A stretch of 64,000 bases of DNA. Origin: a phage. The position numbers were made by a program, and so were the translations under genes. Positions 1 through 64,000 of this stretch are shown in pieces. The stretch is from the sequence record PZ386974.1. One strand, written 5' to 3'. The number at the start of each line of letters is the position of its first letter. Within the stretch, counting starts at the first letter, position 1. A model generated the notes under the pieces. It did not search any database. It worked only from the letters and a program-made list of their open reading frames with translations, and was not told where the DNA came from.

Positions 1-166
1 GTATACGGTCTTCGATAGATAAATTTCCGTCATTTTTAGGCATTTTAATTGACGTAACGTATGGTTCTAAACGGTTTTCTGCATAATATGGAAAAACGTC
101 TGTTACACGATAAGTAACTTCGATCATTTCCGTACCAAACAATTTCTGGATTAATTTATTCAACAT
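1..166 (-). CDS. hypothetical protein, 3' end beyond window start
   Basis: ATG at 166 on minus strand, open frame runs off left edge (55 codons seen); not in ORF track because under 60 aa. Confidence 0.3.
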   Translation of the reverse strand, partial: MLNKLIQKLFGTEMIEVTYRVTDVFPYYAENRLEPYVTSIKMPKNDGNLSIEDRI

Positions 167-353
167 GTTTCAACCCTTTAATAGGAGATAACTCTTTACC
201 CATACGTATGTCAGAAGTCCAATCAACCCATTGAACAGCATACGCTTCATTGATAATTCCAGCGGCGGTTTTAAATTCAGGGAGAACTTTAAAAATCACC
301 CCAGGAATTCCAACACCTTTTAATTGGACTGTTTGTGCTATTAAAAATTTCAT
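156..353 (-). CDS. hypothetical protein (65 aa)
   Basis: ORF track; co-oriented with neighbouring early genes. Confidence 0.4.
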   Translation of the reverse strand: MKFLIAQTVQLKGVGIPGVIFKVLPEFKTAAGIINEAYAVQWVDWTSDIRMGKELSPIKGLKHVE

Positions 354-407
354 ATTTTTCCACTTACTAAAGAAATCATTATACTCTAATCCGTCCTTGG
401 ATGTAAA

Positions 408-1022
408 CTACTTAATGAAATTAATTTCTACCGGATGAACAACAGGTTGAGCAGTGATATATTGAGTAATTGCTTTCATGACTAGAGCTTCAGAACCAGG
501 ATTTTTCTCAACGAATTCACGTGCTTGGTTATGAGCTTCAAGTTCACTTAGTAAACCACTTCGTTGACATCCACGGTCTTGAGTACCCTGTTCAGATAAA
601 AAGGCGACGATGTATTTTTCATCGTCATACGGTTTAGACGGTTGAGCAAATGTTCCTTTACTTCCAAAAGGAGAGTTATGACGCCACATCACGCCGTTAG
701 GAGTTTCAACCTTCGTATATTCGTGTGGGCCATTTTTCTTAGTTTCTTGATGTGGAACTTCATGGACCTTAGGGTTAGGACATTCAATAAAATGCTCATC
801 TAAATCAGTCGAGAATATTAAAGTAAAACAATTACTAAATTTACCAACACCTGCCTGATAAATTTTACCTTCAGACGTTCTAATTTCACAAACCGAGCCA
901 GCATCAGTAACTTCTAAAACTTCAAAAGGCTCGATAAGGTCATATGAGAACATGTTTTTAAGGCGTGGAGTAATATCCCCATTTTTAAAATTCATTTTAT
1001 AAAAAGTATTAACTTTAAACAT
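408..1022 (-). CDS. hypothetical protein (204 aa)
   Basis: ORF track; ATG start; followed by hairpin 1035..1050. Confidence 0.55.
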   Translation of the reverse strand: MFKVNTFYKMNFKNGDITPRLKNMFSYDLIEPFEVLEVTDAGSVCEIRTSEGKIYQAGVGKFSNCFTLIFSTDLDEHFIECPNPKVHEVPHQETKKNGPHEYTKVETPNGVMWRHNSPFGSKGTFAQPSKPYDDEKYIVAFLSEQGTQDRGCQRSGLLSELEAHNQAREFVEKNPGSEALVMKAITQYITAQPVVHPVEINFIK

Positions 1023-1034
1023 AATTTCCTCAAT

Positions 1035-1050
1035 GGGAGCCGAAGCTCCC
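1035..1050 (-). terminator. GC-rich hairpin GGGAGC-CGAA-GCUCCC (UUCG loop on the minus-strand transcript)
   Basis: Perfect 6-bp stem with tetraloop, 8 nt after stop of ORF 1058..1423; no strong U-run, so may be an RNA-stability hairpin rather than terminator. Confidence 0.45.
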
Positions 1051-1057
1051 AGTTAAA

Positions 1058-1423
1058 TTAGATATCAAATTCGTTAAGAACTACATCAAAGATTGCTTCG
1101 AGATGTTCAGGTTTAGCTCGGTTACTCAGGATATGACGAATCCAAGTTTTAACCAGAAGTTTACGATTAACACCATTCCAGCAAGGATGAGTACCTAAAT
1201 CACGTTGACGGAAATCATCATCTAATGCAATTTTGAAGTTGGAACCTTCCATTGTGATTGAAACCGTGATGCCATTTTCAAATCGCATATAAACATAATT
1301 AGGAGTCATATACTGCTCAATTTCACATACTGAACCATTTTTATGCTTCCACAAACAAACCATATCGATAGAACCAGCGATACCGTTAGAAACATATTTG
1401 CGTTCGAAGTTGGTGTAGTTCAT
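1058..1423 (-). CDS. hypothetical protein (121 aa)
   Basis: ORF track; ATG start; promoter-like element upstream. Confidence 0.55.
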   Translation of the reverse strand: MNYTNFERKYVSNGIAGSIDMVCLWKHKNGSVCEIEQYMTPNYVYMRFENGITVSITMEGSNFKIALDDDFRQRDLGTHPCWNGVNRKLLVKTWIRHILSNRAKPEHLEAIFDVVLNEFDI

Positions 1424-1464
1424 TTTATTCTCCAGATGTTTAAGTTGTTTGTTGGTACAGGTCT

Positions 1465-1493
1465 ATAATAACATAACCTGTACCAAAGTAAAC
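1465..1493 (-). promoter_or_regulatory. sigma70-type early promoter (-35 GTTTAC, 17-bp spacer, -10 TATTAT)
   Basis: Read on minus strand: GTTTAC at 1493..1488, TATTAT at 1470..1465, followed by conserved AGACCT box; embedded in inverted repeat ggtacagg/cctgtacc. Confidence 0.5.
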
Positions 1494-1497
1494 TGTT

Positions 1498-1866
1498 TTA
1501 TGCAACTTTAATCCAATTGTCTAAATTTAAAACACCTTTGGCTTTCATTTTTTCGATCAGGTTATCTGCTGTAATGCGTCCATTTTGATACCATGTAACA
1601 TCTTCAGAGTAACCAGTTTCTTCGTCAACATATGTTTCTGAACGAATTTTACCGGTAATAATAGTTTTTAATTCGTATGTGTCACCTGTGAAAAAGTTTG
1701 CTAACACAATTTTCCAAGAGAAATCATCTGAAGGACCTTCAGGGGTCATACAACTTACGATCTCAAATTGCTCTTTGTATAACATCCACTGGAATTCTTT
1801 AATTTCGATAGCTTTATAACCATCGTGGTCTTTACATTTGATGTATGAGTTCAGATTGATTTTCAT
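1498..1866 (-). CDS. hypothetical protein (122 aa)
   Basis: ORF track; ATG start. Confidence 0.55.
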   Translation of the reverse strand: MKINLNSYIKCKDHDGYKAIEIKEFQWMLYKEQFEIVSCMTPEGPSDDFSWKIVLANFFTGDTYELKTIITGKIRSETYVDEETGYSEDVTWYQNGRITADNLIEKMKAKGVLNLDNWIKVA

Positions 1867-1908
1867 TTTGTTCTCCAGGTTGTTTTATTGATTAGGTGGT
1901 ACAAGTCT

Positions 1909-1937
1909 ATAGTAACACATCCTACAGGAGAGTAAAC
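1909..1937 (-). promoter_or_regulatory. sigma70-type early promoter (-35 GTTTAC, 17 bp, -10 TACTAT)
   Basis: Minus-strand GTTTAC 1937..1932 and TACTAT 1914..1909 upstream of ORF 1498..1866. Confidence 0.5.
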
Positions 1938-1973
1938 ATCTTTTTAAACTTTTTCTGCCCTAAACGCACAAAA

Positions 1974-1989
1974 GGGAGCCGAAGCTCCC
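1974..1989 (-). terminator. intrinsic terminator hairpin GGGAGC-CGAA-GCUCCC plus U-run
   Basis: 6-bp GC stem, UUCG loop on minus transcript, A4 on plus strand just left of stem (U-run on the transcript); 5 nt after stop of ORF 1995..2174. Confidence 0.6.
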
Positions 1990-1994
1990 TAAAA

Positions 1995-2174
1995 TTATGC
2001 AACAACCTTTCCAAAACGAGAAGCATCATCTCGAAGAACTGCACGTGCTCTGCGCATGATCTTCTCAACTGTTTGATTAATACGAGAGTTCGACCCACGC
2101 TTGTATCCAGCGCGTTTAGAGGTACCATCAACTTTCTTTTCAACTGCTTTCTTTGCTTTAGCTTGTTTTGCCAT
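1995..2174 (-). CDS. small basic protein (59 aa, Lys/Arg-rich)
   Basis: Own translation: MAKQAKAKKAVEKKVDGTSKRAGYKRGSNSRINQTVEKIMRRARAVLRDDASRFGKVVA; ATG start, terminator immediately downstream; below ORF-track size cutoff. Confidence 0.4.
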   Translation of the reverse strand: MAKQAKAKKAVEKKVDGTSKRAGYKRGSNSRINQTVEKIMRRARAVLRDDASRFGKVVA

Positions 2175-2469
2175 TATAAATTCTCTTTAAATGAAAATGC
2201 AGGACTTATTGACATTGCCTGCGCAAGTCCTCAAGGGGAACATAGGTTTTGGATATTTAACGACAGGATAACCATAAACCCGTCATCATACCACCCACGA
2301 CTTAGACAGATAACCTTTTTCTGACGCGTGATAGTATAAAATACATTCAAGAGGTACACCGTAAAACTGCCGGGGTCTTAAAACTATAATGATTCGCAAA
2401 TCATTAATCAGACAGTTCGACGGCTCCTCGATTTTCTAGCCGCACTTAAGGTAGCGAATCACCTAAAAC

Positions 2470-2718
2470 TTATTTAAGGGTGATAACAAAATGACGTACT
2501 GCTTTACGAGCTGCAGAAGCCAAAGGCTTAGCGTATTTCAGTTCATCTTTTGCTTCCAGTTCAGAAGCCAAAGCTGCCTGTACCGGGTTCAGATGTTTGA
2601 AATATCGCAGGATTTCAAGAGCTTCGGCTTCAACATCAATAGATGCGCCATAGTTTTCGTGGCCGTTATTCCATGCGTTTCGTTGCAGTTCAAGAGCGTG
2701 TTGTAATTGTTTAATCAT
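2470..2718 (-). CDS. rIII: rIII-like lysis-inhibition accessory protein (82 aa)
   Basis: 82-aa ORF beside gene 31 on the same strand; size and position match T4 rIII as recalled. Confidence 0.5.
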   Translation of the reverse strand: MIKQLQHALELQRNAWNNGHENYGASIDVEAEALEILRYFKHLNPVQAALASELEAKDELKYAKPLASAARKAVRHFVITLK

Positions 2719-2834
2719 TTTAAATTCTCAATTCGAGATAATATTTAGTAGCCACGTTCGTCTGAATTTCACTTCCTTTCGACAAGTCTCTCAGTTGTAG
2801 GCTACCGCTTAGAAGAGTGTTCTCTTCATATAGT

Positions 2835-2842
2835 TATTTATA
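2835..2842 (-). promoter_or_regulatory. possible late promoter (TATAAATA on minus strand)
   Basis: Exact TATAAATA octamer just 3' of gene 31 stop, 117 nt upstream of the rIII ATG. Confidence 0.3.
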
Positions 2843-3175
2843 TCACTTATAAAGACACGGAATAGCTTTATAGTGGCATGTTACGAATTTCTGTTTAATT
2901 TCTTTAGGATGTTTAAGTCCCAAAGCCACAAATGGATGTGGAACATTTCGAATTTGTCCAACTGGTAGTGGAGTCAAATCACCGACTTCAACAAAACCTT
3001 CAGGAACATCAGGACCTACAGAATGAACTACACATAGTTCAGGAACTTCACCTTGAACACGTTTACCAATCACAAGTCCTGATTCGGTAACTTCTTCATC
3101 ACCTGCTTGAGCGGGTTCAGAAACCAGAATGACATATTCACCAACAGCACGAATTGGGAGTTGTACTTCAGACAT
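2843..3175 (-). CDS. 31: co-chaperonin gp31 (GroES analogue)
   Basis: 110-aa [31 protein letters not shown]..., near-identical to T4 gp31 as recalled; ATG start. Confidence 0.9.
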
Positions 3176-3232
3176 CTTATTTCCTTGTTGTTTGACGATA
3201 GATTAATAATACCATACTATTCGTAAAGCATA

Positions 3233-3541
3233 TTACATAAGAAGCAAACGTTCTACTGGAGTACCATCAACCGAAATTACTTTATCAAGGCGGAAAGAAC
3301 GCCACTGACCTAACTCGGTATCGAATGCTCGAACTGATTCACGAGGTTCAGAACGAACTTCTGTTGATGGGTTACTATTTTCATATTTGACTTCAAGTTC
3401 ATCGCGGGAGGCAAACATCGTACGAACATCACCGTTAGCCTTTTCAAATACAACACAATGAACGCCTACAGACAGAATAGTTTTAATACGTTCACGAAGA
3501 ACCATAGTTTCTCGTTCAGTTAAAATCATATTATTCACCAC
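3233..3541 (-). CDS. hypothetical protein (102 aa)
   Basis: ORF track; lies between cd and 31. Confidence 0.5.
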   Translation of the reverse strand: MVNNMILTERETMVLRERIKTILSVGVHCVVFEKANGDVRTMFASRDELEVKYENSNPSTEVRSEPRESVRAFDTELGQWRSFRLDKVISVDGTPVERLLLM

Positions 3542-4112
3542 AAAAGTTTCGGATTTGTTCCCAATTCAGAGAACGAAGATTATTACGAGAGTACTGAATT
3601 ACTTCAATACCGGCTTGTTTTAGAATTTCGGCCCAATTTTCAGGAGATCTGTCATATAATTCCGCGTATACAACCTTTTTAATACCTGACTGCGTAATAG
3701 CTTTAGTGCAATCAGGACACGGAGAAAGCGTAGTATATAACGTAGCACCTTCAATAGAATTACCTTTACGAGCTGCAAACAAAATTGCGTTCAGTTCCGC
3801 ATGGATTTCGTTATTAGCAGACCATGCACTATGAGCGGCCCGATGTTCTTTAGCCAAAACAAAATTATCCACCCGTCCAAATGCTGTAGTGCCTTCTTTA
3901 TGCCCAGCAACGATGACCGGGCTTGGTTTATTCTTCAACCAACCGTTTTCGGATGCATGTTCGCAACAGTTTGTACCACCTGAAGGAGAGCCATTATAAC
4001 CTGTAGAAATAATGCGTCCATCCTTTTCAATGACGGCACCAACTTTCCATGAACAACATTTTGATTCTTGAGAAATCAGATATGCAATCTGAAGGTATGT
4101 GCTAGCTTTCAT
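3531..4112 (-). CDS. cd: dCMP deaminase
   Basis: 193 aa; zinc-binding HAE and PCxxC motifs (HAELNAI...SPCPDC); size matches T4 Cd; ATG overlaps upstream stop (TAATG). Confidence 0.9.
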   Translation of the reverse strand: MKASTYLQIAYLISQESKCCSWKVGAVIEKDGRIISTGYNGSPSGGTNCCEHASENGWLKNKPSPVIVAGHKEGTTAFGRVDNFVLAKEHRAAHSAWSANNEIHAELNAILFAARKGNSIEGATLYTTLSPCPDCTKAITQSGIKKVVYAELYDRSPENWAEILKQAGIEVIQYSRNNLRSLNWEQIRNFCGE

Positions 4113-5104
4113 TATTGAACCTTATTAATATAAGTTAACAGCTCTTTAGTTTGTTCCCAACTGATGCACGCATCGGTAACGGAAACGCCATAGGACATAT
4201 TATCAGAAATTTTTTGATTTCCTTCATGTAGGAATGATTCTATCATAATTCCTTTGACCAAATCATTAGCTGCTAAATTTTTACCAATACCAATTTGATT
4301 GCTATAATGCCCATCAGCGTTTGCATGGCTACAGTCAACCATTACATAATGATTCAGACCTACTGCCCTTGCTTTGTTAGAAGCTTCTTGAATATCAGAA
4401 GAATGATAGTTCGGGCCGTTGGTCCCACCACGCAATACGATATGCGTATTCTGATTACCTTCAGCTTCAACAATGCCTACAGTACCATCGACGTCCATAC
4501 CCATATACCGATGAGGCCAGGCGGCACTATACATCGCGTCTGTAGCTACTTTAATAGAACCATTGGTTGCGTTCTTGAAGCCTACGCACATCGGTAGACC
4601 TGAAGCAATTTCACGATGTGTCTGACTTTCAGTCGTACGGGCGCCAATAGCAACCCATGAGAAAATACCAGAAAGATACTTAATCGTGAATGGGTCTAAT
4701 ACTTCAGTTGCTAATGGAAGTCCCATACGTAGAAGTTTACGACACAATGTTCGTGCAACTATAAGACCGTGGTTCATATCAAAACTTCCGTCAAGATATG
4801 GATCATTTACAAGACCTTTCCAACCTACGGTAGTTCGAGGCTTTTCAAAATAAACGCGCATCACTAACAGAACATTAGGAAGACGAGTTTGAAGTTCGGC
4901 CAGACGTTTGCCGTATTCAACAGCAGCAATAGGGTCATGAATTGAACAAGGACCTACAACAATAAGTTTGCGTGGGTCTTCACCGTTCATAATCGAATTA
5001 ACTTGTTCGCGATGAGAAGCCACTTGTGATGCGTAAGCTTCCGACAAAGGAATAATCTCAGCCAGTTCTTTTGGAGAAATAAGTTTTCCGACGACAGGTA
5101 ACAT
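4112..5104 (-). CDS. 3-deoxy-D-arabino-heptulosonate-7-phosphate (DAHP) synthase, AroG/F/H-like class I
   Basis: 330 aa; motifs VVGPCSIHD, FEKPRTTVGWKGL, IGARTTESQ, VMVDCSHAN collinear with E. coli AroG; ATG start. Confidence 0.85.
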   Translation of the reverse strand: MLPVVGKLISPKELAEIIPLSEAYASQVASHREQVNSIMNGEDPRKLIVVGPCSIHDPIAAVEYGKRLAELQTRLPNVLLVMRVYFEKPRTTVGWKGLVNDPYLDGSFDMNHGLIVARTLCRKLLRMGLPLATEVLDPFTIKYLSGIFSWVAIGARTTESQTHREIASGLPMCVGFKNATNGSIKVATDAMYSAAWPHRYMGMDVDGTVGIVEAEGNQNTHIVLRGGTNGPNYHSSDIQEASNKARAVGLNHYVMVDCSHANADGHYSNQIGIGKNLAANDLVKGIMIESFLHEGNQKISDNMSYGVSVTDACISWEQTKELLTYINKVQ

Positions 5105-5225
5105 AACAATCCTTAGGAGATATAAACAGATTCTGATTCAACAATACCTTTAACCGGACCACGCCAGGCTAAGTTGGTAGTGCTCAGATTTATGACCATT
5201 CTCGATAGTAATGAGATAGCTCTCA

Positions 5226-5462
5226 TTATAGTGTTCCATATACTCGAGTTGCTTCAACAAGACCATCACTGCCTAATTTAAGGCTAGTAATCTGGCCACC
5301 ATCTTTAGGATTAACGATTATGAGAAAAGAACGTGGAGATTCTTGAATAACTCGTAATGTTGCATCCTGGAAACGTTCAGACACTTTATTGATGAGTGCT
5401 TGAGCAAATTCTTTTACTTTAATCTGAAATTCGTGCACTGTAATTGGGTTTTCACTTAGCAT
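5226..5462 (-). CDS. hypothetical protein (78 aa)
   Basis: ORF track. Confidence 0.45.
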   Translation of the reverse strand: MLSENPITVHEFQIKVKEFAQALINKVSERFQDATLRVIQESPRSFLIIVNPKDGGQITSLKLGSDGLVEATRVYGTL

Positions 5463-5523
5463 TCTGTTTTCCTCATTGTGTTGGTAGAGTTATAGTATCA
5501 CAACTCTACCATGTTGTAAACCA

Positions 5524-5799
5524 TTAAATTGCTTTGCATTCAATTTTTTGTGTACCGAAATTGATATCACATTGGATAACTAAATCGCCGTCAAGATCAA
5601 ATACCACGATGACGTGTGCAGACCCAGGGAGAAGAGTAATAGCAATAGAATCTACTTGGTCTGGGAGCAAAGCATTGAGTACATGAGTTAGTTGAGCATG
5701 AACTCTGAGTTCGGCTGCATTATCAAGCACTTCAAACATATTATTAGCAATAATCTGACTGAAGACTACCTTTACAATTTCAGAATAAGTTGGGAACAT
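5524..5799 (-). CDS. hypothetical protein (91 aa)
   Basis: ORF track. Confidence 0.45.
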   Translation of the reverse strand: MFPTYSEIVKVVFSQIIANNMFEVLDNAAELRVHAQLTHVLNALLPDQVDSIAITLLPGSAHVIVVFDLDGDLVIQCDINFGTQKIECKAI

Positions 5800-5806
5800 A
5801 ATTACC

Positions 5807-6031
5807 TCAGTGTACAGTATTTACTTTAACTCGAACAACAAATCGCTCGGTCGGTTCACCTACAGGAACAAACTCTACATGATATTCGCCTTTGTAACGA
5901 GTATTCAGATCATTACGAATTCCTGCGAGTTTGTTGATTAATGTAGGACTCATATTAAGTCCCACTAGTTTACGAAGCATTTTGTATGCTTCATCTTCGA
6001 TTTCATGATGTTTATCGTACATAGTTTTCAT
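5807..6031 (-). CDS. hypothetical protein (74 aa)
   Basis: ORF track. Confidence 0.45.
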   Translation of the reverse strand: MKTMYDKHHEIEDEAYKMLRKLVGLNMSPTLINKLAGIRNDLNTRYKGEYHVEFVPVGEPTERFVVRVKVNTVH

Positions 6032-6202
6032 TTAACCATTCAATTGCCTGGTCGACGTTATCAAATATACCGCCGTCCAACCATTCTTCATGTTCATAGT
6101 CCAGCACATCAATACCGAACCGTCCATTTACTAAAGGCCATACTACAAACAAATATTCTTTATGCTGTTCGATGACCTCAATCACTTCATATAATCGTTT
6201 CA

Positions 6203-6203
<1 letters not shown>
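6012..6203 (-). CDS. hypothetical protein (63 aa)
   Basis: ORF track; start overlaps pseT stop. Confidence 0.45.
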
Positions 6204-7289
<1,086 letters not shown>

Positions 7290-7290
<1 letters not shown>

Positions 7291-7589
7291 TATTTGATTC
7301 CTAAGAAAGCTTCAAGAATACGAATGTTGAGTTCGCGCCGGTCTTTATTAATTTCAGCAACGTTTTTATTAATTGACGTACTTCTAACGTTTGAAGAAAT
7401 AAATTTAATCATATGACTTTTGAGTTGATGCAAATCCAACCCTTTTTCTTTAGCAGCTTTACGAAGAGCTTTACCTGCTTCATCTAGTGCTTTTGCCGCA
7501 TCTTTATCATAATTGCCAAGTGGCATTCCGCGGCAGATATCAATATACTCATCAGACCGTTTGATGTAATTCTCTAGTAATGTTTTCAT
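7290..7589 (-). CDS. hypothetical protein (99 aa)
   Basis: ORF track; ATG start; consensus promoter upstream. Confidence 0.5.
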
Positions 7590-7617
7590 TTAGATTTCCT
7601 CAATTATCCATAGGAGC

Positions 7618-7647
7618 ATTATACTCTGCTCCCGAGAGTTTGTAAAC
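7618..7647 (-). promoter_or_regulatory. sigma70-type early promoter (-35 GTTTAC, 18 bp, -10 TATAAT)
   Basis: Minus strand GTTTAC 7647..7642 and TATAAT 7623..7618; the -10 sits in the loop of inverted repeat ggagca/tgctcc. Confidence 0.55.
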
Positions 7648-7871
7648 TATTTTACTAAAGATTCAATATACTCATGAAGAGCTTTAGTCGCTACTGCCCA
7701 CTTATTCTGATATTCATTTTTCAGATTAGCACGAGACTGAACTAACAAGCGATCATTAGTCGGAGGCAAAGATTCTAATCGTTGAATCTGGCGTCCATAA
7801 ATCATAGCCGCCATTTCAGATTCATAGATAAGCCCTTTAATGTATTCATGCTGTTCTTTAGTCATTGGCAT
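7647..7871 (-). CDS. hypothetical protein (74 aa)
   Basis: ORF track. Confidence 0.45.
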   Translation of the reverse strand: MPMTKEQHEYIKGLIYESEMAAMIYGRQIQRLESLPPTNDRLLVQSRANLKNEYQNKWAVATKALHEYIESLVK

Positions 7872-8152
7872 TTTTCCTCTTTTAAACCACTACGATAATA
7901 ACATATCATAGTCTTCTGGTCGTGTACATATCTTTTTACGTCGTTTAACCAGATACGAAATTCTTGAGAGTCTTCAAATGGCATTCCGACCCACGGATTA
8001 CCATCAATAACCTTTACTTGCCATTTCTGGTTATATTCAGCAATAGATTCTGGCCATGGCGGATGTAAAGTTTCTTTAGGGCTTAAGGGCACATCCTGGG
8101 CACATCCGGCCAAAATGCCAATAGATAATACAACTGCGGTTAATTTAATCAT
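7862..8152 (-). CDS. outer-membrane spanin (lipoprotein, Rz1-like)
   Basis: 96 aa; signal peptide with lipobox LAGC; Pro/Trp-rich mature region; overlaps preceding i-spanin-like gene by 4 nt; position matches T4 pseT.2 as recalled. Confidence 0.55.
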   Translation of the reverse strand: MIKLTAVVLSIGILAGCAQDVPLSPKETLHPPWPESIAEYNQKWQVKVIDGNPWVGMPFEDSQEFRIWLNDVKRYVHDQKTMICYYRSGLKEEKCQ

Positions 8153-8505
8153 TCTGAGAGCTTCCTGAGGTCTTCTGCAAAGGAATCGAAGGACCTGTTG
8201 ATTTGTTTTTCGACCAATCCTGGCTTACTTGCCACCACGTTCTTCTTCTTCGAATCCTTACGGAGCTTTTCATTTTCGGCCTTAAGTTGGTCAACTAAAA
8301 CACGGTTCTTATAAGTCATTTCTTCGATTGACTGATATTGAACCTTGAAGTCGTCTAATACTTTAGCATTGTTTTTAGCGGTCTCTTTGACAGAAGCTAA
8401 TTCAGTATTCAACGAATCAACTTTGTTGTTTAAGACAACTATTGTTATCGTAGAAACTAGAGCAAAAGCTGCTACTATAGCATAAATCGGATTTACTTTA
8501 AGCAT
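8149..8505 (-). CDS. inner-membrane spanin (Rz-like)
   Basis: 118 aa; N-terminal TM segment then charged coiled-coil-like region; adjacent to lipoprotein ORF; position matches T4 pseT.3 as recalled. Confidence 0.55.
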   Translation of the reverse strand: MLKVNPIYAIVAAFALVSTITIVVLNNKVDSLNTELASVKETAKNNAKVLDDFKVQYQSIEEMTYKNRVLVDQLKAENEKLRKDSKKKNVVASKPGLVEKQINRSFDSFAEDLRKLSE

Positions 8506-8993
8506 GTTTTAATAATCTCAATGATTTCATCTCGGGATAATCCATTGATAAGAACGGTTTTCGGACCATCGCACTGGATTTTGTACGATTCAAACAATAC
8601 ACACAACTCTTCTGCTGTATGATACGGACTTGAGATTCCGAGACGGTTGAATTTGTCGGTAAGAGGGTCGCAAATAATGTAGAATTTTATACCTGAGATA
8701 TGTACGTTTGGTTGACTAATATTAATGAACACATTAGCGTCATATTTAGTCAAATTGTTTTGAAGAAATTCTACCATGGCATTAACTGCTTCCGGCATCG
8801 CTTCACGTTTCTCTTCGGTGTAACGTGTTGAATATTCCTTTTGCTTTAACTTCTTTTTAGCATTTTTCGCTAGAGTAACACGTAGGTCAGTAAGATAACC
8901 AACTGCACGGCCTTTCTTAAAGACCCTGATTCCGTCTGTAGAATCACCAAATGCTGCCACAACCATATCGTTAGTAATCAATTGCATATTCAT
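8493..8993 (-). CDS. alc: Alc-like protein (host transcription shut-off)
   Basis: Track ORF 8493..9056 trimmed to ATG at 8993 (SD GAGGAG 6 nt upstream) giving 166 aa; synteny rnlA-alc-pseT.3 as in T4; sequence homology not verified. Confidence 0.45.
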   Translation of the reverse strand: MNMQLITNDMVVAAFGDSTDGIRVFKKGRAVGYLTDLRVTLAKNAKKKLKQKEYSTRYTEEKREAMPEAVNAMVEFLQNNLTKYDANVFINISQPNVHISGIKFYIICDPLTDKFNRLGISSPYHTAEELCVLFESYKIQCDGPKTVLINGLSRDEIIEIIKTCLK

Positions 8994-9023
8994 AATTTTC
9001 TCCTCGTGTTGTTGATAAAAGCC

Positions 9024-9053
9024 ATAGTAACACCTTCCTTGGTGTTTGTAAAC
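9024..9053 (-). promoter_or_regulatory. sigma70-type early promoter (-35 GTTTAC, 18 bp, -10 TACTAT)
   Basis: Minus strand GTTTAC 9053..9048, TACTAT 9029..9024, upstream of the alc-like gene. Confidence 0.45.
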
Positions 9054-9055
9054 CA

Positions 9056-10189
<1,134 letters not shown>

Positions 10190-10205
10190 TCAGTTAGTTT
10201 TTTAA

Positions 10206-10235
10206 ATTGTACCACAATCCTTGTGGTATGTAAAC
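10206..10235 (-). promoter_or_regulatory. sigma70-type promoter (-35 GTTTAC, 18 bp, -10 TACAAT)
   Basis: Minus strand GTTTAC 10235..10230, TACAAT 10211..10206, upstream of rnlA; spacer contains palindrome ccacaa/ttgtgg. Confidence 0.45.
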
Positions 10236-10645
10236 TACTTTTTCTTATGTTGGATATTCCAAGGCGGGTTGAACTTTTTGATAAAAAGTGGTTCTTCAAG
10301 GTCCATTGTTGCGATGGTCATTGAACCAAGTTCGTTGGTGACTGAAAGGTCAAAACATTGGCGGGCCCAGAATTCAACCTTTTTGCCTTGCATTAAGGCA
10401 TCCAAAATCATAAGTGATTTTCTTGAATCTGAAGTCTGGTCTTTTCGATTTATGGCTGTTCGATAATAGTTAATGCGTTTCTTTAAATTCTTGGTTTTAC
10501 CAATATACACAAGTTCGTCATCTATAGCAATAGCGTATATGACATTTTTCTTATTAGGGACATCAACTGTTTTAATTGTTGCATCTTCTAATAGCTCCAA
10601 TTCTGTATATTTAATAAAGGAATATTCGGCGGCAATATCTTTCAT
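10235..10645 (-). CDS. denA: endonuclease II (GIY-YIG family)
   Basis: 136 aa; VIYAIAIDDELVYIGKTKNLKKRINYY GIY-YIG core; length and sequence match T4 DenA. Confidence 0.88.
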   Translation of the reverse strand: MKDIAAEYSFIKYTELELLEDATIKTVDVPNKKNVIYAIAIDDELVYIGKTKNLKKRINYYRTAINRKDQTSDSRKSLMILDALMQGKKVEFWARQCFDLSVTNELGSMTIATMDLEEPLFIKKFNPPWNIQHKKK

Positions 10646-10653
10646 AATAAAGT

Positions 10654-10667
10654 GGGACCGAAGTCCC
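10654..10667 (-). terminator. hairpin GGGAC-CGAA-GUCCC (UUCG loop on the minus-strand transcript)
   Basis: Between nrdB stop (10672) and denA start (10645); 5-bp GC stem, tetraloop. Confidence 0.4.
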
Positions 10668-10671
10668 GTCC

Positions 10672-11847
10672 TTAGAAATATTTTTTGTATGAATTGATTA
10701 CATTTTGGTCTACATCATTATCAATTTGTGCGACAAGATAAGAACTGATTTCAACTTCCTGAGGAGCTGCTTGAACTAAATCAGAGTTCAGATATTCACG
10801 AATCCAAGGATACGGATGCTTTGTCGGAGCATCAGTGATTGGGCATGGCAAACCACACTGTTTCATACGAGACACAGTCAAGTAATCAACAAAAGCACAC
10901 ATACTCTGTGTATTGATGCCTGGGCATGTACCGTCTTTAAAGAGGTGTGCAGCCCATTCCTTCTCTTGACTATTTACTTCCATAAAAATGTCAACTGCTT
11001 CTTGTTCACATTCTTTAGCAATTTGAACCCACTCATCACCGTCAGTACCAGATTGAAGTTGACGGATAATGTACTGAGTACCCTTGAGATGGAGTTGTTC
11101 GTCACGAGCAATGAACTTCATAATCTTTGCATTACCTTCCATAATTTCCATATTTTTATGGAAGTTGAAAGTACATGCAAATGATACGTAAAAACGAATA
11201 GCTTCTAAGGCGTTGATAACATGCAAACAGAGATAAAGAGACTTCATTAAATCACGCTTGGCGTTAAACATTATTTCTTCGTACATCTCAATATCATTCT
11301 GCTGGCATGAGCCTATTGAATACTCATAATTTTCCTTAGCATTTTCCCAATGACGAGTCTTGACTAGAACATCATCGTAATATTTACCTATTGATTCAGC
11401 TCGTTTCATGATTGCTTCGTCTAATACAATCTCATCAAATACCTTAGATGGGTCTGTATAAAGATTTCGCATAATATGAGTATACGAACGAGAGTGAATA
11501 GTTTCACTGAAAGTCCATGTTGCAACCCATGTATCTAATGAAGGGTCAGAAATCAGTGCCATAAGTACCGCAGATGGGGCCCTGCCTTGGATAGAATCTA
11601 ATAATGATTGATACTTAAGATTGTTTGTAAAGATGTCCTGTTGGAACTGAGGAAGCTTATTGAACTGCGCAGAGTCCAACATCAAGTTTACCTCTTCGGG
11701 GCGCCAGAAAAATGACAATTGCTTTTCGGTCAAATCTTCAAAAACTTTATGGCGTTGAATATCATAACGCGCAATACCAAGACCAGAACCAAAGAACATC
11801 GGTTCATTCAAAACATCGACTTGTTGTGTGTTAAAAACTGTACTCAT
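10672..11847 (-). CDS. nrdB: ribonucleotide reductase small (beta) subunit
   Basis: Ferritin-like RNR R2 fold with di-iron ligand motifs; track start 11859 is GTG, in-frame ATG at 11847 gives MSTVFNTQQ...; single uninterrupted ORF. Confidence 0.9.
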   Translation of the reverse strand: MSTVFNTQQVDVLNEPMFFGSGLGIARYDIQRHKVFEDLTEKQLSFFWRPEEVNLMLDSAQFNKLPQFQQDIFTNNLKYQSLLDSIQGRAPSAVLMALISDPSLDTWVATWTFSETIHSRSYTHIMRNLYTDPSKVFDEIVLDEAIMKRAESIGKYYDDVLVKTRHWENAKENYEYSIGSCQQNDIEMYEEIMFNAKRDLMKSLYLCLHVINALEAIRFYVSFACTFNFHKNMEIMEGNAKIMKFIARDEQLHLKGTQYIIRQLQSGTDGDEWVQIAKECEQEAVDIFMEVNSQEKEWAAHLFKDGTCPGINTQSMCAFVDYLTVSRMKQCGLPCPITDAPTKHPYPWIREYLNSDLVQAAPQEVEISSYLVAQIDNDVDQNVINSYKKYF

Positions 11848-11900
11848 TATATTTCTCACTTAGTTTTAACTCATCCATGAGTAAATTATAATCAAAAGTC

Positions 11901-14156
11901 TTAAAGCTTACAAGCAGAACAATCTTCAGCTTTAGGTGTTTCTAATTCATAGTCATCTGTACCCGACCCATCACGAGTGTTATGATAGTAGAGGTTTTTT
12001 CCGCCAAAGTACCAGAAGTAAAGCAGATCGTCAAGCATTACTGACATTGGCACTTTACCTTTCTCAAATACTGCAGGGTCATAGTAAGTATTAGCAGAAG
12101 CAGATTGGCACACCCATTTCAACATGATAGCAACTTGGGTCAAATAAGGTTTATTACCTTTCTTAGCAAGTTTCCACGCGTAGTCGTAAAGACTCATGTT
12201 ATGTTCGATATTAGGAACAACCTGTCGGAAGTTGCCTTCTTTAGATTCTTTAATACTTACTGGACCGCGCGGAGGCTCAATCCCGTTTGTAGAGTTCGAT
12301 ACTTGACTGCTTGACTCACAAGGCATGAGTGCAGACAACGTTGAGTTACGAATTCCATGTTCTTTGAGTTCAGCTCGAAGTTCTTCCCAGTCACAGACGT
12401 AGTTCGGGGCTGCGATTTGGTCAATCTTTTTATTGTACCAGTCGATAGGTAATTCGCCTCTAGACCATTTAGTGTCTGAATAATACTCGCAACGTCCTTT
12501 TTCTTTGGCGAGTTTGATTGAAGCTTTGATAAGGCCATATTGCAATCTCTCAAACAATTCATGAGTCAAATCGTTAGCGTCTTCATATGAAGCAAAGTTA
12601 GAAGCTAACCATGCAGCATAGTTCGTCACACCGACACCGAGGTTTCGACGCTTTTTAGCTTTTAAAGCTTCTGGAACCGGATAATCTTGATAGTCTAACA
12701 GGTTATCAAGTGCACGTACTTGTACTTCAGCAAGTTCATTAATTTTATCTTGGTCTTGCCAATCAAATTTATCTAATACAAAAGCAGATAATGTGCATAA
12801 ACCGATTTCAGCGTCAGGTCCATTCACATCATTAGTTGGAATAGCGATTTCACAACATAAGTTACTTTGACGAATTGGAGCTTTTTCACGAATAAATGGA
12901 GTGTAGTTATTCGTGTTATCAACAAACTGCGGATAAATTCGAGCAGTGCCAGAACGTTCAGTCATGAACAATTCAAAGAGTTCTAGTGCTTTGATTCTTT
13001 TCTTTCTGATTGTTGGGTCTTTTTCAGCTTTCTCATAAAGCTCACGGAATTTATCTTGATCTTCAAAGAACGAGTAGTATAGTTCGCCTGACATTTCGTG
13101 AGGGCTAAATAAAGTAATATAATCATTTTTGCCAAGGCGTTCCATCATGAGGTCATTAATCTGAATTCCATAGTCCATATGTCGAATACGGTTTTCATCC
13201 ACGCCTTTGTTATTTTTCAGAACTAATAGGTTCTCTACTTCTAAGTGCCACATCGGATAATACGCTGTAGCAGCACCGCCACGAATACCACCTTGAGAAC
13301 AAGATTTTACTGCAGTTTGGAAATGTTTCCAGAATGGAATAACACCTGTATGTCGAACTTCACCCATACCGATCTTAGAACCTTCTGCACGAAGCATACC
13401 AACGTTGATACCGATACCAGCTCGTTTAGAAATATATTCAATAATTGATGCTGAAGTTTTGTTAATAGATTTTAACGAATCACCGGCTTCAATAACTACA
13501 CAACTAGAGAACTGGCGAGTCGGAGTACGAGCACCTGCCATAATTGGGGTTGGCAATGAAACTTGATGAGTAGAAACGGCATCATAAAAACGAATAATAT
13601 GTTTCAAACGGTCATGAGTTTCGTTTTGGTGTAAGGCCATGCCAATAGCCATGATAGCAAACTGGGGAGTTTCATAAATCTTCCCAGTTGTTTTATCTTT
13701 AACTAGATATTTTTCTTTAAGCTGCATAGCACCAGCATAAGTCAGGTCAAAGTCTCGTCCATGTTTAATCTGTGAATCGAGATAAATGATTTCTTCTGCT
13801 GAATATTGAGACAACAGCTCAGGGTCATATTTGCCTTCATTAACACAATAAGAAATATGGTCGATAAAAGCAGGCGGTTCAAACTGCCCATATACATCTT
13901 TACGAAGTGCAAACATTAGCCCTTTGGCGGCGACATACTGATAATCAGGTTCTTCGACAGAAATCGAGTTAGCTGCAACTTTAATACAAATCTTCTGAAT
14001 ATCTTTGGTGCTCATCCCGTCAACAAGATGGGTCTTAATTTCTTCGTACAATTCATATGGGTCAATTTGTGTTCCTTCACATTGCCAAGTTAAGACTTGA
14101 ATAATTTTCTGTGCATCAAAATTTTGGGATACACCACTGCTCTTAGTTACTTGCAT
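11901..14156 (-). CDS. nrdA: ribonucleotide reductase large (alpha) subunit
   Basis: 751 aa class Ia RNR R1; ATG start; adjacent to nrdB. Confidence 0.93.
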   Translation of the reverse strand: MQVTKSSGVSQNFDAQKIIQVLTWQCEGTQIDPYELYEEIKTHLVDGMSTKDIQKICIKVAANSISVEEPDYQYVAAKGLMFALRKDVYGQFEPPAFIDHISYCVNEGKYDPELLSQYSAEEIIYLDSQIKHGRDFDLTYAGAMQLKEKYLVKDKTTGKIYETPQFAIMAIGMALHQNETHDRLKHIIRFYDAVSTHQVSLPTPIMAGARTPTRQFSSCVVIEAGDSLKSINKTSASIIEYISKRAGIGINVGMLRAEGSKIGMGEVRHTGVIPFWKHFQTAVKSCSQGGIRGGAATAYYPMWHLEVENLLVLKNNKGVDENRIRHMDYGIQINDLMMERLGKNDYITLFSPHEMSGELYYSFFEDQDKFRELYEKAEKDPTIRKKRIKALELFELFMTERSGTARIYPQFVDNTNNYTPFIREKAPIRQSNLCCEIAIPTNDVNGPDAEIGLCTLSAFVLDKFDWQDQDKINELAEVQVRALDNLLDYQDYPVPEALKAKKRRNLGVGVTNYAAWLASNFASYEDANDLTHELFERLQYGLIKASIKLAKEKGRCEYYSDTKWSRGELPIDWYNKKIDQIAAPNYVCDWEELRAELKEHGIRNSTLSALMPCESSSQVSNSTNGIEPPRGPVSIKESKEGNFRQVVPNIEHNMSLYDYAWKLAKKGNKPYLTQVAIMLKWVCQSASANTYYDPAVFEKGKVPMSVMLDDLLYFWYFGGKNLYYHNTRDGSGTDDYELETPKAEDCSACKL

Positions 14157-14243
14157 ATATTCCTCAGTATAGGTTGATAGACATTACTCCAAACGGGATA
14201 GTATTTATCCCGTTAATTTATTATACACCTTTAAACTGAAGCG

Positions 14244-14498
14244 TTAATTATCCTTAGCAATAATTTCTTCGTATTCTTTAGGTGTCAAGACTGTGATATT
14301 GAAATAAACCAACGGTTCTTTTTCCATACCGAATCCACCACAGAATTCACGATATTCATAAATTCGTTCATGTGAATAACAAATGAATCGTTCACCTTTA
14401 ACTGTGATTTCACTATTTGGTGAAGGGATATCCAGTTCACTTGGATTTTTCATTTCAAAAATTGTGGTGCCATATGAATTAATAAAACGTAAAATCAT
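14244..14498 (-). CDS. hypothetical protein (84 aa)
   Basis: ORF track; between nrdA and td. Confidence 0.5.
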   Translation of the reverse strand: MILRFINSYGTTIFEMKNPSELDIPSPNSEITVKGERFICYSHERIYEYREFCGGFGMEKEPLVYFNITVLTPKEYEEIIAKDN

Positions 14499-14499
14499 T

Positions 14500-16185
<1,686 letters not shown>

Positions 16186-16187
16186 AA

Positions 16188-16436
16188 TTATTTCCTCAGA
16201 TTTTTCTTAACAACTTTCCAATCAGCTTTAAACTGATCGACGTCAGAATGATAAATCCAGAATCCTGCACTTTCACCATCTTCGTAGAGTGGACATCCAT
16301 CACATTCTTCGTTCCAACCCATTTCGCGTAAAGCTTCTTCAGCTTGTTCAAGGAGTTCAGCGTCTTTACCAACAATGTTGAAGTACCATTTACCTCTAAC
16401 TTCAGAATCTTTGATGCTCTGGCGTTGCAATCTCAT
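16188..16436 (-). CDS. hypothetical protein (82 aa)
   Basis: Track ORF starts with GTG at 16451; in-frame ATG at 16436 has strong SD GAAGGAG. Confidence 0.5.
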   Translation of the reverse strand: MRLQRQSIKDSEVRGKWYFNIVGKDAELLEQAEEALREMGWNEECDGCPLYEDGESAGFWIYHSDVDQFKADWKVVKKNLRK

Positions 16437-16498
16437 TTTATTCTCCTTCACTTTTGATTTGATAGGGCTACTATAACATAACCCTATCTGATTGTATA

Positions 16499-16903
16499 CT
16501 ACTTTTTAAAAGTTTTTTGCAAAAGTTTGATGATTTCGTCGACGTTGGTTTCATCTACGATACAATGGATTTTTGTTACACCTAAAGTTATACCTTCGTT
16601 AGTAGGTTGAGGCTTTACTAAATCTACCTCAGTAAAGTACTCAATAAAGTATTTGAACTCGTCAGGATAAATCTCAAAATAAGTTTCAATTTCACCACCG
16701 GCAGAACATACAGTACCATCTTCCATAGTTACACTTACTACGTTTGACGTATCGCTATCATAATCAGGTTCCATTCCGTTTACAACAAAACTAGGCCCGT
16801 GGAGTTCAATCAATTTTAACATCTTAGCGTTATTATGTGGTGCTTCTTGAACAAAGTCGTCTTTAAATAAAGGGTTAATGATATAAGATTTTCCGATTTC
16901 CAT
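16499..16903 (-). CDS. hypothetical protein (134 aa)
   Basis: ORF track; ATG start; promoter upstream. Confidence 0.5.
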   Translation of the reverse strand: MEIGKSYIINPLFKDDFVQEAPHNNAKMLKLIELHGPSFVVNGMEPDYDSDTSNVVSVTMEDGTVCSAGGEIETYFEIYPDEFKYFIEYFTEVDLVKPQPTNEGITLGVTKIHCIVDETNVDEIIKLLQKTFKK

Positions 16904-16932
16904 TTTGATTTCCTCATGTTGTTGATATGACT

Positions 16933-16961
16933 ATACTAACACATCTAGTGAAGAAGTAAAC
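16933..16961 (-). promoter_or_regulatory. sigma70-type early promoter (-35 GTTTAC, 17 bp, -10 TAGTAT)
   Basis: Minus strand GTTTAC 16961..16956 and TAGTAT 16938..16933, between gene 32 terminator and next ORF. Confidence 0.45.
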
Positions 16962-16992
16962 AACTTTTTCGGTAATTTATAGATACTCAAAA

Positions 16993-17010
16993 GGGAGACC
17001 GAAGTCTCCC
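16993..17010 (-). terminator. intrinsic terminator GGGAGAC-CGAA-GUCUCCC plus U-run (gene 32 terminator)
   Basis: 7-bp stem, UUCG loop on transcript, A-run on plus strand left of stem; 6 nt after gene 32 stop. Confidence 0.65.
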
Positions 17011-17016
17011 GATTTA

Positions 17017-17919
17017 TTATAGACCAGCTAACAGGTCATCGAGGTCGCCATCATCAGAGGATGAGGTAGAGCTCATGAAGTCATCTTCAGTTTTTGCAGA
17101 ACTAAAGGCTTCCATGTCTTTATCAAAATCGTCAAGGTCAGAAGCAACTTTATCTGCAACAGAAGCTGCGGCAGCTGCTGCACCACCAAGAGCGGCAGTA
17201 CCAAGAACCTTAGCGAAAGATTCATTTAATTTTTCAAATGATTTGAACTGGTCTTTAGCCGTCAAAGTAGTAAGGTCTACCATCTGGTCATATAGTTCTT
17301 TCTGGAATGCTTCGTCATTAATACGAGGAATTTCAGACTGACCCAAGAATTTAGATTCGTCATAGTTGCTAAAACCGGAAACCTGCTTAGCTTTCAGAAC
17401 GAAGTTAGCACCTTCAAACGGACAAGTAACATCAACTGGAGTTTCACCCATTTCGGTATCAACTGCAATCATTGCATTGATTTTGTCCCAAATCTTTTTA
17501 CCGAAACGATATTTAAATACTTTACCTTCGTTATCTGGAGCTTGAGGATCTTTAACAACCAGAATATTAGCCCAATAAGAAGTTTTACGTTTCAGTTGAG
17601 AATATTCAGCTTTGTTGGTATTGTACAGGTCATTTTTACTAATGTACTGACATACAGGACAAGAGTCATAATCACCATGTGTAGAAGAGCAATTTTCAAT
17701 ATACCATTTACCATTTTTCTTGAAACCATGGTTAACAAGAATTGCAAATGGTAGTGCATCATCAGTTTTTGCTGGCAAGAAACGAATTACCGCTTGACCA
17801 TTACCGGATGCATCTAGCTTCAGCTTCCATTCGCCTTTATCTTCTGAAGAGAAACCTTTGTTACCATTCAGTTTAGCCATTTGAGCAGCGAGGTCAGCAG
17901 TAGATTTACGTTTAAACAT
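17017..17919 (-). CDS. 32: single-stranded DNA-binding protein gp32
   Basis: 300 aa; zinc-binding H..C..C..C region ([11 protein letters not shown]) and acidic Ser/Asp-rich C-tail; matches T4 gp32. Confidence 0.93.
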
Positions 17920-18037
17920 GGATTATTACCTTTTATTTAGATTATTTAATTTATTTACAGTTGGTTGCTACGACACTTATACCTCGTAGCTGGTATGATT
18001 TATTTATAAAGTAATTTTAACACACAAGAAATAAAGC

Positions 18038-18691
18038 TTAATACTTACATGATTTGATTGTTTCTATGAACAATTTCTTAGCAGCATTTCCATCGATTTG
18101 AAGTATTTTTCGATATGCCTTTAATTTGGTAGAATAATTTTGCCAGACTAAGTTATCGGTGAGTTCGTCGTGCTTATCTATAATATTCAAAAATGAATCT
18201 AACAACAAGAAGGTTTCAAATGAAATTACATTGCTTTGTAGCAATTTAAATATGTAGCTCGACTGAACTTTATTATTATAATCAAATATCTCTTGAAGCG
18301 CGCTAACTTCAACTTTCTTACTGAAATAGTAGATGTTACGTACATCTTCAGCAAACGTCTCCTTGGCTTGTTTGAGACGTCCAATATATTCCCTATAGAA
18401 AACTAATGCATCAGCGTCTGATATCTCACCAATCCATGCGTCTTGGTTAGCAACTAAGTTGCTTATGAATATCAAGGTGAGTTCCTTCAATTTATATTTC
18501 TCTGCTAGTTTTTCAAAGAAATATTTATCTCGGCGTTTTTGATACGCATTATCCGAAACACGCATGCACCAGTTATATTTGATTACGTCATACCGACCAT
18601 TAAAATGTTGTTTGCACATCAAGTATAGTTTGTATACCGATTTTCCGTTAATATAACGTTCTCCATCAGGAGGCATGCGTATTTTAATCAT
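18038..18691 (-). CDS. 59: helicase loader gp59
   Basis: 217 aa, same length and collinear with T4 gp59 as recalled. Confidence 0.88.
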   Translation of the reverse strand: MIKIRMPPDGERYINGKSVYKLYLMCKQHFNGRYDVIKYNWCMRVSDNAYQKRRDKYFFEKLAEKYKLKELTLIFISNLVANQDAWIGEISDADALVFYREYIGRLKQAKETFAEDVRNIYYFSKKVEVSALQEIFDYNNKVQSSYIFKLLQSNVISFETFLLLDSFLNIIDKHDELTDNLVWQNYSTKLKAYRKILQIDGNAAKKLFIETIKSCKY

Positions 18692-19026
18692 AATAAGAAA
18701 TCTAACGTATTAGTTTTTTCACCACGAGCAACTGATGGGCGAAGCATATTTTCGTCAATTGCTTCGCTTGTAATTTTTTCAACAATTCCTGTAGGAATAA
18801 ATTTAGCAAATTGTGTTTCTGGGATAGAATTTTCTTCCAAGAAAGCAGTTGTTGCTTCTAAATAAGACATACCAAATTGTTCAACCATGGATTCGATAAT
18901 GAATCCGTTTTCTTGTCGGTCAAGCAATTTAGCGATATCATCTTTATCGTGTTTTACTGCTAATTCTTGTTCAGATAAACCGGCCTCATCAACCGGTTTA
19001 ATATCACTTAGTGAAAACTGTGTCAT
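18688..19026 (-). CDS. 33: late transcription accessory protein gp33
   Basis: 112 aa, same length and collinear with T4 gp33 as recalled; ATGA overlap with gene 59. Confidence 0.8.
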   Translation of the reverse strand: MTQFSLSDIKPVDEAGLSEQELAVKHDKDDIAKLLDRQENGFIIESMVEQFGMSYLEATTAFLEENSIPETQFAKFIPTGIVEKITSEAIDENMLRPSVARGEKTNTLDFLL

Positions 19027-19273
19027 AAAGCTCGACTACCTCTTCGTTTTCAGCTTCAAATTGGTCACGAGCGTCTTTATGATAAAGAGCTAACAAACGA
19101 TTAAACATTTTTCCATCGACACCAAGCTCTTCTTTAGCACGAGTACGAATGTCTTTAATCAGTTCATTATAACCAGAAATTTTAAGTTTGTTATCGGAAG
19201 CTTCCTTGACTAGTTTAGCCAGTTCTTCACCATGCACATCTTGATTAAATTCAACTGCTTCTTTCTTAGCCAT
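19004..19273 (-). CDS. dsbA: dsDNA-binding protein DsbA
   Basis: Track ORF 19004..19291; ATG at 19273 has SD GAGGT and gives 89 aa as in T4 DsbA; the longer start would overlap rnh. Confidence 0.7.
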   Translation of the reverse strand: MAKKEAVEFNQDVHGEELAKLVKEASDNKLKISGYNELIKDIRTRAKEELGVDGKMFNRLLALYHKDARDQFEAENEEVVELYDTVFTK

Positions 19274-19280
19274 GTTTACC

Positions 19281-20198
19281 TCAGAATTCATTAATTACAC
19301 TTGTTAATTTAGAAAGGCCAGATTTTACAAAGTATGAATAAATCTTGCCTTTAGGTTGTTGTTTATATGAGTTATAATACTCTATAATGGTTGAAGCAAT
19401 ATTATCAGGGATATAATCAAAATCAATGAGAACCAAATTTTCTTGATACCGTTTATATTCTTCTGCACTTAATAATACTTCAGCTTGAGAACGGTCATTA
19501 GCAATTGCTTCAATAATTGATGTTTTCATGCTTGGAGTTCGTTCACCATCAACTCTGGTAAACCAGAAGTCGCCACGAACTCGAACAGATGCAACGCCGT
19601 CTTTACGGTCACCTTTAAGAATTTTAGTCATGCAATCAATTTCAGCAGAACCGTTCTTAATTTTAACCCATTTTTTCTGTGGTGGCGACCACTGTTTAAC
19701 GTTAGGATATTTGTGTAATTGTGTAAAGTCACCATCTGATGCAACAATACATACCTTATGACCAGCTAATGACAAATATTTAGTTAATACACCGATATGG
19801 TCGTCCGCTTCATACTTGTCAATATCCATTACAACGTATGGCATGTATTTCTTAATCTCATCAACAACTTGATGGAGTGCAGTAAAATATCCTTCCCAAT
19901 CCCACTTTGAAGCTTCACGATCGGTTTTACGATTTTTCTTGTAATAGTAAGCAAAGTCACGACGCCAATAACCTGAAGTAGCATTATCCATACACAATAC
20001 AAATTTTGTATAGCCTTGCTTACGGAACATCACTACGTTTTTACGAATTGAATTCAAGATTACATGTCGAACCATTGGAACAGTAATTTTATCACCGTCT
20101 TCAAAGTTGTTTAATGCGGCTGCCAACGCAATGTTACTAAAGTCGGCAAGTGCAATACCTTCTTTGTAATCTTCATCCAACATCATTTCTAAATCCAT
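19281..20198 (-). CDS. rnh: RNase H (5'-3' exonuclease, FEN-1 family)
   Basis: 305 aa, same length and collinear with T4 RNase H as recalled; ATG start. Confidence 0.9.
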   Translation of the reverse strand: MDLEMMLDEDYKEGIALADFSNIALAAALNNFEDGDKITVPMVRHVILNSIRKNVVMFRKQGYTKFVLCMDNATSGYWRRDFAYYYKKNRKTDREASKWDWEGYFTALHQVVDEIKKYMPYVVMDIDKYEADDHIGVLTKYLSLAGHKVCIVASDGDFTQLHKYPNVKQWSPPQKKWVKIKNGSAEIDCMTKILKGDRKDGVASVRVRGDFWFTRVDGERTPSMKTSIIEAIANDRSQAEVLLSAEEYKRYQENLVLIDFDYIPDNIASTIIEYYNSYKQQPKGKIYSYFVKSGLSKLTSVINEF

Positions 20199-20230
20199 AT
20201 GAACCTCTTGTTCAGTTAGTCAACTTGTCT

Positions 20231-20260
20231 ATAGTAACACACTCATTTGAAAGCGTAAAC
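20231..20260 (-). promoter_or_regulatory. sigma70-type promoter for rnh (-35 GTTTAC, 18 bp, -10 TACTAT)
   Basis: Minus strand GTTTAC 20260..20255, TACTAT 20236..20231, about 33 nt upstream of the rnh ATG. Confidence 0.5.
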
Positions 20261-20263
20261 TGG

Positions 20264-20271
20264 TATAAATA
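20264..20271 (+). promoter_or_regulatory. late promoter TATAAATA for gene 34
   Basis: Exact T4 late-promoter octamer on plus strand, 30 nt upstream of gene 34 ATG (20302). Confidence 0.6.
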
Positions 20272-20301
20272 AGTATTATTGAAACAATAAAGGAAAAACG
20301 A

Positions 20302-23300
20302 ATGGCCGACATCAAACGTAAGTTCAGAGCCGAAGACGGTCTGGACGCCGGTGGCGACAAGATTGTTAACGTAGCATTAGCCGACCGTACAGTAGGTACT
20401 GATGGCGTAAACGTTGACTTCCTGGTACAAGAAAACACCGTTCAAGTATATGATTCTACGCGTGGATATAACAAAGGATTTGTTGTTCTTTATGACAACC
20501 GTTTATATCAAGCAATAAATGATATCGTGTCTCCTTCCGGGGCATTTAACCTTTTACAATGGCGTGCAGTTCGTACCGATGCACAATGGATAACTGTAGC
20601 TTCTGGGACTTATCAACTTTCTTCAGGTGAATCGATTTCGGTTAACACCAGTGCCGGCAATGATATGGTTTTCACGTTGCCAAATGCGCCGGTTGATGGT
20701 GACACTATTGTTTTGGCTGATATTGGTGGAAGAACCGGGGCAGTTAAAGTACAGATTAACGCGTCTGTGCAGAGTATTTTAAACTTTAGAGGCGAACAAG
20801 TTCGTACAGTTTTAATGACGCGTCCGCGTTCACAACTAGTGTTTGTGTTTAGTAATCGTTTGTGGCAGATGTATATCATTGATTACGGTAAAGAATCAAT
20901 CACTGTTACACCTGCTACACCATATCAAGCGCAAGCAAACGATTTTATTGTTCTTCGTTTTACTAGTGCAGCACCAATCAACATTACACTTCCACGTAAT
21001 GCTAACAATGGTGATATAATCAGCCTAGTTGATTTAGATAAATTAAACCCACTGTATCATACGATTATTAAAACATTTGATGATACAACGTCTATTGGCG
21101 AAGTCGGGACTCATATCGTCGAAGGTAGAACTTCTTCTGACGCGTTTTTTGTTTTTGATGCTGCAAATAGTTTATGGCGTATATGGGAAGGCGACCAGAA
21201 ATCACGTCTTCGTATTATCCGTACAGATTCAAATATTCGCCCAAATGAAGAAGTTCTTATTTTTGGTACAAATAACGCTACAGCAGAAACTATTAACCTT
21301 ACGCTTCCTACAGGAATTTTGACCGGTGACACTGTTAAAATTTCAATGAACTACATGCGTAAAGGCCAAACAGTAAAAATTAAAGCTGCCGAAGGTGATA
21401 CAATTGCTTCTTCTGTCGCATTACTTCAGTTCCCTAAACGTTCTGAATATCCACCTGATACTCAATGGGTCTCTGTTACTGAACTAGAATTCAATGGCAC
21501 TACTTCATATGTTCCTGTATTAGAATTAGCGTATATCGAAGACACCGATTCTGACACTCATTATTGGGTTGTGCAACAGAATGTCCCTACAGTAGAACGT
21601 GTTGATGCCGGAACTGATGCTACACGAGCTCGTTTAGGTGTTATTGCTCTTGCTACTCAAGCGCAAGCAAATGCTGATTTAGAGAATACTCCAGCTAAAG
21701 AAGTGGCTATTACTCCTGAAACGTTGGCAAATCGTACAGCAACTGAAGCTCGACGTGGTATCGCTAAAATTGCTACAACAGCACAAGTTAACCAGAATTC
21801 CACAGCATCATTTGTGGACGATACTGTTGTTACGCCTAAAAAACTAAATGAGCGTACAGCAACTGAAACTCGTCGTGGTCTTGCTGAAATTGCTACTCAG
21901 ACTGAAACCGATGCTGGTCTTGATGACACAACGATTATTACACCTAAGAAATTGCAGGCACGTCAGGGTTCTGAAACACTATCTGGTATAGTTAAATATG
22001 TATCAACTACTTCTGCTACTCCGGCTGCATCTCGTGGAGCTGCAGGCACTAATGTTTATAATAAAGACACAACCACGTTAACTATTTCTCCTAAAGCCCT
22101 TGACCAATATAAAGCAACTTATGCTCAACAAGGTGCAGTAATTTTAGCTGTTGATAGTGAAGTAATTGCTGGTCAATCACAAGCAGGTTATTCTCATGCT
22201 GTAGTAACTCCTGAAACACTACATAAGAAAACTTCTACTGATGGACGTATTGGTTTAATTGAAATTGCTACGCAAGCAGAAACTAATGCTGGGACTGATT
22301 ATACGCGGGCAGTAACGCCTAAGACGTTAAATGATAGGAAAGCTACGGAAGGATTATCCGGCATAGCCGAACTTGCTACGCAAGTTGAATTTGATACTGG
22401 AACTGATGATACTCGTATCTCGACTCCACTGAAAATTAAAACTCATTTTGATTCTTCTGACCGTACCAGTGTTAATTCTGATTCCGGACTTATTGAAGAA
22501 GGAACCTTGTGGAACCATTATACTCTTGATATTTCTAAAGCAAATGAAACACAACGTGGTACACTTCGCGTAGCGACTCAGGCAGAATCTAATGCAGGAA
22601 CTTTAGATGATGTTCTTATTACTCCTAAAAAGCTTTTAGGGACTAAGTCCACTGAAACGTCTGAAGGTGTAATTAAGGTTGCTACTCGGGCTGAAACTGT
22701 AACAGGAACTTCTGCTAATACTGCTGTATCGCCTAAGAATTTAAAATGGATTGTCCAGAATGAACCAACATGGGCTGCTACTACGGCAATTCGTGGATTC
22801 GTTAAAACTTCATCCGGTTCTATTACATTCGTTGGTAATGATACAGTTGGTTCAACACAACCTTTAGAATCATATGAGAAAAATAGTTATGCGGTATCAC
22901 CATATGAATTAAACCGTGTACTTGCTAACTATTTGCCATTAAAAGCAAAAGCTGCTGACTCAAATTTATTAGATGGCCTAGATTCATCTCAGTTCATTCG
23001 TAGGGACATTGCACAGACGGTTAATGGTTCACTAACCTTAACCCAACAAACGAATCTGAGTGCCCCTCTTGTATCATCTAGTACTGCTACGTTTGGTGGT
23101 TCAGTTTCGGCAAATAGTACATTAACTATTTCTAATACTGGAACGGCAACTCGTCTGATTTTTGAGAAAGGACCTCAAACTGGAACTAACCCAGTGCAGA
23201 CGATGACTATCAGAGTTTGGGGAAATCAGTTTGGTGGCGGTTCAGATACAACACGTTCTACTGTATTTGAGGTTGGTGATGAAACATCTAATCACTTTTA

Positions 23301-24177
23301 TTCTCAACGTAATAAAGATGGGAATATAGCGTTTAGCATTAATGGCACTGTAATGCCAATAAACATTAACGCTTCCGGTTTGATGAATGTTAATGGCGTT
23401 GCAACATTCGGTCGTTCAGTTACTGCTAATGGCGAATTTATCAGTAAATCATCAAATGCTTTTAGAGCAATAAATGGAAATTACGGATTCTTTATTCGTA
23501 ATGCTGGTAATGACACTTATTTTATGCTCACTGCAGCTGGTGATCAGAACGGTGGATATAATGGATTACGTCCATTATCAATTAATAATCAATCCGGTCA
23601 AGTTACAATCGGTGAAAGCTTAATTATTGCCAAAGGTGTTACTATAAATTCAGGTGGTTTAACTGTTAACTCGAGAATTCGTTCTCAGGGTACTAAAACA
23701 TCTGATTTATATACCCGTGCACCAACATCTGATACTGTAGGATTCTGGTCAATCGATATTAACGATTCAGACACTTATAACCAGTTCCCAGGTTATTTTA
23801 AAATGGTTGAAAAAACTAATGAAGTGTCTGGACTTCCATACTTAGAACGTGGTGAAGAAGTTAAATCTCCTGGTACTTTGACTCAATTTGGCAATACTCT
23901 TGATTCACTTTACCAAGATTGGATTACTTATCCAACAACTCCAGACGCACGTACCACTCGCTGGACACGTACATGGCAGAAAACTAAAAATTCTTGGTCA
24001 AGTTTTGTTCAAGTATTTGATGGCGGAAACCCTCCTCAACCTTCTGATATTGGCGCTTTACCTTCTGATAATGCAACAATCGGAAACTTGACAATACGGG
24101 ATTTCTTAAGGATTGGTAATGTCCGCGTTATTCCAGACCCTGTGAATAAATCTGTTAAATTCGAGTGGATTGAATAA
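20302..24177 (+). CDS. 34: long tail fibre proximal subunit gp34
   Basis: 1291 aa; position at head of the fibre operon; extensive collinearity with T4 gp34 as recalled. Confidence 0.93.
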   Translation: MADIKRKFRAEDGLDAGGDKIVNVALADRTVGTDGVNVDFLVQENTVQVYDSTRGYNKGFVVLYDNRLYQAINDIVSPSGAFNLLQWRAVRTDAQWITVASGTYQLSSGESISVNTSAGNDMVFTLPNAPVDGDTIVLADIGGRTGAVKVQINASVQSILNFRGEQVRTVLMTRPRSQLVFVFSNRLWQMYIIDYGKESITVTPATPYQAQANDFIVLRFTSAAPINITLPRNANNGDIISLVDLDKLNPLYHTIIKTFDDTTSIGEVGTHIVEGRTSSDAFFVFDAANSLWRIWEGDQKSRLRIIRTDSNIRPNEEVLIFGTNNATAETINLTLPTGILTGDTVKISMNYMRKGQTVKIKAAEGDTIASSVALLQFPKRSEYPPDTQWVSVTELEFNGTTSYVPVLELAYIEDTDSDTHYWVVQQNVPTVERVDAGTDATRARLGVIALATQAQANADLENTPAKEVAITPETLANRTATEARRGIAKIATTAQVNQNSTASFVDDTVVTPKKLNERTATETRRGLAEIATQTETDAGLDDTTIITPKKLQARQGSETLSGIVKYVSTTSATPAASRGAAGTNVYNKDTTTLTISPKALDQYKATYAQQGAVILAVDSEVIAGQSQAGYSHAVVTPETLHKKTSTDGRIGLIEIATQAETNAGTDYTRAVTPKTLNDRKATEGLSGIAELATQVEFDTGTDDTRISTPLKIKTHFDSSDRTSVNSDSGLIEEGTLWNHYTLDISKANETQRGTLRVATQAESNAGTLDDVLITPKKLLGTKSTETSEGVIKVATRAETVTGTSANTAVSPKNLKWIVQNEPTWAATTAIRGFVKTSSGSITFVGNDTVGSTQPLESYEKNSYAVSPYELNRVLANYLPLKAKAADSNLLDGLDSSQFIRRDIAQTVNGSLTLTQQTNLSAPLVSSSTATFGGSVSANSTLTISNTGTATRLIFEKGPQTGTNPVQTMTIRVWGNQFGGGSDTTRSTVFEVGDETSNHFYSQRNKDGNIAFSINGTVMPININASGLMNVNGVATFGRSVTANGEFISKSSNAFRAINGNYGFFIRNAGNDTYFMLTAAGDQNGGYNGLRPLSINNQSGQVTIGESLIIAKGVTINSGGLTVNSRIRSQGTKTSDLYTRAPTSDTVGFWSIDINDSDTYNQFPGYFKMVEKTNEVSGLPYLERGEEVKSPGTLTQFGNTLDSLYQDWITYPTTPDARTTRWTRTWQKTKNSWSSFVQVFDGGNPPQPSDIGALPSDNATIGNLTIRDFLRIGNVRVIPDPVNKSVKFEWIE

Positions 24178-24185
24178 GAGGTATT

Positions 24186-25313
24186 ATGGAAAAATTTATG
24201 GCTAAGTTTGGACAAGGATACGTCCAAACGCCATTTTTATCGGAAAGCAATTCGGTACGATTTAAATTAAGCATAGCGGGCTCTTGTCCGCTATCAACAT
24301 CTCCTGCCTATATTAAGTTCCAAGATAATCCACTTGGGTCCCAGGTTTTTTCTGTTGGATTAAACGTTCGTGTAATAAATCCTACAACAGGTGCAGTAGT
24401 TGAATCTAAGTCATATAATTTCTCTACTGAAAACGACGCCACGTCAAGTGCATTTGTTACTTTCATGGACACATATGCTTCAAATTTTATATTTGCTCTT
24501 GTTACTAACGCTAAAACAAACTTTCCACCCGAAGTTCTTACATGGTTTAATAAAGCCGGAAGTTCTGCTATTCCATTAGCTCAACAAGTTTTAAATATAG
24601 TGGACATTTCTTATTCTGCGTTTTATATTTCTGGTAAGAATGCTATAGCACTAGAACATATTAAGTATAGTAATAAGAAAACTTCAACCGACTATAGTAC
24701 ACCACTTGATGTTGTGTACGACACGATCGATGATATTGGTGCTACCGGCTTCCCTAGACGTACGTACGAATCGACAGACACATTTTTATCTGCTGTTGGA
24801 GGTGCTAATAATGAAATTAAAAGGATGCCTACAACGTCCGTTATTACACCTCTCACTGGGTATAAATTGAAGCCTGGAGATTTCCTTTATATGAAATTCC
24901 AACTAATGGCCGATGCCGATTTGTTAGCACAAGGGACGACACGACTTTCTATTCGTTTCTTTAAATCTCCTTCTACTTCACCTATTTCATTTAAGGATAT
25001 AAACTTTGATGGGGCTGCAGGTGAATGGAAGATATATGAAGACTACATAGAAATTCCTGCTGGTGCTGACGGGTTCACGATTTATTGTTATCGTACAGCT
25101 CCAGTCGGGCAAGGTGGATTAAGAAACGTTATATTCACTGAAGTATCATGTAATGGAAGCGTTTCAAAACCTGCCGAGTTTGGTATAAATGGTATTCGTG
25201 TAAATTATGTTTCAGAATCTTTAAGTGCCCCAGACATAATGACATTACCTACTCAATCTTCAACCGATACTGGTAAGGTATTTGGTCAAGAATTTAAAGA
25301 AGCATCAGAATAA
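24186..25313 (+). CDS. 35: long tail fibre hinge protein gp35
   Basis: 375 aa ORF immediately after gene 34; size and order as in T4. Confidence 0.88.
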   Translation: MEKFMAKFGQGYVQTPFLSESNSVRFKLSIAGSCPLSTSPAYIKFQDNPLGSQVFSVGLNVRVINPTTGAVVESKSYNFSTENDATSSAFVTFMDTYASNFIFALVTNAKTNFPPEVLTWFNKAGSSAIPLAQQVLNIVDISYSAFYISGKNAIALEHIKYSNKKTSTDYSTPLDVVYDTIDDIGATGFPRRTYESTDTFLSAVGGANNEIKRMPTTSVITPLTGYKLKPGDFLYMKFQLMADADLLAQGTTRLSIRFFKSPSTSPISFKDINFDGAAGEWKIYEDYIEIPAGADGFTIYCYRTAPVGQGGLRNVIFTEVSCNGSVSKPAEFGINGIRVNYVSESLSAPDIMTLPTQSSTDTGKVFGQEFKEASE

Positions 25314-25318
25314 ATTTA

Positions 25319-25342
25319 GGGAGACTTCGGTCTCCCATTTTT
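25319..25342 (+). terminator. intrinsic terminator GGGAGAC-UUCG-GUCUCCC plus U-run
   Basis: 7-bp stem with UUCG tetraloop followed by ATTTTT; 5 nt after gene 35 stop. Confidence 0.65.
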
Positions 25343-25343
25343 G

Positions 25344-25351
25344 TATAAATA
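25344..25351 (+). promoter_or_regulatory. late promoter TATAAATA for gene 36
   Basis: Exact octamer 25 nt upstream of gene 36 ATG, immediately after the terminator hairpin. Confidence 0.6.
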
Positions 25352-25375
25352 TGGTATACATATAAGGAGACAACT

Positions 25376-26041
25376 ATGGCCGATTTAAAAGCTGGTAGTA
25401 CAACTGGCGGTGCTGTCATATGGCATCAAGGTAATTTCCCTTTAATGCCAGCAGGTGATGACGTCCTGTATAAAACGTTTAAACTCTATTCAGAATATAA
25501 TAAACCACAAGCTGCTGATAACGATTTCGTTTCTAAAGCTAATGGTGGTACGTATGCCGCTCGAGTAACATTTAATAATGGTGTGCAAGTACCTTATGCC
25601 GTAAATAACACAAATCAAAGTGGTATTTATCCTGGCAATGGCGATGCTGCTACTTTTGATACAGCAAATATTGATATTGTTTCATGGTATGGCATTGGTT
25701 TTAAATCATCACAAGGATCTGCAGGTAGAACTGTTGTTGTTAACACTCGTACTGGTGATATCAGCACTAAAGGTGGTATTTATGCAACTGGTCCTGTCCG
25801 TTCTAATGCTACTGCTCCGGTTGCAGCAAATGATCTCACAAGAAAAGATTATGTTGATGGACGAATAAATATTGTTACGGATAACGCAAATTCCCGTGTA
25901 TTGCGTAAAGGCGATACCATGACTGGTACTTTAACAGCACCAAACTTTTTCTCACAGAATCCGGCGTCTGAGGCTAATCATGTTCCTCGTTTCGACCAGA
26001 TTGTAATTAAAGATTCTGTTCAAGATTTCGGCTATTATTAA
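25376..26041 (+). CDS. 36: long tail fibre distal connector gp36
   Basis: 221 aa, same length as T4 gp36; operon position. Confidence 0.88.
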
Positions 26042-26049
26042 GAGGACTT

Positions 26050-29000
26050 ATGGCTACATTAAAACAGATACAATTTAAAAGAAGCAAAGTAGCAGGAGTT
26101 AATCCTACTGCAGCACAATTAGCCGAAGGCGAATTAGCGATAAACTTAAAAGATCGAACTCTTTTTACTAAAGATGACCTCGGTAATATTATTAGCCTAG
26201 GCTTTGCTAAGGGTGGGGATATTAACGGTAATGTAACTCAAAATGGTGATTATTTACAAAACGGCACATTTAACCTCAATGGAAATCAGTTTGTTTATGC
26301 AGGAAAATACATTGAATTTTTACCTAAAACCACTGGAAATGGCGCTTGGGCTAACCAACATTCGAATAAAGCCCCTATCTTTACAGATTTGAGTTCAACT
26401 ACTTCTATTTCAGAATACCACCCTTTGATTAAACAACGCTATAAAGATGGAACTTTTTCTGCTGGTACATTAGTAAACGAAGGTAGTTTTAAATTCCATT
26501 ATATTGATGAAACCGGGACTTCAAAATACTGGACTTTTAATCGAAACGGTAATTTTCAAGTTGATTCTGGAAGTTTATTAGTATCTAATGGATATTTAGT
26601 TACTCAAAGTAATATTGAAACTAAAGCTGGTTCTTTAATTGGTCCTAAAGTTATTACCAAAAATATCAATGTGAGCACTAAATCTTGGGGCACTAATATT
26701 GATACTGCATATGATTTAGTTTCATTACCGACTTGGCACTATACTCCAACCGAAACAGATTTGGATACTAATGGTATAAACTACCTTCGTAAATTCCGCG
26801 GACATGTTTCTTCTGCTATTTTCCATGAAGTTGCTGATGCTCGTTCAGGTAAACCACAGAATATTTCGTATTGGACGGGACGTAATGCTGAAGTTTATCA
26901 ATGGTCTTATACCACAGATGGGCGTATGTCTGTTGCTAATTCGATAGGTATAGGTCTTGCTGATGTTGGTGACCAAGGACGTTATCCATTGGTTTCGTTT
27001 GGTAAAGGTATTGCAATTGGTGACAATGATACTGGTATTAAATGGGTTCGTGACGGGGTTATCGATTTAGTTGCGAATGGTATTTCTGCCGGCACTATTC
27101 TTAATAACGGCATTAACAGTACTAAAAAATTGATGGTTGGTTATAGTCGAGATTCTGGTTCTACTTGGGATTACCCAAATAACAACCAAGCAATGTTTAC
27201 TGCGCGTACCGATGTTGATGGTAATAATAACGGTGACGGTCAGACTCATATTGGTTATAGCAGCAATGCCAAGATGTATCACTATTTCCGTGGCACTGGT
27301 CGTATGTCCGTTAGTATGGGCGATGGACTTCTTGTTGAGCCTGGCATTTTAGATATTAAAACTGGTTCAAATTCGTTAAATTTGCGTGCTGATGGTACCA
27401 TCGCTTCCGTTCAAACGTTAAAACTTAATAATGGATTATATTTTAATGGCGATGGAACTAATGCTTCTCTAGTTTTTAAAGCAGCTTCAGGTATTGATGG
27501 CACTAAGCAAATCATGTGGGAAGGCGGTACTCGAGCAGGTCAGAATAAGAGTTATGTAACGGCTAAAGCATGGGGTAATTCATTTAATGCCACTGGTGAT
27601 AAATCTCGTGAAACTGTATTTGAAGTTAGTGACGGGCATGGATACCATTTTTATTCTCAACGTGTAGCTCCTGCGCCTGGTTCTACCGTCGGACCTATTC
27701 AATTTCGAGTTAATGGTGGTTTATTAACTTCAGGTAGTATTGTTACTTCTGGTTCTATTACAACTGAATCTTCTTTAAGTGTTAATAATGGCATGTCAGT
27801 AAATGGACAAGCTAAATTCGGTGGAACTGCTGATGCATTAAGAATTTGGAATGCTGAATACGGTGCTATTTTCCGTCGTTCAGAGGCGGCATTGCATATT
27901 ATTCCAACTCCTAAAGATGCAGGTGAATCTGGCGGAATAAGTAATCTTCGCCCATTAAGTATCAGCCTTAATAATGGTATGGTGCAAATGCGTCATTCTG
28001 TCACGTTAGGTGACGATGGTGCTGGCGGTAATATGATTACAGTGGACAATGATAACAAACTTGTTGTTGTTACTAGTAATAGTCGCATTTCTCCTAATTT
28101 CAGAATGCAGATAGGTCAGTCGGCATACATTGATGCAGAATGTACTGATAGAGCACGTCCGGCCGGAGCGGGTTCTTTTGCTTCCCAAAATAATGAAAAT
28201 GTACGTGCGCCGTTCTATATGAATATTGATAGAACTGATACTAGTACATATGTTCCTATTTTGAAACAACGATATGTTCAAGGAAATAGCTGTTATTCTT
28301 TAGGAACTCTAATTAATGGTGGTAACTTTAGAGTTCATTATCATGAAGGTGGTGATAATGATTCGACGGGCCCTTTAATTAAGGACTTCGGGTGGGAATT
28401 CAATAGAACCGGTGATTTTATTTCCCCTGGTAAATTAGGCGCTGGTACGGTTCGTATTGGTACTGACGGTAACATCACAGGTGGTTCTGGTAATTTTGCC
28501 AACTTAAATAGTACAATTGAATCACTTAAAACTGATATTGTCTCAAGTTATCCAATTGGTGCTCCGATTCCATGGCCTACTGATACACCTCCTGAAGGTT
28601 ATGCCATAATGGAAGGTCAAACATTTGATGCTGGCTTGTATCCTAAGTTAGCTGCGGTGTATCCTTCCGGCTCTCTGCCTGATATGCGTGGTCAAACTAT
28701 CAAGGGTAAACCATCTGGGCGTGCTGTATTGAGTACAGAAGCAGACGGTGTTAAGTCACATAGCCATAGTGCAAGTGCATCAAGCACAGATTTGGGTACT
28801 AAGACCACTTCTAGTTTTGATTACGGTAGCAAAACGACTTCAAGCTTTGATTATGGTACTAAGACCAGTAATACCACTGGCAACCATAACCATACAGTGA
28901 GTGGTAATACTAGTTCCGCAGGAGCTCACCACCACGCGCGTTCAGGTCCTCAGGTACAAGGCGGCATACCCACTAGCGTATTCTATGATGGATACAATAG

Positions 29001-29304
29001 TGCTGGTCCAAACGGCAACGCTAAATTCACTGCAACCGTGAGCGGTGCTACTGCATCGTCGAATATGGCCAAAACTTCTTCAGACGGTGCCCACACCCAT
29101 AGTTGGTCAGGAACTACTAGCTCTACGGGTAACCACGCGCATACTGTAGGTATCGGTGCCCATAGCCATTCGGTCGGTATTGGTGCTCATACCCACACGG
29201 TAGCTATTGGTTCGCACGGTCATACTATCACTGTAAATAGTACAGGAAATACAGAAAACACAGTTAAAAACGTTGCTTTTAACTATATCGTTCGTTTAGC
29301 ATAA
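26050..29304 (+). CDS. 37: long tail fibre distal subunit gp37 (receptor-binding tip)
   Basis: 1084 aa; N-terminal region shares repeats with gp34; C-terminus has tandem [11 protein letters not shown] repeats and seven or more HxH boxes (HSHS, NHNH, AHHH, HTHS, NHAH, HSHS, HTHT, HGH). Confidence 0.92.
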
Positions 29305-29310
29305 GGAGAA

Positions 29311-29329
29311 GGGACCTCAGTCCCTTTTT
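29311..29329 (+). terminator. hairpin GGGAC-CUCA-GUCCC plus U5 between genes 37 and 38
   Basis: 5-bp stem, U-run; lies between the SD-like AAGGAG (29303..29308) and the gene 38 AUG. Confidence 0.55.
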
Positions 29330-29334
29330 ATAAT

Positions 29335-29886
29335 ATGAAACTCTATCATTATTATTTTGACACTAAAGAATTTTACAAAGAAGAAAATTATAAACCATTA
29401 AAAGGCGTAGGATTTCCGGCTCATTCGACACCAAAAAAACCTTTAGACCCTAAAGAAGGCTATGCTGTTATATTTGATGAACGCGAACAAGAATGGGTAT
29501 ATGTTGAAGACCATCGTGGAAAAACGGTATGGACTTATGATAAGCAAAAAATTGTTATTGACACTCCAGGTGCTCTTCAAAATGTTACTACAGAAGAACC
29601 TGGTGAATTTGACATTTGGACCGACGACGGGTGGAAGGAAGATGAAGCATATAAACGTGTAGTTCAACGTGATAAGAAAATTCATGAACTCTATAAATTA
29701 TTCAGTGTTTTAAGTTCTCTTATTGATGCAGAGGTTGCTAATAGAGAAGAAAAACGAAAATTTAAAGAGCTCAAAAAATTCTTTGCCCTTTTAGAAAAAC
29801 ATGAACATCTTGGCGGCGAATTCCCTAAATTCCCTGACCTTGAAAGCAAATCACTTGTTAAACGAATTATAAATATCTTTAAGTAA
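29335..29886 (+). CDS. 38: tail fibre assembly chaperone gp38 (T4-type)
   Basis: 183 aa, same length as T4 gp38 and collinear with it as recalled (MKLYHYYFDTKEFYKEENYKP...). Confidence 0.88.
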   Translation: MKLYHYYFDTKEFYKEENYKPLKGVGFPAHSTPKKPLDPKEGYAVIFDEREQEWVYVEDHRGKTVWTYDKQKIVIDTPGALQNVTTEEPGEFDIWTDDGWKEDEAYKRVVQRDKKIHELYKLFSVLSSLIDAEVANREEKRKFKELKKFFALLEKHEHLGGEFPKFPDLESKSLVKRIINIFK

Positions 29887-29895
29887 GGAGGTATT

Positions 29896-30555
29896 ATGGC
29901 AACACCAAAAGTGTCATTTTCGCCTAGTGATATTCTATTTGGGTTGCTAGATCGTATTTTCAAAGATAACGCTACTGGAAAGGTTTTAATGTCCCGAGTA
30001 GCGGTAATTATTCTTTTGTTCCTAATGGCACTAATATGGTACAAAGGAAGTATTTTGCTGGATTATTATGTAAGAGCTAAGTATGATACTTATACTGAAA
30101 TAATCCAAAAAGAACGAGCTTTACGTTTTGAATCTGCGGCTCTAGAACAACTGCAAATAGTTCATATCTCATCTGGTGCAGATTTTAGTGCTGTGTATTC
30201 TTTCAGACCTAAAAACTTAAATTATTTTGTCGACCTTATAGCTTATGAAGGCAAACTACCTAGCACAATTTCTGAAAAGTCCCTTGGCGGATTCCCGGTG
30301 GATAAAACGGCCAATGAATATATAATTCATTTAAGCGGCCGTCATTTCTCATCTAAATCAGAATTTGCATTTTTGCCTACAAAATCTAAGACTGCCGAAC
30401 TTTCTTATATGTATAGCTGTCCATACTTTAATTTGGATAACATCTATGCTGGAACTGTGACGATGTATTGGTATAAGGGGAATAATATACTTGAGGAGGA
30501 CCGCTTAGCGGCTATATGCAACCAAGCGGTCCGAATACTAGGAAGGGCTAAATAA
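29896..30555 (+). CDS. t: holin T
   Basis: 219 aa; single N-terminal TM helix and large periplasmic domain; matches T4 holin T; SD AAGGAGG upstream. Confidence 0.9.
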   Translation: MATPKVSFSPSDILFGLLDRIFKDNATGKVLMSRVAVIILLFLMALIWYKGSILLDYYVRAKYDTYTEIIQKERALRFESAALEQLQIVHISSGADFSAVYSFRPKNLNYFVDLIAYEGKLPSTISEKSLGGFPVDKTANEYIIHLSGRHFSSKSEFAFLPTKSKTAELSYMYSCPYFNLDNIYAGTVTMYWYKGNNILEEDRLAAICNQAVRILGRAK

Positions 30556-30828
30556 TTAGTTGTTAGAATACATCGCTAAATGACGATAAATATTTTCAAA
30601 ACCTTCATTGAATTCACTAATCAGTGTTTTCTTTTCTTCGGCAGTTAAATTTGTAATTAGTTTTCTAAAAGAATTCTGATTTAGCTGCCGACCATCTTTT
30701 TTAATTCCAATCTCATTCAAGAATCCGATGAAACTTGCTCGGTCTTCAACAATATCTTCCCTAGAGAATTTAATCAAAATAGAAGCAATAGTAATAATTT
30801 CACGTACGATTTCAATGTCTTTATTCAT
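30556..30828 (-). CDS. asiA: anti-sigma70 factor AsiA
   Basis: 90 aa, same length and collinear with T4 AsiA as recalled; convergent with t. Confidence 0.85.
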   Translation of the reverse strand: MNKDIEIVREIITIASILIKFSREDIVEDRASFIGFLNEIGIKKDGRQLNQNSFRKLITNLTAEEKKTLISEFNEGFENIYRHLAMYSNN

Positions 30829-30874
30829 AACGTTTTATTCATTCCACTTAGTTGATATGGATATAGTACCATTA

Positions 30875-31036
30875 TCAGTGTTGATTGTAAACGGCTTTTT
30901 CTACGCTTTTAACGTAATTGGTATAGTCTTCCTGTTCGTACGAGTGTAAGGCTAAGAACAGAGCTAATAATTCATTATAGACTAAAGCCTCACGCTCACG
31001 TTCGGCCTCTACTACGTTCTGAAGATTATGACTCAT
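30875..31036 (-). CDS. hypothetical small protein (53 aa from ATG 31036; 71 aa if track start 31090 is used)
   Basis: ORF track; SD AAGGA precedes the ATG at 31036. Confidence 0.35.
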   Translation of the reverse strand: MSHNLQNVVEAEREREALVYNELLALFLALHSYEQEDYTNYVKSVEKAVYNQH

Positions 31037-31412
31037 ATCGTTCCTTATAACTATCAATATAGTCCTGTATGTCGAAAAACGACATTTCATATTCTAGGGC
31101 GTTAAGAGCCCGTTCTTCAGTATAGTCAGAACCAAAGACGATAGTGATTTCGCCAGGCTTCATGTGATTGAAATCGACACTAAAAGGAATACGAGAACAT
31201 ACTTCGTCTGCCATATCTACGATAACACTACGACACACTTCTCGGTTAACCCGATAAAGCTCTGCAAGTTCTTCACATCGAATAACAAGTTCAGTGGCAG
31301 GATTTTCTTTGATTTTAGTAAGCATAGTCTTTACCCTTATGTTTTTGTTTACGTTTAGATTGAAGTTCTGATTTCTTTTTGTCCTTATGGACGGAAGCCT
31401 TATTGAAATCAT
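31026..31412 (-). CDS. hypothetical protein (128 aa)
   Basis: Track start 31424 is TTG; ATG at 31412 forms ATGA overlap with upstream ORF stop. Confidence 0.4.
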   Translation of the reverse strand: MISIRLPSIRTKRNQNFNLNVNKNIRVKTMLTKIKENPATELVIRCEELAELYRVNREVCRSVIVDMADEVCSRIPFSVDFNHMKPGEITIVFGSDYTEERALNALEYEMSFFDIQDYIDSYKERYES

Positions 31413-31627
31413 GTTTTGCCACAAGATTGTTCATAATGCTTTATAACCTCGTTTAAACATTTACTAGTGAAAGAAAACTTTTTAGCCACAGAACATTCGA
31501 TAATGTGCTCTTTCAAATCTTTAGAGTCGGTATAACCCATCTCAATAATAAAGTGGCGAATTAAAGCTTTATTCTTATCATTAACAGAATTAAAATAATC
31601 TGCTTTAGAATCAATTATTCTCATCAT
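31409..31627 (-). CDS. hypothetical protein (72 aa)
   Basis: ORF track. Confidence 0.45.
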   Translation of the reverse strand: MMRIIDSKADYFNSVNDKNKALIRHFIIEMGYTDSKDLKEHIIECSVAKKFSFTSKCLNEVIKHYEQSCGKT

Positions 31628-31892
31628 CTAATTTCCTTAATTGATATTGCAACGAGCTAATAATTTCTTCGTTCATTTTAATATACATGTCACGCAAGAA
31701 AGGTTTTAATCCATCACGAATAATTGCTAACGTATCACCTTTACATAAATTAACCAAATAAGGATGGTCTAAAGCGTCCCAACCAGGCTGATTAGCATAC
31801 ATACCATAGTTTTCTTCCATCATAGCATTCAGGCGTTTGATATGATTAATGTGGGCTTCAATAGCATCAATCTGGAGTTGTTTAAGATTCAT
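31611..31892 (-). CDS. hypothetical protein (93 aa)
   Basis: ORF track; lies in the asiA-motA interval where T4 carries arn; identity not established. Confidence 0.45.
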   Translation of the reverse strand: MNLKQLQIDAIEAHINHIKRLNAMMEENYGMYANQPGWDALDHPYLVNLCKGDTLAIIRDGLKPFLRDMYIKMNEEIISSLQYQLRKLDDENN

Positions 31893-32353
31893 TAGTAAAG
31901 GTCCTCAGAGTAAAGTTCTTTTTCATTACCACCACGTTCAATACGTACTTGTCCAGCGTAAGTTGCAATAATCATTGCTTCTTCACGTGTCCAGTAATTA
32001 CTATATTGGTCAATAAATCCTTGGTCATCATCACAAACTTGTTGAGTAACTAATTGAGGTTTAACTACATCTAAAACTTCTGCCATATCTTTAGAATAAT
32101 GGCGAGCACCTGGAATAATAAGAGTTCGTCCATCTTTTAATTTAAAACGATTAGCTGCACAGACAATTCGTCGTTGATACTTTTGGTTTTCATCCCAATA
32201 CAGAGTCTGCCAACAGATTTCAGGAACTTCATCTAAAACATTTTGTTCTGTATATTCACCGCCGTAAGAAGCTAATTTAGCAGCCAGACTTTCCGGAGTC
32301 TCACGCGACAAAGCTTTATCTAACAGAGCTAAACGTTCTTTAAAAGTTTTCAT
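31892..32353 (-). CDS. hypothetical protein (153 aa)
   Basis: ORF track. Confidence 0.5.
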
Positions 32354-32679
32354 TTAAACCATCCTTTAATACGTTGCCAAATAGATTTTTGTGCTTGTTT
32401 ATTTACACCAATCGAACGAATAACCGGTTGTGACTGCTGATATTCTTTATAATCTTCTTTATAGATTTCGTAAGCTGCATCAACAAATGAACTGATCGCT
32501 GCCATGTAGTTTTTACGAAGGCCAAATGGCGCGTCATTATTTTCACGAATAACCGTATATTGGCCTGCTTTAATCTTTACAATTGTCCCTAAATAAGCCC
32601 CGTGGTACCAAATATCCCATCCTTCTTGAGTAGGTTCTGCACATTTACGAAGTTCGTTAATAATATTCAGCTTATTCAT
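32350..32679 (-). CDS. hypothetical protein (109 aa)
   Basis: ORF track. Confidence 0.5.
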
Positions 32680-32689
32680 TATGTATTCC

Positions 32690-33322
32690 TCACAGTACGT
32701 TAGTTACAAGGGTAATGATTTCTTTGGACACATTAGGGAAGTCAATGTAAGTATATTTACCACCGATCTTAATCTTAACATCATTTTCAAGAGAAGTAAA
32801 CAGCTTTGATTCAGTTTCTGACATGTTGTATGCAAAGATTCTAAGAGAACCATCTCGACGAATTTCGATCTGACGAATACCTAGAACTCGTTTAGCGAAT
32901 CGAACTTCTAAGTTACTACGGTTTTCACCAATTTCTTTAACTTCAACTTTATCTTTAATATTTTCAAAAACAAAGTTTGCTAATTCATGCATTTCAGGAG
33001 TAACTCCACGTGCTTTTCTAGTGTTACGTTTCTGAAGAAGTTCTGGAGCATTTTCTTGGGCAAAGAGGTCTGCAGCTTTTTGGATAATATCCATTGCTTC
33101 GCCTGTTGCTACAAGTCCATCACCGGATTTTTCGACTAAACCTTTCTTAATCAATACACCAATGTTAGAGTTAACAACCGATGCATTGTATTCTGCTTCC
33201 AGAGCTTCACGGACATTGGCAGCAGTGGTGAAGTTGTTCTTAATGATATAAACCATTATTGCAGCAGTTTTTTCATTCAGAGCGTTTTCAGAAGCTTTGA
33301 TGATGTAAGTAACTTTAGACAT
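32690..33322 (-). CDS. motA: middle-transcription activator MotA
   Basis: 210 aa; collinear with T4 MotA as recalled (MSKVTYIIKAS..., VLIKKGLVEKSGDGL); ATG start. Confidence 0.85.
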   Translation of the reverse strand: MSKVTYIIKASENALNEKTAAIMVYIIKNNFTTAANVREALEAEYNASVVNSNIGVLIKKGLVEKSGDGLVATGEAMDIIQKAADLFAQENAPELLQKRNTRKARGVTPEMHELANFVFENIKDKVEVKEIGENRSNLEVRFAKRVLGIRQIEIRRDGSLRIFAYNMSETESKLFTSLENDVKIKIGGKYTYIDFPNVSKEIITLVTNVL

Positions 33323-33361
33323 TTTATTTCTCCAATTTGGGTGTTTTGTTTTGATAGGTCT

Positions 33362-33390
33362 ATACTATCATGTTTGAAGCAAAAGTAAAC
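33362..33390 (-). promoter_or_regulatory. sigma70-type early promoter for motA (-35 GTTTAC, 17 bp, -10 TAGTAT)
   Basis: Minus strand GTTTAC 33390..33385, TAGTAT 33367..33362; part of a 78-bp element duplicated at 33635..33712. Confidence 0.5.
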
Positions 33391-33427
33391 TTTATTTTGG
33401 GCTCTTTTTCAAAAGCCCTGGTAAAAT

Positions 33428-33643
33428 TTACAAACTCATTTCTTTAATAAGGCTAATAAGTTTTGCCTTTTTAGAACGAAGCTTTTCTAAATGATGTCCA
33501 TTTGAACCGCGAACCACTAAAGAATTGATTTCAACTTCTAAGAAATTTAATTCTTCAACAAGTGCTTTACGTGGAGCATTCATACCAGGTTTAACTTTAC
33601 CGAAACGAGTAGTTGTGTTTTGGGTTAATTTCATTTTAGACAT
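33428..33643 (-). CDS. hypothetical protein (71 aa, basic)
   Basis: ORF track; ATG start; shares promoter/leader/first three codons (MSK) with motA. Confidence 0.5.
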   Translation of the reverse strand: MSKMKLTQNTTTRFGKVKPGMNAPRKALVEELNFLEVEINSLVVRGSNGHHLEKLRSKKAKLISLIKEMSL

Positions 33644-33682
33644 TTTATTTCTCCAATTTGGTTGTTTTGTTTTGATAGGTCT

Positions 33683-33711
33683 ATACTATCATGTTTGAAG
33701 CAAAAGTAAAC
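33683..33711 (-). promoter_or_regulatory. sigma70-type early promoter (duplicate of the motA promoter)
   Basis: Minus strand GTTTAC 33711..33706, TAGTAT 33688..33683. Confidence 0.5.
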
Positions 33712-33736
33712 TGTTTTGTGAGAAAAATGCACAAAA

Positions 33737-33752
33737 GGGAGCCGAAGCTCCC
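33737..33752 (-). terminator. intrinsic terminator GGGAGC-CGAA-GCUCCC plus U-run
   Basis: Downstream of gene 52 stop; A4 on plus strand left of stem gives the U-run on the transcript. Confidence 0.6.
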
Positions 33753-33828
33753 TAATCATGTTTGTCCAACCAATACAGCCAAATCACTAGTACAGCTATT
33801 GCACCGAGAAATCCTAAGGCTAGGGCAC

Positions 33829-35154
33829 TCAAAGTGCCTCCAAGTCTTTAGTGTACTCGGTCACAACATCAGTAGACTTCCAATACTCATTTTCTTCTTT
33901 CTTAGCTTTAGCTTCTTCTGCTAGTTTACGTGCTTCGTCGGAAGTGATATGGAAGATGTTAAGACCTACCAGTTTATCGACATGTTCTTTATACATTTCG
34001 ATTTGTGCTAGCTCTTCAGTCAAAGCTTTACGAGTCTTGCCCTGAATCACAATTTCACCTGTAATAACTTTTTTGATGAAGTGTGCCTTAGCAAAAGCCA
34101 GTTTAAATGCTTTTTCAGATTCAAGGATTTTGTTGTCAATACGTTTCTGAACGTAAGTCTTACGGACTTCAACAAAATCTTTGATTAAGTCCACTACGTT
34201 ATCGTAGACAGCTAATTTACCCTTTTCATTAATCACTGTGATGTTTTGAGAACGGCGTTCGATGAGACTAAAATCTTTCATGATTTTTTCATGACGTAGC
34301 TCTTCATCATCAGGAAGCGAGTACTCTTTACGGAACTTCACTTTAAACCCAAAGCCGTGTTCACCACAATCATCTTCCCAAGAGATTAGACCTTTGTCTT
34401 CCAACGGGTCAAGAACCTTACTCACATACGTTTCACGGTCGAATTTATATGGGATTTCAGTTATCTGCATTTGAGTGCGAGATGTGAACTTATATGTTCC
34501 GTGAATCTCATAACGCCCATCAACTTCATGTACTTCACCACGGAATTCCGGGAATTCAACTTTTGGCTTAGTGACATTTTTACCTTGAAGAGCTTGTAAT
34601 ACAGCCTTTTTGACTGATTTAAAACTATGAGGCAGAATATTTGTTGCGTAACCGGTTGCAATACCAGAAACACCATTCAAAAGAACTGTCGGAATAATAG
34701 GAAGATAGAATTTTGGTGGAATGTGTTCTTTATCTTCATGAGCTGGAGCATATTCAGTATCTTTATATACGTTATAGAAATTTTTACTTACACGAGCAAA
34801 AATATAACGAGATGCTGCAGCTTTTTGGACTGTTCTAGAACCAAAGTTGCCTTGGCCATCTAACAGTGGATAGTTGTTGTTCCATGTGTTAGCCATCAAT
34901 GCACCTGCATCTTGTGCAGAAGATTCACCATGGTGATAACCTAAATCTGCAACACCACCTGCAATTGACGCAAGTTTATGAAATTTTTCTTTATTACCAC
35001 GAGCCAAATCTAACGCACGATGAACCACAAAACGTTGAACCGGCTTAAATCCATCAATCATGTTTGGGATTGCACGGTTTTCAACGGTGTACATCGCATA
35101 TGCTAAGGCTTCGTTATCAATAATACTTTTTAGATTACGAGAATTCAATTGCAT
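33829..35154 (-). CDS. 52: DNA topoisomerase II medium subunit gp52
   Basis: 441 aa; GyrA-like cleavage/religation core (active-site Tyr region); matches T4 gp52; ATG start. Confidence 0.93.
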   Translation of the reverse strand: MQLNSRNLKSIIDNEALAYAMYTVENRAIPNMIDGFKPVQRFVVHRALDLARGNKEKFHKLASIAGGVADLGYHHGESSAQDAGALMANTWNNNYPLLDGQGNFGSRTVQKAAASRYIFARVSKNFYNVYKDTEYAPAHEDKEHIPPKFYLPIIPTVLLNGVSGIATGYATNILPHSFKSVKKAVLQALQGKNVTKPKVEFPEFRGEVHEVDGRYEIHGTYKFTSRTQMQITEIPYKFDRETYVSKVLDPLEDKGLISWEDDCGEHGFGFKVKFRKEYSLPDDEELRHEKIMKDFSLIERRSQNITVINEKGKLAVYDNVVDLIKDFVEVRKTYVQKRIDNKILESEKAFKLAFAKAHFIKKVITGEIVIQGKTRKALTEELAQIEMYKEHVDKLVGLNIFHITSDEARKLAEEAKAKKEENEYWKSTDVVTEYTKDLEAL

Positions 35155-35158
35155 ATTT

Positions 35159-35299
35159 TCACCATATTAATGAACGAATAGCCATTATAACATCTGAAAT
35201 GAAAAGCACTACTTTGATTAGTCCAAACATCACACCATAGTACAGAACCGTAAGCAACAACAAGAGCCCGAAGGCTCCTGCTAAGATTTTCTTAATCAT
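35159..35299 (-). CDS. small hydrophobic protein (46 aa)
   Basis: Own translation MIKKILAGAFGLLLLLTVLYYGVMFGLIKVVLFISDVIMAIRSLIW; TAATG coupling to upstream ORF; TGA 4 nt before gene 52 ATG. Confidence 0.35.
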   Translation of the reverse strand: MIKKILAGAFGLLLLLTVLYYGVMFGLIKVVLFISDVIMAIRSLIW

Positions 35300-35445
35300 T
35301 ACTCGCCTTTTAATACGTTAAGAAGAGCTAAGACCGCTAAGGTACCTTGTGATACGGCCTGTTGAAATACTGTTGTTTCACCTGTAACTAAAGTGTTAAC
35401 GAATAAAAACGACCAACACAGCAATGCAATAATCCATGCTACCAT
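35299..35445 (-). CDS. small hydrophobic protein (48 aa)
   Basis: Own translation MVAWIIALLCWSFLFVNTLVTGETTVFQQAVSQGTLAVLALLNVLKGE; in the 52-ndd interval where T4 has ac and stp. Confidence 0.35.
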   Translation of the reverse strand: MVAWIIALLCWSFLFVNTLVTGETTVFQQAVSQGTLAVLALLNVLKGE

Positions 35446-35497
35446 TTTAATTACCTCAAAAATAAATTAAAGGCCTATTAAGCTAGGCCCGTATAAA

Positions 35498-35944
35498 TTA
35501 GTAACTCTGCAGAATGAATTTGAAATTATCTGCCAGAAGACGGTTCATTTCAGTGAGTGTTTGATATTCTGATGTATGGTTGCGAGTGAATGCCAGAGCC
35601 AATTGTCCTTTACCATAACCAGTAGTCAGTGGTTTCATGTTCTTAGCTGCAACAAAGATTACATCATATTCAATATTGTTAGTGCCCATGGTACGGGCTA
35701 GTTGCGAACGGCCTTGACGAATGTGAGAAAGAATTGCATCCAACCCTTGTTTAGAACGTTGACGTCCTACAAAGAATCGTGCTGCTACTTGTCGCCAATC
35801 AGATGAACCTTTAACAAAGAAGTAAAAACCTTCGCGAGAACGAAACTCTTTAGAAACTTCAGAACCGTATTCGCCATTACGAACTACTGCAACAACTTCA
35901 CCACCAACTGCCAGAAGGTCTTTACGAGTTAAATATTTGGACAT
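35498..35944 (-). CDS. ndd: nucleoid disruption protein Ndd
   Basis: 148 aa; position downstream of rIIB/denB and C-terminal ...[12 protein letters not shown] resemble T4 Ndd as recalled. Confidence 0.55.
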
Positions 35945-35988
35945 GCTAATTTCCTCAATTGATTAATGTTTTTGTAATCCATGAGAGC

Positions 35989-36018
35989 ATTATACTCTGC
36001 TCTCAAGAGTTTGTACAA
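35989..36018 (-). promoter_or_regulatory. sigma70-type early promoter for ndd (-35 TTGTAC, 18 bp, -10 TATAAT)
   Basis: Near-identical to the 7618..7647 element including hairpin gagagca/tgctctc around the -10. Confidence 0.5.
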
Positions 36019-36020
36019 TT

Positions 36021-36221
36021 TTATTCGGCTATATCAGAACGTTCAAAAAGCTCTTCAACAGTTAAACATTCAGTGTCATCTTCAATAAAGAATCGAGTCC
36101 AACACGTTGGGGCGATACAGTTATGAGTTTGTCCGGCGATAGAAGCTACACGAATAAGCTGCTGACCATTATTCAGAACAAATTTTTCACCAATTTCAAC
36201 ATCTTTAAAAAGCTTAGCCAT
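36021..36221 (-). CDS. hypothetical protein (66 aa)
   Basis: ORF track. Confidence 0.45.
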   Translation of the reverse strand: MAKLFKDVEIGEKFVLNNGQQLIRVASIAGQTHNCIAPTCWTRFFIEDDTECLTVEELFERSDIAE

Positions 36222-36471
36222 TTTGTGTTCCTCGTGTTTCAGTAGGACTACTATACCATAATCCTACCTTGATGTAAACAATTAAATTACATTAAAATAT
36301 GTTAAAGCCAACCATGTTCCAGTGAACGAACATGCGATGTAAAAACCCGTATCACAAATTGTTCTTAGTACAATAAGAAGTGCATTTTTCATAAGTACCT
36401 CAATACAATTGAAAATATTATACAAATCATAGGGATACTAAGCAACCATATTCCGATCCACATTTTAGAGC

Positions 36472-36735
36472 TCATATCTCAACTTCCGCGAGTTCCATAT
36501 ATCCTTTGTTGATAACCTCTTTAAGGTCTTTAGAAAGAATAACACTAAAATGGTCGTTCATATGCCCATTAACCAGACGAGTTATTTCGGCTTCAGATGA
36601 CATATAAGGCACGTCTGAGTCCCAATGAGATAGACCCAAATGGGTATAAATCATCCCTTCGTCATCTGCAGTGTTGTACATTGAAACAAATTCGCCTGTT
36701 ACTTTATGTTTTGCGTAGAAAAATTTAAATTTCAT
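36472..36735 (-). CDS. hypothetical protein (87 aa)
   Basis: ORF track. Confidence 0.45.
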   Translation of the reverse strand: MKFKFFYAKHKVTGEFVSMYNTADDEGMIYTHLGLSHWDSDVPYMSSEAEITRLVNGHMNDHFSVILSKDLKEVINKGYMELAEVEI

Positions 36736-36803
36736 GATGTTATCCTCTTTTAGATAGGACTACTATATCATAGTCCTACTTAGTTGTAAACACTTTTATG
36801 AAA

Positions 36804-37361
36804 TTAAAGTTGAAGATACCACCCGTTGTAGTTGCTCTTGCGGACGATTTTCTTTAGGTCTTCATGGTCTCCCACAAACTTTATAGAATAAGAGAAGACG
36901 TCAGGTGAGGTTTCTTTGGCATCTAATATAATAATGCAATCTGCGACTCGATGGTTCAAGAAGGGGCCTATATTGATTCCATTACCACCCGGATAATCAC
37001 CACTGTATCCTGTGGTAACCGAAATCCATTTAGAATCCATCTGATGTGTCTTGACTTCTACACGAATTCCACAATATTTGGGATGGGCTAACACGTCCCA
37101 TGCATACGTGTACGGGTCTTCTACATCTTCAATACCTTTATTAACATATCCGTCTAGCCAATTTGCTACTACATACTCTGCAAAGACCGCAACCTTACAA
37201 CGTCGAACTACATCTTCTTTGTTTTGGTCAGGATTTTGGCTCAGGGAATACCGAGCCGTGTCAGCAATCTTCACCTTCATTTCACTAGTCAAAAACTCAT
37301 TCGACAGGATAAATGTCGGAAGATTCTTCAGTCTCAACAGTCCCAAGTTCGTCTTTACCAT
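36804..37361 (-). CDS. denB: endonuclease IV (DenB)-like
   Basis: Track ORF 36804..37424; ATG at 37361 with SD AGAGG gives 185 aa, the length of T4 DenB; lies next to rIIB as in T4. Confidence 0.5.
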   Translation of the reverse strand: MVKTNLGLLRLKNLPTFILSNEFLTSEMKVKIADTARYSLSQNPDQNKEDVVRRCKVAVFAEYVVANWLDGYVNKGIEDVEDPYTYAWDVLAHPKYCGIRVEVKTHQMDSKWISVTTGYSGDYPGGNGINIGPFLNHRVADCIIILDAKETSPDVFSYSIKFVGDHEDLKKIVRKSNYNGWYLQL

Positions 37362-37584
37362 AGATACCTCTGATGTGTAGTTCGCCAAAATAAATGCGGT
37401 CACCTTCTTCAAGATATTCTGCATCTACAGGCGGAATTTCAATAACAACTTCGTCGCATTCTAACCAGCCGTAGTGTGCATCGCCGGGATGTTTTACCAA
37501 TTTAGCACAATAAACTGATTTACACTTATGATGACCACGAAGACTAGCAATTTTGGATTCTGATACGTCAAATGGATGAATCAT
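37297..37584 (-). CDS. hypothetical protein (96 aa)
   Basis: Track ORF 37297..37635 would span the terminator hairpin; ATG at 37584 lies downstream of it; overlaps the denB start in another frame. Confidence 0.35.
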   Translation of the reverse strand: MIHPFDVSESKIASLRGHHKCKSVYCAKLVKHPGDAHYGWLECDEVVIEIPPVDAEYLEEGDRIYFGELHIRGIYGKDELGTVETEESSDIYPVE

Positions 37585-37603
37585 AATTACCCCTAAAGAA
37601 AAA

Positions 37604-37619
37604 GGGGACCGAAGTCCCC
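37604..37619 (-). terminator. intrinsic terminator GGGGAC-CGAA-GUCCCC plus U-run
   Basis: 6-bp GC stem 6 nt after rIIB stop; A5 on plus strand left of stem. Confidence 0.65.
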
Positions 37620-37624
37620 AATTA

Positions 37625-38560
37625 TTATTCTGCAAACAATTCAGTAACGTCTGAAATTACTTCATAACGACATGTACGCATCTTAGCATCACCATAGTCA
37701 ACTGGGATGGACACAACATCACGTGGATGAACTTTAACCTTAACAACTTTATCTGAGCTAGAACCAAAGTAACGAATATATGATTTAGCACAAACATGTA
37801 GACCGCGAGAACAAGTTTGTGTATCATCGTCGTTAACTCGAGTACGAGGCATTGAAACAACTTTACCTGGGGAGTTATCAAATGTACCACTATAGCAGTC
37901 TAAATAGTCCTTACGAACTACTTTCCACGCATAGAAATGACCATCTTCAGTGATTTCAATATCGTTTGCAACCAAGAAGTCGAATAAACGTTGTACAGCT
38001 TTTTCGCTTGGGTTTTCTAACAGGTTTTCAAGGAATGGCAGATAGAATTTAAAGTCTTCACCTTTTTCCATGGAATCAATAATACGGTTAACCAGCCCTG
38101 AACGAATCTCTATACCTTGATAAAATAAACTACCACCTTCAATAGTAACATTACCATCAACAAACTTAGTAATAGCTTTCTTGACGTTAATAAGTTCGAC
38201 AGCTTTACTAAGGTTTCCTGCGACCAAATTAGCTTTAATTTCTTCAAAATTTGCATGACTTGATGGGGTCGCATTGTATGCTACGCGTCCTTCAATGATT
38301 GAGATAAATTTAGATGACGCGTTCCATACGATTTCTGGACGATGTCCGCCGATAATAGGTTCATCATTTTCTGGGACCTGTTCTTCGTCTTCAAATTCAG
38401 CTGCTTTCTCTTCAGCTTTAAAATTCTTAACAATCTTACGAAGAGTATCTGTTGAAATGTCGAAGTAATCGGCAATTTCTTTACGGGTCCATTTGCCTGA
38501 TTTGACCAGGTCGTAAGCTTCTAACTGTTCTTCTTGGGACAAGCATTTGATATTGTACAT
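37625..38560 (-). CDS. rIIB: rIIB protein
   Basis: 311 aa; long conserved C-terminal block (GGSLFYQ...TQTCSRGLHVC...RTCRYEV) as in T4 rIIB. Confidence 0.9.
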   Translation of the reverse strand: MYNIKCLSQEEQLEAYDLVKSGKWTRKEIADYFDISTDTLRKIVKNFKAEEKAAEFEDEEQVPENDEPIIGGHRPEIVWNASSKFISIIEGRVAYNATPSSHANFEEIKANLVAGNLSKAVELINVKKAITKFVDGNVTIEGGSLFYQGIEIRSGLVNRIIDSMEKGEDFKFYLPFLENLLENPSEKAVQRLFDFLVANDIEITEDGHFYAWKVVRKDYLDCYSGTFDNSPGKVVSMPRTRVNDDDTQTCSRGLHVCAKSYIRYFGSSSDKVVKVKVHPRDVVSIPVDYGDAKMRTCRYEVISDVTELFAE

Positions 38561-38569
38561 AATGTTTCC

Positions 38570-40783
38570 TTATTTGGCCGCTTCCACGGCCTTCATGAAT
38601 TTAACGATTTGAGCGACCTGTTCTTTAGAAAGAGTACCACGTCGTCCCATGTATTCTGACACAATATGATAATTGGTTTCAAATTCAATAACCATTTTAT
38701 CATCATTATCGTAAGCATTATCTTTAAGCTTATCGAAAATTTTAGCACACAATTCTAACTTCTTATTCAGATCTCTGTTAGTAGCACCTGAGAATCGATT
38801 CCATCCCCAACGATTATTTACTGTTGAAAGTTTTGCAAAATCTTTACTGATTTCTTTGTTCTTAGAGCTAAAATACTTACTAAGGAAGTTGAGCTCTTCA
38901 TTACGAGTAATATGATTCAAATAAGGCTGTGCTCTACGACTTGGTGATACATACTCATCATAATCTACTTTATCGATTAGCATAATATAGTCATTAATTG
39001 ATTTTTCAAACAAACATTCTACTTCACCAAGTTTACGAACTTTCTTAGCAATCTGTGGACGGACTACAGTGAACTCTTTAATACCTGACAAATCAGCAAT
39101 ACGGGTCAAGAAATTGGAGTCATAGTTCAACCAACCTTTATCTGCGTCAAGACATTCAGCATTAGAACGATTACGAACTATAGCATAACCTTGGATTTCA
39201 TCAGCTTCACTCGCCGGAATAAAGAGATCTTCTGATACCCAAACATCGTTTTCATTCTTAAAGAACCGATGAGCACTCGGGGATTTAGGACGAGGCCCAT
39301 TAGAACGAGTCTTGACTTCAATCCATGGCTTAACGATTTGTAAAAGCTCTGAAGTCTTGTACATGTTAATGTTGTCGCCATCAAAGATAACTTTAAGGCG
39401 TTCCAGAAGTTTCATTGCGTCTTCGTCTGTAGGGTCAACGAATAGTACGCTTTTACCAAAACCACGTGGGACTTTACCGGTTAATTTAACCTCGTCTTTA
39501 GACATTTCAATTGAATTAAGAGCTCGCATTAATGGAACACGTCCCTTAACGTCATCAATAACAATTTCAACGTTTTTAATGTTAATGCCAATCAGACTGT
39601 TAATTGAAATAGTTGCAGATGAGCTACCACTTTCACGAATACGACGAAGACGAGGGTCTTCAATGATATCGTATACGACGCCGAGATTACACCATTCGGG
39701 TCCCATTTTAAAACGTTTGTACAACTCAGAATAAGTTAGTTGTTCTTTAGAATATTTCAGAGATTCAATATTAGACCCAGCCTTTTCCATGTATTTGCGA
39801 GCGGTATAGCCAAGAGAATCAATTTCACGGAACACATGGCGCGGGTATTTACAATCAATCCATTTCTTAGAATCTTCAGCGAACAATTTAGCATCGATTT
39901 CTGCAACGCGTTTATGGATATTTGCTACTGTACGTTTATCAAATGACAATGCTTCACGAGACGGGGCTACATCTAGTTCACCCATAGGGAATTTAATATA
40001 AGCTGTAGTGCATCGCGTCATCATCCATGTTTGTTCTTTAATAACACTTCCGATTGGATATACAATACCACCATAAACAGCCATGATATTACCACGTTCA
40101 CCCCATGGAGCTTCCTTGGCCAAATATACATCGTCAAATTCAGGGAAGTATTTGATATCTTTAACACCGCGAACTTCTGCAATATCACCTAGAGGACGCA
40201 TAACATATGCAATTTCAGATGCGAACTTTTCAAAATCTTCTGGGTTAACCGGTACAACTACTTCTACACCCGTACGGTCATCAGGGCCCATCTTATCTAC
40301 GAAGGTTGGCTTAATCTGTGGACCACTGTCATCTTGATAAATTACATAACCACGAACTTCACCGTTGTGATAAGATGTAAGGTTAAACGTATCGGTATAT
40401 GCTAGTGGAGCTTTAGAGCCGAGTCCGAATCCACCAATGAAATCGTTACTCGATGTTTTAGTTGAAGCAAAATATGAGTTATAGATTCCTGGCTCTTCGT
40501 CATTACCTCGAATGGTGAAATCACTCATACCAGGACCAAAGTCTCGAACTACAAAACGCGGGTCTAAACGACCTGGAGCCTGAACAATAAACTTATCAGT
40601 GCAACCATTAAGAATTTGTCCATCGATACAGTTTGTGATTAATTCACGTACACAAGCCAATTCTTTGTTTGTATAAAGGTCATTAGACAAAATCTTATAA
40701 ACTTTGCTATTGCCTTGAATAGTAAATGCTGTGCTCTTACCGCCTGAACCAATAATCGTTTCTTTAGCCGTTTCAATAATCAT
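38570..40783 (-). CDS. rIIA: rIIA protein
   Basis: 737 aa; N-terminal GHKL-type ATPase-like region; adjacent to rIIB. Confidence 0.92.
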   Translation of the reverse strand: MIIETAKETIIGSGGKSTAFTIQGNSKVYKILSNDLYTNKELACVRELITNCIDGQILNGCTDKFIVQAPGRLDPRFVVRDFGPGMSDFTIRGNDEEPGIYNSYFASTKTSSNDFIGGFGLGSKAPLAYTDTFNLTSYHNGEVRGYVIYQDDSGPQIKPTFVDKMGPDDRTGVEVVVPVNPEDFEKFASEIAYVMRPLGDIAEVRGVKDIKYFPEFDDVYLAKEAPWGERGNIMAVYGGIVYPIGSVIKEQTWMMTRCTTAYIKFPMGELDVAPSREALSFDKRTVANIHKRVAEIDAKLFAEDSKKWIDCKYPRHVFREIDSLGYTARKYMEKAGSNIESLKYSKEQLTYSELYKRFKMGPEWCNLGVVYDIIEDPRLRRIRESGSSSATISINSLIGINIKNVEIVIDDVKGRVPLMRALNSIEMSKDEVKLTGKVPRGFGKSVLFVDPTDEDAMKLLERLKVIFDGDNINMYKTSELLQIVKPWIEVKTRSNGPRPKSPSAHRFFKNENDVWVSEDLFIPASEADEIQGYAIVRNRSNAECLDADKGWLNYDSNFLTRIADLSGIKEFTVVRPQIAKKVRKLGEVECLFEKSINDYIMLIDKVDYDEYVSPSRRAQPYLNHITRNEELNFLSKYFSSKNKEISKDFAKLSTVNNRWGWNRFSGATNRDLNKKLELCAKIFDKLKDNAYDNDDKMVIEFETNYHIVSEYMGRRGTLSKEQVAQIVKFMKAVEAAK

Positions 40784-40795
40784 ATTTTTCTCTCA

Positions 40796-40996
40796 TCACA
40801 AGTTACGTTTAAAAATTTCTGCTACTTCAAGAAGTTCTTCTTTAGTAGCTGTATCGGTTTGTATTTTATATCGAATTTCTTTAAAGCGTTCTTTAAAGGA
40901 CTCTGCTGACTCGATATCAAAAAATCTTTGGATAAGCCGGAATTCCCGGAGCACTGCTTTATCAAAAAGTTCCAAGTCCACGTTATATGTTCTCAT
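40796..40996 (-). CDS. hypothetical protein (66 aa)
   Basis: ORF track; immediately upstream of rIIA. Confidence 0.5.
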   Translation of the reverse strand: MRTYNVDLELFDKAVLREFRLIQRFFDIESAESFKERFKEIRYKIQTDTATKEELLEVAEIFKRNL

Positions 40997-41088
40997 AATA
41001 TTCTCTTCAGTAGATTCCTAGGGCACTATTACTAAAGACCATATAATCTATCATCTTATGTGTAATAGTGCCTCAGGCGATTCAGGAT

Positions 41089-42189
41089 TTACGCTGTGAA
41101 GATTTTATCCCACATCGCAACAACTGCATCTCGATTATACTTCTTCCATACTGCTTCAGCACGTTTAACTCGAGCTTCGTATGTGTCAGTGAATTCTAAT
41201 ACAGCTTTTGTGTAAAGCGCAACTACTTCTTTCTTAGGAGTAGAGGAATCAATTTCTACACGCACAGTATCTGGGTCATATTCGAATGTCGCGTGCGGAT
41301 AATCCTTAAAAACTAACTGGATTACAGGGACACCTTTAGAGATGGCTTCAATAGAACTATTCTCTACCGTACCTGTGTCAGGACACGTATTAATAAGTGC
41401 TTTAGCTGTTTTAAGACGTTCCATAATTTCACTGTGTGGAGCATCAATAATAACAGGATATTTAGCCGGTGGTGCCCATTTACTAGGACAGTATCCTACA
41501 CCATTTTCGCCTAGTGCTTTAATCGCTTCAAGAGCAACATCAGTACGACGCATTTTAGTGTCATAACGTTGTGCACTAATAATCAGATCAGTCGCCGGAA
41601 GAACTTCAGGTTTCTCATTCAAACAAATAACCGGATAATCTTCGGCTTCAAACAACGGATTTGCTCGCCAATAATCATAATCAATTTTGTCAGTCAGACC
41701 CGAAGTCATATAACAATATTTACGTTCAAATTCACGGAAGGCTTTAGTAGGAGCATAACTCTTACCACCATTCTTATGAATTTGAATAGTCTGGTCCCAA
41801 ATTTGAACAATGCCACGAGATACCGGTTCAAATGGTGTTGCCATAAAATTCTTATGAACTTTAGAGAGACCTGCGTCTTTAATTGCCTGAACGGTTAGTT
41901 TGGTCGGTTCCATTGTAACAACGAAATCATACTCATTAATGCCGGCTAGTTCAACAATCTTACGAGCCATAGTATAACTCATACCTAGACTGAATTTAGT
42001 CAGATGACCAACAGGATGATGATTAACTTTCCAATCACCAAATGTGTCATTATCAAAACCGATATAATCAATATCGGCACCGATGGACACAAGATATTTC
42101 AACACATTTAAATGTACTGCTTCAAGACCACCTTGTACACGTTCTGGGTTAAATGGGACTGCGCGAGATGGGATAAACATAACTTTCAT
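41089..42189 (-). CDS. GT-B fold glycosyltransferase (GT4-like)
   Basis: 366 aa; N-terminal MKVMFIP...GGLEAV and C-terminal E-x7-E-type motif TGTVENSSIEAISKGVPVI typical of retaining GT-B enzymes; ATG start. Confidence 0.7.
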   Translation of the reverse strand: MKVMFIPSRAVPFNPERVQGGLEAVHLNVLKYLVSIGADIDYIGFDNDTFGDWKVNHHPVGHLTKFSLGMSYTMARKIVELAGINEYDFVVTMEPTKLTVQAIKDAGLSKVHKNFMATPFEPVSRGIVQIWDQTIQIHKNGGKSYAPTKAFREFERKYCYMTSGLTDKIDYDYWRANPLFEAEDYPVICLNEKPEVLPATDLIISAQRYDTKMRRTDVALEAIKALGENGVGYCPSKWAPPAKYPVIIDAPHSEIMERLKTAKALINTCPDTGTVENSSIEAISKGVPVIQLVFKDYPHATFEYDPDTVRVEIDSSTPKKEVVALYTKAVLEFTDTYEARVKRAEAVWKKYNRDAVVAMWDKIFTA

Positions 42190-42215
42190 AATTAAGCCTT
42201 ATTAAAATTAAAATG

Positions 42216-42233
42216 AAGCTCCCGAAGGAGCTT
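42216..42233 (-). terminator. hairpin AAGCUCC-CGAA-GGAGCUU overlapping the gene 39 stop codon
   Basis: 7-bp stem, UUCG loop on transcript, between gene 39 and the glycosyltransferase gene. Confidence 0.45.
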
Positions 42234-44049
42234 AGGACATCCATTCTTTACGAAGTTCTGAATCATCACCCATCAACATTTCAAAGAGTTCTTTCCAATT
42301 TTCAGGAAGTTTAACTACGTCGTACACAGGGTTCTGAATCATTTCACGATATTCTGACTTTTCAAGGGAGCCTAATCCCTTGATGTATCGAATACTATGC
42401 TTAGGCAGTGTATATTTAACTTCTTCATACTCAGCTACAGTATAAAACCATTTTTGAGTTTTGCCAATTTGTGCAATAATTACAGGTGTTTTAACAAAGC
42501 GAATACGTCCTTGTTCAAACAATTCAGGCCAATTACTAAAGAAAGCAAGCAAAGCTGGATAAATGCTTCCAAGACCGTCATGATCGGCATCAGTCATAAT
42601 TGCAATATTACGATAGTTCGTATTCTCTGCCTTTTCACCAAGAATAAGACCTGTGATAGCACAGATATCAAAGAGCTCTTTGTTCTTCATCATATCAGCA
42701 TATGACATACCCCAGCTATTCATCACCTTACCACGTAATGGGAATCCACCATGTAGTTCACGGTCACGAACATCAATGAGATAACCAATTGCCGAATCAC
42801 CTTCTGTTAAGAACAATGTCGTATCTGCATCTTTACCACATTGGTTAGCTTTAATATGCTTATGAACCTTAGCTTTAGTTGCCTTTTTAGCTGCTTTAGT
42901 TTCTGCAGCCTTTTCTGCCGCCAATTTACGAGCTAATGCTGCTTCAACAATAGGCATAATCAAGGCTTCGTTTTTAAGAAGTGCCTGAGCAATTTTCTTA
43001 GCATCTAATTGGATATGATTACGAATATCACCATATGTTGACGTTAAACGTTCTTTAGTCTGAGAATCAAAACGCATGTTGCTCATGTCTCTAATAAACA
43101 TCAACATTGTGAGACATTCTTTAACACGAGCTTTAGTGACTTCAATACCCTTATATTTCTTTTTAATACCGGGCAAAAGATGTTCGCAGATATCATCCAT
43201 TACACATTCAACATGATGACCACCATTTTTAGTATGGATGTTATTCACATAAGTTAAATGACGGAAGCCATCTGGTGATGTTGTGAATGCTATAGAGACT
43301 TTATCATTTTCTTGAATGATGTTATCTTCGCCAAATTGTTTAGCAAATCGTTTAAAATTACCATCAACCTTTTTACCATTAAATGTGAACTTGATATCAG
43401 GATAAACGACTGCCAACGTTTGAAGTCGGTCTAAAGTAATATCTAAATAAACTTGAGATAAATTATGCTCTTCAAATGAAGAGAAATCAGGAGTGAAGAT
43501 TACTTTAGTGCCTTTACCTTTAGATTTCTTAGAAGACCATGATTTGTTTTCCATTCCGTTTGAACAGTTAACAGTGATTTCATTTTCGCCATCTGACGTG
43601 ATGCCTGTAAACAACGTAGAGAAGATATTAGTTAAACTACTCCCGACGCCGTTCATACCACCAGTCTTGCGTTCAGAGTCATCACCAAAGTTACCACCGG
43701 CCTTTGGAATAGTCCAGGCTGCTACAGGCCCAGGAATTTGTTCACCTGTTTGGTCTGTAACTAAACCTTGAGGAATACCACGTCCGTTATCTTCCACCGA
43801 AACTTGATTATTTTTAATTTGCACATCAATTTTATTTGCAAACTTAAATGATGTACGAATAGCTTCATCAACCGAGTTGTCAATAATCTCATCGATTAAT
43901 TTAACCAGACCAGGAACATATTCAACTTGCTGATATTTACCAAACAAAAAACGCTCATGTGCTTCTTTGGCCGAAGAACCAATATACATACCACTGCGTT
44001 TCTTAATATGTTCTACATCTGACAATACCTTAATTTCATTTTTAATCAT
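42232..44049 (-). CDS. 39: DNA topoisomerase II large subunit gp39 (single ORF covering the T4 gene 39 + gene 60 equivalent)
   Basis: 605 aa uninterrupted; GHKL ATPase (Bergerat) motifs in the N-terminal half and a TOPRIM region at the C-terminus; ATG start. Confidence 0.92.
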   Translation of the reverse strand: MIKNEIKVLSDVEHIKKRSGMYIGSSAKEAHERFLFGKYQQVEYVPGLVKLIDEIIDNSVDEAIRTSFKFANKIDVQIKNNQVSVEDNGRGIPQGLVTDQTGEQIPGPVAAWTIPKAGGNFGDDSERKTGGMNGVGSSLTNIFSTLFTGITSDGENEITVNCSNGMENKSWSSKKSKGKGTKVIFTPDFSSFEEHNLSQVYLDITLDRLQTLAVVYPDIKFTFNGKKVDGNFKRFAKQFGEDNIIQENDKVSIAFTTSPDGFRHLTYVNNIHTKNGGHHVECVMDDICEHLLPGIKKKYKGIEVTKARVKECLTMLMFIRDMSNMRFDSQTKERLTSTYGDIRNHIQLDAKKIAQALLKNEALIMPIVEAALARKLAAEKAAETKAAKKATKAKVHKHIKANQCGKDADTTLFLTEGDSAIGYLIDVRDRELHGGFPLRGKVMNSWGMSYADMMKNKELFDICAITGLILGEKAENTNYRNIAIMTDADHDGLGSIYPALLAFFSNWPELFEQGRIRFVKTPVIIAQIGKTQKWFYTVAEYEEVKYTLPKHSIRYIKGLGSLEKSEYREMIQNPVYDVVKLPENWKELFEMLMGDDSELRKEWMS

Positions 44050-44100
44050 GTTGTCTCCTCGTTATGAAGGTATTCTATCATCCGAAATCTAAAGCAAAAA

Positions 44101-44112
44101 GGGCCGAAGCCC
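44101..44112 (-). terminator. hairpin GGGC-CGAA-GCCC flanked by A5/T-rich runs
   Basis: Between ORF 44113..44535 stop and gene 39 start. Confidence 0.45.
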
Positions 44113-44535
44113 TTATTTAAATTTAATTTTCTGAAGTGCATCAATTGCAGCCAAACGCCCTTGTTCACTTTTAACTGTAATGACCACATCGCCTGATACG
44201 ATCACCGAACCATCAACAAATTCTATAGAGCCTTTTTTGAAATCGACAGCTGTATCTGGTTCCGGAACTTCTTCAAAGAATTTAAATTCTGCACCATAAA
44301 GCAGAATATCACCTTGCATACTAATGATTGTACGTCCAGGTCCATCGGTTTCAGCGGCAATCATTGAAACACCGTAACCAATCATCTCTTCTACAATAAA
44401 ATCTCTTGATAATAAAACTGTATGCAGAGTAGTGTTAAGACGTTTACCAGTTGTATTAAGAATTCTCAAGAAATTATCTTCTTGACCTTTGATAATACGA
44501 TATTTCTTACCAACTTCAAAACCTTTAAAAGCCAT
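44113..44535 (-). CDS. hypothetical protein (140 aa)
   Basis: ORF track; ATG start; occupies the slot upstream of gene 39 where T4 has goF/39.x. Confidence 0.5.
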   Translation of the reverse strand: MAFKGFEVGKKYRIIKGQEDNFLRILNTTGKRLNTTLHTVLLSRDFIVEEMIGYGVSMIAAETDGPGRTIISMQGDILLYGAEFKFFEEVPEPDTAVDFKKGSIEFVDGSVIVSGDVVITVKSEQGRLAAIDALQKIKFK

Positions 44536-44537
44536 AA

Positions 44538-44717
44538 TTAACCCTTCTTAAGTAAGTCGTAAAAACCACCGTTCACATGTTTAGGAGCAGAAACCCGACG
44601 AGTAGACAGACGATGACATTCAGGGCAAACATCGTTTTCTCGTTCAGAAATCCTTTTAATTTTTTCATATTCATGGCCACAATCTTCAGATTGGCATTTA
44701 TAGTCGTATAACGGCAT
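44538..44717 (-). CDS. FmdB-family zinc-ribbon protein (59 aa)
   Basis: Own translation [41 protein letters not shown]...; CxxxxC...CxxC pattern; TAATG coupling upstream. Confidence 0.45.
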   Translation of the reverse strand: MPLYDYKCQSEDCGHEYEKIKRISERENDVCPECHRLSTRRVSAPKHVNGGFYDLLKKG

Positions 44718-45130
44718 TATTGTTCCTTAAAGTGAGCTTTCAACATTTGATACAAAGACCATGCCTGGTCATTATTTTCGATAGTAATCGTCATCACAGG
44801 AAATTCAGACAATTCGTCAAGTTCACCAGAATCTTGCTCTTCGGACGCTTGATATGGATTTCCAACTTCGTCAAAGAACTCTGCTTCATTCGTGGAGAGC
44901 CAGATAAAGTTTTCATCAAGGATATCACCACCTGTTGCGTATCCAACCATGCCAGTAGATGTCACAATTTTAGTAGGACGACCAAGATGGTCAACATCTA
45001 ATACTTTAAATGGTTCCATGCCAAGACGTCGTGCATAAATCCCATTATCAGTGTGGTCTTTAATAAACTCTTCTTGGGCACGTTTATCTATGAACTGATA
45101 CCATTTATTAACTTCAAATTTATTAGCCAT
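44717..45130 (-). CDS. hypothetical acidic protein (137 aa)
   Basis: Track start 45148 is TTG; ATG at 45130 forms TAATG overlap with upstream stop. Confidence 0.5.
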
Positions 45131-45357
45131 TAGTAAGTTTCCTTCCAATAAGTTGTGCCGTTTTCAGTGATTTCACGGAAGATACCATAGATAGGCATTT
45201 CATCGCCGAGTTTTTCGTAAACGTAAACCACTTCGGTGTAGCATAAAAATTCGGTCCAGTTTTTCTGTACAACAACTAAATCAGGATTAAACAGAACATC
45301 TTCAAACTCATCAATGTTTGAATCAGTAGTTACGTTTTTAATGATTTGACGTTTCAT
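45130..45357 (-). CDS. hypothetical protein (75 aa)
   Basis: Track ORF 45130..45402; ATG at 45357 has strong SD AGAGGAG and lies downstream of the promoter box. Confidence 0.4.
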
Positions 45358-45385
45358 AATATTCTCCTCTTGTTTTGATAGGTCT

Positions 45386-45414
45386 ATAGTATCATAGGCC
45401 ATAGTTGTTGTACA
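45386..45414 (-). promoter_or_regulatory. sigma70-type early promoter (-35 TGTACA, 17 bp, -10 TACTAT)
   Basis: Carries the conserved TACTATAGACCTATCAA box seen at other early promoters. Confidence 0.4.
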
Positions 45415-45939
45415 TCATTTTAGCAAAATAAAATCAACTTGTTCTGCCAATGAACGTCTAAACATTAATTGACAACTTCCGAGGATGAAATCAGGTGCTT
45501 CATAGACAGCGATGTAGTATCCTTTAGCTTTCAAGAGTTCAACATCCACCTGGTCATCAAACCATGCATAAACCGCGTCAACACTTTCAAATCCAAAATA
45601 GAACCCTTGAGCCCAATCTTCACTCAATTCAAATGTGTGCTCAATTCTATGGTATCTTAAGATATTTTGTTCAAGGAGTTTGTCTTCATTTACTGTAGGA
45701 CGATTAGGGACATTATAGTTGTCGCCGTGATGGTAGAAGTTACCTGAGATTATTCCGTGTTTATCAAGGAACTCCCATGTTTCTTCAGAGTTGTCGGTGC
45801 CAGACCAACCGTATGGCGAGCGAGGTTCTTTATTCCAAGAGGTTTCCCAAATTCTGACGGCTTTACCGTCTTCGATAGCAATTCCTGGTAATGATTCACG
45901 TTGAGTACAAAAACTACGTTCTACGCGGTAAACTAACAT
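45415..45939 (-). CDS. hypothetical protein (174 aa)
   Basis: ORF track. Confidence 0.5.
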   Translation of the reverse strand: MLVYRVERSFCTQRESLPGIAIEDGKAVRIWETSWNKEPRSPYGWSGTDNSEETWEFLDKHGIISGNFYHHGDNYNVPNRPTVNEDKLLEQNILRYHRIEHTFELSEDWAQGFYFGFESVDAVYAWFDDQVDVELLKAKGYYIAVYEAPDFILGSCQLMFRRSLAEQVDFILLK

Positions 45940-45998
45940 ATTATTCTCCTCTGGTTGATAGGTCTATAATACCAAAACCAGAGGAGAAGTAAACAACT

Positions 45999-46418
45999 TT
46001 ATGCGAAAGCCGCTGGGCTATATTTTTTAATTTGGAATTCAGGAACTACCATGAACTGTCCAGCAAAAACAATATTGTAGAGCTTGACGCCATCTTCTAT
46101 CCAACGGTCGCTAATAAATCCGGCGATTTGCTTAGTTTTCCATGGCGTTCCATCAGTTGCCGCAGCAATAGTGAATTCATGGTCTTTTTCAACAGAAACT
46201 GATCTGCATAGTCCCCATTTGAACGCACGTTCTTCTGGCTCAATGAACTGGCTTGAGACGTAGCCAATATTACCATTGGCATCACGAACTTTAACTTGGT
46301 TACGACCAAAAACCGGATCACTCACAGAAAGAACTTCAACCAACTTCCCGGCAACTTTAGAGCGAGAAGCAACAGATACATATACGTAATCACCTGTAGA
46401 GAGATTTACAATATTCAT
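45999..46418 (-). CDS. hypothetical protein, paralog family member A (139 aa)
   Basis: Shares N-terminal SVASRSKVAGKLVEV and C-terminal GFISDRWIEDGVKLYNIVF blocks with the next two ORFs. Confidence 0.55.
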   Translation of the reverse strand: MNIVNLSTGDYVYVSVASRSKVAGKLVEVLSVSDPVFGRNQVKVRDANGNIGYVSSQFIEPEERAFKWGLCRSVSVEKDHEFTIAAATDGTPWKTKQIAGFISDRWIEDGVKLYNIVFAGQFMVVPEFQIKKYSPAAFA

Positions 46419-46427
46419 AATAATTCC

Positions 46428-46892
46428 TTAAGCTTTACGAGGAGACACATAGCGAGTGATTTCAGATTCTTTAACAACTCGGAAGTCACCTAAGAATACG
46501 ATATTGTATAACTTTTCACCATCTTCAACCCATTGGTCACTAATGAAGCCACACATAGTATCAGTTTTGCTTGGATAACCGTATTCATCGATGAAGTCAA
46601 ATTCTTTATCGGTTATAAATTCAACGCCTTTGCAAAGGGCCCATTTGAACTGTGTAGTAGGCTCAACGATATCGCTTGAAGCAAAGTGGGCACTTACACG
46701 AGTTTCCAAGAATTTAGGACTTACATAGGCGAACTGAGTTTCAGTTTTTCCAGAACTAGGAATGATTCGAACTTTAACTTCTTTAATACGTCCCATGCCA
46801 TTTGTGCGAAGTCCGACAACTTCAACCAGACGACCTGCGGCTTTAGAACGGGATGCAGTTGATACACGCTTAATTTCACCAATATTAATCAT
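46428..46892 (-). CDS. hypothetical protein, paralog family member B (154 aa)
   Basis: Track ORF 46428..46955; ATG at 46892 gives an N-terminus MINIGEIKRVSTASRSKAAGRLVEV aligned with paralog A. Confidence 0.55.
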   Translation of the reverse strand: MINIGEIKRVSTASRSKAAGRLVEVVGLRTNGMGRIKEVKVRIIPSSGKTETQFAYVSPKFLETRVSAHFASSDIVEPTTQFKWALCKGVEFITDKEFDFIDEYGYPSKTDTMCGFISDQWVEDGEKLYNIVFLGDFRVVKESEITRYVSPRKA

Positions 46893-46954
46893 ATTTTTTC
46901 TCTCTTTGTTTAAATTGAATTCATTATACTCCATCCATCCTTGGATGTACAACA

Positions 46955-47449
46955 TTAATTTAGAATATTAACCATAGCACTACGTGGAACTACACTAAAA
47001 TCACCTGCATGAACAACGTTCAGAAGTTCAACACCGTCTTCAATCCACTGATCAGTTACCCATCCACTCACTGGACCTGCGAACGGACGTCGAATTGAAA
47101 CAGCTTTACACAACAAATCAGTAGGCTCAATAGGCTTAATCAGAGTACCGTACATACAAGCGATATCCATATCAATACAGATGTCTTTAACGGGTTCTAC
47201 TTCTTCAATCAACAGTTCAAAGTCAGTGCTTGGAATGGCGGTAGTAGAAATTGTACCGTGTGAATTTTTAATTTCTAAGAATAACCAAGGGCCTTCAGCT
47301 TGTTTGATGAAGTTAACAATAGTGAAACTATTACCTTGAGTGGCACCTAAAATTTCACAAAACTTTTCATAAGCTCGCACTGAAGCACCGTACCAGTTGA
47401 TTTGTTTTTCGTCTTTCATGATGTAAGTAGCCGTAGTATTGATGTTCAT
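46955..47449 (-). CDS. hypothetical protein, paralog family member C (164 aa)
   Basis: C-terminal block GWVTDQWIEDGVELLNVVHAGDF homologous to paralogs A/B; sits in the dexA-proximal slot where T4 has motB/dexA.x. Confidence 0.55.
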   Translation of the reverse strand: MNINTTATYIMKDEKQINWYGASVRAYEKFCEILGATQGNSFTIVNFIKQAEGPWLFLEIKNSHGTISTTAIPSTDFELLIEEVEPVKDICIDMDIACMYGTLIKPIEPTDLLCKAVSIRRPFAGPVSGWVTDQWIEDGVELLNVVHAGDFSVVPRSAMVNILN

Positions 47450-47515
47450 AATGTTTTTCCTGTTTGGTTAAGATAGAAAGATTATACTCCAACCATCCTT
47501 GGTTGTAAACTGATT

Positions 47516-48193
47516 TTATCGCTGTTTTACACTTAACGGGTCAGGATTCTCAGGGACATCTTCAAGGCCAAGCGCATAACGCTGAGCATATTTTAACATC
47601 AAAATATCTTTAGCACAATCATGAATACTATCATGAGCAACGAATCCTTTTAGCGTACCCATCGGTAATGGACACATACTTAATCCTCGTGTCAACGAGT
47701 AAGCTTCGATTGCCGTACGAATATCACGTTGAGCCCAGAATTTAACCGGTTCTAATTTATCAGTATCAATCTCTGGTTCAAGAACACCTTCATCACGATA
47801 GAGGTCACGAATCAAATCGACCAAGATCGGGAAGTCAAAGCTCATACCGCGGCACCACATCTGTGATTTCCATTGGTCAACTTTATTAGCTCGACAATAA
47901 TCTAAAAAGATTTTAATGCCTTCAAGCGTAGTGACATCGTCTTCAGACGGAGCCAAGTTTTTACGCGCTTCAGCCGATTGTTCTTTCCACCATTTCATAG
48001 TGGATTTAGCGAAAACTCGCTTCCCTTTCTGAGAAGCTAAATTAAATTTAATTCGCTTACCTCGTTGAACAAGTTCTTCAAATGATTCAACAACTTCAGG
48101 GTCGGAATTATATGCAATAACCGCAAGGTCAATAACAGCCGCTTTTGATGTATTGCCGAATGTTTCAAAATCTATAATAACATCAGTGCTCAT
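47516..48193 (-). CDS. dexA: exonuclease A (DEDD 3'-5' exonuclease)
   Basis: 225 aa; N-terminal IIDFETFG Exo I motif and C-terminal H-x4-D; size and position match T4 DexA. Confidence 0.85.
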   Translation of the reverse strand: MSTDVIIDFETFGNTSKAAVIDLAVIAYNSDPEVVESFEELVQRGKRIKFNLASQKGKRVFAKSTMKWWKEQSAEARKNLAPSEDDVTTLEGIKIFLDYCRANKVDQWKSQMWCRGMSFDFPILVDLIRDLYRDEGVLEPEIDTDKLEPVKFWAQRDIRTAIEAYSLTRGLSMCPLPMGTLKGFVAHDSIHDCAKDILMLKYAQRYALGLEDVPENPDPLSVKQR

Positions 48194-48202
48194 AATTTTC
48201 TC

Positions 48203-49516
48203 TCAAATAAAATGGACGTCAAACCGGCCACGAGTTGTGCCGACATACAATAACTGTTTAGCTAATTCCGAATCAGCATAATGGATACACGGTGTATAAA
48301 CAAAGGCCGTGTCAACAGACATACCCTGGGCCTTATGGAAGGTTGATACTGGTAGTGCCTTCACCTTAGTGAACATACGTTTAGCATCCCAGAATTCGCT
48401 CCATGGAGCTTTACCACCTTTATTCCAGAATTTGTATGTTTCTGCGGCCTTAGCCAAAAACAAATTGAATTTATAAAGCTCTTCTTCTGAAGAAATAACC
48501 TTTATATCTTCGCGGATGTATTCTTCATCATCCCCATATGTTTCTACTGTAAGATTCCAGTATCGTATCATATATTCGCCTGAAACACCACGTGCTTTAA
48601 CGAATGTAGACGTTTCTACAGCATCTCGAATACGAACGAATTGCCCGTTATTGAAAAGCATTTCGGTCATATTTTTACAATCTAGCTTATATGTCTTAGT
48701 AAATGGCTCTTGTAGAACAATGACTTCGTCTTTAATAAATGGTTTTTCTGTTTCAAGAAGTTTTCGGCGAATAATTGAATTTAACTTGTCCACCGACTTA
48801 TTTGTGAATGCCATCATTCGATTTTCGAAAAGGTCTTCAGGAGTTTTAACGACATTAAAATAGTTCGTCATATACGATTTAAGGTCTGTATATCCATGAA
48901 CACCATGCCCGTCAACTACTTTATCGTAAATCCATTTGCCATTACGAATATCAGTCGCAACATCAATAATTGGTGCATTGCTACGTTTAACTTCTGTAAG
49001 GTTGCATTGCACGAAGTCTTTGTGAGTGAAGAAAGGACTTAGATACGCAGTTGATTCGCCTGGATCTACCGGACGAATCTGGCATCGGTCGCCGATTCCA
49101 ATTACTGTACACCATTTAGGGATACTAGCTAACATTATTTTAAACAGAGAACGGTCGCACATTGACGCTTCATCAAATAACAGTACACGACACAAGGCTA
49201 AGTCGGGAACCTTTTTCTGTTCAAACAATACGTTTTCTTCGTATGTAGTTGGGTTGATTTTAAGAATGCTATGAATAGTCGATGCTTCTTGACCAGCAAG
49301 TTTGCTTAGAACCTTTTTAGCAGCATGTGTAGGGGCTGCTAAAATAATGCCTGATTCTCCGGCAGAAATAAGAGCTTCAACGATGAATCTAGTAAGGGTT
49401 GTTTTACCTGTACCAGCAGGCCCATTAATAGTTACGTGATGTTTCTTTTCTTTAATAGCTTTCATAACAACGTTGAAGGCGTTTTTCTGGCCTTCAGTCA
49501 AATCATCAAATGTCAT
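48203..49516 (-). CDS. dda: Dda DNA helicase (SF1B)
   Basis: 437 aa; Walker A GPAGTGKTT, Walker B LFDEASM; collinear with T4 Dda as recalled. Confidence 0.92.
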   Translation of the reverse strand: MTFDDLTEGQKNAFNVVMKAIKEKKHHVTINGPAGTGKTTLTRFIVEALISAGESGIILAAPTHAAKKVLSKLAGQEASTIHSILKINPTTYEENVLFEQKKVPDLALCRVLLFDEASMCDRSLFKIMLASIPKWCTVIGIGDRCQIRPVDPGESTAYLSPFFTHKDFVQCNLTEVKRSNAPIIDVATDIRNGKWIYDKVVDGHGVHGYTDLKSYMTNYFNVVKTPEDLFENRMMAFTNKSVDKLNSIIRRKLLETEKPFIKDEVIVLQEPFTKTYKLDCKNMTEMLFNNGQFVRIRDAVETSTFVKARGVSGEYMIRYWNLTVETYGDDEEYIREDIKVISSEEELYKFNLFLAKAAETYKFWNKGGKAPWSEFWDAKRMFTKVKALPVSTFHKAQGMSVDTAFVYTPCIHYADSELAKQLLYVGTTRGRFDVHFI

Positions 49517-49824
49517 CGTAAAGTCCCTGCAATTGGAATACTAACAATACGGCCTGTGTCCAGGATTCGTTGATACAATCTTTGCGTCTCCGCATCTAGT
49601 TTAATGTGTTTCATTTCGAGCTTATTAAACCAGAACTTACGCGGAGTTTCGACCATTCTTAGAACTCCCATTTTTAAATCTGTTTTATACTGTGTTTTCA
49701 AAGTATCGAAAACTTTATCTGCAATATCCTTTCTAAAAAATACTGCAGGACGATGCTCATCAAGTGGAACCGGGACAGTAAATCCTTCCATATCTCGATA
49801 AACTATTGCATATACATAAACCAT
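49513..49824 (-). CDS. hypothetical protein (103 aa)
   Basis: ORF track; ATGA overlap with dda. Confidence 0.5.
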   Translation of the reverse strand: MVYVYAIVYRDMEGFTVPVPLDEHRPAVFFRKDIADKVFDTLKTQYKTDLKMGVLRMVETPRKFWFNKLEMKHIKLDAETQRLYQRILDTGRIVSIPIAGTLR

Positions 49825-49826
49825 AA

Positions 49827-50573
49827 TTAACCTTTAATCAGTTGGAATAATGATGCGCTAAGTGGTAGGCCACGTTTCAATTTTAATTTACCAATGAAAC
49901 CAATCTTTTCAAAACGTTGCAGACCTTGGATAACTTTATCATATGTATCGAAAAGCGATTCAGCGTCAGTTAATTTAGTTTTAGTTTTCCAGTCAGAGCC
50001 TTTAAGAAGAACATTGAGTTTAGTAAGTTCATGGCCTTCTGCTTGATGTGAGCCATTAATGCGTGCTTTCAAAGCAACAATTCTAAGTTTAGATTCGTTA
50101 GATAAAGGTTGATTTTTCATCATGTTCGCCATATGCTTAACACGATTTTCACGTTTTGCTCGGATTTTTAAAATAGTGCCATAAACCTTTTTAATTTGGG
50201 CCCATTTCTTCTCGTCGAGATTAAGTTTCTCTACTTTACGGGCAGAAGGATTAGCGATACGTCTTGCAATGGCATCACGTTTCTCAATAAGTTCTTCTAA
50301 TGTTAAATCAGAACGAGCCGTGTTATATTTTTTCTTAACTGGGATGACATTACCTTTAATGTAGCCTATATCATTATTAAAACGTTCTAAGGATAATTTC
50401 TCACCTTCAACAGAGTTATTAAAAGATTCACCTGAGTAAGCGCAGACCTTTTGATCAAGAATGTTTTTAAGGTAATTAAAGTCTAAGTTAAAATCCTTAG
50501 AGCGTCTCTTCGCAGAAGCTCTGGTGTGGTCAAGACGACGATTGATTTTGTTAATTTTATTATTTGATAACAT
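49827..50573 (-). CDS. srd: Srd-like protein
   Basis: 248 aa basic protein between dda and the mod genes; size and position match T4 Srd; homology not verified. Confidence 0.5.
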   Translation of the reverse strand: MLSNNKINKINRRLDHTRASAKRRSKDFNLDFNYLKNILDQKVCAYSGESFNNSVEGEKLSLERFNNDIGYIKGNVIPVKKKYNTARSDLTLEELIEKRDAIARRIANPSARKVEKLNLDEKKWAQIKKVYGTILKIRAKRENRVKHMANMMKNQPLSNESKLRIVALKARINGSHQAEGHELTKLNVLLKGSDWKTKTKLTDAESLFDTYDKVIQGLQRFEKIGFIGKLKLKRGLPLSASLFQLIKG

Positions 50574-50725
50574 AATATTTTCCTCTGTCTTACGGACGTT
50601 AGGTCATTTAGCTGATAGGTCTATAATATCATGCCCTCAGGTAGTGTACACTCTTTTTTCGTAAAATGCTTTAATTTTTTATGTGTTATAATGGTTCTGA
50701 GTTCCATCCGGTTATTCCAATCCAG

Positions 50726-51334
50726 TCAGTAACTGACAATAGACAGATTCCAAATTGTATAACGTCCATCTTGAATAATAGAATCTACACGCAGTGTAGT
50801 CCCTATAGGGAGCATAAATTCACATTCGTCAGATATAAGTCTAGCATTAGACCGTCTTGTCGCTTCAGGGAAAGCTCCATTGAACTCACAAGATGGCGCA
50901 GCCAGAATCATGTTAAGCATATGTTCACGGAAGTTGAAAGCAAATGATGCATCTTTGATGCAGAACATATTAAATGTTCCATAAAAATTATATGAAGCGA
51001 AGTTACGTGCTACACCAAACACCGGACTAAAGCTCATTACTCTGTCAAATTTAATAATACTACCAATGCCTTTATCATCAAGTGTGGCCATAGTTTTCTT
51101 AGAGATTCCACGATACATTGTCTCAGGAACAGAAGACGTCCAATTTCTACGAACGATTGAACTTAACTCCTGTTGAATACAGTCTGGCTTGTTTTCCATA
51201 CACTGCCAAAGGATGCTTTGTTCATTATCGTTGAATTGACTATCAATTTCGTACTGCAATACATCTTGATATTCGGGGTTTTGAGCACGACGAACCATTT
51301 CTTCAATTTCACACTCGTTATACGGCATAAACAT
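50726..51334 (-). CDS. modA: ADP-ribosyltransferase (ModA-like)
   Basis: 202 aa; R-S-ExE signature (YRG..., SFS, ECE); paralog of the next gene; A/B assignment by order only. Confidence 0.6.
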   Translation of the reverse strand: MFMPYNECEIEEMVRRAQNPEYQDVLQYEIDSQFNDNEQSILWQCMENKPDCIQQELSSIVRRNWTSSVPETMYRGISKKTMATLDDKGIGSIIKFDRVMSFSPVFGVARNFASYNFYGTFNMFCIKDASFAFNFREHMLNMILAAPSCEFNGAFPEATRRSNARLISDECEFMLPIGTTLRVDSIIQDGRYTIWNLSIVSY

Positions 51335-51362
51335 TTAGGTTTCTCCTCTGGTTGATAGGTCT

Positions 51363-51391
51363 ATAGTATCATCGTCCTTGTTGTTTGTACA
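51363..51391 (-). promoter_or_regulatory. sigma70-type early promoter (-35 TGTACA, 17 bp, -10 TACTAT)
   Basis: Conserved TACTATAGACCTATCAACC box directly upstream of the modA-like SD/ATG. Confidence 0.45.
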
Positions 51392-51973
51392 CTAAAAATT
51401 CAACATTTTCAAATGAATGATTTTGTATAATCGAGATAAAGGGTCATATTCTAAGTCTTCAATTTCAACAATCTCAAATCTAGAGATACCTGAGACCATG
51501 TACTCTTGTTCAGATTCAATCATATCTAGGACGTCAACACGCTTTTCTTCCATAACATGCTTAGGGTTCTTTCCGGCGAGTACAATGTTAACCATGTTTT
51601 GGTAGTAATCAAAAATGAATGGAGCATTCCTGAGACTAAGAATAGTGTACGTCTGATATTCCCAACTCCCAGAGAATTGACGAGCTGTACTGAAATCAGT
51701 TGTGAACGATGTTACTCGTCCAGGAGACCAATGGCATCCAACAGAAAGAAGTGAAAGACGTTCTACTTCTTCTGGAGTTACACCACGGTAGAGTTCTACT
51801 GGTACTGTAGAAGTCATATGCTTACGAACAAGATGGTCTAATTCATAGTGGAAATCCGGGTCTTCCTTAGAATCGGTGCAAGCCCAGAGAATGTTTTGTT
51901 CTTGGCGGGTGAATTTGCTATCAATCAGATTTGTTAGGTATTCACGTTCTTGAAGTTCAGATTGACATGTCAT
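51392..51973 (-). CDS. modB: ADP-ribosyltransferase (ModB-like)
   Basis: 193 aa; R-S-ExE signature (YRG..., SFT, EQE); paralogous to the preceding gene. Confidence 0.6.
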   Translation of the reverse strand: MTCQSELQEREYLTNLIDSKFTRQEQNILWACTDSKEDPDFHYELDHLVRKHMTSTVPVELYRGVTPEEVERLSLLSVGCHWSPGRVTSFTTDFSTARQFSGSWEYQTYTILSLRNAPFIFDYYQNMVNIVLAGKNPKHVMEEKRVDVLDMIESEQEYMVSGISRFEIVEIEDLEYDPLSRLYKIIHLKMLNF

Positions 51974-52189
51974 GATAGACCTCCATTTAAAGATAAGCCT
52001 ATCATAACACGAGAGGAGGGAATGTAAACTACTTTTTAAGCTTTCCTACTAAAGGTCCATCAGGGCCAGGTTGTTCTAACATGAATAACGATGCTTTAAA
52101 AAGCAATGTCAACCCTTTCACCATTCGATACCATGTCTCAAAGTCTTTTTCCTTGATTTCTAGTAAGAATTTCTCTTTCAATTTCTCTT

Positions 52190-52378
52190 TCATTTCCAAG
52201 GACTCCATGGTGGAGGGTCATCATAATAAGAGGCGAGGTCTTTCAGGACATCTAATGGTAAACTAAAGCCATGACGCTGTATAATACTATCTAGTTCATC
52301 AACAAGTTCACTACGATGCACTTTAGGAGCCTCAACTTCAGGCTCGTCAAACATACTCATAAGGTCCATATTATTCAC
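52190..52378 (-). CDS. hypothetical protein (62 aa)
   Basis: ORF track. Confidence 0.4.
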   Translation of the reverse strand: MNNMDLMSMFDEPEVEAPKVHRSELVDELDSIIQRHGFSLPLDVLKDLASYYDDPPPWSPWK

Positions 52379-52835
52379 CTAAATAAAAACTAGCAGGTTC
52401 AGAGAATGTTTCTAGTGCTACACCTTTTGTCTTAAAAAATTTCCAAATAGCTCGTTGCAAATGGATTAAATCTGCTAATGATGTAATAAAGTATTTTTTG
52501 GCAAAATACGTATGGTCTCGCTTTTCAAACAGGTCTAAACGCTTTTCAGGATTCACATAAACCGCATTTTCTGTGGATTCATACCCTAAGTCCTTTATGC
52601 CTTCTTCAAGACTAAACGGAGAATTTTTAGAACGAGTAATAGCTCCAACTCGCTCTACACGAATTTTGTAACCTTTAGGAATCTGCAATTTGCAGAATTC
52701 TTCTACGATATATTGCGGATTATTTAGACTTTTGTTAATGAGAATAGCTATTTCTAGTGGAGTCTTATCTTCTACTGGTATATGTTTAAACGACTTGGCT
52801 TCAAGCAAGTACATTTTAAATAACATAGCATCCAT
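52371..52835 (-). CDS. hypothetical protein (154 aa)
   Basis: ORF track. Confidence 0.5.
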   Translation of the reverse strand: MDAMLFKMYLLEAKSFKHIPVEDKTPLEIAILINKSLNNPQYIVEEFCKLQIPKGYKIRVERVGAITRSKNSPFSLEEGIKDLGYESTENAVYVNPEKRLDLFEKRDHTYFAKKYFITSLADLIHLQRAIWKFFKTKGVALETFSEPASFYLGE

Positions 52836-53041
52836 TATAATTTCCTCGATGGTTCACCCATATAAAGTTTTACAATACGTTCGCCTTCATCTTCGACGAG
52901 CTTTTCTTCATGTTTCTGGAATTCTTTAGCCATATTCTCTTCAAGAACATCCAGCCAATCTTCTGGACCGACACCATAGTCCCAGCTTTTAAACCATTTA
53001 ACTATCTTGTTCATTCGCAGCTCCCTGAGCTTGAACCACAA
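52835..53041 (-). CDS. hypothetical protein (68 aa)
   Basis: ORF track. Confidence 0.45.
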   Translation of the reverse strand: MWFKLRELRMNKIVKWFKSWDYGVGPEDWLDVLEENMAKEFQKHEEKLVEDEGERIVKLYMGEPSRKL

Positions 53042-53259
53042 TCAGAATAACTTGACCCAGAATCACCAGGCCAAGACGATACGTATGAATGATTATAACT
53101 TGAAGAGCTTGAAGCATTAATCTGTTTTGTTTTTGGACGAACAACTTCTTCCATCATTCCGTCACCAATGTATTCCCAACTTTTTTCGTGTGTATCAGGA
53201 ATAGGCATCATACCTTCGCCTGGTTTAACAGCAAATAACTTCTTCAGTATCGTAAGCAT
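53011..53259 (-). CDS. hypothetical protein with Ser/Cys-rich C-terminus (82 aa)
   Basis: Track ORF 53011..53331 overlaps the next ORF; ATG at 53259 has SD GAGGA. Confidence 0.35.
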   Translation of the reverse strand: MLTILKKLFAVKPGEGMMPIPDTHEKSWEYIGDGMMEEVVRPKTKQINASSSSSYNHSYVSSWPGDSGSSYSDCGSSSGSCE

Positions 53260-53452
53260 TAATTGTTCCTCGAACAAAACGAACACCACCATCATCCCAG
53301 CGGATTTCGGCATTAAATTTGATGTCTTCACCGTCCATCATGAAAGAATGTACCACAACATCATCATAGTATCCAAGACCGTACTTTAATGAAACTTCTT
53401 GAGCAATCAAAGCGCCTAATGTGTTATTAGGTTTAATCCAACGATTTAACAT
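53225..53452 (-). CDS. hypothetical protein (75 aa)
   Basis: ORF track. Confidence 0.45.
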   Translation of the reverse strand: MLNRWIKPNNTLGALIAQEVSLKYGLGYYDDVVVHSFMMDGEDIKFNAEIRWDDGGVRFVRGTINAYDTEEVICC

Positions 53453-53525
53453 ATTGTTCTCCTCTTGAGTAAGTAAGAATATCTTAACACAGTTTTTAGT
53501 GGTTGTAAACTCTAGAAACGAAAAA

Positions 53526-53545
53526 AGGAATCCCGAAGGATTCCT
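53526..53545 (-). terminator. intrinsic terminator AGGAAUCC-CGAA-GGAUUCCU plus U-run (after soc)
   Basis: 8-bp stem, A6 on plus strand left of stem; 9 nt after soc stop. Confidence 0.65.
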
Positions 53546-53553
53546 TAAATTAT

Positions 53554-53790
53554 TTAACCACTTACTGGTGTAGGGGTAAACATTGCAGCGTTCTTAGTTT
53601 TCCAAGTTGCTGCGTCAGAAACGACATCAGAATAAGCTGCCTTTTCTGACGGAAAGATTTGGTAATGGGAATCTGCAATTCGATGTTCGTTTGAATAAAT
53701 CTCAAACGGTACAGAAACTTCCATACCTTTAACTTCTTTACCTTCACCAGCTGGACGTGTAAAGGTTTTGATATTAACGTAACCACCCAT
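53554..53790 (-). CDS. soc: small outer capsid protein Soc
   Basis: 78 aa; GYVNIKTF...HYQIFPSEKAAYS matches T4 Soc as recalled; late promoter upstream. Confidence 0.8.
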   Translation of the reverse strand: MGGYVNIKTFTRPAGEGKEVKGMEVSVPFEIYSNEHRIADSHYQIFPSEKAAYSDVVSDAATWKTKNAAMFTPTPVSG

Positions 53791-53821
53791 AATTAACTCC
53801 TTTGTTGTTTAATTACAGGTG

Positions 53822-53829
53822 TATTTATA
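53822..53829 (-). promoter_or_regulatory. late promoter TATAAATA for soc
   Basis: Exact octamer on minus strand about 32 nt upstream of soc ATG, in the 56-soc intergenic gap. Confidence 0.55.
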
Positions 53830-53835
53830 ACTTAA

Positions 53836-54357
53836 TTAGTAACCATTATCCTGGCGTTCAAAGTTGTGTTGGTTTTTCAAGTAGTAAAGTTTAAAGATTT
53901 CTTCAGCAGTAAGACCAAGACCTTGGAACATATTCAGAACAAAGTGGAGGATATCAATCATTTCAAATTTAATTTCAAGCTGGTCTTCAGGAGACAGTTC
54001 ATCGATACGACGATTTCGATATTCAGCATGTTGTGCCTTCCACGGCTTCCATACACTGCTGGCGGCTTTTTCACCATTGCTCATACCACCAAGTGAAGTC
54101 AGCAGTTCACGAAATTCATCATCAATATAATCTTTCTGATTACGCAGCCAATCAACAACATCACCAGCAGTGGCCAATTCATCAGGATGTTTGTTATGTT
54201 CAGGCTTGTCATTTGCCAGACGAACCTGTAAAGATTTCTGCATATCAAGCATTACCTGCAGTGGGTCTTTATCTTCGTGAATCAGAGCATTAAAATAAGC
54301 TTCTTCTGCTTTATCAACACCAGAAATAAGTTGTGAACATTCGTTAAAGTGTGCCAT
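53836..54357 (-). CDS. 56: dCTP pyrophosphatase gp56 (MazG-like)
   Basis: Track start 54372 is TTG; ATG at 54357 with SD AAGGA gives 173 aa MAHFNECSQL...; matches T4 gp56 as recalled. Confidence 0.85.
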   Translation of the reverse strand: MAHFNECSQLISGVDKAEEAYFNALIHEDKDPLQVMLDMQKSLQVRLANDKPEHNKHPDELATAGDVVDWLRNQKDYIDDEFRELLTSLGGMSNGEKAASSVWKPWKAQHAEYRNRRIDELSPEDQLEIKFEMIDILHFVLNMFQGLGLTAEEIFKLYYLKNQHNFERQDNGY

Positions 54358-54445
54358 TATTTTTCCTTTCAATTCAGTATAAGAGAGTTAATTCTAACAT
54401 TAATTTTATAAAGCGTAATAAATAATAGGTAACTAAGGAGATATT

Positions 54446-54643
54446 ATGTTTAAACTTCCATCGTTAATCAACGCTATTAAAGGCAATAAAAAGAAAACTG
54501 CTATCGCTGCAATAGTTGTAGGTGGCATTATTTCATGGAACTTCGGGATTGCACCATTGTTAGTTGCCCATGGTATTATAGTTCCTTCTGTTCCATTGGA
54601 TACTGTAGTTGATTTGGCCTTTGCTATTATAGGGCTTGTTTAA
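54446..54643 (+). CDS. small membrane protein (65 aa, two predicted TM segments)
   Basis: Plus-strand ORF with strong SD AAGGAG 5 nt before ATG; stop overlaps the gene 61 stop convergently. Confidence 0.5.
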   Translation: MFKLPSLINAIKGNKKKTAIAAIVVGGIISWNFGIAPLLVAHGIIVPSVPLDTVVDLAFAIIGLV

Positions 54644-55662
54644 ATCTTCGAATAACGAGATAATCTCATTTTAGCATGCAACCCACTTGAAATATTCTGT
54701 TTCATATATTCTAAAATTTCTTGTGGTGTTGCATTTTCTTTCATTACCATATCATTCACATCCTTTGATCTCCATGGAGCTCGATCCCAGAACATGACAC
54801 GTTCGCCTGCATCAACTAATCGCTTCATGCGAGCTATAGTATCCGGATGCCTAGGTTCATTATCCATTACCCATACCCGACGCTCTTTAAATGGTACCAC
54901 ATCTAAATCTATTGAGCCGCCTGTAATAGCGATTGCGTTGGGTATGAATAAACTATCAATAGGACCTTCCATTACCCAGACGTCCCCTTCCTTAACACGT
55001 TCAACACCATAAATTTTTGTTGCAGACTCAAACGCTTTAATAGTGATATATTTCTGAGGAGCATCTTTACGAAGTGCACGTCCTTGGAACGACTCTGCCT
55101 TCCCATCTTTATTAAAAATAGGAATCACTAAACGCGGTTCAGGAATCTCTTTCTTATACGTACCCGGTTGAATCTTGTTGACCAATTTAGGCCATTCTAA
55201 TGTGAACCATAATCTGTTCCATGATTCTTTAGGAATGCATCGAGACTTAACATATTTCACAATAGGATGCTCTTCAGGCAGCTTGTCCAGACGAGAACAA
55301 GACGGCAAAGAATTTATAGTCTTTTTCTCCGGTTCTGGTTTATGTTCAGGAACCTTTTCAATCTTTGGTTCCATTCTAGCTTTTTCTTTACGAACTTCCA
55401 TTAGATACTCACGATAAAGCTCTTCATCATACTCTTTTAAGTATCCGGAAATTGTATTGTGGTATTGACAGTTATAGCAATGTACATTACCAGGAGTACC
55501 GCCATAATACCACCCGCGAGCTTTCATTGCATCTGTCTGGGAGTCGCCACAAACTGGACATCGAAACGTTAATTTAAATGTGCTTGAATTATTGATTTGT
55601 CTAAAACGAGGGAGGTGAGAAAACGCACGATAAGCAAATTCATTATCTATCCATTCAGCCAT
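54640..55662 (-). CDS. 61: DNA primase gp61
   Basis: 340 aa; N-terminal zinc ribbon CPVCGDS...CYNC and TOPRIM core; matches T4 gp61; ATG start. Confidence 0.9.
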   Translation of the reverse strand: MAEWIDNEFAYRAFSHLPRFRQINNSSTFKLTFRCPVCGDSQTDAMKARGWYYGGTPGNVHCYNCQYHNTISGYLKEYDEELYREYLMEVRKEKARMEPKIEKVPEHKPEPEKKTINSLPSCSRLDKLPEEHPIVKYVKSRCIPKESWNRLWFTLEWPKLVNKIQPGTYKKEIPEPRLVIPIFNKDGKAESFQGRALRKDAPQKYITIKAFESATKIYGVERVKEGDVWVMEGPIDSLFIPNAIAITGGSIDLDVVPFKERRVWVMDNEPRHPDTIARMKRLVDAGERVMFWDRAPWRSKDVNDMVMKENATPQEILEYMKQNISSGLHAKMRLSRYSKI

Positions 55663-55701
55663 AGTATTCTCCAGAGGCCTTAAATTAATAAGGCCATCTT
55701 A

Positions 55702-56196
55702 TCACAACTTATTAATATTTACTTTAATTCGCTTTCTTTTCTTGGAAGGAATTTGTTCTGGACCTTTATTTACGACTGCACCCGTAGTTGTTCCTGATGC
55801 AATAGCTTGAGGACTGCCGCCTGAATCACCAGCAACCATATCCTCAAATAAAGGGAGTTCTTTAAATATTTCTTTCTGTTGTTCTTCCGTAATGTTATAG
55901 CGTGAAGCTACAGCACTCCAAGCAGACATCATTGATGCCATTCCATTAAGACCTGGAACAGTGCTCATCATTCGCTTCATTGAACGAACTGAAGCATGAA
56001 AAGGTGTATACGCCGCTTTTTCTTCGGGAGTAGAAGGACGTTTAAGAACACTTCCACGTTCATCGATGATTTTGGCTTCGTATGCTTTCCATTCGGTAAA
56101 AGGTTTTTGCATTAGTCGAATAAACTTATATGCATAAACAGAATCTATTGCAGTGTTAATAATACCCATAGGTACCTCCTGAGTATATTTAATCAA
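55702..56196 (-). CDS. hypothetical protein (164 aa)
   Basis: ORF track; 61-proximal ORF of the 41-61 interval. Confidence 0.5.
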   Translation of the reverse strand: MIKYTQEVPMGIINTAIDSVYAYKFIRLMQKPFTEWKAYEAKIIDERGSVLKRPSTPEEKAAYTPFHASVRSMKRMMSTVPGLNGMASMMSAWSAVASRYNITEEQQKEIFKELPLFEDMVAGDSGGSPQAIASGTTTGAVVNKGPEQIPSKKRKRIKVNINKL

Positions 56197-56386
56197 TTAC
56201 AAAGATTGCTTTGGCACCATTTATATCTGTGACTTCATATGTAGTGCCTTCATACTGTGGAATATTCCAAATTACACCATCATTAGCTTTTACGCTAATA
56301 TGGTATTGGTGTTTTGAAACAACTTCATAATCTTCAAAACTTGTAAAAACACTAATTTTAGAACCAGTGCAAATTGCAGTAGTCAT
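56189..56386 (-). CDS. hypothetical protein (65 aa)
   Basis: ORF track. Confidence 0.45.
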   Translation of the reverse strand: MTTAICTGSKISVFTSFEDYEVVSKHQYHISVKANDGVIWNIPQYEGTTYEVTDINGAKAIFVID

Positions 56387-56387
56387 T

Positions 56388-57047
56388 TTAACCTCGATTC
56401 ATAAATGCATTAAATATTTGGTCATCAACAGAAATTTCTAATTCGACTTCAATTGCTTCAGCCTTTTCTTCAGGTGGTAATTCGTATCCACACACTACAA
56501 TTTTTTCATCGATATCAAAATATACAGAAGCAATACGATTAATGTTATTTTCAGTTAAGTCCAAATCAACATCAACGTCTTTTTGGCCTACACTTAGAGG
56601 ATAACTAATACGGGTTATTTTATTATCTTTAACAAAGAGTCCACCAACATACTCTGTACTACGTTTGAAGTCTACACGTTTCCGAATTGAAAGATATGAT
56701 ACATCTTTACCGTGAGCTCGGCTCATAGGACATAATGAATAACTAGAATAAGAGATGTCAAATCCTACACCTTCAATATGAGCCAACGCGTCATGATTAA
56801 ACCAATTATAATCATATGCCAAATCCATTATATTGTAATATGTGAAAGGCACAGGATTAACATCATATGTTGTACCTTTAAAATCTGCCCAGGCAACGAT
56901 TTCGTTATCTTTAACAATTACAAAAATTACACCGAGATGGTATCCGTTATTATTTTCATTAGGCGTTATATTATAACATTGTGCATTAGGAAATTTACCA
57001 TATTTAAATGGTGCGTTTTTGTGCATATAATAAATCATATTATTCAC
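56388..57047 (-). CDS. hypothetical protein (219 aa)
   Basis: ORF track. Confidence 0.5.
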   Translation of the reverse strand: MNNMIYYMHKNAPFKYGKFPNAQCYNITPNENNNGYHLGVIFVIVKDNEIVAWADFKGTTYDVNPVPFTYYNIMDLAYDYNWFNHDALAHIEGVGFDISYSSYSLCPMSRAHGKDVSYLSIRKRVDFKRSTEYVGGLFVKDNKITRISYPLSVGQKDVDVDLDLTENNINRIASVYFDIDEKIVVCGYELPPEEKAEAIEVELEISVDDQIFNAFMNRG

Positions 57048-57333
57048 CTGTGATTTCGGTTACGATATCTTTGTTATCGAAATTAGGGTCACAATACAAG
57101 ACATAGTTGTACTGCATGATACCACCAGACTTAAGTTGTTCAACAACTTTATTAACCATATTAGGACGGTCTCGTTTAGTGATGTTCATGATATCAGAGA
57201 AGATTTGTTGTTCAACATCTTCTTGATTTGCAGTCATTGACCACTCACAGAGGTCTTTATCATAACCTGCCGTAACTGGAGCCGGTGTACATGATACTGC
57301 AAGTAAGATTGCTGCCAATGATAACTTTTTCAT
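57040..57333 (-). CDS. sp: Spackle-like periplasmic protein (superinfection exclusion / lysozyme inhibitor)
   Basis: 97 aa; signal peptide, mature region GYDKDLCEWSMTA...GGIMQYNYVLYCD resembles T4 Sp (61.3) as recalled. Confidence 0.6.
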   Translation of the reverse strand: MKKLSLAAILLAVSCTPAPVTAGYDKDLCEWSMTANQEDVEQQIFSDIMNITKRDRPNMVNKVVEQLKSGGIMQYNYVLYCDPNFDNKDIVTEITGE

Positions 57334-57396
57334 TTTAACTCCTTAGTTGATTTGATAGGACTACTATACTATAGTCCATCTATAATGTAAACAAGT

Positions 57397-57645
57397 TTAT
57401 TCTTTTTCGCGAATAATAATTACTTGTTGAGGCTGCTGAGCAGATTTCTTTTCGGCAACGATAGACCAAATTAAAGTTCCAATCCAACCAACCATCGTCC
57501 AGTTAAAGAGTAAAGATACAAAGAAGATTGCTGTTGTGCTTTTTGTGCCACGAATAAGTGCGATTATCCAAGGCAACATGTAAATGATGATTGAACCAAT
57601 ACCTGCGATTAAAACTGCTACTGAACTAGCTACGAATAATTCCAT
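57397..57645 (-). CDS. small integral membrane protein (82 aa)
   Basis: Two hydrophobic helices (VAVLIAGIGSIIIYMLPWIIALI; AIFFVSLLFNWTMVGWIGTLIWSIV) and charged C-tail. Confidence 0.5.
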   Translation of the reverse strand: MELFVASSVAVLIAGIGSIIIYMLPWIIALIRGTKSTTAIFFVSLLFNWTMVGWIGTLIWSIVAEKKSAQQPQQVIIIREKE

Positions 57646-57706
57646 GTTAATTTCCTCTTGATTTGTTATGTTTATAGTATCTTATTTTAACTTTGGTGTA
57701 AACCAA

Positions 57707-58075
57707 TTAGTTAAATTTGTTTAAACGTTCAATACACTGGATGTAGTTATTCGCTATTTGTTTCTGGGTAGGCTCTTTACCGGTTGTTTCAACATAGCGA
57801 ATGAATGCGATTTCAGTAGCCTGTAAGCAATGTTCTTTAACGCGTTGTTCTTTTGACAATGCTACAGTATCAGAGTCACGATACCGTTGAGCATGAGCAT
57901 CAGCTTGAATCATTCGATTACCTACAGTAACCGGGTCTTCCACTTCAACTTTAGGTTGGTCATACTGTTTAACATTCGGATTGTAAATCAATTGGCCAAC
58001 GTTATTAGGGATAAAGCCATGGGCACCACATCCGGTTAATCCGAATACCATTGCTAAAGCGATTAATTTTTTCAT
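57707..58075 (-). CDS. predicted lipoprotein (122 aa)
   Basis: Signal peptide with lipobox LTGC (MKKLIALAMVFGLTGC). Confidence 0.55.
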   Translation of the reverse strand: MKKLIALAMVFGLTGCGAHGFIPNNVGQLIYNPNVKQYDQPKVEVEDPVTVGNRMIQADAHAQRYRDSDTVALSKEQRVKEHCLQATEIAFIRYVETTGKEPTQKQIANNYIQCIERLNKFN

Positions 58076-58146
58076 TTCAATTTCCTCTGTAGTTGATAGA
58101 AAGATAGTAACACAGTATGCGGTGCTTGTAAACAGTTTATTTAAAA

Positions 58147-58335
58147 TTATCGAAAATCTGCTTCGAAAACTTTCTCGTCATTAACAAATGCTTTAACCAG
58201 TGCACTGTTCACTTCAGCAAGTTGTACCGTAACCCACTCGATTTCTTCGCGATCACCTGATAACATGATATCTTTAGTGAACATCTCACCGCTTTTAAAC
58301 CAGCCAATAAAAGTAACTTTAGTTAATTTGCTCAT
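58147..58335 (-). CDS. hypothetical protein (62 aa)
   Basis: ORF track; size and location compatible with a dmd-like gene, not verified. Confidence 0.4.
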   Translation of the reverse strand: MSKLTKVTFIGWFKSGEMFTKDIMLSGDREEIEWVTVQLAEVNSALVKAFVNDEKVFEADFR

Positions 58336-58649
58336 ATTTCCTCACAGAATGCCCATTCAGCATGATAAACTGTAGCACCTTTAGTATCATTCATTTGAAC
58401 TACATCTACCGGAGAAATTACTCGATAGAGACGTGGTTCACCTCCATAAGAGCGTGCTGCTCGTCCTGCATAAATCTTTGCTAAACCGATATCTTCAGTA
58501 AAGAATACACGATCCAAGTTTTTCTTACGTCCAGTTTCAGACAGAACTCCTGTTTCCTCAGGAGGACAAAGCATGTTTTCGATGTTAGCTGAACTACTTG
58601 AACCGTGATAAAAAATCTTAAATTCTGCTTTACAATCGATGGTTTTCAT
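58332..58649 (-). CDS. hypothetical protein (105 aa)
   Basis: ORF track. Confidence 0.5.
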   Translation of the reverse strand: MKTIDCKAEFKIFYHGSSSSANIENMLCPPEETGVLSETGRKKNLDRVFFTEDIGLAKIYAGRAARSYGGEPRLYRVISPVDVVQMNDTKGATVYHAEWAFCEEI

Positions 58650-58704
58650 TTTGTTCTCCAGTAGTTGATAGGTCTATAATAACACAACTACTGGAGAAGT
58701 AAAC

Positions 58705-59079
58705 TTAAAAATGTAATTTAGATACATCTGCGTTGATTTCACTTTGGTTTGCGTCATATGCAATTAAACGAACCGCTTTAGATGGGTCATTCAATGCATA
58801 GAAATGATGGAACATTGCTCGAACGATATCACCATTTACGAGTTCTACCTGGATAGGAGAACCTTTTTCGAGTTGGAAATGTTCATAAGCTTTGATGGTT
58901 CGCAGATAATCAAGTTTTTGATTTCCGGCTCCAACGATTTGTACGATACGTTTGCCCATGTTTTCCATACGAGATACAATAGATTTAGGAGCAAGAATAA
59001 CGTAGGTTGCCAGCGGAGAAACTACTTCAACAGTTGTGTTTTCGGTGATTGCAGTAAAAATTGCTTGAGACATATTCAT
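58705..59079 (-). CDS. hypothetical protein (124 aa)
   Basis: ORF track; ATG start. Confidence 0.5.
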   Translation of the reverse strand: MNMSQAIFTAITENTTVEVVSPLATYVILAPKSIVSRMENMGKRIVQIVGAGNQKLDYLRTIKAYEHFQLEKGSPIQVELVNGDIVRAMFHHFYALNDPSKAVRLIAYDANQSEINADVSKLHF

Positions 59080-59142
59080 AATGTTTTCCTCTTGGTTGGT
59101 GTAAGTACATCATATCATGCCTAGAGGAAGATGTAAACCCCG

Positions 59143-59164
59143 AAAGGAGACCGAAGTCTCCTTT
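59143..59164 (-). terminator. intrinsic terminator AAAGGAGAC-CGAA-GUCUCCUUU (after gene 41)
   Basis: 9-bp stem with UUCG loop on transcript, 4 nt after gene 41 stop. Confidence 0.6.
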
Positions 59165-59167
59165 TTA

Positions 59168-60610
59168 TTAAAATTTTAACTCATTGGCTAAGCTATCTAG
59201 GTCAGCACGTGTTGCTTTGGCTTTACCTACGCGTTCCGTACGATTCACCTCTGCCTGACGCATCTGAGCACCTGCGTTTTCATTTACTGTGTTAGGTGTG
59301 TTCATGCCTTCTTGCTCAATCTCGATCCATTTCTGGTTGCCTTTACGTACACCCATCAGGAATTTATTCCACTTATTCTTATCACCATATCGTGATTTTA
59401 TTTGTTTGATAAGTTGTTGTTCAGCTTGTGCAAGTTCTTCGGTTTCAATTACGGCCAACATGAAATCTGCCGTTGCTGGTAAACCTGCTGATTCTGCGAT
59501 ATCACTCATGTTCATGTCTGAAGCATCCCATGCTGCACGTCCTACTTGAGCTGCAGTCCATAGAACTGTTTCAGATTCTACTGCTAATGCACGAAGTTCT
59601 TCTGCGATAGCTTTAACTAATGTGTAGCTATTTTCAGTGTAAACTCTGATACGACAAGACCCACAAATACCTAAGTAATCAACCATGATTACAGACGGCA
59701 CAAAGTTCTTCTTAAGTTTTAACTCATTAAGCAATGCACGAAATGTATTAGCATTAGCTCCACCAGTAGGATACTGTTTAACTACTAAACGTCCTAATGT
59801 GGATTTTGAACGCCATTTTTCCATCTTGGCTTTATATTCAGCATAAGATACGTTACCATCATCGATATCATCGAGTGATACGTCAAGCATGTTTGCATCT
59901 ATACGCTTAGCACAAACTTCTTCAGCCATTTCCATGGAAATATAAAGAACATTATGACCTGTTTGAAGATAATCTGCAGCAAGTGAACAAAGGCCTAAAG
60001 ATTTACCAACGTTAACACCGGCCATTAAAACATTCAGTGTACCGGTTTCAGCACCACCTTTAGTGATTTTATTCAGAATGTTTAATTTGAACGGGACCTT
60101 ACGTGCTTTATTTAGATAAGAAAGCCAGCGTGCTTCGTAGTCTTCCATCCAGTCATGTCCAACATAACTATCAAACGAAATTGAAAGTGCTTGACGCATA
60201 ATATCAGGAATAGCTCCTACGTCAGGCATTTTCTTGTTACGTTGTTCTGGAGGTAGTTCAGCATTAGACTGAATCTCAATGATTTTGGATGTAGCATTAT
60301 ACATCGCTTTTTGCTGGACATATTTCTCAGTTTCTTTAACCAACCATTCATGGTCTTCAGGAGTATCAGCCAATTTTTCAATTAGGTCTGAAGTTCCTTT
60401 ATATTCTGCTTCAGTTAAAGAACTATTATCTAAAGCCACCTTTAATGCATTGATAGATGGCATTGCATTATATTCGTTAACGTGGCTCTTTATAATTTTA
60501 AAGACGTTTTTTGCCGGTCCACGCTCAAAATACTCAGAATCCATATAAGGCCAGACCTTAGAAAAATAAGCCTGGTCATATACTAGATGAGACAAAATAA
60601 TTTCTACCAC
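59168..60610 (-). CDS. 41: replicative DNA helicase gp41 (DnaB-like)
   Basis: 480 aa; Walker A GVNVGKS and RecA-like core; GTG start with SD AAGGAG. Confidence 0.92.
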   Translation of the reverse strand: MVEIILSHLVYDQAYFSKVWPYMDSEYFERGPAKNVFKIIKSHVNEYNAMPSINALKVALDNSSLTEAEYKGTSDLIEKLADTPEDHEWLVKETEKYVQQKAMYNATSKIIEIQSNAELPPEQRNKKMPDVGAIPDIMRQALSISFDSYVGHDWMEDYEARWLSYLNKARKVPFKLNILNKITKGGAETGTLNVLMAGVNVGKSLGLCSLAADYLQTGHNVLYISMEMAEEVCAKRIDANMLDVSLDDIDDGNVSYAEYKAKMEKWRSKSTLGRLVVKQYPTGGANANTFRALLNELKLKKNFVPSVIMVDYLGICGSCRIRVYTENSYTLVKAIAEELRALAVESETVLWTAAQVGRAAWDASDMNMSDIAESAGLPATADFMLAVIETEELAQAEQQLIKQIKSRYGDKNKWNKFLMGVRKGNQKWIEIEQEGMNTPNTVNENAGAQMRQAEVNRTERVGKAKATRADLDSLANELKF

Positions 60611-60619
60611 GATAACTCC

Positions 60620-60961
60620 TTAAAAGAATTTAAATTTTTTCTTGGTCCGTTCATTAAAAGCTTGTTGTACTTGCATTGTAACACATTTTTCAACATGTGG
60701 TGCAAGTTCTGCTTTTCTGTCCTGATCAAGAACTGCAAAGTCCATTACGATTTTACCATCAACCCAGTCTAGTTTTGTAATATAGACTATATGATGGGAA
60801 CCGTCTTCAAGTGTAATCAGAATCTCTTGAATGACATTTTCCATTGCTGAACGGACAATTTTAAGAGATTCATTAAACACTCGTTCTTTGCGAATGTCTT
60901 CCCCTTCCGAAGAAGGGGATTCATCAACGATTTCTAGATTTAAATCATCGAGATTATTCAT
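60620..60961 (-). CDS. 40: gp40-like protein (head vertex assembly chaperone in T4)
   Basis: Track start 60982 is TTG; ATG at 60961 overlaps the uvsX 3' end; assignment rests on the uvsX-40-41 order. Confidence 0.45.
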   Translation of the reverse strand: MNNLDDLNLEIVDESPSSEGEDIRKERVFNESLKIVRSAMENVIQEILITLEDGSHHIVYITKLDWVDGKIVMDFAVLDQDRKAELAPHVEKCVTMQVQQAFNERTKKKFKFF

Positions 60962-62126
60962 CGAAATCTTCCATTTCGTCAAGGTCGTTTTCTATATCTG
61001 CTGCAGATGGAGCATCAGAAGTTTTAACCGGAACTTTAGTTGTTGCTTTGCAATTAATAAGGTCGTTAACAGCGTCATCAACTTCTTTAATAGAAGAGAT
61101 AGCACCTAGTTTATATTTAGTTTCAATTGCATCTCGGAAAGGTTTGTGTTTAAACAAAGGTCCCCAGAATTCTACACAATCAGTAGCTTTAGCACGCCAT
61201 GATTTTTCTTCACGAATCATTTCACCTGTTTCTTCGTCAAGGAATTCACGAGCATACCAACCGGCTTTAGGCTTAACTACAAAACCAATTTCAGTTGCCA
61301 TTTCTAACAAGCCACTGAATGGGTCAATACCGCCATCAAAATTAACCGTGATTGGGAAAGTAGATTTCTCTTTAACTGTACGAGATTTTTCTGCTTTCAA
61401 CGTGAAGTCATAACCGGTCAATTCTGTACCTTCTTTAACCTGACGTTTAGAGATAAAGAATACAGTGTTAGCAGAGTAAAGAATACCTGTACCACCACCC
61501 ATAATCTCTTTAGGATACAATCCGCCGATTTCCATTGCTGTATGGTTGATTGCAACACACGGAATATCTTTAATAGTCAGATAAGGAGTCACAATGCGGA
61601 ACAGAGATTTAAGTGCCTTAGCACGAGACATATCACCTACAACTTTCTCGTTCAACGCATCTTCGGTTTCTTTCTTAGATGCAGTATTACCAATCGAGTC
61701 AATAAAGATAATAACTTTATCACCGCGTTCAATAGCATCAAGCTGATTAGTCATATCAACTTTAAGTTGTTCGACAGATTGAATCGGAGTATGAACTACA
61801 CGGTCTAAATCAACACCCATTGAACGAAAATAAGATTCTGAAGCACCAAATTCCGAATCATAGAACAAACAAATTGCATCTTTATATTTCTTCATATATG
61901 CTGCAACCATGGTCAGTCCAAACAATGTTTTAAAATGTTTAGAAGGAGCAGCAAAAATAGTTAAGCCTGATTGCAACCCGGCATTCAGTGCACCACCTAA
62001 TGCAATATTCAACATCGGAATACGAGTAGGGACTTCATCACGATTATTAAACAGCTTAGACTTAGTCAAGTCTGCAGTCATTTTAGAAGTAGAAGCTTTA
62101 ATCAGACGAGATTTTAAATCAGACAT
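60954..62126 (-). CDS. uvsX: UvsX recombinase (RecA/Rad51 family)
   Basis: 390 aa; Walker A/B and collinearity with T4 UvsX as recalled; ATG start. Confidence 0.92.
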   Translation of the reverse strand: MSDLKSRLIKASTSKMTADLTKSKLFNNRDEVPTRIPMLNIALGGALNAGLQSGLTIFAAPSKHFKTLFGLTMVAAYMKKYKDAICLFYDSEFGASESYFRSMGVDLDRVVHTPIQSVEQLKVDMTNQLDAIERGDKVIIFIDSIGNTASKKETEDALNEKVVGDMSRAKALKSLFRIVTPYLTIKDIPCVAINHTAMEIGGLYPKEIMGGGTGILYSANTVFFISKRQVKEGTELTGYDFTLKAEKSRTVKEKSTFPITVNFDGGIDPFSGLLEMATEIGFVVKPKAGWYAREFLDEETGEMIREEKSWRAKATDCVEFWGPLFKHKPFRDAIETKYKLGAISSIKEVDDAVNDLINCKATTKVPVKTSDAPSAADIENDLDEMEDFDE

Positions 62127-62224
62127 TGTATTTTTCCATAGGCATCATTATATTTTACTCATGTTTAAAAGATAAGACGATTATATACTAAGGGTTATAC
62201 AGCATTTAAAACTTTAAATGGCTC

Positions 62225-62773
62225 TTAACGAGCCCATTTGATGATTTCTGTAATCAAACCATTACGTTCGCTTGCATTAAATCCTATAACTTTGTTAGCA
62301 CCATCATGATTAAGTAATTGATACGTTTGGATTTTGTTATGAATTGCAAACTCTTCAAAATGTGAAATGACTGTATTAAAACCGAATGAAGACAAAGTAA
62401 TAAGGTCGTCTTCAAAACTTTCAGTCATTTCGTTACGTGTTAAAATAATTGTGAACACATCATGGTTTTGGCAAAGACGAACATAATCCTGTTCATAAAC
62501 ATCAAGAACCGAGTCCGCATCTTGTCGAATACGTCCATAAACCCAGTTACTAATATATCCACGGTCTAACAGATAAATCTTAGTAGGGTCTAAATAATTC
62601 AACATCGTTTCGAAACAGCCAACTTCATTTCGAGACTTAACATCGAAACGTCCATCAACCGTTCGTTTAGGGAAATCAATCTTTACATATCTTTCACTAA
62701 TTTCCATTATGTCATTAATGAAAGTTGTTTTACCAGCATTATCCGGGCCATCTACTAAAATAATTTTAGCCAT
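62225..62773 (-). CDS. P-loop NTPase / nucleotide kinase-like protein (182 aa)
   Basis: Walker A at N-terminus (ILVDGPDNAGKTTF), Walker B-like YLLDRG; ATG start. Confidence 0.55.
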   Translation of the reverse strand: MAKIILVDGPDNAGKTTFINDIMEISERYVKIDFPKRTVDGRFDVKSRNEVGCFETMLNYLDPTKIYLLDRGYISNWVYGRIRQDADSVLDVYEQDYVRLCQNHDVFTIILTRNEMTESFEDDLITLSSFGFNTVISHFEEFAIHNKIQTYQLLNHDGANKVIGFNASERNGLITEIIKWAR

Positions 62774-62774
62774 T

Positions 62775-63674
62775 TTATTCCTCGATTACGACATCTTCGT
62801 ATTTAGGTATATTATACGGCGAAGAAATTAAAGCATTAAAGTAGATGAACTCACCAAGACCTGGATGGAATACTTCTTCAGGATTTTCGAAATATTGAAT
62901 CTTCGGACGTCCTTTAAGAATTTGATAGTACTCAGTTTTAGTTGGTTTAAAAATTCGAATCAGCGCTTCTTCAGGATACTTATTTCTGTCGAAGCTATTA
63001 TTTGGATCGGTTATATAAAGCGGTTGGCCTAATTGAATTGCACATTCAACCACTTGTTCAAAACGATAGCATGGGTCACTAATTCGAAATGGATGAAAAA
63101 TACCATCTAGATGAATAGGAGCCAAATCACCTACAAGACGCTGCATGATGGAAGGACGTATAACTTTCTGCGTTACGATAATCTTATTACCATCTGCACC
63201 TGCGTTAACCAGCACTTCTTTTTGACGTTCATTCAACACAGTAGTTTGAAGTGAACGATTAACAGACAACATGTCGGTTTTTAAGAATTCATCAATATAA
63301 AAACGTGGTTTATTAGGGTCTGCAGTGATATTGAAATTGAATTCTACGTCAAAAGCGCCATCATATCCAGTGATATCTGTGATTAGAAAATCACAATCAT
63401 AATAAGCAATTAATGAATCAACCACAAATTCATTTTCAGACCAGAAATATTTACGAGTGTTATACGCGTTATCTTTATACCATAATGGAACAAACTTAAA
63501 TTCTGGGAAAAGACGTTCACATTCTTTAATATCAGATGCATTACGTGGATATGTAATCACATCGCCTGGATTAGCACGGTGCAAATGAAGTTGGAAGTTG
63601 CCATCCTTAAGGATAGCATACTGTCCAGTTTCATAAGACCGCATACTCAAAATAGGTACGCGGAAAATAGCCAT
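62775..63674 (-). CDS. hypothetical protein (299 aa), possible nucleotide-sugar transferase
   Basis: ORF track; hydrophobic stretch followed by DCD (LIAYYDCDFLITD) resembling a GT-A DxD motif; weak evidence. Confidence 0.5.
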   Translation of the reverse strand: MAIFRVPILSMRSYETGQYAILKDGNFQLHLHRANPGDVITYPRNASDIKECERLFPEFKFVPLWYKDNAYNTRKYFWSENEFVVDSLIAYYDCDFLITDITGYDGAFDVEFNFNITADPNKPRFYIDEFLKTDMLSVNRSLQTTVLNERQKEVLVNAGADGNKIIVTQKVIRPSIMQRLVGDLAPIHLDGIFHPFRISDPCYRFEQVVECAIQLGQPLYITDPNNSFDRNKYPEEALIRIFKPTKTEYYQILKGRPKIQYFENPEEVFHPGLGEFIYFNALISSPYNIPKYEDVVIEE

Positions 63675-64000
63675 TAGTCAAGAAATCCTTTAACATAATC
63701 AAAATCACGTTCAAACACATGGGCACTTACCATGGTATGAGTATAATCACCAACTTCTACACCACATTCGTTAGCGATATAATGAAGTAATTTTCCTTGG
63801 AGATAAAAATCCAACTGCATAACAACAGCACAGTTCTGAGAACGCATATGACAGTGGGTATAAAGCTTACCATCGCGAATATAATAAGTCACTGAGTCAG
63901 TACATGGATATTCAAGCGTTTCGTCCGAATCAAGCAAAGCCTGATCAGAACTTTCTAGAATTTGGAACACAACTCTTCGAGAGTTAGGCTTCTCTTTAAG
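63674..64000 (-). CDS. 42: thymidylate-synthase-family enzyme, gene 42 (dCMP hydroxymethylase)-like, 5' end beyond window
   Basis: Frame open to the right edge (track start is an internal GTG); C-terminal domain with YPCTDSVTYYIRD and MRSQN resembles the catalytic-Cys region of dCMP hydroxymethylase. Confidence 0.5.
   Translation of the reverse strand, partial: LKEKPNSRRVVFQILESSDQALLDSDETLEYPCTDSVTYYIRDGKLYTHCHMRSQNCAVVMQLDFYLQGKLLHYIANECGVEVGDYTHTMVSAHVFERDFDYVKGFLD

Follow-up and report, generated by a model that had tools for sequence, protein, structure and literature searches.

In the phage genome stretch analysed here (64,000 nucleotides of record PZ386974.1, referred to below as the window), three small genes lying side by side between gene 41 and the primase gene 61 are very probably the Mosigvirus orthologues of T4 imm.1, imm and sp, with Sp and Imm acting in superinfection exclusion as they do in T4; we estimate the probability of this explanation, taken as a whole, at about 0.85. 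An earlier note on this DNA had described three consecutive envelope-targeted open reading frames, and all three were recovered exactly where it had placed them, on the minus strand. Envelope targeting is indeed predicted from the sequence of each of the three proteins. They are encoded by real genes rather than by chance reading frames, since each one has significant family matches, its own Shine-Dalgarno sequence, of the GAGG type, and its own early-promoter-like site. What sets them apart from T4 is their position: imm.1, imm and sp, which form two distant groups in T4, are contiguous in Mosigvirus, and the association of imm.1 with imm proved to be conserved well beyond this genus.

The gene 41 to gene 61 interval of a Mosigvirus phage

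The stretch is that of a Mosigvirus, a T4-type phage of the RB69/PhAPEC2 kind. Its region from 53 to 62 kb is a minus-strand gene run typical of T4-type phages, transcribed in the order uvsX, 40, 41, two small ORFs, dmd, imm.1, imm, sp, 61.2, a 65-aa ORF, 61.1 and the primase gene 61. The main features, in order of transcription, are the following; the promoters come from pattern and consensus scans.

60954..62126, minus strand: uvsX
59168..60610, minus strand: gene 41
58705..59079, minus strand: small ORF between gene 41 and dmd
58332..58649, minus strand: ORF with a predicted Arr-like ADP-ribosyltransferase fold (AF2 model and structural match)
58147..58335, minus strand: dmd (Pfam, 4e-20)
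58104..58133, minus strand: putative T4 early-type promoter of imm.1 (GTTTACA, 17-nt spacer, TACTAT)
57707..58075, minus strand: imm.1 homologue, predicted lipoprotein of 122 aa (DUF5481, phrog_1754, lipobox)
57674..57703, minus strand: putative T4 early-type promoter of imm (GTTTACA, 17-nt spacer, TACTAT)
57397..57645, minus strand: imm, predicted two-helix inner-membrane superinfection-immunity protein of 82 aa (T4 homology, Pfam, PHROG)
57363..57392, minus strand: putative T4 early-type promoter of sp (GTTTACA, 17-nt spacer, TATAGT)
57040..57333, minus strand: sp (spackle, T4 61.3), 97 aa, predicted periplasmic inhibitor of gp5 (Pfam T4_Spackle, T4 homology)
56388..57047, minus strand: 61.2, AdfA, anti-DarT factor (Pfam, 3e-119)
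56189..56386, minus strand: 65-aa ORF between 61.2 and 61.1
54640..55662, minus strand: primase gene 61

Across its whole length of 6.1 kb, the segment spanning genes 61 to 41 shows 98% identity to PhAPEC2, JK45 and about 150 other records, these near-identical records being Escherichia and Shigella phages of the genus Mosigvirus (RB69 group). In the GenBank record of PhAPEC2, the three genes are labelled sp, "similar to Imm" and "similar to Imm.1". The nature of the trio is hence already known, its arrangement being present and annotated in many public genomes, and as its homologues are known too, it is not new in kind. Regarding experimental work on the Mosigvirus Sp, Imm and Imm.1 proteins, none was found in the literature searched.

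Sp, a close relative of T4 Spackle

The identification of the first gene as spackle, already made in the earlier note, is borne out by a match to the Pfam family T4_Spackle (PF25676) with an E-value of 2.2e-42 and 144 bits (cut-off 27), spanning residues 1–96 of 96, and by 65% identity to T4 Sp in a gapless pairwise BLASTP alignment. The protein begins with MKK followed by a hydrophobic stretch (residues 4–22), from which a signal peptide covering residues 1–22 is predicted, and at the predicted cleavage point its VTA|GYDK aligns without gap to AMA|GYDK of T4, where mature Spackle consists of the 75 residues from Gly23 to Glu97 (PMC7677548). Crystal structure and assays established that T4 Spackle binds the tail protein gp5's lysozyme domain in a 1:1 complex and inhibits the lysozyme, with contacts made through the main chain of S32–A35, Q37 and N76 and a disulfide bond linking C29 to C81 of Spackle (PMC7677548). 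All these residues are identical in the alignment of Mosigvirus Sp with T4 Sp. With the gp5-contact and disulfide residues all retained, Mosigvirus Sp would most naturally be taken to work in the same way; the remaining third or so of the residues, those that differ from T4, are presumably matched to the gp5 of Mosigvirus.

By analogy with T4, Sp would be exported and cleaved after Ala22, and the periplasmic protein would bind the gp5 lysozyme that a superinfecting phage carries on its tail tip and inhibit it. With gp5 inhibited, the tail tube would be unable to cross the cell wall, and lysis from without would also be prevented. The two Spackles thus share their length of 97 aa, the length of the signal peptide, the Cys29/Cys81 pair and the residues contacting gp5, and in both phages sp lies directly upstream of 61.2, whereas the upstream neighbour is imm in Mosigvirus and 61.4 in T4.

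Imm, a predicted helical hairpin of the inner membrane

The middle gene encodes a protein with 64% end-to-end identity to T4 Imm (83 columns, E = 4e-37, pairwise BLASTP), which also matches the Pfam family Imm_superinfect (PF14373; 8.6e-16, 58 bits, cut-off 27.9) and phrog_1039, "immunity to superinfection" (5e-31). Kyte-Doolittle analysis delineates two hydrophobic segments, at about residues 1–34 and 40–59, with a basic loop, R32-G-T-K35, within the sequence RGTKS. The Mosigvirus protein (82 aa) and that of T4 (83 aa) have in common the two hydrophobic helices, the YMLPW motif, the RG(T/S)KS loop, the C-terminal QVIIIREKE and an imm.1 gene just before their own. They differ in their surroundings: imm is found between dmd and sp in Mosigvirus and between 43 and 42 in T4, and the gap separating it from imm.1 is 61 bp with a promoter-like site in the former but 11 bp in the latter.

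T4 Imm is an inner-membrane protein that keeps superinfecting DNA from the cytoplasm, as stated in a review (PMC6832632) and, in agreement with it, in the T4 annotation. If the Mosigvirus protein acts likewise, it would insert in the inner membrane as a helical hairpin and stop the transfer of DNA across it, the incoming DNA thus ending in the periplasm.

Imm.1, a fast-diverging predicted lipoprotein

The third protein is a homologue of T4 Imm.1, to which it is 32% identical (E = 1e-18, pairwise BLASTP). It matches the Pfam family DUF5481 (PF17578) at 4.7e-9 with 37 bits (cut-off 27) and phrog_1754 at 1.2e-28, the family that T4 Imm.1 itself matches at 5e-42. At its N-terminus it has MKK, a run of hydrophobic residues and a lipobox of the PROSITE type, ALAMVFGLTG-C16, with Gly at position +2; the lipobox of T4 Imm.1 is LAG-C15. 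Lipoproteins without Asp at +2 are sorted to the outer membrane by the Lol system. Among family members with a lipobox, none has Asp at +2 in any lineage, and sorting of Imm.1 to the outer membrane is hence predicted. In two lineages (P0002 and P0009) a plain signal peptide replaces the lipobox and the cysteine is lost, from which it follows that the lipid anchor is dispensable. Taken together, the hydrophobicity and lipobox scans support the topologies proposed in the earlier note for the three proteins, namely a signal peptide, two transmembrane helices and a lipobox.

Beyond the N-terminus, members of the Imm.1 family have a segment of 30–50 residues predicted to be disordered and carrying a conserved (I/F)YNPxxK motif, a common AQxYRxS motif, and two cysteines (C83 and C114) which are invariant in the family alignments and located one on each helix of a C-terminal hairpin. 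This helical hairpin is the only confident part of the AF2 model (pLDDT 85–89), in which the N-terminal part is disordered and the mean pLDDT is 62.8. Compared with T4 Imm.1, the Mosigvirus protein has a lipobox as well, a similar size, the YNPNVK and AQxYR(D/N)S motifs and two C-terminal cysteines 31 residues apart, and in both phages imm.1 stands directly upstream of imm, behind a similar promoter and leader. Unlike the T4 protein, it has neither the VVxxSDVGK segment nor the extra cysteine pair, and its gene has been relocated.

The family is tiny: 1.8 billion proteins yielded seven representatives at E ≤ 1e-3 and a set of 5.8 billion yielded eight clusters, and no distant relative giving a functional clue was found in either set. 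Likewise, Foldseek comparison of the model with the PDB gave no match better than E = 2.7, the alignment profile retrieved no match among PDB sequences, and none of the three proteins of the trio matched NCBIfam. In the phage literature searched, imm.1 is named solely as a gene-content marker, being listed as a marker of the T4 group that is absent from the RB69 group (PMC5885020). This last statement is incorrect: the RB69 group has imm.1, diverged to 32% identity and moved to another place. As a tentative picture, in which we have limited confidence, Imm.1 may be periplasmic and usually anchored in the outer membrane, a protein in which a long flexible linker precedes a probably disulfide-stapled hairpin and which takes part with Imm in a joint exclusion step.

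Putative early-type promoters upstream of each gene

A site of the form GTTTACA-N17-TA(C/T)(T/A)(A/G)T is present 30–45 bp upstream of each gene of the trio. The pattern GTTTAC-N17-19-TANNNT, which we take to be the T4 early-promoter consensus, occurs at 25 sites in the window, all on the minus (coding) strand, as compared with 3.2 ± 1.8 sites (maximum 8) in shuffled sequences, and five of the 25 precede ORF041c, ORF040c, imm.1, imm and sp. We infer from these sequence features that the sites are functional promoters; as in T4, expression would then be immediate-early, and the three proteins would be made in the first minutes of infection.

The GTTTAC element upstream of sp is common to Mosigvirus and T4, and upstream of imm.1 the two phages align well through both promoter and leader (AAACTGTTTACAAG ... 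TACTAT ... CTATCAACTAC). That promoter and leader are so alike, while the encoded proteins share 32% identity, fits the relocation of the genes as one module together with their promoter.

A relocated imm.1-imm pair

In T4, the gene order is 43 > imm.1 > imm > 42 and, separately, dmd > 61.4 > sp, with some 6 kb separating the imm.1-imm pair from sp. The Mosigvirus pair, along with promoter and leader, is located between dmd and sp, where it replaces T4 61.4. Indeed, when all T4 proteins of the 41–61 interval were searched against the window by tblastn, 61.1, 61.2, sp and dmd were matched, and 61.4 had no counterpart in the 64 kb. Within the window, imm and imm.1 each have one match. The interval between 42 and 43 of PhAPEC2 contains sugar-modification genes and no imm, and a tblastn search located Imm at exactly one place in each of 1046 phage records. 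With one imm place per record and none between 42 and 43 in PhAPEC2, the Mosigvirus copy is the sole imm of the phage, relocated. No recombination scars showed up when the surroundings of the cluster were searched for repeats. The side-by-side position of imm.1, imm and sp is hence a gene-order variant at the level of the genus and not a new system.

Conserved linkage of imm.1 and imm in Tevenvirinae

The proximity of imm.1 to imm extends far beyond Mosigvirus. A phrog_1754 protein adjoins imm in nine of the nine Tevenvirinae lineages inspected, in three different arrangements. Besides Mosigvirus, the sample comprised Tequatrovirus (T4 and T2), two metagenomic lineages, Gelderlandvirus (STP4-a), Jiaodavirus (KpV477), Gaprivervirus (VR25 and TH57) and Dhakavirus (ABTNLS3). 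In T4 and most other Tevenvirinae, the pair stands beside the DNA polymerase gene 43, the two metagenomic lineages having the order 43 > imm.1 > imm > 42; imm.1 is upstream of imm in most lineages and downstream of it in Gaprivervirus and Dhakavirus, where the order is 43 > imm > imm.1-like. A lipobox is present in seven of the nine imm-adjacent phrog_1754 proteins, that of L005 (P0009) having a plain signal peptide and that of TH57 being left out. The homology of the STP4-a and KpV477 imm neighbours to Imm.1 was established via phrog_1754; hhalign of the small Imm.1 alignment against these neighbours gave weak matches (26–57% probability), mostly in the signal peptide. In the phage collection, Imm was found in 1046 records and four Imm.1-type queries in 657, 128, 154 and 112, with some overlap and always at one place per record, and these similar counts agree with a near-universal co-occurrence of the two proteins. 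The siphophages encoding Imm_superinfect proteins, as morons of the tail module, have no Imm.1 neighbour.

In comparisons between genera, the divergence of Imm.1 is about twice as rapid as that of Imm: VR25 and ABTNLS3 share 88% identity in Imm and 43% in Imm.1, and T4 and L005 share 80% and 37%, respectively. Within a genus, Imm.1 is near-invariant, with 98% identity between T2 and T4. As the adjacency has been kept through three rearrangements and in nine lineages despite this fast divergence of Imm.1, it is plausible, although we hold this tentatively, that Imm.1 and Imm are functionally linked. The broader proposal that Imm.1 is an unrecognised partner of Imm in superinfection immunity, and that Mosigvirus has assembled three envelope layers of exclusion, is a speculative possibility of similar weight.

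Alternative views of Imm.1 and of the trio

The strongest alternative, to which we give a little under even odds, is that each of the three genes works independently of the others and that their adjacency is meaningless, Imm.1 having a role unrelated to Imm such as envelope stabilisation or the timing of lysis. On this view, the region between 42 and 43 of the Mosigvirus ancestor would have been rebuilt around the arabinose-modification genes, and the imm.1-imm cassette would have reached the plastic 41–61 interval by chance. This interval brings together, as a mosaic, small early genes that are unrelated to one another (dmd, AdfA, an ORF resembling ADP-ribosyltransferases and other ORFs), and only in Mosigvirus does the pair stand beside sp. 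Each gene of the trio, moreover, has its own promoter, so that co-regulation needs no adjacency. Lu and Henning are also said to have found in 1989 that T4 can be excluded by plasmid-expressed Imm on its own, and, if so, Imm.1 is not strictly required. However, it is the adjacency of imm.1 to imm, and not that of the pair to sp, that has survived the rearrangements across the nine lineages, and that a protein diverging about twice as fast as its neighbour stays beside it is hard to explain without a functional link.

A second alternative concerns Imm.1 only, which could be an outer-membrane lipoprotein masking a phage receptor and thereby blocking adsorption. The phage lipoproteins Llp of T5 and Cor of T1 and phi80 act in this way, by blocking the receptor FhuA. 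Imm.1 resembles them in concept only, as a small phage lipoprotein, predicted to be expressed early, whose gene lies beside exclusion genes and whose lipobox, lacking Asp at +2 in every lineage, points to an outer-membrane destination; no similarity in sequence or fold between them emerged from Pfam, PDB or Foldseek searches, nor does Imm.1 resemble any solved or curated family in these resources or in NCBIfam, and its anchor has been lost in two lineages. T2 uses FadL and OmpF as receptors and T4 uses OmpC, and such near-identical Imm.1 proteins in two phages with different receptors argue against a role of the Llp or Cor type. Superinfecting T-even phages, in addition, still adsorb to infected cells. 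We therefore reject receptor masking, which appears improbable, the sequence of Imm.1 not tracking receptor usage between T2 and T4.

The view of the earlier note that both neighbours of sp are additional accessory factors for exclusion or envelope remodelling, absent from T4, retains almost no probability, for even if ORFs without T4 equivalent do occur between 41 and 61 (ORF041c, ORF040c and the 65-aa ORF at 56189..56386), both neighbours are clear and single-copy orthologues of T4 imm and imm.1, which contradicts it. The note was right in placing them within an exclusion and envelope theme, and its count of nine ORFs between 41 and 61, more than the five of T4, is exact. Regarding the T4 61.x genes, one-to-one homology to which it had named as speaking against its proposal, the two neighbours show none to 61.1–61.5 and correspond instead, one to one, to imm.1 and imm of the 43–42 interval.

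An ORF with a predicted ADP-ribosyltransferase fold next to dmd

Upstream of the trio, the ORF at 58332..58649 had no sequence match in Pfam, NCBIfam or the PDB. Its family, with identities of 60–99%, is distributed in T4-like phages of many hosts and absent from T4. Its AF2 model is confident (pLDDT 85, pTM 0.76), and structurally it is matched best by the rifampin ADP-ribosyltransferase Arr (probability 1.00, TM 0.61), with several ADP-ribosylating toxins next in rank; H15, Y60 and E103 are invariant in the family. In the model, the protein adopts an Arr-like ADP-ribosyltransferase fold. The ORF and dmd share an ATGA overlap, by which the two are translationally coupled. As a whole, the 41–61 interval can be read as an island of early genes serving counter-defence and exclusion.

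Significance for superinfection exclusion in T4-type phages

The main value of this analysis is a corrected reading, in which imm.1, imm and sp are standard superinfection-exclusion genes and not new accessory factors, and the trio also illustrates the difference in gene order that sets RB69-like phages apart from T4. The linkage of imm.1 to imm goes beyond existing annotation, and a conserved partner would provide a cheap and testable lead on the mechanism of Imm. If the partnership is true, Imm.1 may, for example, position Imm at the sites of injection or engage the incoming tail tip, and the early-gene island of Mosigvirus would then combine an outer-membrane lipoprotein, the periplasmic Sp and the inner-membrane Imm.

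A counter-defence and exclusion island

The three envelope-targeted genes imm.1, imm and sp stand between two counter-defence genes.

56388..57047, minus strand: homologue of T4 61.2, the anti-DarT factor AdfA (Pfam, 2.9e-119)
58147..58335, minus strand: dmd, antitoxin against RnlA/LsoA

adfA lies directly downstream of sp, its start overlapping the sp stop by 8 nt, and dmd is found directly upstream of imm.1. Because AdfA and dmd flank the imm.1-imm-sp genes, the 41-61 interval is a counter-defence and exclusion gene island. Regarding Sp, which is considered to be soluble, with signal-peptide cleavage following residue 22 (PMC7677548), its first 15 residues (57289..57333, minus strand) place a signal-peptide cysteine, Cys15, within a PROSITE-type lipobox context (LLAVS-C), and T4 Sp likewise has such a context (FALAS-C).

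A candidate ADP-ribosyltransferase upstream of dmd

58332..58649, minus strand: RB69ORF040c (phrog_2110), 105 aa

The stop codon of this ORF overlaps the dmd start as ATGA. T4 is without a counterpart, and sequence searches with the protein in Pfam, NCBIfam and PDB returned no match; its conservation reaches 60-99% among T4-like phages of Enterobacter, Pantoea, Serratia, Proteus, Acinetobacter and Vibrio. The best structural match of its AF2 model (pLDDT 85) is the rifampin ADP-ribosyltransferase Arr, followed by ART toxins, and H15, Y60 and E103 are invariant in the family. The model matches, together with these three residues, suggest that RB69ORF040c is a minimal H-Y-E ADP-ribosyltransferase.

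Small ORFs around 61.1 and gene 61

55702..56196, minus strand: 61.1 homologue, 164 aa, matching phrog_1823 at residues 109-160
56189..56386, minus strand: 65-aa ORF between 61.2 and 61.1 (phrog_3249, 5e-32)
54446..54643, plus strand: ORF for a very hydrophobic 65-aa protein; the PhAPEC2 annotation notes similarity to RB69ORF029w

While 61.1 is 164 aa long in this phage, it has 54 aa in T4, and only the last ~50 residues are common to both; in the related Mosigvirus PhAPEC2, 61.1 is annotated with a shorter start. The ORF separating 61.1 from 61.2 has no T4 counterpart and corresponds to an unannotated gap in the PhAPEC2 RefSeq record. The third ORF, a lone plus-strand ORF amid minus-strand genes whose end overlaps that of primase gene 61, encodes a further small membrane protein.

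Likely early promoters and the evolution of imm.1

Across the window, the pattern GTTTAC-N17-19-TANNNT has 25 matches, all 25 on the minus strand, versus 3.2 expected; judged by sequence, these sites clearly chart where early promoters are likely to lie throughout it. The matches at 33362..33390 and 33683..33711 are identical in sequence.

Contrary to the description of Imm.1 as a T4-group marker that the RB69 group lacks (PMC5885020), this group does possess imm.1; being relocated and 32% identical, it was probably missed by similarity clustering. In databases, the metagenome protein P0003 (198 aa) is a fusion in which a segment resembling DNA polymerase A (PF00476) is linked to the C-terminal 29 residues of Mosigvirus Imm.1; this chimera probably arose through assembly or gene calling. 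The imm.1 promoter and 5' leader (58076..58146, compared with 9515..9600 of the T4 record L002) are conserved far beyond the Imm.1 protein, for which this phage and T4 share 32% identity. This disparity suggests that the expression of imm.1 is under constraint while the protein itself changes rapidly.

Follow-up and report, generated by a model that had tools for sequence, protein, structure and literature searches.

Arabinosylated 5-hydroxycytosine in RB69-like phages

Arabinose in the DNA of phage RB69 was reported by Thomas et al. in 2018, who read the modified base as arabinosyl-hmC, proposed ORF003c as the transferase and described a block of genes not found in T4 between gene 43 and uvsX (PMC6024577). 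The structure was later corrected by Lee et al. (NAR 2026; PMC13326640), who established that of the RB69 nucleoside by NMR and MS as beta-D-Araf-(1-3)-alpha-D-Araf-5-hydroxy-dC, with an alpha linkage for the base-proximal arabinose. In the RB69-type pathway, all cytosines in virion DNA are replaced by mono- and di-arabinofuranosylated 5-hydroxycytosine (5hoC), and virion DNA is fully glycosylated (PMC13326640). The same chemistry was described by a second group for Mosigvirus NP (PMC13390438). In phages of the Mosigvirus type, arabinosylated 5-hydroxycytosine confers protection against restriction enzymes, DNA glycosylases and several types of CRISPR-Cas, which is relevant for phage therapy and phage engineering. 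Deletion of the arabinosyltransferase 'Aat' in Bas46 is reported to leave a viable phage.

Several steps of the pathway have been assigned to enzymes. RB69 gp48, a homologue of ThyA, was found experimentally to convert dCMP to 5-hydroxy-dCMP (5hodCMP) with flavin and O2, and N169 was identified as the signature of 5hodCMP synthases; gp159, a gp1-type kinase, converts 5hodCMP to 5hodCDP, and gp48 together with gp159 suffices to place 5hoC in E. coli DNA (PMC13326640). The pathway as listed by Lee et al. also includes the gp56 dCTPase as the source of dCMP for the hydroxylase, gp45, which was entered as a TMK-like 'nucleotide kinase', gp46:47 as the putative 'arabinosyltransferase 1', and an ORF003c-type enzyme, which was proposed as beta-arabinosyltransferase 2 (PMC13326640). 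Sugar activation was assigned to gp55, gp52:53 and gp51 and, in phage HY126, to AfhE and AfhF, of which AfhE was demonstrated to be a UDP-arabinose pyrophosphorylase (PMC13326640). As to the transfer reactions, two DLP3 transferases jointly put a third arabinose on DNA in an assay on RB69 DNA, and no arabinosylation of 5hoC-DNA was seen with any single DLP3 transferase, including gp79, the orthologue of arabinosyltransferase 1; whether the acceptor of the first sugar is the mononucleotide or DNA was left undecided by the authors (PMC13326640).

A Mosigvirus locus next to uvsX

We analyzed a 64,000-nucleotide stretch of phage DNA (PZ386974.1; hereafter, the window), in which two ORFs are located between uvsX and a gene for a ThyA homologue. 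About 150 Mosigvirus (RB69-like) genomes match a 3.1-kb region of the window with 98-98.5% identity, and judging from this sequence the window belongs to a Mosigvirus genome. The features discussed below are the following.

uvsX: 60954..62126
Kinase ORF: 62225..62773, minus strand; 182 aa, ATG start; predicted thymidylate-kinase-like P-loop nucleotide kinase, orthologue of RB69 gp45 (RB69p045)
Transferase ORF: 62775..63674, minus strand; 299 aa, ATG start; predicted GT-B (GT4-like) enzyme, orthologue of RB69 gp46:47
ThyA-homologue ORF, 3' part, about 108 codons: 63674..64000, minus strand; truncated by the window end; orthologue of RB69 gp48
ORF003c-type GT-B glycosyltransferase, 366 aa: 41092..42189, minus strand; 98.9% identity to RB69 ORF003c
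gp56 dCTPase: 53839..54357, minus strand; 97.7% identity to RB69p028

The gene order in the window is uvsX, kinase, transferase, ThyA homologue, and the last three genes are tightly packed head to tail: the ATG of the transferase overlaps the stop of the ThyA-like ORF by 1 base, and a single base lies between the stop of the transferase and the ATG of the kinase. An earlier, sequence-only reading of this DNA had placed the 182-aa and 299-aa ORFs between uvsX and the ThyA-like ORF, with coordinates that hold exactly. It had also given a single bgt gene for this place in T4; the position is indeed that of beta-gt, but the order in T4 is uvsX-segA-beta-gt-42, and segA had been missed. Neither of the two ORFs is present in T4 at the corresponding position. 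Hundreds of sequences from phages and metagenomes encode homologues of the kinase and transferase ORFs, with conservation at the protein level down to approximately 25-45% identity, and both 62225..62773 and 62775..63674 can be considered real genes. In a scan of the 61.5-64 kb region for Rfam families, repeats, promoters and terminators, nothing above chance was detected.

A comparison with the RB69-type modification genes, one of the checks suggested in the sequence-only reading, yielded near identity throughout. The 182-aa kinase matches RB69 gp45 at 180 of 182 positions, and the gene for the 299-aa protein is 99% identical at the DNA level to RB69p047 and RB69p046 taken together. The RB69 record contains one extra T, which splits the frame into ORF046c and ORF047c, whereas the 299-aa frame is intact in the window; Lee et al. 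attribute this extra T to a sequencing error that divides one gene (PMC13326640). The two RB69 half-ORFs in BFVD superpose on the N-terminal and C-terminal parts of our model of the 299-aa protein with TM-scores of 0.97-0.98. In phage NRG-P0074 (98.4% identical), the genes that follow the ThyA homologue include those for a U32-like 'peptidase' and a gp51-like 'phosphoheptose isomerase', and RB69 has a complete UDP-arabinofuranose gene set (arabinose-5-P isomerase, bifunctional kinase/uridylyltransferase and HAD phosphatase). In the phage analyzed here, the corresponding genes would be located past position 64000, outside the window. The locus thus is a known system that has already been described, in which the orthologues of both ORFs, gp45 and gp46:47, have predicted roles. 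Database records often label the genes of this locus 'hypothetical protein', 'thymidylate kinase' or 'thymidylate synthase/dCMP hydroxymethylase', and the gain for the window itself is correct gene annotation.

The identity of the modified base hinges on the ThyA homologue, which the sequence-only reading had taken for the dCMP hydroxymethylase encoded by gene 42. The partial ORF matches the Pfam family Thymidylat_synt (E 7.7e-11), and over the 104 residues that the window contains it is 100% identical to residues 135-238 of RB69 gp48. When aligned with E. coli ThyA, T4 gp42 and RB69 gp48, it has E143, C146, N169 and D177 (E. coli ThyA numbering), that is, the complete signature of 5hodCMP synthases (L143E, D169N, N177D and the catalytic C146); T4 gp42, in contrast, has D at position 169. 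This neighbour is a flavin-dependent dCMP 5-hydroxylase (5-hydroxy-dCMP synthase), not a hydroxymethylase, and because it combines the N169 signature with identity to RB69 gp48, the base that is decorated would be 5-hydroxycytosine rather than hmC. The rest of the pathway that falls within the window is present as well, namely, the dCTPase and the ORF003c-type second transferase. The gene for the latter is flanked by rIIA and gp39, and its 366-aa product is nearly identical to the glycosyltransferase of phage HY126 with solved structures (9iqz/9ir0; E 7e-249).

Predicted kinase and glycosyltransferase

The 182-aa protein contains the Walker A motif GPDNAGKT (residues 9-16) and the hhhhD(R) motif IYLLDRG, which is invariant in its homologues, so that its designation as a P-loop kinase-like protein in the sequence-only reading was borne out. 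The G, K, D and R residues of the P-loop and DR motifs (GPDNAGKT, LDRGY) are invariant across 21 homologues, and the combination of the family P-loop, EG/DGxDxxGKT, with the DR motif is of the thymidylate kinase type. Similarity to the curated thymidylate kinase families is below the accepted thresholds: the window kinase itself does not match PF02223, 12 of the 21 homologues match this family weakly (best E 2e-4, under the 27-bit cut-off), and the TIGR00041 score of 15.8 bits falls short of the cut-off of 83. Sequence searches of PDB, Pfam and NCBIfam with the kinase and the transferase returned just P-loop-level or chance matches. Taken together, the motifs identify the protein as a probable thymidylate-kinase-like nucleotide kinase and not a sugar-activation enzyme. 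The suggestion that this kinase acts in nucleotide-sugar activation is accordingly not upheld, other genes of the cluster being those assigned to sugar activation.

For the 299-aa protein, an AlphaFold model built on a 55-sequence alignment reached a pLDDT of 95.4; a model from the single sequence (pLDDT 36.8) was discarded. The model consists of two Rossmann-like domains with a cleft between them, and all its strong structural matches (Foldseek, BFVD) are GT-B proteins, the nearest neighbours being sucrose-phosphate synthase, MshA and trehalose-6-P synthase. By E-value, the top Foldseek matches in PDB are UDP-GlcNAc 2-epimerases, which share the fold and have lower TM-scores. At the sequence level, we detected no match to Pfam at E<=1 and none to NCBIfam, and a search of PDB with the family profile found no glycosyltransferase at E<=10. 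The comparison with T4 bgt that the sequence-only reading had called for produced no similarity either (hhalign probability 0.4%; nothing below E 5 in blastp and tblastn). We conclude from the model that the protein is probably a GT-B, GT4-like glycosyltransferase that is free of a metal-binding motif; a glycosyltransferase fold, rather than one of a non-transferase family, is also what the sequence-only reading had expected. A GT4-like (retaining) fold would be compatible with a base-proximal sugar in alpha linkage, as reported.

The most conserved positions of the transferase family (given in protein numbering, which is the alignment numbering plus 1) are SMRS 10-13, KDGN 23-26, TDITGY 99-104, FPFRxSD 193-200, TDPN 222-225, K246 and HPG 270-272. 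GT4 enzymes bind the nucleotide-sugar in the C-terminal domain. In the C-terminal domain of the 299-aa protein, R197 of FPFRxSD, K246 and H270-P271-G272 are invariant and E/D275 is conserved, forming an HPGxx(E/D) motif at 270-275; by secondary-structure position, these residues lie where the donor-binding residues of GT4 enzymes, a diphosphate-binding Arg/Lys and the acidic residue of the EX7E region, would be expected.

The sequence-only reading had instead pointed to a GT-A-like DCD motif. The string itself is present, as YYDCDF (D93-C94-D95), but it is neither conserved nor unexpected: among 55 homologues, D93 is found in 14, C94 in 13 and D95 in 36, and the single DxD observed compares with an expectation of 1.26 when the protein sequence is shuffled (P(>=1) = 0.75). 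The nearby TDITG(Y), on the other hand, is almost invariant. A GT-A transferase with a metal-binding DxD was rejected in view of the poor conservation of DCD, its chance expectation and the GT-B fold. The transferase family is acidic, with a median pI of 5.1, compared with 9.05 for T4 beta-GT; the difference speaks weakly against DNA as the acceptor, and we judge it too weak as evidence for distinguishing DNA from a nucleotide.

Scanning IMG/VR with the transferase alignment, we collected 58 viral loci that contain a transferase relative, nearly all of them with the order hydroxylase, transferase, kinase. The ThyA homologue is located directly upstream of the transferase in nearly all of these loci, and 51 of the 53 locus-encoded ThyA homologues have E143/N169/D177; two of the 53 are located farther from the transferase. 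The TMK-like kinase is encoded either directly downstream of the transferase or shifted a few kb upstream (within 3 kb); it is retained in every T4-like locus of the set and, in the form of an EGxDRxGK[TD] kinase, is still adjacent to transferase relatives with about 25% identity. We infer that hydroxylase, transferase and kinase travel as one cassette. The sugar genes, in contrast, differ from locus to locus, with arabinose genes in some and UDP-galactopyranose mutase in locus L054, while the trio persists. Since the sugar genes vary and the trio is constant, the transferase and the kinase would have their place on the base side of the pathway rather than on its sugar side, and the makeup of these loci argues that different members of the transferase family transfer different furanoses.

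Proposed roles and comparison with known systems

The preferred explanation, which we hold to be probable although with a considerable margin of doubt, assigns both ORFs to the RB69-type arabinosyl-5-hydroxycytosine pathway, with predicted roles as the first transferase and a nucleoside monophosphate kinase. In the proposed scheme, gp56 and gp48 would make 5hodCMP, and the TMK-like kinase, dedicated to C5-substituted dCMP, would convert 5-hydroxy-dCMP to the diphosphate alongside the gp1-type dNMP kinase. The diphosphate would feed the triphosphate pool, and the base would then be polymerised. With UDP-arabinofuranose provided by other genes of the cluster, the small, presumably metal-independent 299-aa GT-B enzyme would use UDP-Araf to attach the first, alpha-linked D-Araf to the 5-hydroxyl group of 5-hydroxycytosine. 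The acceptor would most likely be a base already incorporated into DNA, as is the case in all known phage DNA glycosylations, and the ORF003c-type enzyme would add the second arabinose. Several observations count against this proposal. Conversion of 5hodCMP to 5hodCDP is already performed by gp159, so that the proposed kinase step would be redundant in T4-like phages; the single DLP3 transferases failed on 5hoC-DNA (PMC13326640); the transferase lacks a sequence-level match to curated GT families; and a UDP-xylose pyrophosphorylase activity has been reported for its Thanatos orthologue, TH1_063 (Brandt et al.).

Some of these observations would be accommodated by a different, pre-replicative order of events, in which the 299-aa enzyme arabinosylates 5-hydroxy-dCMP, the TMK-like kinase serves arabinosyl-5-hydroxy-dCMP, the sugar-bearing triphosphate is polymerised and only the second sugar is added on DNA. 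We consider this unlikely. Consistent with it are the nearly universal, translationally packed hydroxylase-transferase-kinase trio, the retention of the kinase in all T4-like loci even though the gp1-type kinase handles 5hodCMP, the inactivity of the orthologue of arabinosyltransferase 1 on 5hoC-DNA, which goes with the option left open by Lee et al. (PMC13326640), the small phosphorylated acceptors used by the nearest structural neighbours (sucrose-phosphate synthase, MshA and trehalose-6-P synthase), and the acidic transferase protein. If true, transfer to the nucleotide would explain both the failure of single transferases on 5hoC-DNA and the retention of a second nucleotide kinase, and phage DNA hypermodification would have its first case of glycosylation at the nucleotide level. 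Yet gp48 and gp159 alone yield 5hoC in E. coli DNA, and virion DNA is fully glycosylated (PMC13326640); because these two enzymes suffice, bare 5hodCTP would compete, leaving unglycosylated 5hoC unless a first transferase acting on DNA exists. Moreover, the phage DNA glycosylations that have been characterised all take place after replication, as established for T-even phages, and the negative in vitro results may merely reflect inactive protein.

Even less probable, in our assessment, is a role of the 299-aa protein as a sugar-nucleotide enzyme, either a UDP-pentose pyrophosphorylase or a GT-B enzyme resembling UDP-sugar epimerases. The case for it comes from TH1_063, a 300-aa gene next to the Thanatos ThyA homologue with a product 47.5% identical to the window protein, which, when purified, formed UDP-xylose from UTP and xylose-1-phosphate (Brandt et al.), and from the UDP-GlcNAc 2-epimerases that lead the Foldseek PDB matches by E-value. 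The GT-B fold, however, is not that of nucleotidyltransferases, and there is no match to the NTP_transferase family in Pfam; the cluster already has a 561-aa protein combining NTP_transferase and kinase (PF00483, 6e-11), a homologue of HY126 AfhE; the gene follows the hydroxylase and not the variable sugar genes; and the Thanatos cluster, from a phage with mono-arabinosylated DNA, would be left with no other GT candidate. We give hardly any credence to the reading from which the analysis started, that of an hmC hypermodification module, possibly of the T2/T6 type, in which a GT-A DxD transferase and a sugar-activation kinase lie next to a dCMP hydroxymethylase. It drew on the position, which is the same as that of T4 beta-gt, and would fit the arabinosyl-hmC once reported for RB69 (PMC6024577), an assignment that was later corrected (PMC13326640, PMC13390438) and, for RB69, is refuted by the nucleoside structure determined with NMR and MS. 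It is also at odds with the N169 signature of the neighbour and its identity to an enzyme proven to make 5hodCMP, with the GT-B fold, the poorly conserved DCD, the dissimilarity to T4 beta-gt and the TMK-like kinase. What stands of this reading is cytosine hypermodification with a non-T4 sugar encoded at the beta-gt position, but the base would be 5hoC.

With the first transferase and nucleotide kinase of the RB69-type pathway as the preferred assignment, the locus can be compared with several known systems. T4 beta-gt, along with the T2/T6 beta-alpha-glucosyltransferase, shares with the 299-aa transferase the chromosomal position, the general function predicted for the latter (UDP-sugar-dependent decoration of a C5-oxygenated cytosine) and membership in the GT-B superfamily. 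Compared with the GT4-family GT-B enzymes (sucrose-phosphate synthase, 6kih; BshA, 6n1x; MshA, 3c4q; PimA, 2gej) and T4 alpha-glucosyltransferase (1y6f), the transferase shows 7-12% identity, and it is approximately 60-100 residues shorter than typical GT4-family members. The kinase differs from thymidylate kinases (PF02223) and the small phage kinase YorR (2axp/3kb2) in its sub-cut-off similarity and shorter length (182 aa), and also in its genomic association, which is with the dCMP hydroxylase and a glycosyltransferase and not with thymidylate synthesis. Homologous gene sets are the Afh genes of phage HY126 and gp78/gp79/gp80 of DLP3. The closest counterpart is the gp45/gp46:47/gp48 cluster of RB69, which has the same genes in the same order with the same neighbours (uvsX and the ThyA homologue) and whose companion genes, for the ORF003c-type second transferase and the dCTPase, are both encoded in the window as well; the differences between the two are only at the strain level.

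The U32-like gene of the clusters

Besides the kinase and the transferase, a Peptidase_U32-like gene (PF01136, E-values between 1e-6 and 2e-12) is a constant member of the clusters in the following loci:

L002:6493-7662, minus strand, RB69 gp50, PF01136; its counterpart position lies just past the end of the window
L063:6462-7598, U32-like gene of the Thanatos-2 locus, PF01136
L051:5954-7048, U32-like gene, PF01136
L053:5783-6862, U32-like gene, PF01136
L057:5885-6970, U32-like gene, PF01136
L055:8076-9176, U32-like gene, PF01136

In three of these loci (L051, L053 and L057), the gene order is kinase, transferase, U32-like gene, and no ThyA homologue was found within 5 kb. Proteins of the U32 family, namely, RlhA, TrhP and UbiU/V, have roles in O2-independent hydroxylation, including the formation of 5-hydroxycytidine in rRNA. 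Therefore, the phage U32-like protein could provide an anaerobic route to 5-hydroxycytosine, complementing the O2-dependent dCMP 5-hydroxylase gp48. Lee 2026 (PMC13326640) lists this protein merely as a “sugar or heterocycle reductase”, and our literature search found no paper connecting U32, 5-hydroxycytosine and phage.

Other elements of the window

Two further features of the window are as follows:

62127-62224, minus strand, intergenic region upstream of uvsX
41092-42189, minus strand, gene for an ORF003c-type GT-B glycosyltransferase, between rIIA and gene 39

In the intergenic region, at ~62207-62180 on the minus strand, AAATGCTGTA is followed, after 12 nt, by TATAAT, an arrangement similar to the consensus of T4 middle (MotA-dependent) promoters and a candidate promoter for uvsX. 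A generic sigma-70 scan covering this region yielded hits at chance level.

The ORF003c-type protein shares 98.9% identity with RB69 ORF003c and is nearly identical to the solved glycosyltransferase of phage HY126 (PDB 9iqz/9ir0); it is a putative second arabinosyltransferase of the same pathway as the kinase-transferase pair, encoded 20 kb from that pair.

Annotation and assay of the transferase family

Annotation of the trio (transferase, kinase and hydroxylase) is inconsistent among ~150 near-identical public genomes: the transferase is mostly a “hypothetical protein”, with “glycosyltransferase” in one record, and the hydroxylase is labelled “thymidylate synthase” in some records and “dCMP hydroxymethylase” in others. 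In the RB69 RefSeq record NC_004928 (p046/p047, L002:4598-5498), an extra T relative to window 62775-63674 (alignment column 545) makes the 299-aa reading frame appear as two separate “hypothetical proteins”; in the window, the frame is intact. The Thanatos-2 member of the family is as follows:

L063:4995-5897, TH2_066, transferase-family gene

A note within the Thanatos-2 record describes TH2_066 as a “putative RNA polymerase binding protein”. The sole direct enzyme assay of this family that we found in the literature reports UDP-xylose pyrophosphorylase activity for the Thanatos protein TH1_063 (PMC12838424), which is at odds with the GT-B fold of the family.

A variant locus

In locus L054 (3615-6198), the transferase-family protein is a remote one (26% identity). 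The gene upstream of it encodes a ThyA homologue in which position 169 is S rather than the hydroxylase signature N, and the gene downstream encodes a UDP-galactopyranose mutase (PF03275, 6e-34); no kinase turned up within 2.5 kb. This locus may represent a galactofuranose variant, resembling Rhizobium phage RL38J1.
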